DNA of 63,534 nt, counting the filler, from Octopus bimaculoides (taxonomy: Eukaryota), in NCBI RefSeq assembly GCF_001194135.2. It is 9 parts of 8 records of this genome, joined end to end, with 100 filler letters (N's around TTAATTAATTAA, not from the genome) between each part and the next. Parts side by side here need not be neighbours in the genome. Positions count along the whole stretch, not along the records: positions 1 to 19,064 come from NC_068987.1; 8 more parts are not named here. One strand, 5' to 3'. Below are positions 1 to 63,534 of the stretch, one piece after another; within the stretch, counting starts at the first letter, position 1; every line of letters begins with the position of its first letter. A model generated the notes under the pieces. That model made no database searches and had not been told where the DNA came from. It worked only from the letters and a program-made list of their open reading frames with translations. The position numbers and the translations under genes are program-made.

Positions 1-424
1 AATATAATGATGTTTGTGAGTGGTGGTGGTGGTGGTGGTGGTGGTAGCGTTACACACGGTTTCCATCTAAAAAATTCACTCAGAGGGCAATGGTCTGACT
101 GGCAATACATTAGAAGACAGTTGCCTAAGGGTGCTGTCCAACGAAACTGAAACCAAAACCATGTTATTCAGAAACACATAATGTTTCTAAATGCCAGAAA
201 TATATATTTCTTGACATTCAGAGAAGGGTTTAACAATTATCTCAACACCAGAATTTATTTCACTGGTTCTAAATTTAAAATTGATTGCAGTGGGATTTGA
301 AATCAGAGCCTAATGAGCTGTGACTAAATACTATAAAAGTAGTACTGGGAGTCCACCAACTAAATTATATCATCAACATCATCGTTATCATCATCATTTA
401 ACGTCCGCTTTCCATGCTAGCATG

Positions 425-1400
425 GGTTTTTCAAGCCATTTCTACAAACATGGCATATTAGAATATGATTCAACCTTTGCTGAGCCATGGTCAATCACAA
501 CCAAGTTCTGAGCCTCTGCTGAGTGCTAAAAGATCTTTCAGCTTCACAAGAACTGATTGGAAACAAGTAGCCTGAGCAATCGCTCCACATTTCGAAACAT
601 GTGACAGACTTCTGGTTGCATTTCACTGAATATTTTACGATGACCCTCGAGAGATGATCCACTACGATGATTTCTGTAAAAAAGTATTTCATTCCTTAAA
701 GAAAATTCATCAAGCTCCGGATGCTGCATGATCACTTCAGCACAAAAATTTCCATTGAGTAAAATATTGCTCAGTTTTTCATAATCTGCTAAATCCTGTG
801 AAAAAATACTCTTCCAAATTTGCTACTGCAGTATGCTTTCTTTCTTTCTTCGCCCTTTCAAAGCCTAGCCAGGCTCATGGGCCCGGTTTCCCGGTTTCTA
901 TGTCGTATGTGTTCCCCCCAGCTGGACGGGACACCAGTCCATCGCAGCGTTACTCAAGAAGCAGGAAGAAAGAGTGAGAGAAAGTTGGGGCGAAAGAGTA
1001 CAACAGGGTTCGCCACCACCCCCTGCCGGAGCCTCGTGGAGCTTAGGTGTTTTCGCTCAATAAACACTCACAACGCCCAGTCTGGGAATCGAAACCGCAA
1101 TCCTCCAACCGCAAGTCCGCTGCCCTAACCACTGGGCCACTGCACCTCCACTGCAGTATGCTCTACCTACAAATACTGCACTCTGTAATGATCCAAAACA
1201 GTGCAGTGTTGATATTTTAATACATTTCCTTCCTGGTATCTTTTAGGAACTTTTCGTTACCTGGGTAGCTCCAAAGGAGAAATATTGAGTTGATAAATCA
1301 TTTTTTCTGCTGTATTGAACAGCTTCTGAAATTTTTCTTCACTGCTTAGATTTTTTAGCTCCTCCTGCACCAGTTTGACACAAGGCGGTATGCCACCTAG
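425..1400 (-). pseudogene. Degenerate hAT transposase, C-terminal half including the hATC dimerisation domain, interrupted by a SINE
   Basis: Minus-strand translation gives ELKNLSSEEKFQKLFNTAEKMIYQLNISPLELPR*RKVPKRY...DHYRVQYL*VEHTAVANLEEYFSQ...FSEMQPEVCHMFRNVERLLRLL / PISSCEAERSFSTQQRLRTWL*LTMAQQRLNHILICH. This resembles the ZMYM1-like hAT pattern (LPRxRKxPKR; SxxxERSFSxLxRxKTxLRSTMxQxRL). It carries stops and frameshifts. Confidence 0.8.
838..1149 (-). mobile_element. tRNA-derived SINE with a V-domain-like core and a 13-bp target-site duplication
   Basis: Minus strand: A box TGGCCCAGTGG, B box GTTTCGATTCC, internal GATGGACTGGTGTCCCGTCCAGC (recalled as V-SINE-like), and a GAAA-repeat tail. 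It is flanked by ACTGCAGTATGCT at 825-837 and 1150-1162. Confidence 0.85.
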
Positions 1401-1728
1401 ATTGACGGTGGTACTTTGTTTTTTAATTGGGAAAAAGTAGTGGGGACGAAAGATGGTTTGTTCCCAGTTCCTGAAAAAATGAGGGGGGGGGCACTTATCC
1501 CCTGGTACCCTCCTGAAACAAGGCCCTTGCTTGTATGGGCCAGGCAAAATTTGATGAGGTAGATTTTTCTTACAGCCTAAATCGTATTTACTTAATTGAT
1601 TATGGCCCCATACATACAAAATATTCAGTTTTGTACTTTGTCAAAAGAATGAAGGACATGACTATCAAACTGACCTTATCGAAGATGTTAGTTTGCTAAA
1701 AGTCTGATAAAAAATTCAGATTACTCAC

Positions 1729-1862
1729 CCATATACAATAGAACGGTTTGTGTTAGTACAGCATCGATAATACATTTCATAGGACTGATCACTTTCACAG
1801 AAAGAAACAACTTTAGAATCGTTTTTGAGTGGAGAAGAACATTTTGAGCATAAAGACAGGTC
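1729..1862 (-). CDS. ATRAID: ATRAID/APR-3 orthologue, coding exon 2 (134 nt, phase 0 in, phase 2 out)
   Basis: Acceptor ttattttgtttatttccag|GAC and donor TGG|gtgagt. It translates to DLSLCSKCSSPLKNDSKVVSFCESDQSYEMYYRCCTNTNRSIVYG. The Cys spacing matches human ATRAID as recalled (ICTQCPGSVQNLSKVAFYCKTTRELMLHARCCLNQKGTILG). It is below the ORF-track length cutoff. Confidence 0.85.
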
Positions 1863-2239
1863 CTGGAAATAAACAAAATAAAATGAATAAATGGCTATTA
1901 TTTCAAATACATTCTGAAAATGGAAAATGAACCATTTTTTTCCTTAATACTTCAATATCATCATCATTATCATCATCGTATATTACTGAGGTACTCTTTT
2001 CCAGCCATATGCTCCTCCTATCACCAGCCCTTAACTGTTTTACAAGTAAGGGATTTCTCTTTTTTTATACACATATGAAGGAGATTTGACTTATTTCTAA
2101 CTGCCCAAGTGACCACCTGGAGGCTTTTTCCTTCATTACCATTAATAAATGATTGCTGTTGATTAGCAGTTGATTATTTCTACATTAGTGTCTTTGTGAC
2201 TGTGTCCATATCTATTTTCTGGACATGGTGTGTTTAGAA

Positions 2240-2390
2240 CATCATCATCATTTAATGTCTGTGTTCCATGCTAGCATGGGTAGGGTGGTACCACAAGAGC
2301 TGACCAGGCCAAAGCATGCACCAGACTTCTGTGACTGTTTTGGCAGGATTTTTACAGCTGGATGCCCTTCCTAACACCAAACCACAATAT
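2240..2390 (-). mobile_element. RTE-type 3' tail repeat with a (GAT)n end; short relatives at about 378-430, 5181-5345 and 18775-18945
   Basis: Reverse complement of ...aggaagggcatccagctgta...aacccatgctagcatggaa..gacattaaatgatgatgatg, the same family as 6400-6804. Confidence 0.7.
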
Positions 2391-2529
2391 CAAATGTATC
2401 TTCCATTTCTATAAAGTGATAGGATATGATATAATGGAGATTTGACTGCTATCTCTTGCAGGTTGAGTGATCATGTCAGCTCAAAAACTAAATTTTAAAT
2501 ATCATTGGTAATCCACCAGTATGACTGAT

Positions 2530-2673
2530 ACTCTTTTACTCTTTTACTTGTTTCAGTCATTTGACTGTGGCCATGCTGGAGCACCGCCTTTTAGTTGAGA
2601 AAATCGACCCCAGGACTTATTCAGTGTAAGCCTAGTACTTATTCTATTGGTCTCTTTAGCCGAAGCGCTAAGT

Positions 2674-2727
<54 letters not shown>

Positions 2728-2897
2728 TATATATGACGGGCTTCTTTCAGTTTCCGTCTACCAAATCCACTCACAAGGCTTTCGTCGGCCTGAGGCTATA
2801 GTAGAAGACACTTGCCCAAGGTGCCACGCAGTGGGACTGAACCCGGAACCACGTGGTTGGTAAGCAAGCTACTTACCACACAGCCACTCCTGCACCT
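2530..2897 (-). mobile_element. Full-length tRNA-derived CORE-like SINE (family A) with an internal (TA)n(CA)n microsatellite
   Basis: Minus strand: aggtgcaggagtggctgtgtggtaagtagcttgc...ggttccgggttcagtccc (A and B boxes), then gtggcaccttgggcaagtgtc (resembles the CORE domain), and an AAAAGAGT tail. It probably belongs to the octopus OR/OK-type SINEs; the family name is not verified. Confidence 0.85.
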
Positions 2898-2929
2898 GAT
2901 ATTGATACATAAAATATGATTTGTTTATT

Positions 2930-3525
2930 TTATTGACCCCCCAAAAAGATGAAAGGTAGTCAACTAGTCAACATTAGTGGAATTTGAACTCAAAAGTAAA
3001 GTCAGTAGCAATACCACTGAGCTGTCCATTATGGTAACGATTTGGCCAGCTTGCAGCCTTACATAATGATGAAGATGATGATGATAATCCTTTCAAGTTT
3101 GTAGCAGAAAACCAGTAGTTTTTGAGGGAAGGGTAAAGTCAATATACTGACTCCAATACTTGACTGGTACTTCATTTATCGACCCCAAAAACGATGAAAG
3201 GCAAAGTCGACCCCGGTGGAATTTGAACTCAGAGCATAAAGACGAACAAAATGTCACTAAGCCTTTTGCCTGGCATGCGACTCGTTCTGCCAGCTCGCCA
3301 CCTTAATAATAATATTCATAATAATAATAATCCATTCTACGATAGGCACAGGGCCTGAAGTTTGGTGGGAGGGGGCTAGTCAATTACATGAACCCCAGTG
3401 TTACACTGGTACTTAATTCACTGACCCCCAAAAGGATGAAAAGCAAAGTTGACCTCGGTGGAATTTGAACTCAGAATGTAACGACAGGCAAAATACCCAC
3501 AAGCTAATGATTTTGCCAGTTCACC
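2930..3525 (-). mobile_element. Three stacked copies of tRNA-derived SINE family B
   Basis: Repeated reverse complement of ggtgagctggcagaatcgttagc...gagttcaaattccaccgaggtcgactttgcctttcatcc...gtcgataaa..aagtaccag, separated by (AAT)n-like runs. Confidence 0.8.
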
Positions 3526-4149
3526 ACCTTATTCATAATAATAGCAATATTAATAATGATAATAATAACTACTTCAGATGTAGGCACAGTGAATTTGGTG
3601 AGAGTGTGTTATGTGTGTGTGTGTTATGNNNNNNNNNNNNNNNNNNNNNNNNNNNNNNNNNNNNNNNNNNNNNNNNNNNNNNNNNNNNNNNNNNNNNNNN
3701 NNNNNNNNNNNNNNNNNNNNNNNNNNNNNNNNNNNNNNNNNNNNNNNNNNNNNNNNNNNNNNNNNNNNNNNNNNNNNNNNNNNNNNNNNNNNNNNNNNNN
3801 NNNNNNNNNNNNNNNNNNNNNNNNNNNNNNNNNNNNNNNNNNNNNNNNNNNNNNNNNNNNNTTATATTATATATTGTATATTATATTATATATTGTATAT
3901 TATATTATATATTGTATATTCCATATTCTATACCCCACATTGGTTCTGCAGGAATATAAATAAAACATAAAAAACAGACAGTGTTGGAACTCTTTTAAAC
4001 AAAATAATATATTCCTCTATACACAATCATACAAAAAACCCACCTTTTTTGTATTTATTTTTGCTCGCATATATATATATATATATATATATATACGTGT
4101 GTGTATCCCCTCTGATACATTACCTAAAATGTCTTTCATTTCTTTTTTG

Positions 4150-4620
4150 ATGGAAGGGTGTAATTAGTGGTTGATTTAGCTGCTGTTTCTAGCTGCTCAA
4201 AGGACTGCAAAGAGGTTTCCATGAAGGCTCATGGTCCAGAATATTACTGTAGCTGATTTTAAGCTCCAGGACAGCTTTTGATCAAAGACATTTCAGCCAT
4301 GACCATCCACTTTATTAATCATTATCTAATGTGTCCTTCACAAGTTGTAGCTGATTTGGTTGCTATTTCTACCAACACATTTGACTGCAGAGAGGTTCTC
4401 TTGAAGTCTCAGGGTCTAGAATGTTGGTTAGCCCCAGGTCAACCTGATAATTAATGCTACTAAAGCCATGATCATCTATCTTATTTTCAGACATAGCATT
4501 CATTATATCAAAGCCTACATTATCTAATACAGCCTTTGCTTTGCATAAGAGTATATAGTGTTATTTGAGAGAAATTTAGCAGTATTTCTAGAAGGTTGAG
4601 CCTCTGTGTAGCAGTTCCTT
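4150..4620 (+). repeat. Cluster of a dispersed repeat with the core gatttggctgctatttctagc (three degenerate copies)
   Basis: gatttagctgctgtttctagc (~4173), gatttggttgctatttctacc (~4353), aaatttagcagtatttctag (~4572). Relatives occur near 2075, 2440, 12990 (reverse) and 20400 (reverse). Confidence 0.55.
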
Positions 4621-5743
4621 AATTGGTGACATTAACAGGTCAGCTGACAAGCTCCTGTTAATACTGAGGAATTGTTCTTTTACAAGTATTTTACCACACT
4701 TGCCAGGATTGGAGGCAAGTGTCTGTTTAATCATTTGTATCCCACCCAGAAAAGAAAACAATTGTGATCTTGTGATGAGGTTCGAAATATTATATAAAAA
4801 CTGTAAATCAATAGTATATTGATTTCATGTTAATTACATTTTATGAGAGTACAAATGATCGATTTTTCATCAGGAATTTTATAAGAGAGATGAAATAGTG
4901 CAAAGCTAACCAAACAATTGTCAGTGTGGAATAATGAAATAATGGAATAGCTATGAGAATGATGGAATAGCAGTAGATTCTAAGCTCCAGTAGTAATGGC
5001 TACATCTATGATTGTTGGCTCATACATATCATCAACATCTGCTAGAACAAGTTAATGAGGGTATTTCTATTTGGTCATTCAAATGATAGAGAGAACAGCT
5101 AAATGTCTATACCTCACAGATCACACCTTGCTATTATCAACATTTAGATTTCATTATCCGTGCTTCATGTGTTGAATGGTTCAAGAGAAGGTGGCAACGT
5201 GGAGGACTGTGCCAAGCACTATTGTGTCTGCTTTGACATGGTACCTGAGGCTGGAGGCCCTTCCTGATGCTAACCAGTTTACAGCATGTGCTGGGTGCTT
5301 TTTACATGGTACTGGCACCAGTGAGGTCAACGAGTAACTCTCTAGACAGGACCCCCTCCACTGAGGATGTGTAATGTTGAGGGAGGTGGCTTTGTGCAAG
5401 GTGATGGGAAGTTAAAGTATAACAGGGGGACAGAAACAGGGTGTTTTGCTAGAGGGGAGATTCATAAATACCCTGGTTGGAAGAGAGAGAAGATAGCAAT
5501 GAAGATACGTCAGGGAGTAACCTCAAGTTGCAGGAAGGTGAGAGAAGTGATAGAGGACTGGACAGGGTGAGTGGGTGGTGAGTTTGTAAGGGAGTAGAAG
5601 GAGGGTGGCAGATGGACAGAGATGGGGACAAAAGAGGTATGCAGAGAGAACTGAACAGAGCAGGGACATGGACAGTGGTGAATATTAGATGGGGGGAAAG
5701 CAGAGGAAATGGGGTACTGTTTTAAAAATAGAATAAACAGCAT

Positions 5744-5925
5744 AGACGTAGGAGTGGCTGTGTGGTAAGTAGCTTGCTTACGAACCACATGGTTCCGGGT
5801 TGAGTCCCACTGTGTGGCATCTTGGGCAAGTATCTTCTACTATAGCGTCGGGCTGACCAAAGCCTTGTGAGTGGATTTGGTAGACAGAAACTGAAAGAAG
5901 CCCGTCGTATATATATATATGTATG

Positions 5926-5970
<45 letters not shown>
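5744..5970 (+). mobile_element. SINE family A, left part, ending in (TA)n
   Basis: agacgtaggagtggctgtgtggtaagtagcttgc...ggaaactgaaagaagcccgtcg, then (TA)n. Confidence 0.85.
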
Positions 5971-5979
<9 letters not shown>

Positions 5980-6399
5980 CTCTTCTATTTTTTAATATTA
6001 TTATAAATCTTCCACTGAGGAGGGAGCCAGCTTCTNNNNNNNNNNNNNNNNNNNNNNNNNNNNNNNNNNNNNNNNNNNNNNNNNNNNNNNNNNNNNNNNN
6101 NNNNNNNNNNNNNNNNNNNNNNNNNNNNNNNNNNNNNNNNNNNNNNNNNNNNNNNNNNNNNNNNNNNNNNNNNNNNNNNNNNNNNNNNNNNNNNNNNNNN
6201 NNNNNNNNNNNNNNNNNNNNNNNNNNNNNNNNNNNNNNNNNNNNNNNNNNNNNNNNNNNNNNNNNNNNNNNNNNNNNNNNNNNNNNNNNNNNNNNNNNNN
6301 NNNNNNNNNNNNNNNNNNNNNNNNNNNNNNNNNNNNNNNNNNNNNNNNNNNNNNNNNNNNNNNNNNNNNNNNNNNNNNNNNNNNNNNNNNNNNNNNNNA

Positions 6400-6804
6400 G
6401 CTTGCGAAGACTTATTGGGGCAAGCAAAAGCGAAACTGTGATGGCACCTGTGCCCAGTGTCGCCTTTCTGGCACTTGTGCCCGCGGCATATGTAAGGACT
6501 TTCAAGCGAGATCGTTGCCAGCGCCCCTGGACTGGCTCTTGTGTGGGTGGCACATAAAATACACCATTTTGAGCATGGCCGTTGCCAGTACTGCCTGACT
6601 GGCCTTCGTGCTGGTGGCACGTAAAAAGCACCCACTACACTCTCTGAGTGGTTGGCGTTAGGAAGGGCATCCAGCTGTAGAAACTCTGCCAAATCAGATT
6701 GGAGCCTGGTGTAGCCATCTGGTTTCACCAGTCCTCAGTCAAATCGTCCAACCCATGCTAGCATGGAAAGCAGACGTTAAACTACAATGATGATGATGAT
6801 GATG
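6400..6804 (+). mobile_element. RTE-type retroposon 3' region with a (GAT)n tail; other plus-strand copies at 9390-9775 and 13575-14122
   Basis: gtggcacgtaaaaagcacccactacactctc..agtggttggcgttaggaagggcatccagctgtagaaac...aacccatgctagcatggaaagcagacgttaaac...gatgatgatgatg is near-identical across the copies. Confidence 0.8.
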
Positions 6805-7239
6805 TATGTATTATAGGTCACAGATGGCCAAGTATCAACTTGACCATTGATGACCTTGATATACAAAATATAGATTTAAATAACGGAGATGTGTAGTATT
6901 TGTAACAGCTTTATTATTTAATTTATCAAGTTTGGAATTTTATAATTTTGGTTTTTCTGAAATTTTATCATCTTCCACCCCAACCCCACATTTTAAAACC
7001 AAGGTTCAACTGCTTCAATTGTATTTTCTGTTGACACAAGATATATCCATTACAGTAGAGGCCCTGTGAGTCAGCATTATGACCTTAAATAGAACACACA
7101 CACACAACAATAAACAATCAAACACTGCCAAAGTAATACAATAACCAAAAAAAAAAAAATACTTCTGAACTTTGTCATTTTGGTGAAAGCACATCTTCAA
7201 TATGGCAAGGACCACATCTCAACAACTGGTTTTTTTCTT

Positions 7240-7745
7240 CAAGACTAGAAGATTCTTTAGCCTCTGACAGCTCACATTCAACCACAAGGTCTAATCTTTG
7301 CTGCATTGTGGTAGCTTATATGCCTCAATAACCCTGCCAGCAGAATGAAAGCTCTCAGTAAGGGTAAAGGCCAGATTAATACAGATCACACACATACACC
7401 CCACTAGAGGTAAAAATAGGTTTGCATAGGGCCAACATCCCTATCTAGTAAAAAGGGCAAAGTGACAGAAGCATCAACAACAATTCAAAACCAACAAGAT
7501 CTGGGAGAGGAAGGCCTTCCACCAGGGAAACATATGACAAAATGTCAGATCCTGACATAGTACCCACAAAAGAGGCAGAGAGGGTACCCTAAAAATAGTT
7601 GGAGGCAGATGGGATATTGAAGCAAAGCTGAAAAACAACAAAGATTCAACTGAAGAAAAGCAAGAAAGCCACCTAGAGTTGAGAATAGTGAAGAAAAATC
7701 ATCCAAGGCCTAAACTTCAGAGGGAGCAAAGTGGGTGCAGGTGTA
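7240..7745 (+). mobile_element. Internally deleted RTE-clade LINE relic (5' UTR-like part joined to the 3' end of the ORF)
   Basis: The 3' part reads KRGRGxPKNSWRQ..DIEAKLK...KARKAT..VE.RKIIQGLNFRGSKVG, typical of RTE C-termini. It is related to 18350-18620. Confidence 0.5.
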
Positions 7746-7939
7746 GTATGTGAGCTACAAGCCATTGTGATCTACAGCAACTTAAATCTGGACTACCTTG
7801 TGATCTACATTCAAAATTTTGTGGTAAATTTGCAATTATAATTAGAGGAAAAAGAAAATTTTTTATTGATTCTTATTTCATACTAGAAACAATATCTCTA
7901 TGCTCATCAAGGAGTTCATAGCGTTGGAGAAATTCTTAT

Positions 7940-8160
7940 TTCTTTATTGCCCACAAGGGGCTAAACATAGAGGGGACAAACAAGGACAGACAAAGGGATT
8001 AAGTCGATTACATTGACTCCAGTGCGTAACTGATAATTAATTTAGCAACCCCGAAAGGCAAAGTTGACCTCAGAGGAATTTGAACTCAGAACGTAACGGC
8101 AGACGAAATACTGAGAAGCATTTCGCCTGGCATGTTGACGATTCTGCCAGCTCACCACCT
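7940..8160 (-). mobile_element. SINE family B copy with the long tail variant
   Basis: Reverse complement of ggtgagctggcagaatcgtc...gagttcaaattcctctgaggtcaactttgcc...taatccctttgtctgtccttgtttgtcccctctatgtttagccccttgtggg. Confidence 0.8.
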
Positions 8161-8344
8161 TGTGTTGGAGAAATTCTATTGCAGCTTTTTCATCTTGAAT
8201 AACCTGTATGTAAAATTCTTTTGCTCCCATCATGACTTCTTTTAACGGGCTCAGGAATAAAAGTGCTGAAATCATAAAAGTTTTTTTGGTTTATATATCA
8301 AACCAACCGGAAGTCGAGTAAATAGATGCATTTAAAATGTAGAT

Positions 8345-9290
8345 CAAAATGTCAGTGTGGATCACAAACTATACCAGAAATATGTATGTAGATCACATAC
8401 TACACCGGCACCACAAAGTGTTTAATAGTATCAACAAAGTTCAGGAGATATCCACAATAGAGTATTGTTCATGTATCTGGAACAGTGGTGCTGCACATAC
8501 AGATATCCTACATACATACACCACCATCACACCATTATCTGACCCACAGGTTCACTGACACCTCTCTGTTTTCCTGCTGCTACTACAATGGTCTCTTCTC
8601 ATCAGAGCTGGCTGAGTTCATAGTATCCCCACTCAAGCATTCCCAGCTCACTAAATTCAACACCATCATGTTCAAGTCTCCAATAAGCCCTGCATTAATC
8701 ACTAAGCTATATTTTGGATCTCACTTTAACCAAAGATCAACTTTGATGAAAGTACATCTTATGATTACTAAGGACCTCTCCTGGTCAAAGTACACCTTTA
8801 ACATAGCAAGGAGTGCATCCTGACAAATGGACCTCATTTTCAAGGCTGGAAGAGATTTCAGCCTCCAACAATTATTACTTCTCTACAAAGCCTTAATAAC
8901 ATGCACCATGGAATATTACTCTTATTTCCACAGCAGTGCTGCTCAGCATCTTAGATCACTTCCAGAAAAAAGGCCACCAAATTGATTGATATAAAATCAT
9001 TCATAGACACACACCCAAGACAAGCTGTTTACATTCTTAACCTTTCCCTTCACTGCTATTATGGCCTCTGCTCCTCAGAGTCGGCTGGGATCATACCACT
9101 TCTTCTCAGCATTCTTGACCCACTCATCTCTCCTCCCCCAATCACCCTTGTTATGTCCAACCCCAACACCAAACTCTTTGTTCCCAGAACATTGGCATCC
9201 GGGAATTCTCTCCTTGCTCATGTCTTTTCTGCAGATGTTGACTTACAAAAGTTCAAGAGGAGGGTGTGAAGGCCATAACCACTCCTCTTC
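8345..9290 (+). mobile_element. Degenerate CR1/L2-group LINE 3' end with the post-RT region present twice
   Basis: It reads LLLLYKALITCTMEYYS...FQKKATKLID...LSLHCYYGLCSSESAGIIP...LFVPRTLASGNSLLAHVFSADVDLQKFKRRV. A similar IEYCSCIWNSGAA...CYYNGLFSSELAEFI segment lies at 8455-8640. Confidence 0.7.
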
Positions 9291-9780
9291 CTTTAGACCA
9301 GTGTTTCTCAACTGGAGTTCTCCAGAACCCTACGGTTCCATGAGAAAGGGCTAGATAAGCTAATGCTCATTTCATGATCGTAATGCCTCACCGAGGCAAT
9401 GACTAGTAACTGAGACCTTTGGAAATATGCTGTGTGTGAGAAGACCTGGCAAGCCAAGTGAAACAATAACCCGTGGCCTATGCCAGGGGTGTAACCAGCC
9501 CACTCATGCGTACCTTTCCTTCATTGGACATTACACTCTGCTTGCGAAGACCTGTTAAGGCAAGTGAAATCGAAATCAAATCAAATTCAATGACTGGCAC
9601 CATCCGAGCATGATCATTGCCAGAGCAGCTGTTTGGCTTTTGTACCAGTGGCACGTAAAAAACACCATTTGAGCGTGGCCGTTGCCAGTACCGTCAGACT
9701 GGCCCTCATGCCAGTGAAACGGGAAAGCACCCACTACACTCTCGGAGTGGTTGGTGTTAAGAAGGGCATCCTTCTTAACG

Positions 9781-10089
9781 ATGCGTGGCACCTTGGGTAA
9801 GTGTCTTCTACTATAGCCTCGGGCCAACCAAAGCCTTGTGAGTGGATTTGGTAGATGGAAACCGAAAGAAGTCCGTCGTATACATGTATGTATATAAACG
9901 CCGGAGTTTTAATGGTGGCAGCTGATGAAGGGGATGTTTCTATGTGGCCTGCTTGTTTGTTGCACCTTGTTTATCATTTTTGTCCTTGCTCTTTTGCCAC
10001 GTCATGTACCCAGTTATGTATCTATATGTACATGTGGATGAACGTATATACACACATGTACATATATATGCATATACTCATATATTGTT

Positions 10090-10122
<33 letters not shown>

Positions 10123-10275
10123 ATGTTTGTCCCCACAACATCACTTGACAACCGACGCTGGTGTGTTTACGTCCCCGCAACTTAGCGGTTCGCCAAAAGA
10201 GACAAAGAATAAGTACTAGGCTTACAAAGAATAAGTCCTGAGCTCGACTAAAGGCGGTGCTCCAGCATGGCCATA
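9781..10275 (+). mobile_element. 5'-truncated SINE family A with extra internal sequence
   Basis: CORE-like part at 9781-9890, then microsatellites, then the right part ttgacaaccgacgctggtgtgtttacgtccccg...ggcggtgctccagcatggcc. Confidence 0.75.
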
Positions 10276-10439
10276 ATTCTCAAAAAAAGCAGAAAAAGAT
10301 AAAAAAAAACGTTTATGATTTTCGTAGCTAGCACAATATATATTTATGTAAGAATTTTTTTAAGAAACATATCTGGTAAGTGCAGTCGAAAAGGTCCAAC
10401 AGACACTTGAAAAAAACTAAAGACATCTTAAACAATTAT

Positions 10440-10830
10440 TGGCAGAATCGTAAACATGCCGGACAAAATGCCGAGCGGCGTTTCGTCCATCTTTAAGTTC
10501 TGAGTTCAAATTCTGCCGAGGTTGACTTTATCTTTCATCCTTTCGGGGTTAATAAAATAAGTACCAGTTATACACAGAGGTCGATGTAATCAACCAGACC
10601 CCTACCCAAATTTCAAGCCTTGTGCCTACATTAGAAAAGGATTAGCGGCATTTTGTCTGTCTGTACGATTTGAGTTCAAATTCCACCGAGGTCGACATCC
10701 TTTTGGGGCCGATTAAATAAGTACCAGTTAGGTACTGGGTTCGATGTAATCGACTGATAACCTTCTCCACAAATTTCAGGCTGTGTGCCTATAGTAGAAA
10801 GGCTTATTATAAATACTTTCTACAATCCTT
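10440..10830 (+). mobile_element. Two tandem SINE family B copies
   Basis: ggcagaatcgtaaacatgccggac...gagttcaaattctgccgaggttgac... occurs twice, each copy ending tagaaaaggatt(att). Confidence 0.8.
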
Positions 10831-10899
10831 TCAATTGTTATTAGACAATCCACGTGAATTGCCGAACTCATAGATAAAACAGCTGATTCTATTTTGACA

Positions 10900-11255
10900 T
10901 TTCGGATTTATCCATATTATTATTGTGATTAAATGTTTTGACCGGAAGAAGAGAGTGTGCTCATGGCCTTCGTATGCCCTTCTGAGTTGAATGGGGTTCC
11001 AGAAAGTTGACGATCTGACAAGTGGGGAAGTAATCAATGTGGAGGGGCCTGGGGAGAAAACAATAAGAGTGACAAGAGAAAACACAAGCACGGTAGTGGA
11101 GCTTTAGTTGAGTTGGCAGGAAAGCGGCCAGCTCCGAGGAAGCGATGTCACAGTCGTAATAACAGAAGAGATAATTGAGAAGACAGCATGGAGTATTAGC
11201 AAGCAACTTAGGACCAATAAATCGAGTGGCCTGTGATTGGATGTAATCCAAGATA
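10900..11255 (-). mobile_element. CR1/L2-group LINE 3' end relic (same family as 8345-9290)
   Basis: MDYIQSQATRFIGPKLLAN...CYYDCDIASSELAAFLP...RSSTFWNPIQL. Confidence 0.65.
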
Positions 11256-12049
11256 GTTGTGGTGTGTGTGTGTGTGTGTAGCAGTACCGTCCCAAATGTG
11301 GATGCAGCTTTGCATTGTGAATCACACCACTTCTGTCTGTCTCTAATATCAAATAAAATGAATCGACATGTATAAAGTCATCTGTCGGAAACATAGTTTT
11401 ATGAATGAGTAATCTACAAACAGAAAATAATAGTAAACAGAATTAGAAGAAATTATCTATCCGTGTCGGCCTAAAATGACGTTTGCCAAAAAGATTACCA
11501 AAAAAAAAAAATAAATAATGTCCATGGCCAGAAATGTCGAAATACTCTTCTTTTCGCAACATAGGAATATATCCAAAGTCAAGAACTTCAGAAAAGATGT
11601 GGCCTATTAGTTTGATCTCTCTGTATAGAATTAGTTACGATTGATGTTAAACCCTTACGTATACAGGACAGAAGTTGACTCGAAGATGTGAGTGAATAAA
11701 AGAGAGGGAGGAGGTTCTTACATGAGAAAAAAAAAACAGTATGTTAAATAAGGATACAAAGACTGTGTAAAAGAATACCTAAATATTTTTTCATGTGTGC
11801 AAAGTAAGTATAAGCTTGTACATAAAAAAGGGAACAACAATTTCAAGTTTTGGGTCAGTGTTTTTCCTTCATCTCCAAATAATAAAAAAGAGTCCTTGCC
11901 TCTGTTTCCATTAACACACAAGCACGCAATAAGAAGATCTGGCTGTGGCTGAAGAAAAACGAACATGACACGAAGATTTTTATGTCACAAAACTATATTT
12001 TGTTGAGATTAAATGATAAATAAATAAAATCGGAAGGTAGTTGTTTTAC

Positions 12050-12124
12050 CTGGTCTGAATGAACTTGTAGGATAACAACAAACAAGTACAATCCGACAAA
12101 AATCTTTCTTTCGACAGGCTCCAT
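12050..12124 (-). CDS. ATRAID: ATRAID/APR-3 orthologue, coding exon 1 (signal peptide, 25 codons, phase 0)
   Basis: ccacgATGG start context. It translates to MEPVERKIFVGLYLFVVILQVHSDQ, a hydrophobic signal-peptide-like sequence, and ends at donor CAG|gtaaaa. The phase matches the exon at 1729-1862. Confidence 0.7.
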
Positions 12125-12297
12125 CGTGGTAACCAAAGACAATAACCAGTGTCTCGAACAGAAGAAACTCCTTTCTTATATTAAAAGCCCATGTTTCTAT
12201 AAAAGTTTGTCAAGACTGAGTAAGAACTTATTTATAAATAAAGTCACGAGATGGTAATCACATGATTTACAAAACACCGTTAGTAAAGCGATATTTG

Positions 12298-12367
12298 ATT
12301 GGTTCTCACTGTTGTCGACTCCACTAATTGCTGACGAGTTAACATAGTGAGGTGTTGTCATGACAAC
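12298..12367. promoter_or_regulatory. Promoter core: inverted CCAAT (ATTGG, 12298-12302) and a perfect palindromic RFX X-box GTTGTCATGACAAC (12354-12367)
   Basis: The 14-bp palindrome fits the X-box consensus (GTTGCCATGGCAAC-like). It lies in unique, repeat-free sequence between two divergent genes, one of which encodes a ciliary protein. Confidence 0.7.
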
Positions 12368-12403
12368 GTGTATACACACTTCTAACGACAATTTCAATAG
12401 CAG
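12368..12403 (+). other. TEKT2: Predicted non-coding first exon of TEKT2 (3' end only; TSS unknown)
   Basis: Donor CAG|gtaaaa at 12403/12404 lies just downstream of the X-box. The TEKT2 coding exon begins with an acceptor 24 nt before its ATG, so an upstream UTR exon is expected. Confidence 0.45.
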
Positions 12404-14774
12404 GTAAAATACTTTTTGTCTTAAAAATTCTTCGATTTCAATTCAATGATAACTGTGAAAACTAAATTTTATCAATGTTTTTCTGTTCGCCTTTTTTATA
12501 TATTTATAAATATTACGGAAAAATCCTTATTTTATTCTCTTGTCAATTGTCAATGTCGCTCGCTTGCATTTAAACGATATGCATTTATAGTAAAAAATAA
12601 AAAATAAAATAAAATAAAAAAAAACTAGGAGTTGGTAATATAAAGAATCTTCCCTAAATTATCTCGAAAAATAAATGATATTGCTATTAATATCATATAT
12701 TCTCATTTCTTTTCCTTTAGTCATTCGGTAAAATATTTTTCAGTCGCATTTCAAATTCAATTTTTTTTCTTTTTTTTAATAGTTAAGATTTAAAAAATTG
12801 CATATATAAATTTTTCCTTTCAATAATTCGGTCTGATTTTCTGAATCCGAAGATAACATTCTCAGAAAATATTTTTAAATCCCCAAATAGACAAATATAT
12901 ATATTTTAGCTTCCTCCTTATCAGCAGTAGCTGCATTACTACTCTAGATCCAATAAGCGAATCTGTATGTGGTTGCTCTCCCTGCATGAAATAGCAGCCA
13001 AATCTCCCTTCCCTTACAGCCTATTATCGTTATGAAAAAAAAAAAGAAAAGAAACAATGATAAGGAAGGGCACATTAAATAATGTAGTCATAGACATACA
13101 ACAGGCTTCTAAAAATATTACATTACAGCTAAAAAGTTTCGATTGGGTATTTATTGGTGAGAGAGAGAGACAGAGCATTTCAAGGAAAGAAAGTGAAAGT
13201 AACAGAGAGGGTTAAAGACAGTAACATCATGATCATCATCATCATTATTACCATCAGCATCATCATCATTATTGTTAACATCATCATCATCATCATCCTC
13301 AAAACCATTACAGTCTTGTTTTACAATACAAACTATTCCACAAAGTTATCAAACCCAAGAAGTAGAAAATTTTTATTTCATTCATTTATTTCTTTATACA
13401 TTTATTTTGCATTCATTATTTATATTCACTCCTTGGATAAGCATCTTCTGAGGGAAATTGGGCAGATGGAAACTATACAAAACACACTAACAAAAATCAC
13501 TTAAATAACCTTTTTCATGTTTATTTTAATTGTAAAAAGGATTAATCACTAATTATATTACATTACATTTGGGCTTCACAGAGGCAATAACAAGAGACTG
13601 AGACCTTTGGAGATATGCTATGATTGAGAAGATCCGGCAAGTAAGTGAGATTGCAGCCATGGCCAATGCCAGTGTTGCATAACCAGCCCATTAAAAGTAC
13701 CCTTGAATCATCAGGTGATATGCTGTGCTTGAGAAGACCTGTTGAGTTAAGTGAAATTGAAATCGTAGTCATGGTTAGTGCCGCCTGACTGGCACCCATG
13801 CTGGTGGCATGTAATAAGCACCATTTGAACATGGGATAATGCAGTGCTGGCTGAGTGGCTCCCTATGTTGATGTCACATAAAAAGCACAATCTGGATGTG
13901 GTCGATGCCAGTGTGCCCTGACTGACTCTCATGCAGGTGGCACGTAAAAAGCACCCACTACACTCTTGGAGTGGTTGGCGTTAGGAAGGGCATCCAGCTG
14001 TAGAAACCTTGCCAGATCAGATCGGAGCCAGTTGCAGCCTACTGGCTTGCCAGTCCTCAATCAAACCATCCAACCCATGCCAGCATGGAAAACTGATGTT
14101 AAACGATGATGATGATGATGATATATATAATACACACACACACACACACACACANNNNNNNNNNNNNNNNNNNNNNNNNNNNNNNNNNNNNNNNNNNNNN
14201 NNNNNNNNNNNNNNNNNNNNNNNNNNNNNNNNNNNNNNNNNNNNNNNNNNNNNNNNNNNNNNNNNNNNNNNNNNNNNNNNNNNNNNNNNNNNNNNNNNNN
14301 NNNNNNNAGAAATATATGTATCACTAAAAGTGACAAATGGCACTAATCAGCACTAGTATTGCTAGAAATAAGAGCTACAGTTATTGAGGTGTTTTGATTC
14401 TTATTTCTAGCAATACTGGTGCTGATTAATGCCTTTGTCATACAGGGTTGGCCAGAAGTCACCCGACAGTAAATCAAAATTCCATAAATACTCCCTGTAA
14501 TTCTGTATTGACTTGAATGGAAAAGTGTGTCGCTCAAGAAGGACTTCAGTTTGAAAAGTTTTCATGATGTTTCATATTTAGATGCTTTTATTAAATTCAT
14601 TCAGTTGTTAAATATAAATAATTCTTGGAATTAAGTGGTTTTGATTTACTGTCAGGTGACATTTGGCCAACCCTCTGTGAGTGTATGTGTGCGTGTACAT
14701 TAGTGGAAAATCACCAGGAGGGCAGTATACCTGCTAGTACTTTTAATGAAAACAATTGAACAGAAGGAAAAGAA

Positions 14775-14812
<38 letters not shown>

Positions 14813-15694
14813 CATTGCAAGGAAAGAAAGCGAAAATAACTGTGAGAGGGAAAAAACAAAATGTATTTAATGAAATAAGAGGGGAGGGGATACAAATGAA
14901 GTGTGTGAGTGAAAAAGAGACAAAGAGCGAAAGGAGTAAGACATTAATAAATCATTTGCTTTCTTTTATTTATTAGTTACATACTCATAACAAATTTATA
15001 AGCAGGTTTTTTTATAATAGGAAAATCATTTGAAAACAAGTGTTAATACTTCCAAAATGGACTGCTAATGATTGTAGCAGACATGATGGCAGAGTTTCAT
15101 TTATCTTGTATTTGTTAGTTTTGTTATTATAAATGTGTAGGAAGCCTAACAGGCCCTCCCAGGTTGATTACATCAATGAGGTTTAATTAATTATGTAAAA
15201 GAAAACATGATGAATATAGATGGATAAGCTGACAGGTTGCCAGACTACAAGTAGCATGTTAAATCCTGTCAGCAGCAGTGCAGTGAACAAATAAGACTGA
15301 GATGTTAAACTGTGAACTGGTGATAATCCTCTGTGTAATCACTTACCTCATTAGAAATAGATATCACAACACCTTCAAATCACAATGGATTATCTGAAGT
15401 GTGTGTGCACGTGTGTGTGTATGTGTATATGCTTGAGTTTGTGGTAGACCAAGGAAAATGTAGCGGGACAGTTGGAGGAGATTGGGAGGGTTGGCTTGAG
15501 GAGGGAAGATGCCCAAAACAGGGCAAGATGATGTGAGGGTGGTTGCTATGGCATTGAGTTTGCTCCGGCCACTCCCATTAACAGGGACAAAACCCGGATT
15601 CAAAACACTGTATGTTGATGATGATATGTGTATATACATATATGTATGTGTGTGAGTGTGTGTGTTTATATATATATATATATATATTAATAAT

Positions 15695-15930
15695 AATAAT
15701 ATGACAACAAAAAAGTGAATGAGACCTCAATATTATGTAAAATAGAGGAATTTATCTATAAATATAATATGTGACAATGAGTTGGTTGTCATAATAAAAC
15801 TCAGAGTTTTGGATGCTGGGGCTGAAGTCTGCTCAGGCATCTCATCAGTTATTAAGACAAAACGCTATGAAAAAAAAAAACGTTGAATAAAGGGAAATTA
15901 CTCCAATAGGCATGTTGAAAGTAATACATC
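15695..15930 (-). mobile_element. Penelope-like element terminal repeat fragment
   Basis: gagacctcaatattatgtaaaatagaggaattt... is shared with 62280-62376, and the fragment contains a hammerhead-like fold, as reported for PLE termini. Confidence 0.55.
15786..15860 (-). ncRNA. Type I hammerhead ribozyme-like motif (G12 mutated to A in this copy)
   Basis: Minus strand: TTGTC-T-TAATAA / CTGATGA / GATGC..GCATC-C / AAAA / CTC-T-GAG / T,T / TTATTA-T-GACAA. Helix I has 6+5 bp, the CUGAUGA core is intact, helix II has a 5-bp base, and helix III is short and near-palindromic. Confidence 0.6.
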
Positions 15931-16229
15931 ATTCATAGAATCCACATATACACACGCATACATGTATGCACACACACACACACACACACATGTATGTATA
16001 TATATCTATATACACACACACATATATATANNNNNNNNNNNNNNNNNNNNNNNNNNNNNNNNNNNNNNNNNNNNNNNNNNNNNNNNNNNNNNNNNNNNNN
16101 NNNNNNNNNNNNNNNNNNNNNNNNNNNNNNNNNNNNNNNNNNNNNNNNNNNNNNNNNNNNNNNNNNNNNNNNNNNNNNNNNNNNNNNNNNNNNNNNNNNN
16201 NNNNNNNNNNNNNNNNATATATATATGCT

Positions 16230-16559
16230 GAGACCTCCTTCGTCATGACTGACCATGGGATTGCACCTAGAAAGTTACCCTTCCAGGCACAAGTCTGAGC
16301 AAGGTTGTTTATGGAAGACCAGTAGTCGCCCATGCATACCAGCCTCCTCTCTTCACACCACCAATGTCATCCAAGGGAAAGGCAAAGGCTGATACAGCTT
16401 GGCACCTGTAATATCGCAACTCATTTCTACAGCTGAATGAACTGGAGCAACATGAAATAGAGTGTCTTGCTCAAGAACACAACACGCAGCCCAGTCTGGG
16501 ATTCGAACTCACAACCTCACGATCATAAGCTTGATGCTCTAGCCACTGAATCATGCGCC

Positions 16560-16563
<4 letters not shown>
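16230..16563 (-). mobile_element. tRNA-derived SINE family D; related heads or bodies at 24205-24450 (+), 44190-44393 (-), 49380-49580 (-) and 53450-53535 (-)
   Basis: Minus strand: gtgaaggcgcatgattcagtggctagagc...gagttcgaatccc...gtgttcttgagcaagacact (A and B boxes plus a CORE-like motif). Confidence 0.75.
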
Positions 16564-16639
<76 letters not shown>

Positions 16640-17279
16640 TATATATATATATATATATTTGATTGATTAATGAGAGAGAAGGAAGATGGAAGATATGAGA
16701 ATGTTCATTAACCACTACACTTGTTTTGACCCATCTAGCATTGATCCCTCCTGGGTGGGATACTTAACAACTGGTTTAGAAGTATCCGTTTGTGTAGATG
16801 TGTCTCTTCAGGTGATTACAGTATGTATCTCATTAAAATAATGACTGTTCCACAGGATATCTTCTTGGTTTGTGTATAGAAAAGCAGCAAATTAAGGAAT
16901 TCAGCTTCATTTTTACAGAAGATCAATAATAAATAACAAATACAAAAAGAAACAAATACACAGTACAGCGAAAAAGTATTAAATACACATATAAATAGGC
17001 AAATAACAATAGATGGATAATGTGTTAATCCACTATAGCTGTTTCCAATGAAGGGTCTGGTTAGATAAATCTCCCCCTGTACTTGTTTTTTAAAGTCTGG
17101 TACTTACCCTGTCAGTATCTGTTGCTTAACAGCTAAGTTGCAGAAATATAAACAAACCAACAGTGGTTATCAAGCTGTGGGGTGTTGGTAACAAACACAA
17201 GCACATACACACACACAAACACATGTGCACACACACACACACACACACACACATACATACACACACACATACACATACA

Positions 17280-17435
17280 CACACATGCTTTGACAGCTTC
17301 CACCTACCAAATTCACTTACAAGGCATTGGTTGTGCTGGGACTTTAGTAGAAAATAACTAGCCCAAGGTGCCTCACAATGTGATTGAACCTGAAATCACT
17401 TGGCTGCAAAGCATGGTTCTCACCACACAGCCATG
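17280..17435 (-). mobile_element. Degenerate SINE family A, left part
   Basis: Reverse complement of ggctgtgtggtgagaaccatgctttgcagccaagtgatttcaggttcaatcac..gaggcaccttgggctagt...ccaatgccttgtaagtgaatttggtaggtggaagctg. Confidence 0.7.
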
Positions 17436-17637
17436 TCTAGACTATTCATTCATATATTCACATGATAGAAACAGTTTCTTGAAAGCATTGTCTAATTTTA
17501 ATTTAGTCTATAACTATCTTGTATTGATAATATGTCATGAATTTTTGACTAGAATTTCTTTAATTGATTATAAATGTCTCATTTTCTTTATTAATTCTGT
17601 CTTTCCATTGCAGGAGTAGTGCAGTTAAATTTTCAAG

Positions 17638-18048
17638 ATGGCCACTGAACTTCACAAAGTTCATTACCAACCAAAGGATTGGTTTACCAACAACTATAGC
17701 ATCTCTACAAATTCTGAACGAGAGCAAAAGGCCTCCACTAACTGTCGACAAGAAGGGCGATACCTACGCAATGAAACCTATGCTCAGACAAAATGGGACG
17801 AGTACCACAATAATATCAGGCTCGGTGATAGAGTAGACCAAATTAGAAAATGGAAAGAAATACTTGAGAAAGTGCTACAGGATCTGGATGAAGAAATTGG
17901 AGATTTATCTGTATCCAAAGATTTGGCGGAACAGCAACTTGAGGACATGAATCTTGCAACTGATGTTAACGTAGAAAATTTGACCCTTCGAGAGGGCCAC
18001 TATGGTATTGACCTTACTGAAGATGACCCTGAGCTTGAGCTTAGAAAG
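17638..18048 (+). CDS. TEKT2: Tektin-2 (tektin B1), first coding exon (137 codons, phase 0; exon starts at 17614)
   Basis: MATELHKVHYQPKDWFTNNYSISTNSEREQKASTNCRQEGRYLRNETYAQTKWDEYHNNIRLGDRVDQIRKWKEILEK...LREGHYGIDLTEDDPELELRK aligns with human TEKT2 as recalled (W.TNSY.LSTNAE.QR..S..IRQE.R.LRNET..QT.WDE..N..RL..RID....WKE.L). Acceptor ctttccattgcag|G at 17613/17614; donor AAG|gtttgt at 18048/18049. Confidence 0.93.
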
Positions 18049-18349
18049 GTTTGTTGATTTGAGACAAATGATTTTATTTGGGTATTATTTTTCTGTTATT
18101 GATTCCAGTCATGTCTAGAATACATTATAGAAATATTTAACCAATTCCAATTCTTGCTATGTTTAACTCTTCAACACTCAAATTACTCTGTCACATGTAA
18201 TGCTTATCGGCTCATTTTGTTTTAAATTAATCATGCTTTATGTCATAGCTTTAAGATTTCGATCAAGTGATTATTTTTAGAATGACATTGTAGGATAGAT
18301 TTGAACATAAAACAGGTAGAATATTTGAGTAAGATATAGCAAGTTTAAA

Positions 18350-18620
18350 TGCTACAGGGTGAAGCCCTTTGCGCTGTGCCTATGGAGCATAGATACTTGG
18401 CTATAGGCTGTCTTTTTTACTTCTCTCAAGTTGATTCCAGCTTTTTCCAGCTCTACTTCAATATCCCACTTCGTATATCTCCATGAAGGAAGACTTTCCT
18501 CCCTCGGGTTTTGTCGAATTTGAACTGATATCAATGCTTCTGTAACTGTGCTTTCTTCTAAGTAGGGGTGTTGGCCCAGTGTAAACCCATTTTTACTGCT
18601 GGGAAGAGGTGGTCCATATT
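18350..18620 (-). mobile_element. RTE-clade LINE 3' end relic
   Basis: The minus strand encodes ...KWDIEVELEKAGINLREVKKTAYSQV..., preceded by a W.P..KR-like region, typical of RTE C-termini. Confidence 0.6.
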
Positions 18621-19243
18621 AGTCTGTCTTCTTATTTATATACATATGTACATAATCATTTAGCATCCATCTCCCATACATAATAAACATACATACATAC
18701 ATACATACATACATACATACACGGGCGTACGTACGCGTGTGTGTGTGTGTATCATCATCATTATCAACTTTTATCATCTGTTTTCCATGCTGATATGGAT
18801 TGGATGGTTTGAGAAGAGGTGGCCAGCTGGAGAGCTGCCCAACTCCAGTTGTCTGTTTTGACATCGTTTCTACGGCTGGATGCTCTTCTTAACACCAAAC
18901 AATTCACAAAGTGTACTGAGTGCTTTTTACATGGCAACAGTATGGCTCCTATTATTTAGCATTCAGCTCCACGCAGCTTAAAGTTTCATAGGTTCACCAA
19001 AGGAACTGAACATATATATCTATGTATGTATATGTGTATATACATATATATATATATATATATANNNNNNNNNNNNNNNNNNNNNNNNNNNNNNNNNNNN
19101 NNNNNNNNTTAATTAATTAANNNNNNNNNNNNNNNNNNNNNNNNNNNNNNNNNNNNNNNNNNNNAGATGCCACGTAGTGGGACTGAACCCGGAACCATGT
19201 GGTTGGTAAGCAAGCTACTTACCACACAGCCACTCCTACGCCT

Positions 19244-19277
<34 letters not shown>

Positions 19278-19539
19278 GATGATGACGGTGATGGTTTCAA
19301 TTCTTGCTACAAGAGCAGCCATTTTCGGGGAGGGAATGAGTCGATTATATCGACCCCAGTGTTTCACTGATATTCAATTAATAATAATGATAATAATAGT
19401 AATAATAATAATACGTTCTTTTATTGGCCACTAGGGCCGAACATAAAACAAATAGGGACGATAGAATATAAGGGACAAGTAGGGTGTTGAGCAGTGCCTT
19501 TCTGTAATCCTTTAATCCTTTCTGTAATCCTGATAATGA

Positions 19540-20010
19540 TAATCTTAGGATTATTTGCTGAAGTAATTACTTTTGTAGACGTTGGTGGCAATAGATGACG
19601 GTGTAGAAGAAGCTGTAATAGTACTGGAGGCAGTGGTGGTAGTGCTGATGGTGGTGGTGGTGGTAGTAGTAGTAGTGGAAGTGGTAATAGCGGTGGCGTC
19701 GGTGGTTGTGGTTGTGGTGGTGTTGTTGGTGATGGTAACAGTAGTAGTGGCAGTGGTAGCTGTGGTGGACGCAGTGGTAGTAGTAGAGGTGGTTGTTGTA
19801 GTGGTGGTGATAGTGGTGGAATTGTTGGTGACCAAGTAGTAGTAGTAATAGTAGTGGCGATACAGTGGTAGTAGAAATGATGGTGGAGATGGTAGTAATG
19901 GTGGTAATGGTAGTAGTAACAGTAGTGGTGATGTTGTTGGTAGTAGTAGTAGTAGTAGTAGTAGTAGAGCGATGCCTGTGGTGGTGATGGTAGTAGTAGT
20001 AGAAGAAGCA
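19540..20010. repeat. Mixed (GTA/GTG)n trinucleotide low-complexity tract; similar tracts at 32460-32885, 33740-34240, 42010-42321, 57620-57910, 58060-58650 and 63133-63534
   Basis: Directly visible. These tracts produce the poly-T/V/S/L pseudo-ORFs in the track. Confidence 0.95.
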
Positions 20011-20841
20011 GCAACGTTCTAAAGGAGGTGCTGAGTTTTCATCCCTCGCCACAGTCGAAGACCGTTTCATAGCAGGGTCTTCAGAAGCCCTTTCTCGACC
20101 CATCTCCACTGATACCGTCCCATCCGCCATCCATCTACGCCATACACCCATGAGAAATAACCACGAAGAGGAGGCGGAGGAGGGTAGAGTCAGTGACGGA
20201 GAGGAAAAGAAAGAGAGAGAGAGAGAGATGTAGTGTGGTAAATGAAGAATTGGCAGTGGGGGTAGGAGCCTGTGGACCTATCGGAGGTGGAGGTCTATGA
20301 CAAATTCCTGGTTTAAATACTACTGCTGCGGCTGCTACTACTACTATTACTACTATTACTACTATGGACCAATGAGGGAGACTTCTATAAGGTAGCTAGA
20401 CTTGTTAGAAATAGCAACCAAATGACAAATAAAAAACAATGCTGCGATATCGTGCAAGGAAAGCTCTCTGGACGCGGCCAAGGGTTAAACACCAGAATGG
20501 TCCAGACCAGGTGAGAACATTCACCTTGGATTCACTGAGAATGAGATACCGACATTTCGCCGTTATTGTGGATTATCAATACTATGTTCTCGGATCATCT
20601 CGAAGCGAAGGGAATCGCTGGACTCCAAATTATATGCAAATTAGGCATACATACATACAAACATACATACATATATATATATACAAGAAAGCAGCTGTGT
20701 CGAACTCTCTCCTTCACCAAAAAAACAATCGCATAAGAATGACTACTGAAAAGGTGATTACATAGGCGGTGCTCCAACATGGCCACAGCCTTTGTGCTGA
20801 AGCATAAATGAAATACATACATACATGTACAGGCGCAAATC

Positions 20842-21230
20842 TGTGACGCGCAGGCGTAGTTGTGCGGTAAGAATTTTGCTTTCCAACCACATGGTTTCGG
20901 GTTCATTCCCACTGTGTGGCACCTTGGACATGTGTCTTCTACTATAGCCTCGGACCGAACGAAGCCTTGTGAGTGGATTTGGTAGACGGAAACTGAAAGA
21001 AACCTGTGTGTGTGTGTGTGTATGTTTGTGTGTCTGTGTTTGTCCCCTCAACATCGCTTGGCAACCGATGTTGGTGTGTTTACGTCCCCGTCACTGAGCG
21101 GTTCGGCAAAAGAGACCGATAGAATAAGTACTAGGCTTACAAAGAATAAGTCCTGGGGTCGAGTTGCTCGACTAAAGGTGGTGCTCCAGCATGGCCACAG
21201 TCAAATAACTGAAACAAGTAAAAGAATAAA
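20842..21230 (+). mobile_element. Full-length SINE family A; others at 24911-25615 (+), 29570-29825 (-), 31442-31833 (+); tails at 21560-21785 (+), 35620-35765 (-) and 45553-45625 (-)
   Basis: Same head, CORE-like body, internal (GT)n and the tail gcggtgctccagcatggccacagtcaaat.actgaaacaagtaaaag. Confidence 0.85.
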
Positions 21231-21874
21231 AGAATATATATATATATATATGACATTATTTAGTTTATTTCAAGNNNNNNNNNNNNNNNNNNNNNNNNNN
21301 NNNNNNNNNNNNNNNNNNNNNNNNNNNNNNNNNNNNNNNNNNNNNNNNNNNNNNNNNNNNNNNNNNNNNNNNNNNNNNNNNNNNNNNNNNNNNNNNNNNN
21401 NNNNNNNNNNNNNNNNNNNNNNNNNNNNNNNNNNNNNNNNNNTATATATATACATATACATATGTACATACATATCTCTCTATCTCTCTATCTACCTACC
21501 TATCATACATATGTATATATATACATATATACACACACACATATGTTGTGCATGCGTGTGTGTGTGTGTGTGTGTCTTTGTGTCTGTGTTTGTCCCCACC
21601 ACTGCTTCACAACCGGCGCTGGTGTGTTCACGTATCGCTAAATTAGCGATCCAGTAAAAGAGACCGATGCAATAAGTTTCAAATTTAAAATAAAATATCC
21701 TGGGGTTGATTCATTCGACTACAAAGCTCTTCAAGGCGGTGCCCCAGCATGGTCGCAGTCTGACAACTGAAACAAGAAACAGCATATGTATATATATGTA
21801 AATGGAGTGAACTCTATTTGCTGACGTGCAATGTACGGTCATGCATACAATTCTACATACATACATACATACAA

Positions 21875-22475
21875 ACAAAAAGAATACTGTTGGAATGTCC
21901 CAGTGAAAACCTCAATAAAATGTAAGCACAACAGGCCTGATATAATGATTTGGGATGTAGGAGAGAAAATGTGCACAGTTGTAGAAATTAGCTGCTCAGC
22001 GGATGTTAACATAAAGCTGAAGATCAGTGAAAAAGAGTATACCTACACTGAACTATTGATAAATTTGCAATTACTCTATCCAGATTACAAGTTCAGATTT
22101 ATACCTGTAATTATTGGGGTCCTGGGATAAGTAACACATTGACTAAATAGCAATCTTGAGAAATTAGGCTTCTCAAAACTAGAAGGGAGAAAGTTAATTC
22201 GAAGACTACAGATCCAATCCATCACTGGAACAGTAAAAATCTGTAAAACTTTCTAGAAGTTTATCATTTAAATATATATGAGCATGTTTAGATATGTAAC
22301 TATATGCATGAGAATACATACATATAACATACAAATCTGTACATACATACATACATACATACATACAAAAATACCCTGCTGTTGATGTTGAAATTCCAAT
22401 GAAGGAGCCTTTGATCTAGGTTAGAAACCAGTTCTTTCTGTATTAGCAAGAAATTTTAAAATAAACCGAATAATT
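21875..22475 (+). mobile_element. R4/Dong-type non-LTR retrotransposon 3' end, with a restriction-like endonuclease (RLE) domain and 3' UTR
   Basis: EYCWNVPVKTSIKCKHNRPDIMIWD...VVEISCSADVNI..KISEKEYTYTELLINL...RFIPVIIGVLG...LQIQSITGTVKICKTF. This has the RPD/E/K RLE pattern of R4-clade elements. Confidence 0.8.
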
Positions 22476-23967
22476 ACATACATACATTTACATTCACGCA
22501 TATGCATACATAAATACGTATACACAGGCATTATATGTACACATAGAACATACACACACACGCATACATACATAGAATACACACAGGTACATTTACATTC
22601 ACAGAAAGGCATACATAAATACATATCCATATGCATTAATGTAGTTTCATGTACACATACATACACACATAAATACAAACTGATACATACATACATAGAT
22701 AGTTACACAGAAACCTGCATATAGGCATACATACATAACACATTCATGCATATACGCAGGCATGTTGTTTTATGTACAATTGTATGAATGTGCATACATC
22801 GATACATACATATACATAGATAGATATACATAATACCTAGATACATACTTACNNNNNNNNNNNNNNNNNNNNNNNNNNNNNNNNNNNNNNNNNNNNNNNN
22901 NNNNNNNNNNNNNNNNNNNNNNNNNNNNNNNNNNNNNNNNNNNNNNNNNNNNNNNNNNNNNNNNNNNNNNNNNNNNNNNNNNNNNNNNNNNNNNNNNNNN
23001 NNNNNNNNNNNNNNNNNNNNNNNNNNNNNNNNNNNNNNNNNNNNNNNNNNNNNNNNNNNNNNNNNNNNNNNNNNNNNNNNNNNNNNNNNNNNACAGACAC
23101 TAACACATACATACATTCATATATACATATATACATATATACATACAAAGAACAATCACACAGACAAAAACATCGTAATTCTTTAGATGACCTCGTCATC
23201 ATCCCCTACATAAACTCCCCCATCCACCAAAAAACCCCCTATATCTTCCGTTATAAGATGCCATACGTTGTTGGTCAGTTCACTTAATCCCCAGGGGGGG
23301 GCAGTGTAAGACGTACAAACTGCTCCTCCCTATCCCCACCGTTTCATTTCAATCCCTATCTTACCCCTGCCTCGTCTTATTCTCTTTAAACTGATCCTAT
23401 CGGACAGACACAAGATGGCGGACCGTGGACAGAAACGCCGGAAGCTGAATTAAATTATCACTTCCTGTCACACACATTTACACTTACAAACAAACACAGA
23501 CTCACACAAATGCACACACACTAATATATAACCACACATATGTAAATGAATATACGTAAACACAAGGCGTACACACTTCTATACACACAAACGCATATAT
23601 TTAGACTCATGTACATACATATATACATATAATTATTCTCATGCTTACGCACAGATGCAGATACAATTACATACATCCACACTTATACACTATTCTGCAT
23701 TCATATATGTACGCATATATATACACATATATATGCATACATACACGTACATATATGCGCACTTATGCATTACGAGATACTCACGCATACATACAAACAT
23801 ATATTAATAGACAAAATCGTACTCACACACATACACACACATACATATATACACACATATATACGCACAAACCTACATACATATATGTACATTCGCACAT
23901 TTATATACACATATTTACAGAAACAAATATACATGTATAGTGACTACACACAAACAAACACGCACAC

Positions 23968-24003
<36 letters not shown>

Positions 24004-24004
<1 letters not shown>

Positions 24005-24200
24005 GGAGAATTTACGGAAAAAAACAACAGACGAGGACAGGTGGTGTAAACAACAAAAGGATGTATTAGTTTGACGCTCGGGAATACATAAAGTCTTCAA
24101 CGTTTCGAGCTACGCTCTTCAACAGAAAGAATACAGAGAAAAACAAGGAGAAAAACACGGAGAAAAAAAATTTGAATGTTTTGGTCAGCGAGGTATCCAT
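24004..24200 (-). mobile_element. Penelope-like terminal repeat, second family; copies at 30885-31080 and 39698-39760
   Basis: gggagaattta.gaaaaaaacaacagacga.gacaggtgg...aacgtttcgagctacgctcttcaacagaaag. The minus-strand GAAGA...CGAAACGTT motif is typical of PLE ends. Confidence 0.55.
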
Positions 24201-25375
24201 GTGGAGGCACGTAGCTTAGTCGTTAGGGTATTCGGCTTACAATCGTCAAGTCGTGAGTTCGATTCCTACCAGCGCGTCGTGTCCTTGGGCAAGACACTTT
24301 CTTTTCCTAATCCACTCAGCTGACAAAAATAAATTGTACCTGTAATTCACGAAGGCCAGCCTTGTCACGTTTATGTCATACTGAATCTCCCTGTCAACTA
24401 CATTAATGATACACGTGTCTGTGGAGTACTCAACCACTTGCACATTAATTTAATTCTATAAGTAAACCTATAATTAACTACTAAATTATCTAACTAAATA
24501 GCAACCTAGCCCTCGAAGTCCATACAGATAATATCCCCACCAGTCTTCCATAGTTATTAATATAAAAGTGAAAGCTTTTACATTCTATTCTTTCGGAAAC
24601 AAAACAAACTCGATTGAACTTAACTAATAATATAATTAATTCTGAGTGAATTACACTATTTCATAACCGAAAAGTTAATAATTAAAACCCTCCATACGTA
24701 TTAAATATTCGTTGTCCTTACGTGCTCCGCTGTTAAACTTATACCAGTGATTTAATAAATAATATTAAAATATCCTTATTAAATCAGAACACCTGTAATT
24801 AACAATTATTATTAAAAACCTTGTTGCATACATAAACATATATACATGTAAATATATCTATACATTTAGATTATATCAACACAGGTATTTGTAGATATGT
24901 ATACATATGTATAGGCGCAGGAGTGGCTGTGTGGTAAGTAACTTGCTTACCAACCACATGGTTCCGGGTTCAGTCCCACTGCGTGGCATCTTGGGCAAAT
25001 GTCTTCTACTATAGCCTCGGGCCGACCAAATCCTTGTGAGTGGATTTGGTAGACGGAAACTGAAAGAAGCCCGTCGTATATATATNNNNNNNNNNNNNNN
25101 NNNNNNNNNNNNNNNNNNNNNNNNNNNNNNNNNNNNNNNNNNNNNNNNNNNNNNNNNNNNNNNNNNNNNNNNNNNNNNNNNNNNNNNNNNNNNNNNNNNN
25201 NNNNNNNNNNNNNNNNNNNNNNNNNNNNNNNNNNNNNNNNNNNNNNNNNNNNNNNNNNNNNNNNNNNNNNNNNNNNNNNNNNNNNNNNNNNNNNNNNNNN
25301 NNNNNNNNNNNNNNNNNNNNNNNNNNNNNNNNNNNNNNNNNNNNNNNNNNNNNNNNNNNNNNNNNNNNNNNNNNN

Positions 25376-25414
<39 letters not shown>

Positions 25415-26221
25415 TTGTGTGTCTGTGTTTGGCTCCCTAGCATTGCTTGACAGACGATGCTGGTGTGTTTATGTCACCGTCACTTAGCGGTTCGGCAAAA
25501 GAGACCGATAGAATAAGTACTAGGCTTACAAAGAATAAGTCCCGGGGTCGATTTGATCGACTAAAGGCGGTGCTCCAGCATGGCCTCAGTCAAATGACTG
25601 AAACAAGTAAAAGAGTATATGTGCACACTGACGCGCACACACATATTTTTGTATGATCTAAGCGTGATTATTACACAATACTGTATCGGTAATCGAAGTG
25701 GAGGGTGTCACAACGAATTCACCAACCCCCAATAGATAACTGTTACTAAATATTGTCGGCCGCCAACGAATGAAATACAAAGCTGACCTCGGTGCGAGTT
25801 GAACTTAAAACAAAGTAAGAGTGACGCAACGAAAATACCGGAAGGCATTTCGTCCGACATTCCAGTGACTCTGCTTATTTGGCCGCCATCTTTGTTATAA
25901 CAGCAAACAACAATGATTGCAACAACAACAACAACAACAACAACAGCAAACTGCAGTATTTCATTAACAGGAAATCCCGTTTGGAAGCCACAGAAGAACT
26001 GTCCTTTGCTCTCTTCATTCTCAGGCCTGGAATCATCTACACTTGGANNNNNNNNNNNNNNNNNNNNNNNNNNNNNNNNNNNNNNNNNNNNTTAATTAAT
26101 TAANNNNNNNNNNNNNNNNNNNNNNNNNNNNNNNNNNNNNNNNNNNNACACACACACACACACATACGCACGCACACTTGCGCCTCACCAAATACACCAC
26201 TCACATCATTTCGACATACAT

Positions 26222-26267
<46 letters not shown>

Positions 26268-26590
26268 TTCGTACACACATTGACACGCGTACACATACCA
26301 TACATACAAGCAACTCGCATACATTATATACATACGTTAAGCATGACGGAGAATTACAAATGTACCTCACTTTATGTAAAGTACACCACATACAGCGCAC
26401 CGCCTACAGCAGCATCAAACATCGCATCGCACACTGCATCATACAACTCATCAGGGTACTTATTTTATCGATCCCGAAAGGATGAAAGGCAAAGTCGAAC
26501 TCGGCGGAATCTGAACTCACAACGTAAAAGACGGATGAAATGCAGCTAAGCTTTTTTGATAGGCGTGCTAACGATTCTGCCTGCTCACCG

Positions 26591-26644
<54 letters not shown>

Positions 26645-26669
26645 TAATAATAATACAAATACAAATATA

Positions 26670-26863
26670 TATAACATACAGAAAATTGCACTACTGGGCA
26701 CTGCACACATTTTACGCAAAACACTTTCAATACAGTAACCATAAGAGCACCACAGCAAACCACAGCACATACCCAAGGCACACAGAGCTGCGCTCGGCAG
26801 TGAAGTGAAAGCACGTTATAAAAATAAAACTACTGAACAATAATAATAATAATAATAATAATA
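26670..26863 (+). mobile_element. 5'-truncated R4/Dong-type LINE end: last codons, 3' UTR and (AAT)n tail
   Basis: YNIQKIALLGTAHILRKTLSIQ* (the LQKAxLLGTAxILRK motif), about 100 nt of UTR, then (AAT)n. Another (AAT)n lies upstream at 26595-26652. Confidence 0.8.
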
Positions 26864-26874
26864 ACTGCAACAAC

Positions 26875-27345
26875 AACAACAAGTGCCCTGATGCTTTACT
26901 AGGCAGTGACTCTCATGGCTTCTGATCTGAACTGATTGGAAGTGTTAACTGATTGGAAGATGGTCTGTTGTAAATATTCTGCTCAATACCGCAGATTTGG
27001 TTCTCATTTGCTTGACCTTAACTAGTTGAGCACGTTCCTTAGTAGCTGGCGATATGTGCATCTCTGATCATGAGCAGGAGTAGTGGAAGAGCATCGTAGC
27101 CATGTGTTGAGAGGAATTCTTTGGCGTTTGAATAATTCACCCCTAGAAACATGGGTATTTCGTTCATCATCCTTAAACAACCCTTATTCAGGGACCTTTT
27201 GAGCGGGATGGGCTACTCAACCTGAAGAAAATTTTAACTGGGTCCCGACTGCAAGATCATGCACTGTTTATCTTGATATGAGATCACCGTGTTGCGCACA
27301 TATGGTTGTGATGCATGTATCTGGTGTACCCTTATCAGACAGTTG
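26875..27345 (+). mobile_element. 3' UTR of an (AAT)n-tailed LINE family; copies at 28640-28730 and 56420-56775
   Basis: ccttaaacaacccttattcagggaccttttgagc...gatatgagatcacc.tgttgcgcacatatggttgtgatgcatgt..ctggtgtacccttatcagac is shared. The 56.4-kb copy ends ctctctcactc(aat)n. The R4/Dong assignment is inferred. Confidence 0.65.
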
Positions 27346-27611
27346 TTTATATATTCTTATATTTGTATATTAAAGAAAACATTATGGANNNNNNNNNNNN
27401 NNNNNNNNNNNNNNNNNNNNNNNNNNNNNNNNNNNNNNNNNNNNNNNNNNNNNNNNNNNNNNNNNNNNNNNNNNNNNNNNNNNNNNNNNNNNNNNNNNNN
27501 NNNNNNNNNNNNNNNNNNNNNNNNNNNNNNNNNNNNNNNNNNNNNNNNNNNNNNNNNNNNNNNNNNNNNNNNNNNNNNNNNNNNNNNNNNNNNNNNNNNN
27601 NNNNNNNNNAA

Positions 27612-28215
27612 TACGTTCGAGGGTCGCTCGAGGTAAATCCCCGTAAAGCCACGGGTGCCCTGAGTTTTGGGGCAGATGCTTTTTCTCAGTTCCTCATCTC
27701 CGATTACAGGCGTATGCTCAAGGGCCGGGTCGTTCACTTGCACCGTGCTTGCCACTGCCATCGAAATGGCTGGAAGACAACACTTTCCTCCCCACTTTAA
27801 ATTTCTTCTCCGAGTGAAACTTGAAGTTGATAAGGGATTGGTCGAATAAGAATATGTTTAGAATATATTTCCAAATCTCTCAGAGAGATTTATGCAGCAG
27901 TGATACAATGAAGTAGTTGTATGCTGTCAGCTTAATGTGACAGTCCCCTGAAGGGAATACTACTACTGTTGTTTAGACCTAGGAAGCTGCACCGCTTCTT
28001 GTCGGCCTTGACACATTTCCTGTGTCCTTATGTTTACGAGGGGGAGACAAGCACCTCCACCCAACTAAGCCTGCATCCAGGGTGGAGGTGCGGGGCGATC
28101 TTCACGACAGATTCAGTTGATAGCCGGATCCGTCCCACATGCAACAGCTGCTGTACGACATAAACCCGCCGATCAGCAATGCTCGAGCACTGGACGAGTG
28201 CATGCAGAACGAATG
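27612..28215 (-). mobile_element. Degenerate Tx1/L1-type LINE ORF2 3' end
   Basis: Minus strand: VLHALVQCSSIADRRVYVVQQLLHVGRIRLSTESVVKIAP...QSLINFKFHSEKKFKVGRKVLS. This resembles the region after the zf-RVT motif of Tx1-like elements. The segment is GC-rich relative to its flanks. Confidence 0.55.
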
Positions 28216-28429
28216 ATAATTATAGTTTAGACACTTGATAGTTTAGATACTTGATGATAAATACCAAAACCATACAGAAGACTGTATGATAGACTGTGTA
28301 ACCCCCTATTAAATACAGTGTAACCCCTATAAAATGCAGCAATTCAGCGAAGAACATTTACATAAGAAGAATGGAGGTCTGTTTAGTAGTCGCCAAGTTG
28401 CCAGTACATGCTGTTTAAAGTGTCTATAA

Positions 28430-29210
28430 TTCTTTCAAGTTTTGGAACAAGGCCGGCATTGTTGAGAGTAAGGGGCCATCGATTACATCGACCCCACTAC
28501 ATAACTGCTACTTTATTTTAACGATCTCAAAAGGGATGAAAGGCAAAGCCGACCTCGGCGGAATTCGAACTCAGAACGTAAAGACAGGATGAAATATTGC
28601 CAAGCACTTTGCCTGGTGTGCTAACGATTCTGCCAAGCCATTTATTCAGGGACCTTTTGAACGGGACAGGCTACTCGACCTGAAGAAAATTCTAACTGGG
28701 CCCTACTTGCAAACTCATGCGCTGTTTATTGGAATTTGAACTCAAAATGTAACGAGCAGGAAGAAATACTACTAAGCATTTTGTTCAACGCACTAACGAT
28801 TCTGTCAGTTCACCGCATTTTTTAATGTGCCAATAGTTAATAATAATGATATAATTAATAATGATTTTCATCCGTTTTCTCTCCCTCTCCCTCTCTCTTT
28901 ATCTCCCCCTCTCTTTCTCTCCCTCTTTCTCTCTACCGACTGTACTAATTAATAACCCCACATCTTGTCTATGCAATGAACTAATGAACGTTTCGAGGAA
29001 AAAATAACGATAAAATTTGTTTTTATAAAAGCAGCGAGCTGACAAAATCGTTGGCACGCCGGGCAAAGTGCTTCCCAACATTTCGTCCGTCTTTACGTTC
29101 TGAGTTCAAATTCTGTCACGGTCAACTTTATCTTTCGTCCTTTCAGGATCGATTAAAATAAGTACCAGCTAAGCACTGGGATTGAACGTGCTGGCCTTGT
29201 GTCAAAATTT
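28430..29210. mobile_element. SINE family B copies at 28430-28640 (-), 28730-28815 (-) and 29030-29210 (+); others at 25700-25880 (-), 26440-26590 (-), 33260-33470 (+) and 38770-38900 (-)
   Basis: All share the ggtgagctggcagaatcgttagcacgccgggc / gagttcaaattc / gaggtcgactttgcctttcatcc motifs. Confidence 0.8.
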
Positions 29211-30230
29211 TAAAACAATATTTGTTTTTACATCCAACACATCGTATTTGACAACATATAAGAGATTTTTTCTCCAAAAAAAAAAAACGCTTTAAAAAAA
29301 ATCAACCTGGGTCTTATATGCGACGTCAGCCCTATATTATGTAATTTCATGCACTAAAAACTATTTTGCCTTGAATACGCGCTACTGAAATTGGGATGCA
29401 TCTTATACGCCTGCTTGTCATTTATGTCACCAAATACAGTAAATATGTTAATCATTTGGAATTAGGCAGTGTTTAACCTCAAGTCAAACCTGATAAATAA
29501 GACCTGTGACTGAATTGTTCCAGGCGTCCTTTATCTGCTTTTTTTTCCCACATAATGTATCTTTTATCTTTTACTTGTTTCAGTCATTAGTCTGCGGCCA
29601 TCCTGGGGCACCACCTGGAAGAATTTTAGTTTTAGTCGAATGAGTCAACCCTACTATATATATATATCTTTTTTTTTTTCGTTAAGCCTGATACTTATTC
29701 TATCGGTCTCTTGTGCCGAACAGCTAAGTTACAGGGATGTACCGATTGTCAAGCGGTTGTAGGGGACAAACACAGACACAAAGAACACACACACATGACA
29801 GGCTTCATCCAGTTTCCGTCTACCAGACAGACAGACAGACAGACAGACAGACAGTCAGATAGATAGATAGATAGAGATATACATACATACATACATACAT
29901 ACATACATACATACATACATACATACATGCATGCACACACACACACACACATATATATAGTTTTTTTATGGGCTATACTTGTGAAGTGGTCATAAAAAAA
30001 CAATATGTACTCTCGTTAGATGGAGTACTCTTTTGAACCTGGACATACGGACCTATTCATTAATATATATATATNNNNNNNNNNNNNNNNNNNNNNNNNN
30101 NNNNNNNNNNNNNNNNNNNNNNNNNTATATATACATGCATAATACATACATATTTATATGTATGTATACATTTGAGCATGGGGACGCAGAATTACCCTTG
30201 GTTGGTGTCAGGGTGTGCAGTAAAACCACC

Positions 30231-30883
30231 GAGAATGCGGGACCCCTATCTGTTGGCAGAGCATCTTTCTAGAAGTGTGATACCCTGATGTAAAACCTTC
30301 ACTTTCACATGATTGCTGGTCATCTTGCTTCGGCCTGTTTTTGGTTACTAATTACAGAGGCTCAGATAATTGTATTCGAGTTGTACAAGTGTTTGTCACT
30401 ATATTCCAGTGATGTACAGATGTCTCTTTATGGTGACTTCATTTGTCATTTGTCATTTGTCATTCCATCTACTGAAAGTTCTATGGTAAGAGTAATTCCT
30501 TCAGGAGAGCCAACTTCCGGGCTTTATAGAGAATTCTTTAAAGTAAATAAATACCTGTTGTGTGGCTGCTCCCAGGCGATAAGTAGGCTAGTCCAATACG
30601 TATAAATAGCTAGACGAAAAACGTCGAGCAGAGCGGAAAAGCGAGAGAGCGAGACGGAGTCGACGGTAGACTAGACGTTGAGTTCGGTAGAGTCGAGTCG
30701 TCGGAAGTGAGTGTTGAGTAGAGGTCATCCGCACGTGCGATATAACAATTCCAGAGGGAGTAAGGGAACCCTTACAATTGTCAGAGTATCCTATTAGGAG
30801 AGTGACTCTCTGATGTGAAACCTGCAGTTTCATGCGGTTACTAGTCATCTCGCTACAGCCTGTCATTTGGTACTAATCACAGA
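30231..30883 (+). repeat. Segment bounded by ~125-bp diverged direct repeats (30231-30358 and 30756-30883), LTR-like interior
   Basis: ctgatgtaaaaccttcactttcacatgattgctggtcatcttgcttcggcctgtttttggttactaattacaga versus ctgatgtgaaacctgcagtttcatgcggttactagtcatctcgctacagcctgtcatttggtactaatcacaga. TATAAATA at 30601-30608 is followed by a purine-rich CpG-containing stretch. Confidence 0.6.
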
Positions 30884-31129
30884 AGGGAGAATTTAAGAAA
30901 AAACAACAACAGACGAGGACAGGTGGTGTAAACAACAAAAGGATGTATTAGTTTAACGCTCGGGAATAGAGAAAGTCTTTAACGTTTCGAGCTACGCTCT
31001 TCAACAGAAAGAAATAAGGAGAAAAACAAGGAGAAACAAATTTTTTTTAATATCGTGGTCAGCGATCTATCATGGCGACTCACAGAAGCTCTATAATCCA
31101 GTGACGTACAGATGATTCTTTGTGTCTTT

Positions 31130-31370
31130 GTGGTGACGTCATATGTCATTTCATCTACGGGAAGTCCTATGGCGATGGAAGAACGGCAGCATATATTGAT
31201 CTAACCAGTTGGAAGCACGCAGAGTAAGTAACAGCTTTCGTCTGTCACCTATGCTTCAAACCATGGAGATATGCAACGGGAATGAATAGTCATCTGAGAA
31301 GTCATGGACGGAAAGTCAGGGATGCCATTGACAACGAGGAAGCTCAAGGTGACAGCAATCACCAGTGAAA
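31130..31370 (+). mobile_element. LINE (probably RTE-like) C-terminal fragment with a C2H2 zinc finger
   Basis: FVCHLCFKPWRYATGMNSHLRSHGRK is encoded at about 31236-31315. There is an upstream in-frame stop, and no splice signals were recognised. Confidence 0.5.
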
Positions 31371-33824
31371 CAATCAACACACACATATATATACATGTAC
31401 ACACGCACATACATACAAATATATAGATACATACACATATTAGGCGCAGGAGTGACTGTGTGGTAAGTAGCTTGCTTACCAACCACATGGTTCCGGGTTC
31501 AGTCCCACTGCGTGGCACCTTGGGCGAGTGTCTTCTACTATAGCCTCGGGACGACCAAAGCCTTGTGAGTGGATTTGGTAAACGGAAACTGAAAGAAGCC
31601 CGTCGTATATATGTATGTGTGTTTGTGTGTCTGTGTTTGTCCCCCCACCATCGCTTGACAACCGATGCTGGTGTGTTTACGTCCCCGTAACTTAGCGGTT
31701 CGGCAAAAGGAGACCGATAGAATAAGTACTAGGCTTACAAAGAATAAGTCTTGGGGTCGATTTTCTCGACTAAAGGCGATGCTCCAGCATGGCCGCAGTC
31801 AAATGACTGAAACAAGTAAAAGAGTAAAGAGAGAATATTAATACACACAACATACAATACGCACGAATAAGCAAATACATATGCACACACGCACGCACAC
31901 ACACACACACACACTCACACAGAATTTTCGGTTTTTATAAACATTTGTAACTCCACTTAACACTTGTTAACTAACAACATTAATAAACTTATCTTCAACT
32001 TCACTGAAACTAGCAACTAACTGAATCAATATTTTAGTTCATCTCCTCTTGTACGGCTACTCATTCGCTTTGCTTTCTTCTTTTCTCTTTCAATAAGAAT
32101 CCAAAAAGAATGCATTAACTTATAAACTTCAGTCGACGTTTGAGCGAAAATACGAGGATTCTTCAAAAGACAGACGTGATTAGATCGAAAAGATATCAAA
32201 GAAATCACGACCGTACCCCCCAGCTATGGCTATTCACTTCTGTTGCTGTTACGATGTTTCAAAACATATTCTGGTAGTATTGTTAGTGGTTTAGCGGTAG
32301 GATTCGTTGAAACATTGTGGTCGTGGTGTCAGAGGCTCTGACCTCGATTACAATAAGCGGGAACGGGGTCTAGAGAAGTTGAACTCTGATTATTAACTTA
32401 GCCAAACGTCTATTCAAAAAATAGTACTGCCACTGGTTACAGTGTTGAGAGGTACTTATCTCCACCACCACTGCCTCCGCTGCCGCCACCACAACCGCTG
32501 CTCCCACTACCACCGCCGCTGCCCCCGCTACCGCTGCCGCTGCCGCCGCCGCCGCCGCCGCTACCATCACCGCTTCCACCGTTATCGCCATCGCCATCGC
32601 CGCCNNNNNNNNNNNNNNNNNNNNNNNNNNNNNNNNNNNNNNNNNNNNNNNNNNNNNNNNNNNNNNNNNNNNNNNNNNNNNNNNNNNNNNNNNNNNNNNN
32701 NNNNNNNNNNNNNNNNNNNNNNNNNNNNNNNNNNNNNNNNNNNNNNNNNNNNNNNNNNNNNNNNNNNNNNNNNNNNNNNNNNNNNNNNNNNNNNNNNNNN
32801 NNNNNNNNNNNNNNCCACCGCCGCCACCACGGCCACCATCTTTGCCGCCGCCACCGCCAGCGTGACCACCAGCACCATCATCACCACTAAACCAAAATCT
32901 TTCAAACATTTACTTTCACTTTCGAAGTATTTCTTTCGTGCCACCCTTGATTTGTACCCGCCCCTCTTGCTTTGTGCCACGCCTGGGCTGTGCCATATTT
33001 GCTATCGTTAGCTTCATCCTTCCATCATACATCAACCGCAACTGTATTTTGACGTTTAACGCAACTGTTTCAGGTCTTCATACACCGGTCGTTATACGTA
33101 CAGCATTAAACATGGTCATGAGACAATCAAATTGATTGATAATGGCGGCGAACCATAGCAAAAATAGAATTGATGATGCTGTTGTGGCTATTGTTGTTGT
33201 TGTTAGTGATGGTGGTGGTGGTGATGGTGCTGTTTTTGCTGTTGTTGTTGTTGTAAGACGGTGAGCTGGCAGAATCGTTAGCACGCCGGGCAAAATGCTT
33301 AGCGGTATTTCGTCCGTCTTTCACGTTCTTGAGTTCAAATACCGCCGAGGTCGACTTCGCCTTTCATCCTTTCGGGGGTCGATGAATTATATACCAGTTG
33401 AGCACTGGGGGGTCGATGTAATCGACTTCAACCCTTCTCCTAAAATAACTGGCCTTGTGCCAAACTTTGAGATCATTTTTGGTGTTGTTGTTGTTGTTGT
33501 TGATGGTGTGGTTGTTGTAGGCGGTGTTTGTGATGTTGTTGATATCTTTTGGTCACGTGTGCGGGTATTTATGTACAGAGACCCTGGTAAACGGGGTCTG
33601 TACATTCATGCTGAGCTGGTAGAGCTGCTATGACTTTTGATGGGTTCTCGCCTCTGTCTTCTGTTTAACTCCACCGATTTTCCAATTCATATTCGTTATA
33701 TCCCGTCCGTCTTCATCTTTGCGGCCATGAAAGAAATCTCCCTCCTCCTCCTCCTCCTCCTCCTTATCATTATAAGTAGCAGTAGCAGCAGCAGCAGTAG
33801 TAGTAGTAGCAGCAGCAGCAGCAT

Positions 33825-33884
<60 letters not shown>

Positions 33885-34044
33885 CAGTGGTGGTAGCAGC
33901 AGCAGCAGTAGAAGTAGCAGCAACAGTAGTAGTAGTAGTAGCAGCAACAGCAACAGCAGCAACAGCAGTAGTAGTAGTAGTAGTAGTAGCAGTGGTGGTA
34001 GCAGCAGCAGTAGTAGTAACAGCAGCAACAGTAGTAGTAACAGC

Positions 34045-34094
<50 letters not shown>

Positions 34095-34116
34095 CAGTAG
34101 CAGCAACAGCAGTAGT

Positions 34117-34148
<32 letters not shown>

Positions 34149-34184
34149 CAGTAGCAGCAACAGCAGTAGTAGTAGTAGTAGTAT

Positions 34185-34240
<56 letters not shown>

Positions 34241-34592
34241 TTGTAGTTCAACGCCTTACAGTTCAGCGCCTTCGAGTAAATCCCGCCGCGTATCAAAACC
34301 TGTGATCGATCAAACAAGAACCGAGCTTGAATAATTAAAATCTCACACCTCGCAGCGAGTGACGGGATCCATTTTCTGCAGCTAAACACATCTAGTCTTG
34401 CCTTGAGTGGATAATTAGACTCGTTTGTCTTTTTTGTCAATGAAACATCATGCTACGTACACACAAAAAAACAACAAAACAAAAACAATATTCACTGAGT
34501 TTATGTCTCGATATGAGAAAGAGTGAGAGGGGGAGTGAGAGGAGAGAGAGAAACGAAGGAGATTGAGAAAGAGAGTGAGAGAAAGACGAATG

Positions 34593-34643
<51 letters not shown>

Positions 34644-35000
34644 GAGAGAGAGGAAAAGACGAAGGAGACTGCGAGAAAGAGAAGGAGAGAGGAAAGGACA
34701 AAGGAGATTGAGAGAGAGAGAGAGAGAGGAAAATACGAAAGAGATTGTGAGGAGAGAGAAGGAGATTGAGAGAGAAAGTGAAAGAAAGAAATAAGAAAGA
34801 CCTGGGGATATTCAAAGAACCGAGAAATCGCAAATGTCCGTTGGCTGATCACGTGATCTCATTACCGTGAAACTGGACCCAAAGCAAAGTTTTAATGTCA
34901 CACTATGTATGCATATAAAAACCTAGATAAAATGAAGATAAATACCAGTGATTTACTGGGGAAACACACTGTTCGCTTCCGATGTGTCAAATCAAAAAAG

Positions 35001-35394
35001 AAACAAGAGCACTCAGAGAGCGCAGACCTCCGCCAAGGCAACACCAACGTCCTCTCAACGATTAGCCAGAGATGATTTTTAAAATGAAAATATCTGAAAT
35101 AAACTCAACTCATACTAAAACTCAACTGCTCTCACAAACTCTCGTTCATACTAAAACTGAACTCGACCGCTCTGAAAATTTAAGTAAAAAACGGAAAATA
35201 ATCCAGAATCCTTGTCCGGTACCGGATCGATCCCCAAATCTAATCAGTTCGTGCCAGTCACAAGGCCAAACATCCCTGAAAGTTTCATCCGAATCCATCC
35301 AGCGGTTCTTGAGATATCTTGTCCACGGACAAACAAACAAACAAACAAACACGACTGAAAACAATACCTTCGCCTTAGTGAAGACGGAAGTAAT
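35001..35394 (+). mobile_element. DINE-1/HINE-like non-autonomous Helentron-type element
   Basis: 5' aacaagagcactcagagagcgcagACCTCCGCC, an internal (ACAA)n microsatellite near the 3' end, and a 3' imperfect hairpin taccttcgcc..gacggaagta that repeats the 5' subterminal motif. Confidence 0.6.
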
Positions 35395-35784
35395 AAATCA
35401 TAATTATTAACAATTGGAAGCGTCGCGATTTTTCAGACAACAGAACGGTATCTTGGTCGATAGAATAGCAGCATACTCGAACGCACACGAATTTGTTTTT
35501 TAACTGACAGAAGTCTTTTAAATGGCACAAATTGCTTGAGTAACTCTTCCTCCGTATTACGTCTTTTCTCCATTGCAGGCAAATAACACAGTGTATCGGA
35601 ATTTTTATTTTTATTTATTCTTTTGCTCTTTTACTCTTTTATTTGTTTCAGTCATTTGATTGCGGCCATGCTGGAGCACCGCTTTTTATCGAACAAATCG
35701 ATCTCAGGACTTATTCTTTGTAAGCTTAGTACTTATTCTATCTGTCTCTTTTGCCGAACCGCCAACAAATCAGGCAATCGATAA

Positions 35785-36119
35785 ATCACGCTGGTCAGTA
35801 TTCCCTCATCCACTGTGTAGCCCAGATCTGGTGCTCTTCTACTTCCATCATTTTGGTCGAATGAAAGACAATCTTCAGGTACAACGATTCGAGACAGCCG
35901 AGGTGAGAGTTGCTGTAAAAGTGAGGGTAAATCAGTGCACAGATGAAGTTTTAAAATGATGATTCAAGAGTTGAGTTCAACGACGGCGCAAACACATCTT
36001 TGTGATGAAGACTATGTTGAGCAGTACTTTTTGCAGAGGGGATGACTAAATTTACTCACAATATCAGTTAATGGAAAGGTTATGTGTCCACTTTTAAATC
36101 ACTTTCACTAGAACTCTCA
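35785..36119 (+). pseudogene. Mariner transposase C-terminal relic with a probable right TIR
   Basis: WSVFPHPLCSPDLVLFYFHHFGRMKDNLQVQRFETAEV matches the HPPYSPDLAPSDF.LF..MK motif, followed later by EDYVEQ. Confidence 0.8.
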
Positions 36120-36171
36120 TATATATATATGTACATAGTGGTTGTCTACTCCTTACACAGAGTTTGACCAC

Positions 36172-36450
36172 CTACACCTTAGCCCGTTCATGGCGTCTGA
36201 TGTGGCTTTTTAAACCAGACAGTGTTTTGAAAAAACACCCACACAGATTGCGCCTCTGATTTGCACTACCAATACCTGCAAGTAAGTTCTGCTCATTGTG
36301 GATCCTAACATGTCTTTTAAGACCCCCATTGGATTTGCAAACCCTCTGGCACACGCCACATTAAAACGTGTGCACAGACATATAATCAGAATAGCTGGTT
36401 GAAGTTTGTTTTCCATGGGTTCGCAGGTGAGATTTGAGGCCAGCCAAAGA
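36172..36450 (-). mobile_element. LINE-type C-terminal fragment with three tandem C2H2 zinc-finger modules (one in-frame stop)
   Basis: LSLAGLKSHLRTH...F*CGVCQRVCKSNGGLKRHVRIH...NLCGCFFKTLSGLKSHIRRH, all in one frame. There are no TGEKP linkers. Confidence 0.55.
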
Positions 36451-36454
36451 CAGA

Positions 36455-37065
36455 CATATATATCATCGGCGTTCAAAAGAGTAGAGACGAAGAGCTTTCA
36501 AGGTTTCCGAAGATATTTTACTAGTGAACGTTCTTCGTAACACTTCTGTTTCTTCTATAAGAAGAGATGAGTTAGGAGATCAAAGCTGTGAGCAGTAATC
36601 TAATCCGTTCAGAACTAGGATTTTCCATAAAGTTAACATAACTACCGGTTCACTTGTCACGAGGGTTCGTAGGATCCATCCTATGAGATGTCTTTAGTGG
36701 TCAGTTTGATGTGGCAGGTGAAAGATGCATCATTTAACATGATTACTCCTAAGACCCGTATGTCATTAGCGTTTTGAATCCTTGTGTTATTTGGTGTCAA
36801 ATATTGTGATTTGTGTGTATTCTCTCCGTAATGAAGAACCTGAAATTTTGATGTGCTAAATTTCATATTGCTTACATCTGTCCATTGATAAATGAGGTTT
36901 AAGCTCATTTTGGAGTGTGTCTGTATCTTCTGAAGATTGGATAGCCATCAGTATTTTTGTGTCATCGGCGTAACTCGTTAGGCTGGCTGTATGCACTTGT
37001 GATCCCGTACCTGATAGGGTGATGAAAATAAAAATGGTCCTAGAACCGTTTCCTGGGGTATACCA
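36455..37065 (-). pseudogene. CR1-group LINE reverse transcriptase relic
   Basis: ISGIPQETVLGP...SYADDTKI...LNLIYQWTDVSNMKFSTSKFQVLHYG...RVLGVIM...WILRTL...LWKILVLNGLDYCSQL*SP...RLYSFERR. Confidence 0.85.
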
Positions 37066-37835
37066 CTTATTATAGGTGACTTAGTAGAGAAAAAACCATT
37101 TTCAACAACAGATCGACTTCTACAACGCAGGAAGTCAAAGGGTCATTCTCTGAGTTTTCCTGTGATACAAAGAGCTTTAACTTATGACAGATGACTCCAT
37201 ACGTGTGCGTGCTTACGTGTGTATGTATGTATGTATGTATGTATGTATGTATGTATGTATGTATGTATGTATGTATGTATGTGTGATAAGACAGTGAATG
37301 AAGACTGAGCGAAGGAATGAAAGAGAGAAAGAAATTTGAATTCATTAAAATTTAATTGTAAGAATTTAGAAATTACGATTTACAATTCTTTGACCTTTCA
37401 AAGTAATATAGGGGAAATTGTATTTTTGAGAAATATCATCAACATCATTATCATCATCATCATCATCAGTAGTAGTAGTAGTAGTAGTAGTTTTTGCTAT
37501 TTGGGTTACTTTCGATTTTTTTTTGTTTTTTTGTTTTGCTGTTATTACTTTTGTTCCTCTTGTAACTGCGACTGTTCTCACTATTTCGCAACCTTTTTTT
37601 TGTACATTGTTATTGTTGTTGCTGTTGTTGTTGTTTTCATTTCGGTGTTGTTATTGTTGTACAATAAAAATCAGATTATCAAGGAATTTGTTATCTTCTT
37701 TTTCTCTTTTTTTTATTATTAATATTTTCCTGCCATGAAAATTTCTCCGCCACAAATCAACAACCGTTGCGATCAATAAAGTTCGAGGTTAAATCAAAAC
37801 TAAGTCTCTGTATTAGTAACAACAACAACAACAAC

Positions 37836-37879
<44 letters not shown>

Positions 37880-37899
37880 TGATGATGATGATGATGATG

Positions 37900-38755
37900 A
37901 TGACGCTTAGGATGATGGCATAGTGAAGGAGATGAAGCTGGACGAATAACAATATATGTTGAACAAGACTTGAACGCTGAAGAAAAGAAGAGTCTATGAA
38001 TGCTGCGAAGTGAAATGTTTGGTGTAAACAATGAAATGCCACCAAATGTAAGGTATATGAACAGACAAAAACGCAAGGAGAGCCACGGGCAAAGTAAACG
38101 GCCTTTTGAGTTTGGTTAAAACAGAGAATATCAGTGAAACAAACCAACTAATCATAACCGCTGCAAATGCTGGAGCTGACATAACACGAAACACGAAGAG
38201 GACAGTTGAAGAAAAGAAGCAGAAGGCAAAGAAAGAACTGAACTGAAGGGAAAGAATACGAACGAAATTGGAAAAAGACATGCAAAGAACTTGGGAATTA
38301 AATAGGATAATGAGAGAAGAACACAAGAATGAGGTAGTAATAAGAAAATTGAATGGATAGTACAAGTCAGAAGAAAAAGGAAAGCAGTTGTACATGAAGA
38401 ATTGTTACAAAGGGTGGTGGTATTAAAGGCGAAATTGCAAAAATATGATGCTAGATGCAAAGGTTTTCAGCAGAATGAATTTTCAGTCGAATAGAAGGCT
38501 TTTTGGGGGGAAATAAAGTGGAAAGAACATGAAGAAGTGATTGCTGATGCAGAAGAAAGTAAAGCGTTTTGGCGAGAACTTTGGAACAGACCATTGAGAC
38601 AACGATTGTGCAGAATGGTTAATACTCAACTGTTGTTCTAAGGTCATCCAGTTTTCTGAGCTTTGACAAAGCTGGAATTCTTCGGCTTTTGAGGTGTTTC
38701 GATCGCAATTTGCTCTTGTCTCACGCCCTCTTCTTCTTTGTTGACCTCATCAATA
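37900..38755 (+). mobile_element. R4/Dong-type LINE pre-RT region, with its last ~115 bp inverted
   Basis: The plus strand gives VHEELLQRVVVLKAKLQKYDARCKGFQQN..QSNRRLFWGEIK...DAEESKAFWRELWN...CAEWL. The minus strand of 38640-38755 continues DEVNKEEEGVRQEQIAIET...ENW. Confidence 0.7.
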
Positions 38756-39652
38756 ATCATAAAAATTCTTTCTAGTTTTGGCGTTGGAGAGGGCAAATCG
38801 ATTACATCGACCTAAGTATATGACTGTTGCTTTATTTTTTTTTATCAACCCCACAGGAGTGTAAGGCAAAATTCAAAGTTCACCTCGGTGGGTCAGCCAG
38901 TTCGCCAATAATTCGGTCCTGACCAATAAAAACGGTTCAACAAACAGCCGTTACTGGAACTTGACCCATTACTGCTACTGTTACTGCTACTGTTACTGCT
39001 GCGATTCCTCCCTCCTCCTCCTCCTCCTCCTCCTTCTTCTTCTTCTTCTTCTTCTTCTTCTTCTTCTTCTTCTTCTTCTTCTTCTTCTTCTTCTTCTTCT
39101 TCTTCTTCTTCTTCTTCTTCTTNNNNNNNNNNNNNNNNNNNNNNNNNNNNNNNNNNNNNNNNNNNNNNNNNNNNNNNNNNNNNNNNNNNNNNNNNNNNNN
39201 NNNNNNNNNNNNNNNNNNNNNNNNNNNNNNNNNNNNNNNNNNNNNNNNNNNNNNNNNNNNNNNNNNNNNNNNNNNNNNNNNNNNNNNNNNNNNNNNNNNN
39301 NNNNNNNNNNNNNNNNNNNNNNNNNNNNNNNNNNNNNNNNNNNNNNNNNNNNNNNNNNNNNNNNNNNNNNNNNNNNNNNNNNNNNNNNNNNNNNNNNNNN
39401 NNNNNNNNNNNNNNNNNNNNNNNNNNNNNNNNNNNNNNNNNNNNNNNNNNNNNNNNNNNNNNNNNNNNNNNNNNNNNNNNNNNNNNNNNNNNNNNNNNNN
39501 NNNNNNNNNNNNNNNNNNNNNNNNNNNNNNNNNNNNNNNNNNNNNNNNNNNNNNNNNNNNNNNNNNNNNNNNNNNNNNNNNNNNNNNNNNNNNNNNNNNN
39601 NNNNNNNNNNNNNNNNNNNNNNNNNNNNNNNNNNNNNNNNNNNNNNNNNNNN

Positions 39653-39699
<47 letters not shown>

Positions 39700-40247
39700 G
39701 AGAATTTAAGAAAAAAACAACAGACGAAGACAGGTGGTTTAAACAACAAATGGATAAACCATAAAGTTTTAGCATACAATAAATTATTTTACATGTCATC
39801 ACTAATATTCATGCTATGCATTGTACAATAGAATTGTACATTTTCAAATAAAAGAAGATGAAAAAAAATAAGGCTTGTTCATCAGATCAAGAGAACATCA
39901 CAGTTATCATAATGCTCTAACTTTTATTATCAACTTATACACTGAAATTGTTATTACATAATGAAGGTTGCGAAACGGCTGTAATCATAAAGATAGCAAG
40001 TGGTCAAATAAATATATTCCCCTCTCGTACCTCCAGATTTTTCATGGTTTATATACTCCTCATGAAATAATTTCATCGATTGGATCTCCGGAATTTCATC
40101 TGCGTAGAACTCTTCATTGTACTCCTCCATATTGGATTACTACGTAGTACGGAAGCTGAGTTCATTAGAGGAGCTTTCTATGACAGCCCCAAGATTCTAT
40201 GAATCCATGCATTTCACTACACACACACACCTAAATATGTCTGTATG

Positions 40248-41091
40248 CGAGATGCGTTCAAAAAGTTTCCGACTTAATTGTTTCCCGCTAAAACTCATGA
40301 CGCGTGGACAAAATCCTTCGGATGGGTGATGACGCAGCCCTTCCTGTACGTCGGTAGGCCGCGTCAGTTCCCGGCTGTTATGTCAAGTGTACAGGCATGT
40401 AGTACGCGCTGGTCGGATTTTCGTTTTCATTGAATGCATCGAGCAGAGATATTGCATCAAGTTTTGCTAAAAGCATGGAGATACCATCCAGGTGATTCAA
40501 CAAGCCATGACCAAAACCAAATCAATGAGTGGTAAAGCCGCTTCAAACGTGACCGCATCTCAGTGGAAACTGAGGCATGTTCATGGAGGCCATCCACAAG
40601 TCGAAAAGAGGAGTCGATTGAGAAGGGTCGGTAAATAGTTATGCAAGACCGTCGTGAAACAATCCAGGAAATGGGAATAAACACAAGATCAGTGCATTCC
40701 ATTTTAACAGAGGAATTGCGCATGCGGTGAGTGTCGGCAAAATTCGTCACCAAGGTGCTGGTGAAGCAACAGGAACAACTCCGCATAGATATTTCTCAGT
40801 CTGCAAATCAGAACTCAGACTTCATAAAGGCCATCACCACTGGTGATGAGACATCGGTTTATGGTTCCTGCTCGATGAGTTCGATCATCTTGCGTGAAAA
40901 CCCAAATCCGACGAGTGCACGCTATACGCCTGTACTTTAGCCGTGACAGCCGGGAACTGACGCAGCCTACCGGCGAGAAAGTTTTCTCGCAAGCAGAAGG
41001 GTGGCGACACCTCACTCCCAAAGAATTTTGCTCATGCGGCGATAGATTTGGCTGGAAAAATTGAAGTTGAATATCTTTTGAACGCATCTCG
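40248..41091 (+). mobile_element. Internally deleted mariner-like element with long imperfect inverted ends
   Basis: TIR cgagatgcgttcaaaa at 40248 with its reverse complement ending at 41091, followed by TA. Transposase relic: EQRYCIKFC...RHSILTEELRMR*VSAKFVTKVL...FIKAITTGDETSVYG. Confidence 0.85.
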
Positions 41092-41319
41092 TATCTATCT
41101 ATCTATCTATCTATCTAACTACATATAATATATATATGAAATACACATTAAGTACAGGACGTCACCAACGAGTGAAAAATACGTAAACGCACGAGAGATA
41201 AATGTAGGACAAAATACAAAAAAAAAAGAAAACTCGCTCGTCAGTTGTCGGCTGTTTTTGCTACTCCCTTTTTTTATAATCGAACGCCACGCAGCTTTGT
41301 CCAGAATAAGTTCTTACAT

Positions 41320-41352
<33 letters not shown>

Positions 41353-42421
41353 NNNNNNNNNNNNNNNNNNNNNNNNNNNNNNNNNNNNNNNNNNNNNNNN
41401 NNNNNNNNNNNNNNNNNNNNNNNNNNNNNNNNNNNNNNNNNNNNNNNNNNNNNNNNNNNNNNNNNNNNNNNNNNNNNNNNNNNNNNNNNNNNNNNNNNNN
41501 NNNNNNNNNNNNNNNNNNNNNNNNNNNNNNNNNNNNNNNNNNNNNNNNNNNNNNNNNNNNNNNNNNNNNNNNNNNNNNNNNNNNNNNNNNNNNNNNNNNN
41601 NNNNNNNNNNNNNNNNNNNNNNNNNNATATATAAAGAATACATGGGAAAGAGAGGAGACATACATGCACACAAAGGCATACATACACACACACACACGCA
41701 CACAAACACACACACAAACACACATTCACACACACATGTATGCAGAAAAGAAAGTAGAAAAAGGTAAGAAAACTACAAATCTTCCCATCTTCCCTAGAAT
41801 TTAATAAGTGAGTATATTATTGATATACCCCTCCGGTTTATTTACACACACACGCACACACACACACACACACATGCACACACATGCACACATACACATA
41901 TACGCACATATGCATCTATACACACACACACATACAAACGCACGCTCATTCAAGCACTCACAAATAAATAACTACATCGCAGACCTTTAAGGACTATTAA
42001 ACTACGCGTGTAATGAAAGTGTTGTTGCTGTTGGTGGTGGTGGTGGTGGTAGTGGTGGTTGTAGTAGTCTTGGTAGTAGTAGTAGTAGTAGAGTTGGTAG
42101 TAGCTGTGATAGTAGTGGTGGTGGTGGTGGTAGTAGTGGTAGTAGTGGTGGTGGTGGTAGTGGTGGTAATAGTGGTGGTAGTAATGGTGGTGGTAGTAGT
42201 CTTGATAGTAGTAGTAGTAGTAGTAGTAGTGTTGGTAGTAGTTGTGGTAGTAGTGGTGGTAGTAGTTGTAGTAGTAGTATTTGTGGTGGTGGTAGTAGTT
42301 GTGGTAGTAGTGGTGGTGGTGNNNNNNNNNNNNNNNNNNNNNNNNNNNNNNNNNNNNNNNNNNNNTTAATTAATTAANNNNNNNNNNNNNNNNNNNNNNN
42401 NNNNNNNNNNNNNNNNNNNNN

Positions 42422-42736
42422 TATCGAAACGTGATTGTTTCAGTTAGTGGAATAGTTTCATTTTTAAAGTGAAAGTATTTGACATGAGTGTTTTTGTTTT
42501 CACTTTTGACACGTAATACTTAAATAGTGGAGGAGATATTATGTTGCCGTGGGATCGAACTCTGCAAGAAGTTAAAAATTGTTTTGACTAAAACACAACT
42601 GGAACCCTAAGTAAGGCATCTGTAAAATTTGAATGAAATTGGTTGCGTAGTTCTCGAGTTTTAGGGATTCACACACACACACACACACAGACAGACAAAC
42701 AGACAGACACACATTCTCATTTTTATATATATAGAT
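42422..42736 (+). mobile_element. Helitron/HINE-like non-autonomous element 3' part
   Basis: aaatttgaatgaaattggttgcgtagttctcgagttttag...(CA)n(GACA)n..cattctcattttatatatatagat, the usual microsatellite-plus-terminus layout of these elements. Confidence 0.5.
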
Positions 42737-43426
42737 GTACACGTTGATCAGCAGGGTCGATGTAACAGACTTAGCCTCTTTCTCAAAACTGCTGACCTCG
42801 TGACTAAATTTGGAAACCCATGCATGTTTTCGCTATTTATGAATAATTGTTTTGCATATTCTTTTACTTTTATAGAAAGAGACGCTGGCCGTAATAAACC
42901 CGAAATCGAATTCCAAACCAAAACTAAAAGCAGTTTGCAATAAACTGATGAAGGAGATAATGTGCATATCAGAATAAGATTTAATAATTCTCTCGTATAA
43001 TCCTCACTGAAACACGTGTAAGAAATAAGGTAATAAAATAAAATCAGAGCCAAATTTGCGGACCCTTTTTGTCTTGTTTTTTTTCTACGTATATACTATG
43101 ATCCTTGCGATTGTTACAAACCATAAGAAGGGAAGTTTGACTAAAAGATAACATTTCCTTTTCGTTTCACCAGCCATTCATCCAACACCTCTCGTTATTC
43201 TGCATGATTGCCATAACAGCATTCCCTGCCACTCACCTCCAGAAAGAACAGGACCCAACCACTCTCGAAACCTCTATTGCTTTTGGTCTCAAGCTCCTTT
43301 CCCAATATTTCTGACCCCACTTTTCTCCTGAACTTCCCCTCTTTTTACCCACTTCTTCCCACGTACTCCACTCACACCAACACCCTGCTGACCACTTCCA
43401 TCTCATCACCACACTACCATTTATAG

Positions 43427-43835
43427 GTGAGCTGGCAGAAACGTTAGCACGCCGGGCGAAATGCTTAGCGGTATTTCGTCTGCCGTTACGTTCTGAGTTC
43501 AAATTCCGCCGAGGTCGACTTTGCCTTTCATCCTTTCGGGGTCGATAAATTAAGTACCAGTTACGCACTGGGGTCGATGTAGTCGACTTAATCCGTTCGT
43601 CTGTTCTTGTTTGTTCCCTCTATGTTTAGCCACTTGTGGGCAATAACGAAATAGGTATTTCGTCTACCGCTACGTTCTGAATTCAAATTCTGCAAAGGTC
43701 GACTTTGTATTTCATCCTTTCGGGGTCGATTTATTAAGTACCAGTTACGCACTGGAGTCGATATAATCGACTTAATCCGTTTGTCTGCCCTTGTTTGTCC
43801 CCTCTGTGTGTAACCCCTTGTGGATAGTAAAGAAA
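43427..43835 (+). mobile_element. Tandem or dimeric SINE family B
   Basis: A full head and body is followed by a second, headless body starting ggtatttcgtct.ccgctacgttctga. Both end taatccgtt.gtctg..cttgtttgt.ccctct. Confidence 0.85.
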
Positions 43836-46454
43836 TAACACTACCATTTATATTCAGTAACAAAACACTAAAACCCCAATGCCAAAAACATCTCCACTAC
43901 TATCACTTACATACAAGTATACGCATAAGCCCCTCCTCCACTTTATTACAGCTTAATATCTTTACATACACAAACACGTCCACACGCACATAATGCTTTA
44001 CACTCCCACGCTAAGACGTATATACCCCAACATACCTGCTCTCTCTGTATGTACACCAATCCGGACAAATACACACAGAAAAAATTGCATTTATTGTCTA
44101 TTTTAAATGCACATATAAACACATACCTGTACTAGAATTCATACCTCACTCACATACCCGCCATTTCCAGTCGGCTTCGGAGCTGTCCTTAAAACCTTGA
44201 TTGTTGTTGTTGGCACTCCGTCGCTTACGACGTCGGGGGTTCCAGTTGATCCGATCAACGGAACAGCCTGCTCGTGAAATTAACGTGCAAGTGGTTGAGC
44301 ACTCCACAGACACGTGTACCCTTAACATAGTTCTCGGGGATATTCAGCGTGACACAGAGTGTGACAAGGCTGGCCCTTTGAAATACAGGCACANNNNNNN
44401 NNNNNNNNNNNNNNNNNNNNNNNNNNNNNNNNNNNNNNNNNNNNNNNNNNNNNNNNNNNNNNNNNNNNNNNNNNNNNNNNNNNNNNNNNNNNNNNNNNNN
44501 NNNNNNNNNNNNNNNNNNNNNNNNNNNNNNNNNNNNNNNNNNNNNNNNNNNNNNNNNNNNNNNNNNNNNNNNNNNNNNNNNNNNNNNNNNNNNNNNNNNN
44601 NNNNNNNNNNNNNNNNNNNNNNNNNNNNNNNNNNNNNNNNNNNNNNNNNNNNNNNNNNNNNNNNNNNNNNNNNNNNNNNNNNNNNNNNNNNNNNNNNNNN
44701 NNNNNNNNNNNNNNNNNNNNNNNNNNNNNNNNNNNNNNNNNNNNNNNNNNNNNNNNNNNNNNNNNNNNNNNNNNNNNNNNNNNNNNNNNNNNNNNNNNNN
44801 NNNNNNNNNNNNNNNNNNNNNNNNNNNNNNNNNNNNNNNNNNNNNNNNNNNNNNNNNNNNNNNNNNNNNNNNNNNNNNNNNNNNNNNNNNNNNNNNNNNN
44901 NNNNNNNNNNNNNNNNNNNNNNNNNNNNNNNNNNNNNNNNNNNNNNNNNNNNNNNNNNNNNNNNNNNNNNNNNNNNNNNNNNNNNNNNNNNNNNNNNNNN
45001 NNNNNNNNNNNNNNNNNNNNNNNNNNNNNNNNNNNNNNNNNNNNNNNNNNNNNNNNNNNNNNNNNNNNNNNNNNNNNNNNNNNNNNNNNNNNNNNNNNNN
45101 NNNNNNNNNNNNNNNNNNNNNNNNNNNNNNNNNNNNNNNNNNNNNNNNNNNNNNNNNNNNNNNNNNNNNNNNNNNNNNNNNNNNNNNNNNNNNNNNNNNN
45201 NNNNNNNNNNNNNNNNNNNNNNNNNNNNNNNNNNNNNNNNNNNNNNNNNNNNNNNNNNNNNNNNNNNNNNNNNNNNNNNNNNNNNNNNNNNNNNNNNNNN
45301 NNNNNNNNNNNNNNNNNNNNNNNNNNNNNNNNNNNNNNNNNNNNNNNNNNNNNNNNNNNNNNNTGTGTGTGTGTGTGTATTTGCGTGCTTCTATAAGTGT
45401 ACATTCTCCAACGTACGCGAAGTGAAAACTGAAGCAACGTGTAAAAGTGTACCAAGAGTATAAGGGAGGTAACTCCGAAGGATTTATATGAACGTTAACA
45501 CGAATGTTTTGTGTGTTGAACTGGCGTAGATATATATATATATATATATATACTCTCTTTACTCTTTTACTTGTTTCAGTCAATTGACTGCGGCCATGCT
45601 GGAGCACCGCCTTTAGTCGAGCAACGTAATTTTACAAGGGAGAGTACTCATGGTATAAGAATCCACAGTTATTGCCGATATCCATAGTCAGTCGGCTCTT
45701 ATTTTCATTAAGATTGTTAGGTTTAACAGCGGAGATAATACAAACGCATGCACACCAACACACAGACACACACACACACAGGTACACACACACACGTACA
45801 CACACTCATGCTCACACACATTTAATGGTTGTCCCAAAAGTGATGCACAAACAAGCATAACCTTTTATTAACTGACATAGGCCGTTGAAGTTGCATATGT
45901 TGGTAGTTTAACTCTTCCACTATGCCAAACACTCGTCGTCTTCTCCTTCATTGCAAACAAAATAATTTCTTTATCCATATCTGTGGTATACACAACCGCT
46001 TTAGGTAAAAGTTTTTCAATGAACGTTATGAATGCAATTTTTCTATAAATTTGTGAATAAATTCAGTTCCTTAAATCACCTTCTCCCGTGTTAATCTCAT
46101 TAAATCTCTTATCGTTTATCTTTTACTTTTGTCTGTCATCGGAGAAGTACTTATTTTCACGGTCTCGTTGTTGAACCGCTGAATGTACGGGACTTAAACA
46201 AAACAAAACCGGTTGTCAAGCGGTGGTTCTTAAGCAAGCACAACCACAACTGAGCGAGCGCGAGAGCGCGTGCACACAAACACACACACACACACACACA
46301 TGAACACATACGCAGACAATCACACACATTGATGTACGACGGATTTCCACCGATTTTCCTTCTACCAAATCCATTACAAAACCTTCGGTCTGAGTGAGAC
46401 TGGATCCGACACTACTTAGTTACAAAGGGAGCTTCTGAACTCCACAGCCATTCC

Positions 46455-46523
<69 letters not shown>

Positions 46524-46524
46524 G

Positions 46525-46570
<46 letters not shown>

Positions 46571-46727
46571 TGATGATAATAATAATAATAATAATAATGA
46601 TAATAATAATANNNNNNNNNNNNNNNNNNNNNNNNNNNNNNNNNNNNNNNNNNNNTTAATTAATTAANNNNNNNNNNNNNNNNNNNNNNNNNNNNNNNNN
46701 NNNNNNNNNNNCGACACAAAATATATA

Positions 46728-47642
46728 TGTTATAATACTATAACATAAAAGAACTAGGAAATGCCAGTAAGGTAAAGATAGAAGATGACTCAACCGATAA
46801 AGATGTATAACAGTAAGGTTTATTAGAGCATTAAACTGTATGTCTGTGTTTGAGTGTGAATGTGACATAATAAAACACAATATAATACAGGCCGTCATGT
46901 AAACAAAGAGTGTGTATACAAATATATGTATGTGAATGCAAAAGATTTCAGAGGATAGAAAAGAGTCTGTAATAAGGATGTTAAAAGTAAGTCCAGACAC
47001 CAGGATGTGAAATACCAGTTCTCAGTTAAAGTACACAGTAGTTGAAAGTCTGTACATAAGAGGTTTAAGCGTTGAGGCAGAGCTAAGTCACTTGTCGTGC
47101 AGTTGAGGCTTCTATGCCGGGCCGGGCTACTTAATACAGATGGTCTTTCGCAGGGGTCAAATTCTGGCTGTTATTTCGTGGTGAACAATTCACACAAACA
47201 GGGTTGAGAAGTGCTGCGGTTGCTTGTGTACGTGGAGAAGTCATGTTGACGTTGGCGACGTTGGGGACGAAGGTTGTAGTAAACAGTTGAACGATGTTGT
47301 TGATGTCGTCGCTGGAAACTGGCTGGTTGGTGTTACGTGTGTGGTCAACGACCAGATCTTAGAAGACCTGAAGCCGCGACAAAGTGGCGCGGGTTAAAGC
47401 AGGCTATTTATAGGTACAGATAGGCTCCAGAAAGCATCAGAAAAACACTCTCTCACGTGACCTTATTAAATGGCCACGATTGGACGGTTTGCACCCTGGC
47501 GCGAAAGGACTAGAGACAATTGCCGCGCAAATAAGAGTCAGTCAGGTGATGGACAACAGCCGGGTCCAAGGCGGGAAAGAGATGTTACCTGCTACGTTCG
47601 CATTTGTAAATAAATAACCGTGAGAGAGGTGGTTTCACTACA
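46728..47642 (-). mobile_element. Probable solo LTR (~915 bp) inserted in a TA run
   Basis: TGT...ACA termini with TATA on both flanks. On the minus strand, TATAAATA (47405-47412) precedes AATAAA (46819-46824) in the U3-R-U5 order. Confidence 0.7.
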
Positions 47643-48564
47643 TATATATATAATCTACTATAATAATGCTCTTGTGTTTTTCTTTTCTCCGTCACAACAT
47701 ATGAATGAGAAGGGAAGAGGTGATAGATGAATAAGGAAGGGGTGATGGCAAACTTGGTAGTGGGATGATGGAAATTCTACGGTGAAAAAAAATCAAACTG
47801 CATTTCAACTCTGTGTGAATTTATGTGTGTATGTGTGTGCATGTACAAGGGAAATATGTGTACGCTTGTATGTGTGAACCAACATTCTTTCAGTATAAAT
47901 ACATATCTTAATTTAACAGTTTATACATGTCCTTTATTTATATTAAGAAATTTTTACTCTGTGTTCTTTCAGTGACTACACATAAACTAACCAGCGTTCT
48001 TCCAGTAATTAACGATAATCAATATCACATCTCAAAATGCAACCACTAGATAACATTGACAAGTGTATTAATTTGAATTATCATCCATATTCTATCTGCT
48101 GTTACAAATAATTATTACAATCACACGCATCTACACAAACATATATACAAACTCATTAGAGAAAATAATTATTGCCTGAGTGTATTAAGAATTTAAAACG
48201 ACTCAGTTGAAAAGTATATTATTTATTTATACTGAATAGGGAGTTTTTACATCAACTATATGTCACGGACTGCTTTTTGTGGCTTTAAGTCGTATGAGTT
48301 TAGGTTGGTTTCAGTAATGGAGAGCGCAATTGAAAGGAAACGTCGCTTCGAAAAAGCTGGTATTTACTTGCCAGCTCTCGTATTTAGTCACGGCCAGCTT
48401 TATGTGGTACAAGAAGGAAGGAAAACTTTAAAATTCTTTTGAAGGAAACAAACAGTCAAGGAATGTTAGTTTCGGATAGATTATTAAACTAGGAACATGT
48501 TTTTGTACCTTATTTTTATATAAAATACAATTAGCCGTCATTTTTAACGGCACGGGGTCAGCTA

Positions 48565-48860
48565 GTATTTTATAAGCTTAAAACTTATAAGCAATCACTG
48601 TGTATTGACTAAAGAAAATAATCTAATATTGGGGCATATAAGCCATCGACAGAAAAAAAAGTGGGTTTTCCGTACGCAGAGAACTCGAACCTACAGCTGT
48701 GTGTTTTTGCGACCAGCGTGCTACCACTTATACCAACGTACCCACCGTCAACTGTGTTACGTTAAGAACTATAATTCCATAGTGTTACTTTTTAAACAAG
48801 CTATCATGTGCGTTTTCTGCGATGTGTTTGAAAAGCGGTGCCGAATTTTAGAATTCTGTA

Positions 48861-48913
<53 letters not shown>

Positions 48914-49230
48914 TAATAATAATAATGATATTTTATAAGCTTAAAGCTTATAGGCGATCAATGTGTATTGGCTAAAGAAAATAATCTAACATTGAGGCAT
49001 ATTTGCCCTCGACAGAAAAAAGTGCGTTTTCCGTGCGCGTAGGACTCAAACTTACATCTCTGTGTTAACCCACTTTTTATAAAAACCACATTATGACTTT
49101 ATAGTTCTTAATCTGACAGAAACGAGCTTTAAGCTTATAAGCTTTAAGATTATAAAATATCATTTACAGAATTGTAAAATTCGGCACCGCTTTTCGAAAA
49201 CATCGCAGAAAACGCACATGATAGCTTACG
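48565..49230. repeat. Tandem-plus-foldback repeat containing a tRNA-like cassette
   Basis: The unit at 48565-48870 is partly repeated at 48925-49070. The segment 49120-49228 is the reverse complement of 48797-48950 without its (AAT)n. Confidence 0.7.
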
Positions 49231-49755
49231 TCTAGATAGATATTTATATTTAAAGACTATGTAAACAGGAGATATTGGATATAGAAATCACGCTTTATTA
49301 CCTAATACTATGAATTCATCTTCACCGTACAAACAGATAAACGACGAATTATTGTTATATCACATGAAATGTTTCCTTCTCGAGCTGTGCCAGGCTCTTA
49401 AGGGCCGGTTCCCCGGTTTCAGTGGCCTATATATTCCCCACCTGGACGGGACGCAGATCCGTCGCAGGGTTACTCATTTTTGCCAGCTCAAGAACACAAC
49501 TCGACAACCAGTCCGGGAATCGAAACCACAATCTTATGATCATGAGTCCAACACCCTAACCAGTAAGCAACGCGCTCCACTATATCACATATACAATAAA
49601 TTTAGTACATTACAACCGCATTATTACACCAACACAGGCGAATGGAGACTGCTTCATGTAGAAACGCAGTGTTCGCTAACTTAAACCATATTTCATACTT
49701 CGAAGAATAAATACCTTAGCACATTCAAAAAGTAAAACATTGCTTATATTGTTAA

Positions 49756-49799
<44 letters not shown>

Positions 49800-50120
49800 G
49801 CGTATATGCATTTATATAGATATATATAAATGTAAGTAATTCTTCTAGTATATTTTTAAAATACGTTTTCATTAGTGCAAGCATCTGATATAGAAGTTAA
49901 TACGTTGATTAGAGTGGAATGGTATGATTATTAAAAAGGCATATTATAAGAATAAATGAATATATCAAGTGTATATATGTACTCCATATACGTAAACACA
50001 CGTATATAGATATATATATACATCCATACATATATATATATATACGTATATATATATATATTCATATATATTCATATATATATATACACATACATGCATA
50101 TATATATGTGTGTGTATATA

Positions 50121-50153
<33 letters not shown>

Positions 50154-50254
50154 NNNNNNNNNNNNNNNNNNNNNNNNNNNNNNNNNNNNNNNNNNNNTTA
50201 ATTAATTAANNNNNNNNNNNNNNNNNNNNNNNNNNNNNNNNNNNNNNNNNNNNT

Positions 50255-52152
50255 GAGCAACACACAATAAACAAAGCCTTCTGGAAAAAGGTTCGAAAAA
50301 GATACGGAAAGGTCATTTGAAGCAGTTTTGGGGGTGAATCGAATATTTTCATGAAGTAAAGGTTAAAATATATGAATAAATAATAAAACTTGAAACATGG
50401 AAAACATCAGCTTCCCAGTTATCCGTATTCTCGTGTGATGTTAATAAAAAATTAACAACGTTACAAGAATGATAAAATTAAAAAAAAGGAAGAAATATTT
50501 ATCGATCTCAACATAGGGAGAACAGGCCGGAAGAAATATCAGATAATATTGTTAATTTACTTAAGCAATTAATATTTTTTCTTACATTACATTCCATTTT
50601 CAACTTTATCTGTAAAACAGATAAAATGTATATTTTATAACTAAAATGGAAGTTTTAGGCAAGTCACTACATTGTAATACTTTGTTCGTGGAATTGGTCG
50701 ATGGACCTGGTGTAGCCTCAGCAAGAAAGCTCAGATATGAATCTGATCAAGCCACGATTAGATATGCTGGGAAGTCGTAATTGCGAAAAGCCACACTCAC
50801 TTTGTTGGACCTTTCATCTAATCGCGCATATACCATTCCCAAAGAACACAAGAATGACGTTTGAAGTAATAGAGAAAGTGAAAACTGATTCGTATAAATT
50901 CATACATCCCCAAAAATATGAACGGACACTTTAAACAAAATGATAAACATTTAAAGTGTATAAAAAAAAATGTATAAATTGGCACATTAAAATAATGTTT
51001 TTTTATGTAAGAAATGAATATTGTATTTAAAACTGCTGAGGAATATTGCTAATTTTGCTGTCAAGGGAACTAACTCTCTTCGGTTTGTAAAANNNNNNNN
51101 NNCGGACACTTTAAACAAAATGATAAACATTTAAAGTGTATAAAAAAAAATGTATAAATTGGCACATTAAAATAATGTTTTTTTATGTAAGAAATGAATA
51201 TTGTATTTAAAACTGCTGAGGAATATTGCTAATTTTGCTGTCAAGGGAACTAACTCTCTTCGGTTTGTAAAATGTCCTGGAAAATTTCCGATTTGATTTT
51301 GCGAAAGATTTTATTTTCAATAAAGTATTAAAAGACAATTTCAATTTTATATTCAAATCTTTTTCTTAATTTTTATTCTATAGAAATATACAATTATCTT
51401 AGAGTGAACAATGAACTCATGAGTGAAAATAATATATCAATTTATAAAGAATGAAGAAATATATAAATTGTCTTCTGAAAGTTGGTGTAATTCATAAATT
51501 TACTGTAATGTATACAAACTTACTTTGCTGTAAATACAATTTGAAAATGTGCGCGCGTGTGTGTGTTTACGTGCGTGTGGGTGTGTGGACTTGGTATTTT
51601 TGTGGCACTGCATGTGTCGAGGTCGATAGGTAAATTATTTTTGCTGCTTGTGACATCGCCTCGTTGATAGCCAACAAGAATTCTTCAATTTCCTGAATAT
51701 TACATTCTATTTTAGGAACGCTTCTGTTGCACCTTTACGGCTTCTTCAAATAAGCTCTTCATGTTCACCTGTCGTTTGTAAGAATTTTTATTGATTGTTT
51801 TACTAAGACTTTTCTGTGTATGTGTTTGCCACGGTGACTGTGCTTGTGTAATTATGTGTATCTGGGGGTCAGAGTTAATGTATACGTGGTTCCGTGTATA
51901 CGTGCATTTAGTCTGTACGAAGGTAAGTATATATATATATATATATATGTGTGTGTATATATATGTATATATATATCGATGCATGTATGTGTTTGAGTGT
52001 GTAAGTGTATGAGCCTATGTGTTAGTGTTTTTGTGTTTTTCTATTTGGTGAGTAAATAATTTAGAAATACTAGAAAGTTTCAGAAAAATATATATATATT
52101 GTATATCGAAGGTGATCAAAAGACTCACGCACATGCATATGCGCACGCACAT

Positions 52153-52206
<54 letters not shown>

Positions 52207-52630
52207 NNNNNNNNNNCACACACACACACACACACACACACGCGCGCGCGCAGAAGTGTCGGCTTTGTTGATGAAGCTACACCAGGTCTATCAACCAATT
52301 CCAAGAGTAGAATGGAATAGTATTATGTACTTAAATCCATGTAACTTATATCTTAGCCTTTAACTGATATTTCTTTCGATTTGCACCCCCATGTGCTGAG
52401 ATCGATAAATATTTTTTGTCTATGTTTTTGTTACATTGTTAATTTCTAATTATTATCAAACGTGAATATTGATAACTGTGAAGCCGATGCCTCTCATTTC
52501 TCTTGTTTAATCATTTTTTTAAATCTCATTTTATGAAAGTCTTCGAATCACCTCTACAACTTCTTCAAATGACCTTTTCATATTTAACCGTTGTGTTTTA
52601 AGAGGTTTTGTTTATTGTGCTTTGCTAAAC
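50255..52630. repeat. Diverged ~300-bp inverted arms (50255-50560 and 52355-52630), with a third partial copy near 51700-51800
   Basis: cacaataaacaaagcc...aaaggtcatttgaagcagttttgggggtgaatcgaa and aaatatttatcgatctcaacat..gaaatatcag are matched in reverse complement on the right arm. Confidence 0.55.
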
Positions 52631-53066
52631 ATTATATTGTGTATGTGCGTGAGGTTGTATGACTGAAAAGACTCTAGTAGGAAGCAAAATAATAAGAATA
52701 TTAATTAAATAGTTAGGCAGTAATTAAATAATAAGGAAATTAATTAAATAGTTAGGCAGTATTTCGATGGTGATATTCCACATTTACCCTGTCCGATTGT
52801 ACCTACACATCCAAAGATATCCTTTATTTAAAGAATCCCTTCGCGAAGACGTTTATGTGTCTTAATACAATTTACTTTCTGCATTAAAAGAAGTCATTTC
52901 CAACAAAAATATCTCAAACGAATCATTATCTTTGTCGTTGATTTCGTAGAATGACGGGGGCAGGGGNNNNNNNNNNNNNNNNNNNNNNNNNNNNNNNNNN
53001 NNNNNNNNNNTTAATTAATTAANNNNNNNNNNNNNNNNNNNNNNNNNNNNNNNNNNNNNNNNNNNN

Positions 53067-53107
<41 letters not shown>

Positions 53108-53629
53108 GTATATAAATTGTGTTTGTGCTTGCGAGTGTATATGCACGTGCGAGAGTATCTGTGTTTGTGATTGCCCTCATCACAAACATTTCTAACTGGT
53201 TTGCTCACATCATGCTATTAAGAAATTTGACAAAAGAAGGGAAAAGGATCGACAGAAAAAGTAAATGTCCCCAAAAAAAAATGAAAGAAACATTAATGTT
53301 TGCGGTTTATTCAAGTTAAGTCGCTCAAGGTGATGTTCCAGGACTACAGCTGTCCAAGCACTGAAAATTTTATAGGAATACGACAACATACTTATTTTGC
53401 CGAAAGTTATATCAAAGTATTGCGTTGGACAGCAAGGATAGCATAGAAGATGCATTCTCAATGTGCTTATCAGTGTGATTGAACTCAGGATCTAATGATT
53501 CGAAGTGAACATCTAAACCAGTCAGCTATGCCTTATTTTATAGCACTGAACACAGGGTATGCGTCAAGAGACAGAGCTAAGATTAGCAATTAATGCATTG
53601 GGCTTAACACGAGAGATAATTAAGATTAC

Positions 53630-54078
53630 ATTAATTGAGGGTGGAGAGTTTCTGACTGGACGTCAGTGTTAATGTATGATAGTGAAGTATGTGAGAGGAA
53701 GAATGGAGTGTAAATAAGTGAAGGTGTGTAGATGAGCACGTGAGTTGAGGCGACGTGGTAGAAGTATGTGTACAAGAAAGAGGGTGCAAGTATGAGTGTA
53801 GAAGTTAGGATGAAAGCCCAAGTGATGGAAAAAGGGGTGGAAGTGTGTATAAAGGAGACAGGGTGGATGTTTGAGTGAAGTAGACGACGTGTGAGAGTCA
53901 GTAAAGAAGAAGGGGTGGAAGTCTGAGGGACGAAGCTGGGGTAAGATTCTAAGCGGATAAACTTCAAAAAAGAAACTATCAAGATGAGTGAAATGTTTGA
54001 AAAAAACAATGAAGAAAGAAAATAGAGTATGAAGATAAATAGTAAGTTCTGGAATTGGCGTGATCGTGAGAGAAAGGT

Positions 54079-54125
<47 letters not shown>

Positions 54126-54700
54126 GTGAGTGAGTGGAGAGAGAGAAAGAAAGAAAGAATTGTATGTGTGTGTGTATAAAATAAATAATGAGATACGTAG
54201 GATAAAAAAGGATTGAACATGTGGATACTGACAAGTACAAGGTGGGGGGGGGGGAAACGGTTTTGAAAAGAGGATGGGAAGCAGAAAAGATATGTAAATA
54301 AGGAGAGAGGGAGTGAGATAGAAAGGGGGATGTGAAAAATTGAAAATTGAATGAGAGAGGGAGAATGAGAAAGGAGAAATTGTGCATTGATATGTAAGAG
54401 AGTAGTAAAATACAAGTTAGAAAGAGTGTAAGAGAAAGAGAGAGAGGGGGGGAGAAAGAGAGGGAGAAATGGAGGCAAATACAGAAAGAGGGCTAAGAAT
54501 ATGACTCTATAAAAAGATAGTTGGATCCAGAGAGAGGGAGAGAAAGAGAGAGAGAGAGAGTATAAATAAATATATATATGAGAATGGTAAAAATGGAGAA
54601 AAAAATAAAATAGAGAGAGAAATAGTAAGATTATGAGAGAAAATGATGGAAGCTGAGAAAGATAGAAAGAGAGAGGATGTTATATGAATACATAACCTGG
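53630..54700. repeat. GA-rich low-complexity region with (GA)n; a similar (GATA)n/(GA)n/(GACA)n block lies at 58780-59220
   Basis: Directly visible purine-strand bias and microsatellites. Confidence 0.85.
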
Positions 54701-54870
54701 AGGTCCATTCAGTCATCACGCACAAATTTACCTGCCAGTCACCATGTCAAACGACCAACTATGCCATTTTATTATTTTTACTTGTACCTTGTCTTTCTTG
54801 AGACGTTAAGCTAACTTTTCGTTTTATCTCTACATCTCAGACTCCAATGAGATAATATCTCAATATGTAT

Positions 54871-54917
<47 letters not shown>

Positions 54918-55590
54918 NNNNNNNNNNNNNNNNNNNNNNNNNNNNNNNNNNNNNNNNNNNNNNNNNNNNNNNNNNNNNNNNNNNNNNNNNNNNNNNNNNN
55001 NNNNNNNNNNTATATATATCTGTATACGTGTGTATGTGAATGTGGGTGTGTATGTATGGACTAATTATAATATATTATTTTATTTTGTATCCATATTTTA
55101 ATTATATTAAAGTTAAGTAGCTAACTGTTGCAGCTGCTTAATACTCACATGTATATATGTATTTGTATACATGTATGTATTCAAAATGGCCACTTTCATA
55201 TATCATCAAATTAATGTATTCTCTTACTTTTATCATACATATATGATGTACACAAATATATATACAGTATAAGATAACGACCTTGTGTGAGATAGGAGCC
55301 ATATGTACCATAACGTACACAAGTTTACAATTTTATGGAAATTTCAGTTATGACGCTTTAACAAATTAATTAGCTTTTCCCTGTCAATGTCAATAAAGTG
55401 CCAAAAATATATATACAATGAACCTTTAGTCACCTGAATATTGAAGTACATACCATCTTAGAATAGTTTTTACCGTTGCTGGAGCAATTATCATTTCATA
55501 GCTCTGCAATTTAATCAGCTGAAAATGAGAGTACTTTCCGAAGCTCAAACGGTTCTCTCTCCCTCGCTCACGCTTTCCTTCTCTCGCTCA

Positions 55591-55680
<90 letters not shown>

Positions 55681-56709
55681 CTCTATCTCGCTCTCCCCTC
55701 TTTCTGTTTTCAAGTAGCGTTTTCACGTACTGCTCACGACTACAAAGCCACTTGAAACTATTAATGAACGCATGGTACTTGTTACTGACCCATACTCGTT
55801 CAAGAGTAACTGCTAGCCTTTACAATTCAGTGAATGGCCAAAGTTTAACAAGCGAGGGCTGCAACAACCAGAATAAGTCGATCCCGTATTCCCTAATTGA
55901 TTTAAAGATTTAATGATTAAGACGAGGTAAATTTAACTTTTGCCTCTTTGAACAGAAGGCCCTTAGAGGGAAAAATAATAACTTTGAATTCACTTATTTC
56001 TTGTGTTATATATTCACGGTTTACCACTGCTATCAATGGCTGGAAAATATTTCTAATTGCATTAAAATATTGATTTTTTTAAAAATTGGCACCAAACAAC
56101 ATCATTTAAAAGAAGGTGTGTAGAAGAGTAAAGCATACTTCGTTGCTGATTGGTATTGATGTTTACAGAATACAAAAGAATGGATTTAATGTAAGTGCGA
56201 TTTGAACACAGAACATTGACTTACATAACTAAATGCTATTTAGTCGCGTCAATTCAGTCAGGTAGATATAGATTTAACACATGGTTAAATATAACCAGTA
56301 GTTATTGGAAATGTAGACATTTTTACAAGAGCATCAATAGCGGAGTTATTAGAGCGCCAAATATTATTACCGGTGATATTTGTCACTGTTCTCTACGTTC
56401 AGATTTTAAATAATAATAATAAGCACCTTTGGAAACATGGGTGTTTTGCTCAACATCCTTAAACAAACCTTATTCAGGGACCTTTTGAGCAGGATGGACT
56501 ACTCGACCTGAAGAAAGTTCTAATTGGGCCCCCCCCCCCTGCGAGGTCATGCGCTGTTTTTCTTTATATGAGATCACCATGTTGCGCACATATGGTTGTG
56601 ATGCATGTGCCTGGTGTACCCTTATCAGACGGGTAGTCATAATGGGTATAAGGGGCTTCGTATATTTTACCCCAGTGTCACTTTGATGGCATGCACTGCT
56701 CTCTCACTC

Positions 56710-56777
<68 letters not shown>

Positions 56778-57268
56778 TGATGTTTAGTTCCACATTAACT
56801 CGTATTACGCAAATTTATATTCAAAAGATTCTCGTCAGTTTAAGAACAAGTAGGCGTATATAATCTCTTTCACATTATACTGGACAGCATTATTTTAGGG
56901 AGATTTGGCGACTCCCTGAAATTATAAGCGCACCGACCACATACAAGTCTACCCATCGACTCGTGAATACTCCAGAGACATTGCAGAGCCACTAATGCAA
57001 TGTCCCTGGTAATTAGCGAGCAATGCAGACGCACTCACCGCGCTACATCACTCACCTTCAGGCACATATTTTTTCCTGGTCAGTTCATGCCGTTGTGTTT
57101 TTCTTACCCAGCTCTTGGTCACTTGTTGATTTGTTAGTTTTCATGATTTCTTGCTATTGTGTTGACCAGTTCAGTTAATTTTGTAGTTCTATTGATGATC
57201 AATGTCTTTGTAAGCTGATAGCAATCAGTTGATTTTGTTTGCAGTCAGTTGGTAGCCTTCATTTTGTA

Positions 57269-57304
<36 letters not shown>

Positions 57305-57469
57305 CGCTGTTGGTCAGTTGTTATGGCAGTAGGAATGTTACATGTTTATTTCACTAATTGATAATANNNNNNNNNNNNNNNNNNNNNNNNNNNNNNNNNN
57401 NNNNNNNNNNTTAATTAATTAANNNNNNNNNNNNNNNNNNNNNNNNNNNNNNNNNNNNNNNNNNNNGGG

Positions 57470-57580
57470 ATTCCAGGCAGGGCTTTCGGGATAGTCCTCA
57501 AAGTCAGGAACTTTCCAGTATCCCCATCGTTTTGATATTCTTCGTCAAGATTGCCTTTAGGAGTTTTTTATTTTTTTAAA
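57470..57580 (-). mobile_element. Possible R4/Dong C-terminal fragment
   Basis: Reading across a frameshift gives LTKNIKTMGILE..PDLRTIPKA, resembling the segment before the LLGTA motif. Confidence 0.3.
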
Positions 57581-57743
57581 TGTTCGCTGAGATAAATCGA
57601 CGGAAGTTGAGATTGATATACTCCTCCACCTCCTCCTCCTCCTACTACTACTACTACTATTACTACTACTACCACCACCACTACTACTACCACTAGTACC
57701 ACCTCCACCACTACCCCCAAGAACCACCACCACCACCACCACC

Positions 57744-57776
<33 letters not shown>

Positions 57777-57867
57777 GCTACTACTACTGCTACTACTGCA
57801 ACTACTGCTGCTGCTGCTGCTTCTGATGCCACAGCTGCTGCCACTACTTCTACCCCCGCTACCACTA

Positions 57868-57904
<37 letters not shown>

Positions 57905-58929
57905 CACTACCATTAATCTTCCCCCACCAATCCCCTCCCATATATGTCTTGGAGATATTTTGGCTTCAGAGAAGAAAATTCTTGTAAATGGTTCTCTTTT
58001 GTCCGGCATTAATCCCATAATTGGGTGTGCCGAGGTACACTACGGCAGATGGAACTGGCACAAGGCAGGGAAGGCGGTGGTGATGGGGGTGGGGGGAATG
58101 GACGCAGTGGTAGTCATGGTGGGGGAGAGATTTCTGGTCGAAATGGTGGTGGTNNNNNNNNNNGTGATGATGGTGGTGATGATGGTGGTGATGACGGTAG
58201 TGGCGATGGGGAAGGTGGTGGTGATGGTGGTGGGGTCGATGGTGGTGATGGTAATGGTGGCGGTGGTGGTAGTGGTAGTGGTGATGGTAGTGGTGGTGGT
58301 GATGATGGTGGTGGGGTCGATGGTGGTGATGGTGTGGTAATGTTGTTATTCGTAGTGGTTGTTAAAGTGACGTACTTGTGATGGTGGTAGAGGTGGTGGT
58401 GGTGGTGTTGGTGGTTATGGTGAAAGAAATGTTGGTGAAGATGACGGTAGTAGTGATTGTGGTGGTTGTAGTAGTGGTGGCAGTTGTGGTGATGGTAATA
58501 GTAGCGATGATGTTGGTGGTGGTGTTAGTGGTGGTGGTTATGGTGGTGGTTGTTGTGGTGATAGTGGTGATAGCAGTAATAGTAGCGATGGTGGCTTTGG
58601 CGTTGGTAGTGGAGGTAGTGGTGGTGGTGGTGGTTGGGGGTGTTGGTGGTACGGTATTCTTCACCAGAACGCTATTGTGATTTAATGGCCTCGCTATCAA
58701 ATTTATTATTTGGACACTCCATCCGGGTTCCTATTTTATAGCTTTCTGCTTACGTGTTTATCAATATAAGATGGCTGAAGTGAGAAGACAGAGTGACAGA
58801 CAGACTGACTGCCAGACTGACAAGCTGACATACAGACAGACGAACAGATAGACAGATACACGGACAGTCGGGCAGTTAGGCAGAAAAGCTGGCAAACTGA
58901 TAAAGAAATGGACAAAGAAAGACAGACAG

Positions 58930-58995
<66 letters not shown>

Positions 58996-59014
58996 AGAGA
59001 GAAAAGAGATAGGC

Positions 59015-59065
<51 letters not shown>

Positions 59066-60198
59066 CAGACAGATAAATAGAGAGAGCGAGAGAGAGGGGG
59101 AGAGAAAGCGATAGGTGGATAGGCAGAGATAAAGAGAGAAAAAGAGAGAGATAAATATATAAACAAATAGATGGACAGACAGACAGACAGATAGATAAAT
59201 AGATAAAAACAAAATACAAACAAAATACATAGGTATTCCTATGTGTAAGGTCCTAATCTCTCGCAACATTCCCAAATTTCTCTATTCACATCTCTCTCTC
59301 TCTCTCTTTTATCTCTTTTACTTTCCACCTCTCTCTCTATCCCTTTCTTTCTACCGCGCTTTCTCTCTCTTTTTCTATTTCTCTTTGACACTTCTGTTCG
59401 TCACTTTTCATTTCTTTTGATGAACAACGAATGTCCGAAACGTTAAGTCACTCACTTTCTTCAGCGAGAAAAATGAGCGTCCTAACTTTGATGCATTGTT
59501 CATTTTAATGTTTAATTTCACGACACACATATTTACATACACTCGATCGTACATACGTACATATTGTGCATATAAGTTTGTATATAAGCATCTACTATCT
59601 GTAACACCCACTACATATATGTACAAACACACACACACAGATATACATACTCAAATACAGATGGATGGACAAAAAAATGAGCATCTGTGTTCGTCGAAGT
59701 ATTCTAGACTATATTTGTATACATGTATGTGTATGTGGATATGGGTGTATATGTCTCACCATGTTTGATTCTACGTACGTGCATGTGTTTATGTGTGCAT
59801 GTGTGCGTGCGTGCATGCGTGCATGTGTGCGGGTGTGTATGTGTATGTGCTGATGTAGAATACATGTTTCCGAAATCTCCAGTGTCATGCCAGTTGGTTT
59901 CATGTTTACGAAATTAGAAGCAAGTCCTGACGGCAGATTAAGTCGTAGAAATAATGAACGACAAACATTTTCCCCCTCATTCTCTCCACTTCAAACATTT
60001 AATGCGCATGTTCCCCTCATACACACACTCTCTCTCACACACACACAGACATATACATGCTTACGTACATATATAAATACATATGTACGCATATATGCAC
60101 ACAAACACACACACAGATACACATATGTTCATATTGTGTATATATATNNNNNNNNNNNNNNNNNNNNNNNNNNNNNNNNNNNNNNNNNNNNNNNNNNN

Positions 60199-60236
<38 letters not shown>

Positions 60237-61439
60237 TGTGTGTGTGTATGTGCGTGTGTGTATGGTGGGTGCGTACATACATACCTATGTACAACATACA
60301 CATATATACAACTGTGTTTCTTTGTATGTATGTATATGTCTGCGCTTGTGTGTATAAAATATAATTGCATTAATTGAAAAATAATGCCTAAGTTTAATCA
60401 TACCCATATGTGTGTGTGTTTTTCTGTGTGTGCATGCATAAATATACGTACATATATATGTATGTATGTGTGTGTGTGTTTGTGTTTGTGTAATGAAATA
60501 TTACAAATATAGCATTTTTCAGTTAAACTTTAGTTATTCAATTAAAATGATATATACGTGTGCATTTCTACATTCATATATATATATATATATATACACA
60601 CACATATACCTGGAAGAATATGTATACCTCTGTAATATTGTCTACACATACACACATACACATATATATGTAGGTACAGAAACACACATATATATTCATT
60701 CAATTTTACTCGTCTACTCGTAAGCACACACGTATACTCACACATCTACAAACAAAATGTACTCTCTCGCACACATACACACATAGTGACATGTCCATAC
60801 ATTCGTACACAATTTCCACATTATTGAAACTCAATTTTTCCGCATATATAATAACATTTATATTTGCATATATACATTTATTCTCCGTGAAACTCACACA
60901 TATTTCTGAGTACACCTGCATAAATTTGAGACATGTCCTATCAAAAACTCACAGACTTACACACATACATTAATACATACGTATACACATACATGTATAT
61001 ACATTTATTTACATACTCTTTAAAATTTGAAACTTCTAAGTTTTGACAAATAAAAAAAATTGCCAGAACAAATGTGTCTTAAAGACCGTTTATTCTCTCA
61101 ATCTTAATAGAAAAATTTTCGGTTCAAAACGGTCTTGTCTATGATGGAATTTTTGTGTCTTTGAAAGATGTGTTTTCTTCTCTTCGTGCTTAATTTTAAT
61201 ATAAGTAGATGCGTTTTGCCTGCATGTATATAAACTGTATTTGTGCGTGTCATTAGTTTTGTGTTTTTGCCGTATATTATCGTGAGTGTACGTGTGTGTG
61301 TACGTGTGTGTGAGTGTGAGTGAGTCTGTGTGCATGCATGTGTGTGAGTGAGAGACAGAGAGCAAGGGAGAGAGAGGGGCAGAAAGTATTGTCCATGTTG
61401 GATTAATAAGTCTATTCTGAGTGTCTGATATAATTTTTT

Positions 61440-61519
<80 letters not shown>

Positions 61520-61619
61520 NNNNNNNNNNNNNNNNNNNNNNNNNNNNNNNNNNNNNNNNNNNNTTAATTAATTAANNNNNNNNNNNNNNNNNNNNNNNNN
61601 NNNNNNNNNNNNNNNNNNN

Positions 61620-61655
<36 letters not shown>

Positions 61656-61931
61656 CAATACATACATACATGCATCATATATATTTATATATGGTCTCCA
61701 TACTTTTGTTCTATGCATATATAGATATACATAGAGAGAGAGCGAGCGAGTGAGTTAGTGAAGTAGGGAGAGAGGTTTATAAGTATAGATTTATACTTAT
61801 GTAAGTCAATAAGTATATATATAGGAACTATGCTTTGTATAGCGGAATATGTATAAGGTTATAGTGACCTCATGCTATATGTTTGTGTATATATTTGTTT
61901 CTCTCTCTTTCTTTCTTTCTCCCCCATGTAT

Positions 61932-61963
<32 letters not shown>

Positions 61964-62149
61964 GTATATGTAAGTCATCTAAGAGACAGGGAAAAAATGC
62001 ACTTGTATATCTGTCAATAGAGTGGGTATATTATCTGAAGTGTACAGTATTGTATATCTATTATGTCCAATCTCTAAGTAACAATCTGATTATGTAACCC
62101 TGCATTCATCAGATGTAACCAATCATTCTATATCATCTACTTCTAATGA

Positions 62150-62376
62150 GCGCAAGGTTATATAATTGGATTTTTACCTAACACTCCGTTGAAACCTTTG
62201 TGCGAAACCGATTGGTAAAATTGGGCATAATAGATATTTATACTGTACACTTTGGATAATATATATGTATATTGACAGAAAAGACAACAAAAGAAAGAAA
62301 GAGACCTCGATATTATGTAAATAGAGGAATTTATCTGTAAAAACATGTGACACTTATTCGGTAGCCATGATAAAAC
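62150..62376 (-). mobile_element. Penelope-like terminal repeat (same family as 15695-15930), cut by an assembly gap
   Basis: gacaacaaaagaaagaaagagacctcgatattatgtaaatagaggaatttatctgt...ggtagccatgataaaac, then N. Confidence 0.55.
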
Positions 62377-63534
62377 NNNNNNNNNNNNNNNNNNNNNNNN
62401 NNNNNNNNNNNNNNNNNNNNNNNNNNNNNNNNNNNNNNNNNNNNNNNNNNNNNNNNNNNNNNNNNNNNNNNNNNNNNNNNNNNNNNNNNNNNNNNNNNNN
62501 NNNNNNNNNNNNNNNNNNNNNNNNNNNNNNNNNNNNNNNNNNNNNNNNNNNNNNNNNNNNNNNNNNNNNNNNNNNNNNNNNNNNNNNNNNNNNNNNNNNN
62601 NNNNNNNNNNNNNNNNNNNNNNNNNNNNNNNNNNNNNNNNNNNNNNNNNNNNNNNNNNNNNNNNNNNNNNNNNNNNNNNNNNNNNNNNNNNNNNNNNNNN
62701 NNNNNNNNNNNNNNNNNNNNNNNNNNNNNNNNNNNNNNNNNNNNNNNNNNNNNNNNNNNNNNNNNNNNNNNNNNNNNNNNNNNNNNNNNNNNNNNNNNNN
62801 NNNNNNNNNNNNNNNNNNNNNNNNNNNNNNNNNNNNNNNNNNNNNNNNNNNNNNNNNNNNNNNNNNNNNNNNNNNNNNNNNNNNNNNNNNNNNNNNNNNN
62901 NNNNNNNNNNNNNNNNNNNNNNNNNNNNNNNNNNNNNNNNNNNNNNNNNNNNNNNNNNNNNNNNNNNNNNNNNNNNNNNNNNNNNNNNNNNNNNNNNNNN
63001 NNNNNNNNNNNNNNNNNNNNNNNNNNNNNNNNNNNNNNNNNNNNNNNNNNNNNNNNNNNNNNNNNNNNNNNNNNNNNNNNNNNNNNNNNNNNNNNNNNNN
63101 NNNNNNNNNNNNNNNNNNNNNNNNNNNNNNNNGCAACACCAACACCACCAATACCAACACCACCACTACCACCACCACTTCTAAGTTCACCACTACCACC
63201 CCCTTCACAACCAACAGATTCAGTGCTACCAGTAAATACTATTTATAAACCCCCCACACACACACCCATATTACATCCCCATCATCATCATCATCATCAT
63301 CAACAACAACAGCAATGTAATCAACCACCATCATTATCACCACACCACCACTACCACAGCCATATGCTGTACCACCAGTAAATGTTATTTACTGCCCCCA
63401 CCCCACCCTCACACTGCTACCACTACCACCACCATCGCCACTACCACTGTCACCACCACCATCACCACCACCACCACCACCATCACCACCACTACTACCA
63501 CCATCACCACCACCACCATCACCACCACCACCAT

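What the first reader, a model, noticed from the sequence alone, without database searches (positions are those of the whole stretch)
12050..12405. Candidate bidirectional promoter linking ATRAID and the ciliary gene TEKT2, with a perfect RFX X-box
Seen in sequence: the ATRAID ATG (12124, minus) is about 230 bp from a perfect palindrome GTTGTCATGACAAC (12354-12367). An inverted CCAAT lies between them, and a plus-strand donor follows at 12403/12404. Established: RFX factors bind X-boxes near the TSS of ciliary genes, and tektins are axonemal proteins. Inference: one compact, repeat-free promoter drives both genes, so ATRAID might share RFX-dependent or sperm/cilia-biased expression. As I recall, the two human genes have other neighbours, so this pairing may be specific to molluscs or cephalopods.
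Basis: partly seen in the sequence, partly recalled or inferred. Interest (0 to 1): 0.75.

Follow-up and report, generated by a model that had tools for sequence, protein, structure and literature searches.

The report
Shared ATRAID / tektin-2 X-box promoter
A short unique stretch between two back-to-back genes (ATRAID and the ciliary/sperm-tail gene tektin-2) carries an RFX-type X-box, and the same layout recurs in other molluscs' and a brachiopod's DNA, so it is very probably a real, ancient but ordinary kind of shared promoter.

Summary
These are the minus-strand ATG at 12124, ATTGG at 12298-12302, the palindrome GTTGTCATGACAAC at 12354-12367 and the donor CAG|GT at 12403/12404.

The plus-strand gene is a tektin-2 orthologue. 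The minus-strand gene is ATRAID-like.

The decisive evidence is comparative. Eight other animal loci have a signal-peptide exon pointing left, then CCAAT box(es), then an X-box-like site, then a GT donor 18-76 nt later, then an intron and an acceptor just before the tektin-2 ATG. One of these is Lingula anatina, where the neighbour is annotated with the Pfam domain EGF_ATRAID_C. Three of five spliced tektin-2 transcript contigs from unidentified relatives begin inside the right half of such an X-box.

The tektin-2 start site therefore most likely lies at about 12361, with a non-coding first exon of about 43 nt spliced over 5.2 kb.

- The site fits the relaxed X-box consensus, not the strictest one.
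- The gene pairing is not specific to molluscs.

Whether ATRAID is RFX-dependent is untested. No transcript data exist for this species. A second, proximal promoter cannot be excluded.

Verdict: real; a new member of a known kind.

The parts
12050..12124 (-). ATRAID-like exon 1: ATG plus a signal-peptide-like 25 codons (MEPVERKIFVGLYLFVVILQVHSDQ), phase 0, followed by GT at 12049-12048
   Evidence: Read directly. Equivalent short hydrophobic first exons sit at the same place in L001, L003, L004, L005, L006 and L018. That it is a signal peptide is inferred from its composition.
1729..1862 (-). ATRAID-like exon 2 (DLSLCSKCSSPLKNDSKVVSFCESDQSYEMYYRCCTNTNRSIVYG), with acceptor cag| in phase with exon 1 and donor G|GTGAGT. 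The intron between exons 1 and 2 is about 10.2 kb.
   Evidence: The exon was read. An HMM built from exon-2 peptides of relatives, without the window, hits only this ORF among 591 window ORFs, with E 2.3e-6.
12257..12267 (.). ATCACATGATT, an E-box/M-box-like element identical in the second cephalopod-like locus L001
   Evidence: Exact 11-mer, collinear with the other conserved blocks. Its function is inferred only.
12298..12302 (-). Inverted CCAAT box (ATTGG; conserved context ATTGGTT)
   Evidence: CCAAT is present in all 9 promoter intervals, 17 sites against 5.8 expected.
12354..12367 (.). X-box-type palindrome GTTGTCATGACAAC, a candidate RFX dimer site
   Evidence: A positionally equivalent site exists in L001 (GTTGTCATAGAAAC), L003, L004, L005, L006, L018, L019 and L021.
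12361..12403 (+). Putative non-coding first exon of tektin-2. The start is approximate and inferred; the end is the CAG|GT donor.
   Evidence: Donor read. Donors lie 18-76 nt after the X-box in all nine loci, and there are no ATGs in 451 nt of these segments against 8.7 expected. Transcript contigs of relatives begin at (A)TAGCAAC.
12404..17613 (+). Putative tektin-2 intron 1 (5,210 nt), full of microsatellites, N gaps and dispersed repeats. Its acceptor is ...tctgtctttccattgcag|.
   Evidence: Equivalent introns measure 274 nt to 7.8 kb in relatives.
17614..18048 (+). Tektin-2 first coding exon: 24 nt of 5'UTR, ATG at 17638, 137 codons, donor AAG|GTTTGT
   Evidence: Pfam Tektin PF03148 on the homologues. 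Best solved-structure match is Tektin-2, 120.8 bits against 38.6 for Tektin-3. A homologue is named tektin-2-like [Lingula anatina].

Best explanation
Window 12125-12403 is a compact divergent (bidirectional) promoter region.

On the plus strand it is the core promoter of tektin-2. An RFX-type X-box at 12354-12367, helped by a CCAAT box (presumably bound by NF-Y) at 12298-12302, sits at the transcription start. Transcription most likely begins within or just after the X-box spacer, at about 12361. That gives a non-coding first exon of about 43 nt. The exon is spliced from the donor at 12403/12404 over a 5.2-kb repeat-filled intron to the acceptor at 17613/17614, 24 nt before the tektin-2 ATG.

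On the minus strand, ATRAID starts somewhere between the X-box and its ATG at 12124.

Shown here: the motifs, the gene identities, the head-to-head arrangement, and the conservation of this anatomy in other animals.

Inferred: RFX binding, the exact start sites, the splice, and any sharing of RFX control by ATRAID.
For: **1. Gene identities**
- Tektin (PF03148), specifically Tektin-2 (named Lingula hit).
- ATRAID-like exon 2.

**2. A second cephalopod-like contig, L001 (tektin exon 72% identical), has the same order and spacing**
- a signal-peptide exon on the minus strand
- ATCACATGATT
- ATTGGTT
- the X-box GTTGTCATAGAAAC, plus a second one, GTTGCCGATAACAAC
- a donor AAG|GTAAGT
- a 7.8-kb intron
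- an acceptor 41 nt before the ATG

**3. The same arrangement occurs in other loci**
- ATRAID-like gene, CCAAT, X-box-like site, donor, intron, tektin-2 ATG are found in L003, L004, L005, L006-8, L018 and L021.
- It is also in Lingula anatina L019, whose neighbour is an annotated 227-aa protein with Pfam EGF_ATRAID_C.

**4. Motif statistics**
- RGYAAC half-sites: 20 in the nine intervals against 4.2 expected from the rest of the same loci.
- The 15-mer TGTTTRGATAGCAAC is invariant in five otherwise 54%-identical promoters.

**5. Transcript evidence from relatives**
- Spliced tektin-2 contigs from relatives, probably metatranscriptome-derived, start with CTAGCAAC, TAGCAAC and TGCATAGCAAC. A fourth has GACAAC at nt 9-14.
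- Their 5'UTRs are 71-119 nt, compared with about 67 nt predicted here.

**6. The putative first exons look like 5'UTR**
- No ATG in 451 nt, against 8.7 expected.

**7. Local sequence context**
- The promoter interval is unique in the window, whereas the 200-280 bp upstream of the coding exon is a dispersed-repeat copy.

**8. Literature**
- Tekt2 is listed as an Rfx2 target in Xenopus (PMC3889689).
- RFX3 enhances FOXJ1-induced TEKT2 expression in human airway cells (PMC3710277).
Against: - There is no transcript, CAGE or binding data for this species. The start sites and the 12403-to-17614 splice are inferred.
- The X-box misses the strict consensus by one base per half-site.
- In most non-cephalopod loci only the right half-site and the left GTT are canonical. 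The full published consensus is met only in the window, L001 and L003.
- If transcription began upstream of 12360, the ATG inside the X-box would open an out-of-frame upstream ORF that overlaps the tektin start.
- L001 also has a strict X-box (ATAACCTTGGTAAC, 9867-9880) only 253 bp before its tektin ATG. It heads a block that is 84% identical between L001 and L002, as conserved as the coding exon. A proximal promoter may therefore exist in that lineage.
- The window has a weak half-site, AGAAAC, at 17467-17472.
- Most related contigs come from unidentified organisms, and some are probably close relatives of one another.
- Some motif patterns were chosen after looking at the data.
It was cross-checked only indirectly, because it hits the Pfam-annotated Lingula gene collinearly.
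Confidence: 0.75

Rival explanations
1. There are two adjacent but functionally separate promoters. The X-box serves only tektin-2. ATRAID is driven by its own proximal elements: E-box/M-box-like in cephalopods, twin CCGGAA ETS-type sites in other lineages. On this reading the linkage persists only because the interval is too short to break without damage.
For: - Distinct ATRAID-proximal motifs exist. Twin CCGGAA sites occur in L004, L005, L006 and L018, with single sites in L003 and L021 (10 against 0.28 expected).
- ATCACATGATT is shared by the window and L001.
- In vertebrates ATRAID is known as a broadly acting membrane protein needed for bisphosphonate action, not as a ciliary gene (bioRxiv 10.1101/338350).
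- No paper in the library holds both ATRAID and TEKT2.
Against: - In L004, L005, L006 and L018 a second X-box-like site lies only 72-86 bp from the putative ATRAID ATG. A similar site is present in L021, where the ATRAID start was not located.
- X-boxes act in either orientation.
- The pairing has been kept across very distant lineages, which suggests a shared constraint.
Confidence: 0.45
2. Tektin-2 in this species is transcribed mainly or also from a proximal promoter just upstream of the coding exon, at about 17.4-17.6 kb. The 12.36-kb X-box would then belong to ATRAID alone or to a minor alternative first exon.
For: - L001 has a strict X-box 253 bp before its tektin ATG, at the head of a block 84% identical to L002.
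- L022 has a strict X-box 112 bp before the ATG and no obvious intron.
- The window has TCACATGATAGAAAC at 17458-17472.
Against: - The window has no consensus X-box near 17.6 kb.
- 17357-17433 is a dispersed-repeat copy and 17191-17285 is a microsatellite.
- A strong acceptor (12 of 15 pyrimidines, then CAG) lies 24 nt before the ATG, as in all relatives.
- No block is convincingly conserved between the window and L001/L002 in this region.
Confidence: 0.2
3. The palindrome is a chance match or binds a different factor. For example, it contains TGTCA/TGACA, the half-sites of TALE-homeodomain factors. On this reading it has no RFX role.
For: - Perfect 14-nt palindromes are common in the window (97).
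- The relaxed consensus match reaches the observed count in 9 of 200 shuffles.
- The strict consensus is not met.
Against: - What is conserved across loci is the RFX half-site (A/G)(G/A)(C/A)AAC with GTT 8-9 nt upstream, not TGTCA.
- The site recurs at the same position in nine loci.
- Transcripts in relatives start at the site.
Confidence: 0.05

Closest known systems
X-box promoters of ciliary genes bound by RFX factors (C. elegans DAF-19, Drosophila dRfx and vertebrate RFX1-3 targets, including Xenopus tekt2)
   Same: - An imperfect or perfect inverted repeat fitting GYTRYY-N1-3-RRHRAC (PMC2375033).
- It lies close to the start of an axonemal gene.
- It is conserved in sequence and position among orthologues.
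- Tekt2 is reported as an Rfx2 target (PMC3889689).
- RFX sites close to the TSS are the rule in C. elegans (PMC7498320).
   Different: - Binding is untested here.
- The site deviates from the strictest consensus.
- In relatives the transcripts appear to start inside the motif itself.
- The promoter is separated from the coding exon by a 5.2-kb intron.
Bidirectional (divergent) promoters of animal genes, typically with CCAAT/NF-Y and ETS/GABPA sites
   Same: - Head-to-head genes with 230 bp between one gene's ATG and the other's presumed start.
- CCAAT in all nine loci, and CCGGAA in six of nine.
   Different: - The window is AT-rich (about 33% GC), not a CpG island.
- The window itself has no CCGGAA.
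- Co-expression is unknown.
- One partner is a tissue-restricted ciliary gene.
Ancient conserved microsynteny held together by shared cis-regulation (own knowledge)
   Same: The same two unrelated genes are kept adjacent and divergent in cephalopod-like contigs, other unidentified invertebrate contigs and a brachiopod.
   Different: - This is a promoter-sharing pair less than 0.5 kb apart, not a bystander gene carrying distal enhancers.
- The pairing was not found within 10 kb in Fasciola (L020) or L022.
- By my recollection the pairing is absent in human. That was not tested here.

Membership tests
RFX X-box motif | Inverted repeat fitting the restricted consensus GYTRYY N1-3 RRHRAC | tested here: met
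   GTTGTC-AT-GACAAC at 12354-12367. The consensus is from PMC2375033.
RFX X-box motif | Fit to the least degenerate consensus RTNRCC N1-3 RGYAAC | tested here: not met
   No match in the window. There is one mismatch in each half: T for C at position 5, and A for G at position 10.
RFX X-box motif | Located at or near the start of a ciliary gene, and conserved in position among orthologues | tested here: met
   An equivalent site lies 18-76 nt before the first-exon donor in nine loci. Half-sites are enriched, 20 against 4.2 expected. Transcripts of relatives begin in the motif. The window's own TSS is not mapped.
RFX X-box motif | Bound by an RFX protein, with expression that depends on RFX | not testable with these tools
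   Needs ChIP, DAP-seq, EMSA or a reporter assay.
Bidirectional promoter | Two genes head-to-head on opposite strands | tested here: met
   ATRAID-like exon 1 is on the minus strand (12124-12050). The tektin-2 donor and coding exon are on the plus strand.
Bidirectional promoter | Start sites less than 1 kb apart | tested here: inconclusive
   The ATRAID ATG is 230 bp from the X-box, so the criterion is met if the tektin-2 TSS is at the X-box. Neither TSS is mapped in this species.
Bidirectional promoter | Coordinated expression of the two genes | not testable with these tools
   No expression data are available.
Tektin-2 | Tektin domain, and closest to Tektin-2 among the paralogues | tested here: met
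   PF03148 on the homologues. 120.8 bits to bovine Tektin-2 (7rro_B0) against at most 38.6 to Tektin-1, -3, -4 and -5. A homologue is named 'tektin-2-like [Lingula anatina]'.
ATRAID | N-terminal signal peptide followed by the Cys pattern C-x2-C-x13-C-x10-CC | tested here: met
   Exon 1 is hydrophobic. Exon 2 matches human ATRAID residues 34-73. It is the only window ORF hit by a profile built from relatives, E 2.3e-6.
ATRAID | C-terminal EGF-like domain (Pfam EGF_ATRAID_C) and a transmembrane helix | not testable with these tools
   These exons lie beyond the window's left edge. They are present in the syntenic genes of L003, L006-8, L021 and Lingula. PF27506 was not reported by the local Pfam scan.

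The most novel reading that the evidence does not exclude
The divergent ATRAID/tektin-2 pair, sharing an X-box plus CCAAT promoter, is an ancient regulatory unit at least as old as the mollusc-brachiopod ancestor. It would be kept together because ATRAID is itself an RFX-controlled gene expressed with the motile-cilium or sperm-flagellum programme in invertebrates. That would be an unrecognised link between a poorly understood membrane protein and cilia.
Probability: 0.25. Interest if true: 0.55.

Novelty: new member of a known kind. Interest (0 to 1): 0.4.

Why it matters
For genome annotation, the result places the tektin-2 start site 5.2 kb upstream of the coding exon. It also predicts a roughly 43-nt non-coding first exon that gene finders will miss.

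For biology, it adds a clean, deeply conserved example of an X-box sitting at the start site of an axonemal gene. It also shows that ATRAID, described as 'conserved in chordates' (bioRxiv 10.1101/338350), exists in lophotrochozoans and has stayed glued head-to-head to tektin-2 there.

If ATRAID turns out to be co-regulated, that would hint at a cilia- or sperm-related role for a protein known mainly from bisphosphonate pharmacology. An X-box in front of TEKT2 is itself expected.

Tried and rejected
- Searching solved structures with human ATRAID found nothing.
- The local Pfam scan found no ATRAID family, only weak EGF hits.
- Attempts to name the organisms behind the ENA and Logan contigs through accession searches in papers failed.
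- No close octopod relative of the tektin exon is in the protein collection; the best hit is 72% identical.
- The look-up of the Varanus tektin-2 locus, meant as a vertebrate control, failed.
- The Fasciola locus (L020) and L022 show no ATRAID within 10 kb.
- None of the transcript contigs L009-L015 comes from a species with a genomic locus in hand. The first exon therefore could not be mapped directly onto a genome.
- Alignment of the window's proximal region with L001/L002 gave only chance-level matches.
- An automatic choice of acceptor sites was unreliable for L006 and L018, so the ATG-depletion test was restricted to first-exon segments.
- The bacterial promoter/terminator, tRNA, Rfam and phage/plasmid tools were judged irrelevant and were not used.
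Full report
**1. The observation**

Reading window 11700-12800 confirms each item.
- CAT at 12122-12124 is a minus-strand ATG. It opens 25 codons, MEPVERKIFVGLYLFVVILQVHSDQ, with a charged start and a hydrophobic core. The exon ends at 12050, and the next two bases (12049-12048) read GT on the minus strand.
- ATTGG lies at 12298-12302.
- GTTGTCATGACAAC lies at 12354-12367, 230 bp from the ATG.
- CAG|GTAAAA places a plus-strand donor at 12403/12404.

The palindrome is the only match in the window to GTHNYY-AT-RRNAAC. Shuffles gave a mean of 0.20 matches counting both strands, and 9 of 200 shuffles reached the observed count.

Being a perfect palindrome is not special. The window holds 97 perfect 14-mers, mostly in (AT)n runs.

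The site fits the restricted Drosophila consensus GYTRYY-N1-3-RRHRAC (PMC2375033). It misses the strictest consensus, RTNRCC-N1-3-RGYAAC, by one base per half. 'Perfect X-box' is therefore too strong.

The interval 12050-12405 is unique in the window and overlaps no repeat.

**2. The two genes**

The ORF at 17638-18048 encodes 137 residues.
- Its homologues carry Pfam Tektin.
- Against solved structures it scores 120.8 bits to bovine Tektin-2, and at most 38.6 bits to Tektin-1, -3, -4 or -5.
- A profile search returns 'tektin-2-like [Lingula anatina]' and other Tektin-2 names.
- An acceptor (tctgtctttccattgcag|) lies at 17613/17614, 24 nt before the ATG.

On the minus strand, exon 1 is in phase with an exon at 1862-1729. 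That exon encodes DLSLCSKCSSPLKNDSKVVSFCESDQSYEMYYRCCTNTNRSIVYG.
- It matches residues 34-73 of human ATRAID, with the same cysteine spacing.
It was validated indirectly: it hits, exon by exon, a Lingula gene whose product carries Pfam EGF_ATRAID_C.
- A profile of exon-2 peptides from relatives, built without the window, hits only this ORF among 591 window ORFs, with E 2.3e-6.
- The rest of ATRAID lies beyond the window's left edge.

**3. Related loci**

The tektin exon retrieved genomic contigs from other animals.

L001 has a tektin exon 72% identical to the window's and large introns, and I take it to be another cephalopod. It repeats the window's layout:
- a minus-strand ATG with a signal-peptide exon ending in GTAAG
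- ATCACATGATT, identical to window 12257-12267
- ATTGGTT
- two X-boxes, GTTGCCGATAACAAC and GTTGTCATAGAAAC
- a donor AAG|GTAAGT 57 nt later
- a 7.8-kb intron
- an acceptor 41 nt before the tektin ATG

More distant loci, with tektin exons 55-64% identical, carry ATRAID exons on the minus strand upstream of tektin-2. These are L003, L004, L006-8 and L021.

In those loci, and in L005 and L018, the interval has a common order:
- a putative signal-peptide exon (not located in L021)
- in L004, L005, L006 and L018, a pair of CCGGAA sites
- a first X-box-like site (for example ATGTCATAGCAAC)
- ATTGG and CCAAT
- a second site, TGTTTRGATAGCAAC
- a GT donor 18-75 nt later

The second site is invariant in five promoters that are otherwise 54% identical.

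In Lingula anatina (NCBI assembly, L019), a 227-aa gene with Pfam EGF_ATRAID_C lies head-to-head with tektin-2-like. Its interval reads GTTACCATGACAC, then ATTGG-N19-CCAAT, then TGTTTGCCTGACAAC, then CAG|GTAAGT. The whole unit is present twice.

**4. Statistics**

Nine promoter intervals were tested, 2,716 nt in total. The rest of the same loci served as background.

| Motif | Observed | Expected | Coverage | P |
|---|---|---|---|---|
| RGYAAC half-sites | 20 | 4.2 | all nine loci | 2.5e-8 |
| CCAAT | 17 | 5.8 | all nine loci | 1.3e-4 |
| CCGGAA | 10 | 0.28 | six loci; not the cephalopod-like ones or Lingula | 5.5e-13 |

The full published X-box consensus is met only in the window, L001 and L003. 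Elsewhere the right half and the left GTT are canonical, but the left half ends in purines.

These loci are not all independent, and some patterns were chosen after inspection. The P-values are therefore indicative only.

**5. Where tektin-2 transcription starts**

A metagenome scan returned five spliced tektin-2 contigs. Their exon junctions match the genomic exons of L003-L008, and they are probably metatranscriptome-derived.
- Three begin with CTAGCAAC, TAGCAAC and TGCATAGCAAC, which is the right half of the X-box.
- A fourth has GACAAC at nt 9-14.
- Their 5'UTRs are 71-119 nt.

By rough calculation, chance would place TAGCAAC in the first 11 nt of a contig about 3e-4 of the time.

The segments from the half-site to the donor in the nine genomic loci total 451 nt. 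They contain no ATG, against 8.7 expected (P about 2e-4), as expected for a 5'UTR.

By analogy, the window's start lies at about 12361. That gives a first exon of about 43 nt and a 5'UTR of about 67 nt. A start upstream of 12360 would include the ATG in the X-box spacer and open an out-of-frame upstream ORF. This again favours a start at or after the spacer.

**6. Caveats**

- No transcript data exist for this species, and no close octopod was available.
- L001 has an additional strict X-box (ATAACCTTGGTAAC, 9867-9880) 253 bp before its tektin ATG. It heads a block 84% identical between L001 and L002, the same identity as the coding exon. A proximal promoter or intronic enhancer may exist in that lineage.
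- The window has nothing comparable. Positions 17357-17433 are a dispersed-repeat copy and 17191-17285 are a microsatellite. No consensus X-box occurs there. Only a weak AGAAAC half-site lies at 17467-17472.

**7. Mechanism**

Most likely an RFX dimer at the X-box and NF-Y at the CCAAT box set the tektin-2 start. ATRAID is transcribed in the opposite direction from the same interval of less than 250 bp.

Whether ATRAID uses the X-box is open.
- For sharing: in L004, L005, L006 and L018 a first X-box-like site lies 72-86 bp from the putative ATRAID ATG, and the pairing is very old.
- Against sharing: each lineage has distinct ATRAID-proximal motifs, and ATRAID has no known ciliary role.

**8. 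Comparison with what is known**

X-boxes at ciliary gene starts are well established (PMC2375033; PMC7498320). Tekt2 is reported as an Rfx2 target in Xenopus (PMC3889689). RFX3 enhances FOXJ1-induced TEKT2 in human cells (PMC3710277). The X-box at tektin-2 is therefore expected.

No paper in the library holds both ATRAID and TEKT2, or both ATRAID and 'bidirectional promoter'.

The pairing was not seen within 10 kb in Fasciola (L020) or L022. Its absence in human is my recollection only.

**9. Verdict**

It is a new member of a known kind, an X-box/CCAAT divergent promoter. The added result is that the ATRAID/tektin-2 pairing and its promoter grammar are conserved far beyond cephalopods.

Confidence is 0.75 in the promoter model and about 0.25-0.3 that ATRAID is truly co-regulated. 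Interest is 0.4.

Noticed in passing
window 12257-12267; L001 2122-2132; window 17458-17466: ATCACATGATT is identical in the window and L001, at the same relative place between ATRAID and the CCAAT box. It resembles an M-box/E-box of the TCATGTGA type. A second TCACATGAT lies 170 bp before the tektin-2 ATG, directly followed by AGAAAC.
   Followed up: partly
L001 9867-10132; L002 294-567: The strict X-box ATAACCTTGGTAAC heads a roughly 260-nt block just upstream of the tektin-2 coding exon. The block is 84% identical between L001 and L002, as conserved as the exon itself. It could be a proximal promoter or an intronic enhancer in that lineage. L002 keeps only the AGTAAC half-site.
   Followed up: partly
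L004 7343-7355; L005 8279-8290; L006 9275-9288; L018 231-243; single sites in L003 9297 and L021 9230: Twin CCGGAA (ETS-type) sites, CGGAACCGGAA, lie next to the putative ATRAID start in several non-cephalopod loci. They are absent from the window, L001 and Lingula.
   Followed up: partly
L003 9398/9422; L004 7450/7474; L019 9529/9553; L021 9274/9298: An ATTGG...CCAAT pair with exactly 24 bp start-to-start spacing recurs in four distant loci between the two X-box-like sites. The window has only the single ATTGG.
   Followed up: no
L019 6573-11092 and 11440-16989: In the Lingula assembly the whole ATRAID/tektin-2 unit, including its promoter motifs, is present twice with a 4.9-kb period. This is either a true tandem duplication or an assembly artefact. 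The first tektin model is partial (149 aa).
   Followed up: partly
L003, L004, L006-8, L019, L021 (ATRAID exons): ATRAID orthologues exist in a brachiopod and in several invertebrate contigs, although a paper describes ATRAID as 'conserved in chordates' (bioRxiv 10.1101/338350).
   Followed up: partly
window 12360-12362: The X-box spacer plus the next base forms an ATG. If it were transcribed, it would open an upstream ORF out of frame with, and overlapping, the tektin-2 start. The equivalent sites in relatives read ATA, not ATG.
   Followed up: partly
window 2810-2886, 5755-5831, 17357-17433; also 6576-6800 / 13899-14122; 3196-3277 / 3438-3519 / 8053-8134: Several dispersed short repeat families (SINE-like), many CA/TA microsatellites and four N gaps fill both long introns. 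One repeat copy sits 200-280 bp upstream of the tektin-2 coding exon.
   Followed up: partly
L005 302-7682: Retrotransposon ORFs (RT, RNase H, integrase, protease) occupy the region where ATRAID's downstream exons would be expected. This probably explains why only a candidate exon 1 was found there.
   Followed up: no
L022 9876-9889: A distant tektin-2 locus (exon 40% identical) has a strict X-box, GTTGCTATGGTAAC, 112 bp before the ATG and no ATRAID within 10 kb. The X-box is therefore older or more widespread than the gene pairing.
   Followed up: no
L004-L006, L018, L021, L014, L019 (TGTTTRG / TGTTTGC preceding the right half-site): The conserved left part, TGTTT(A/G)G, resembles a forkhead core (TRTTTRY, one mismatch). 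This raises the possibility of a composite FOXJ1/RFX element.
   Followed up: no
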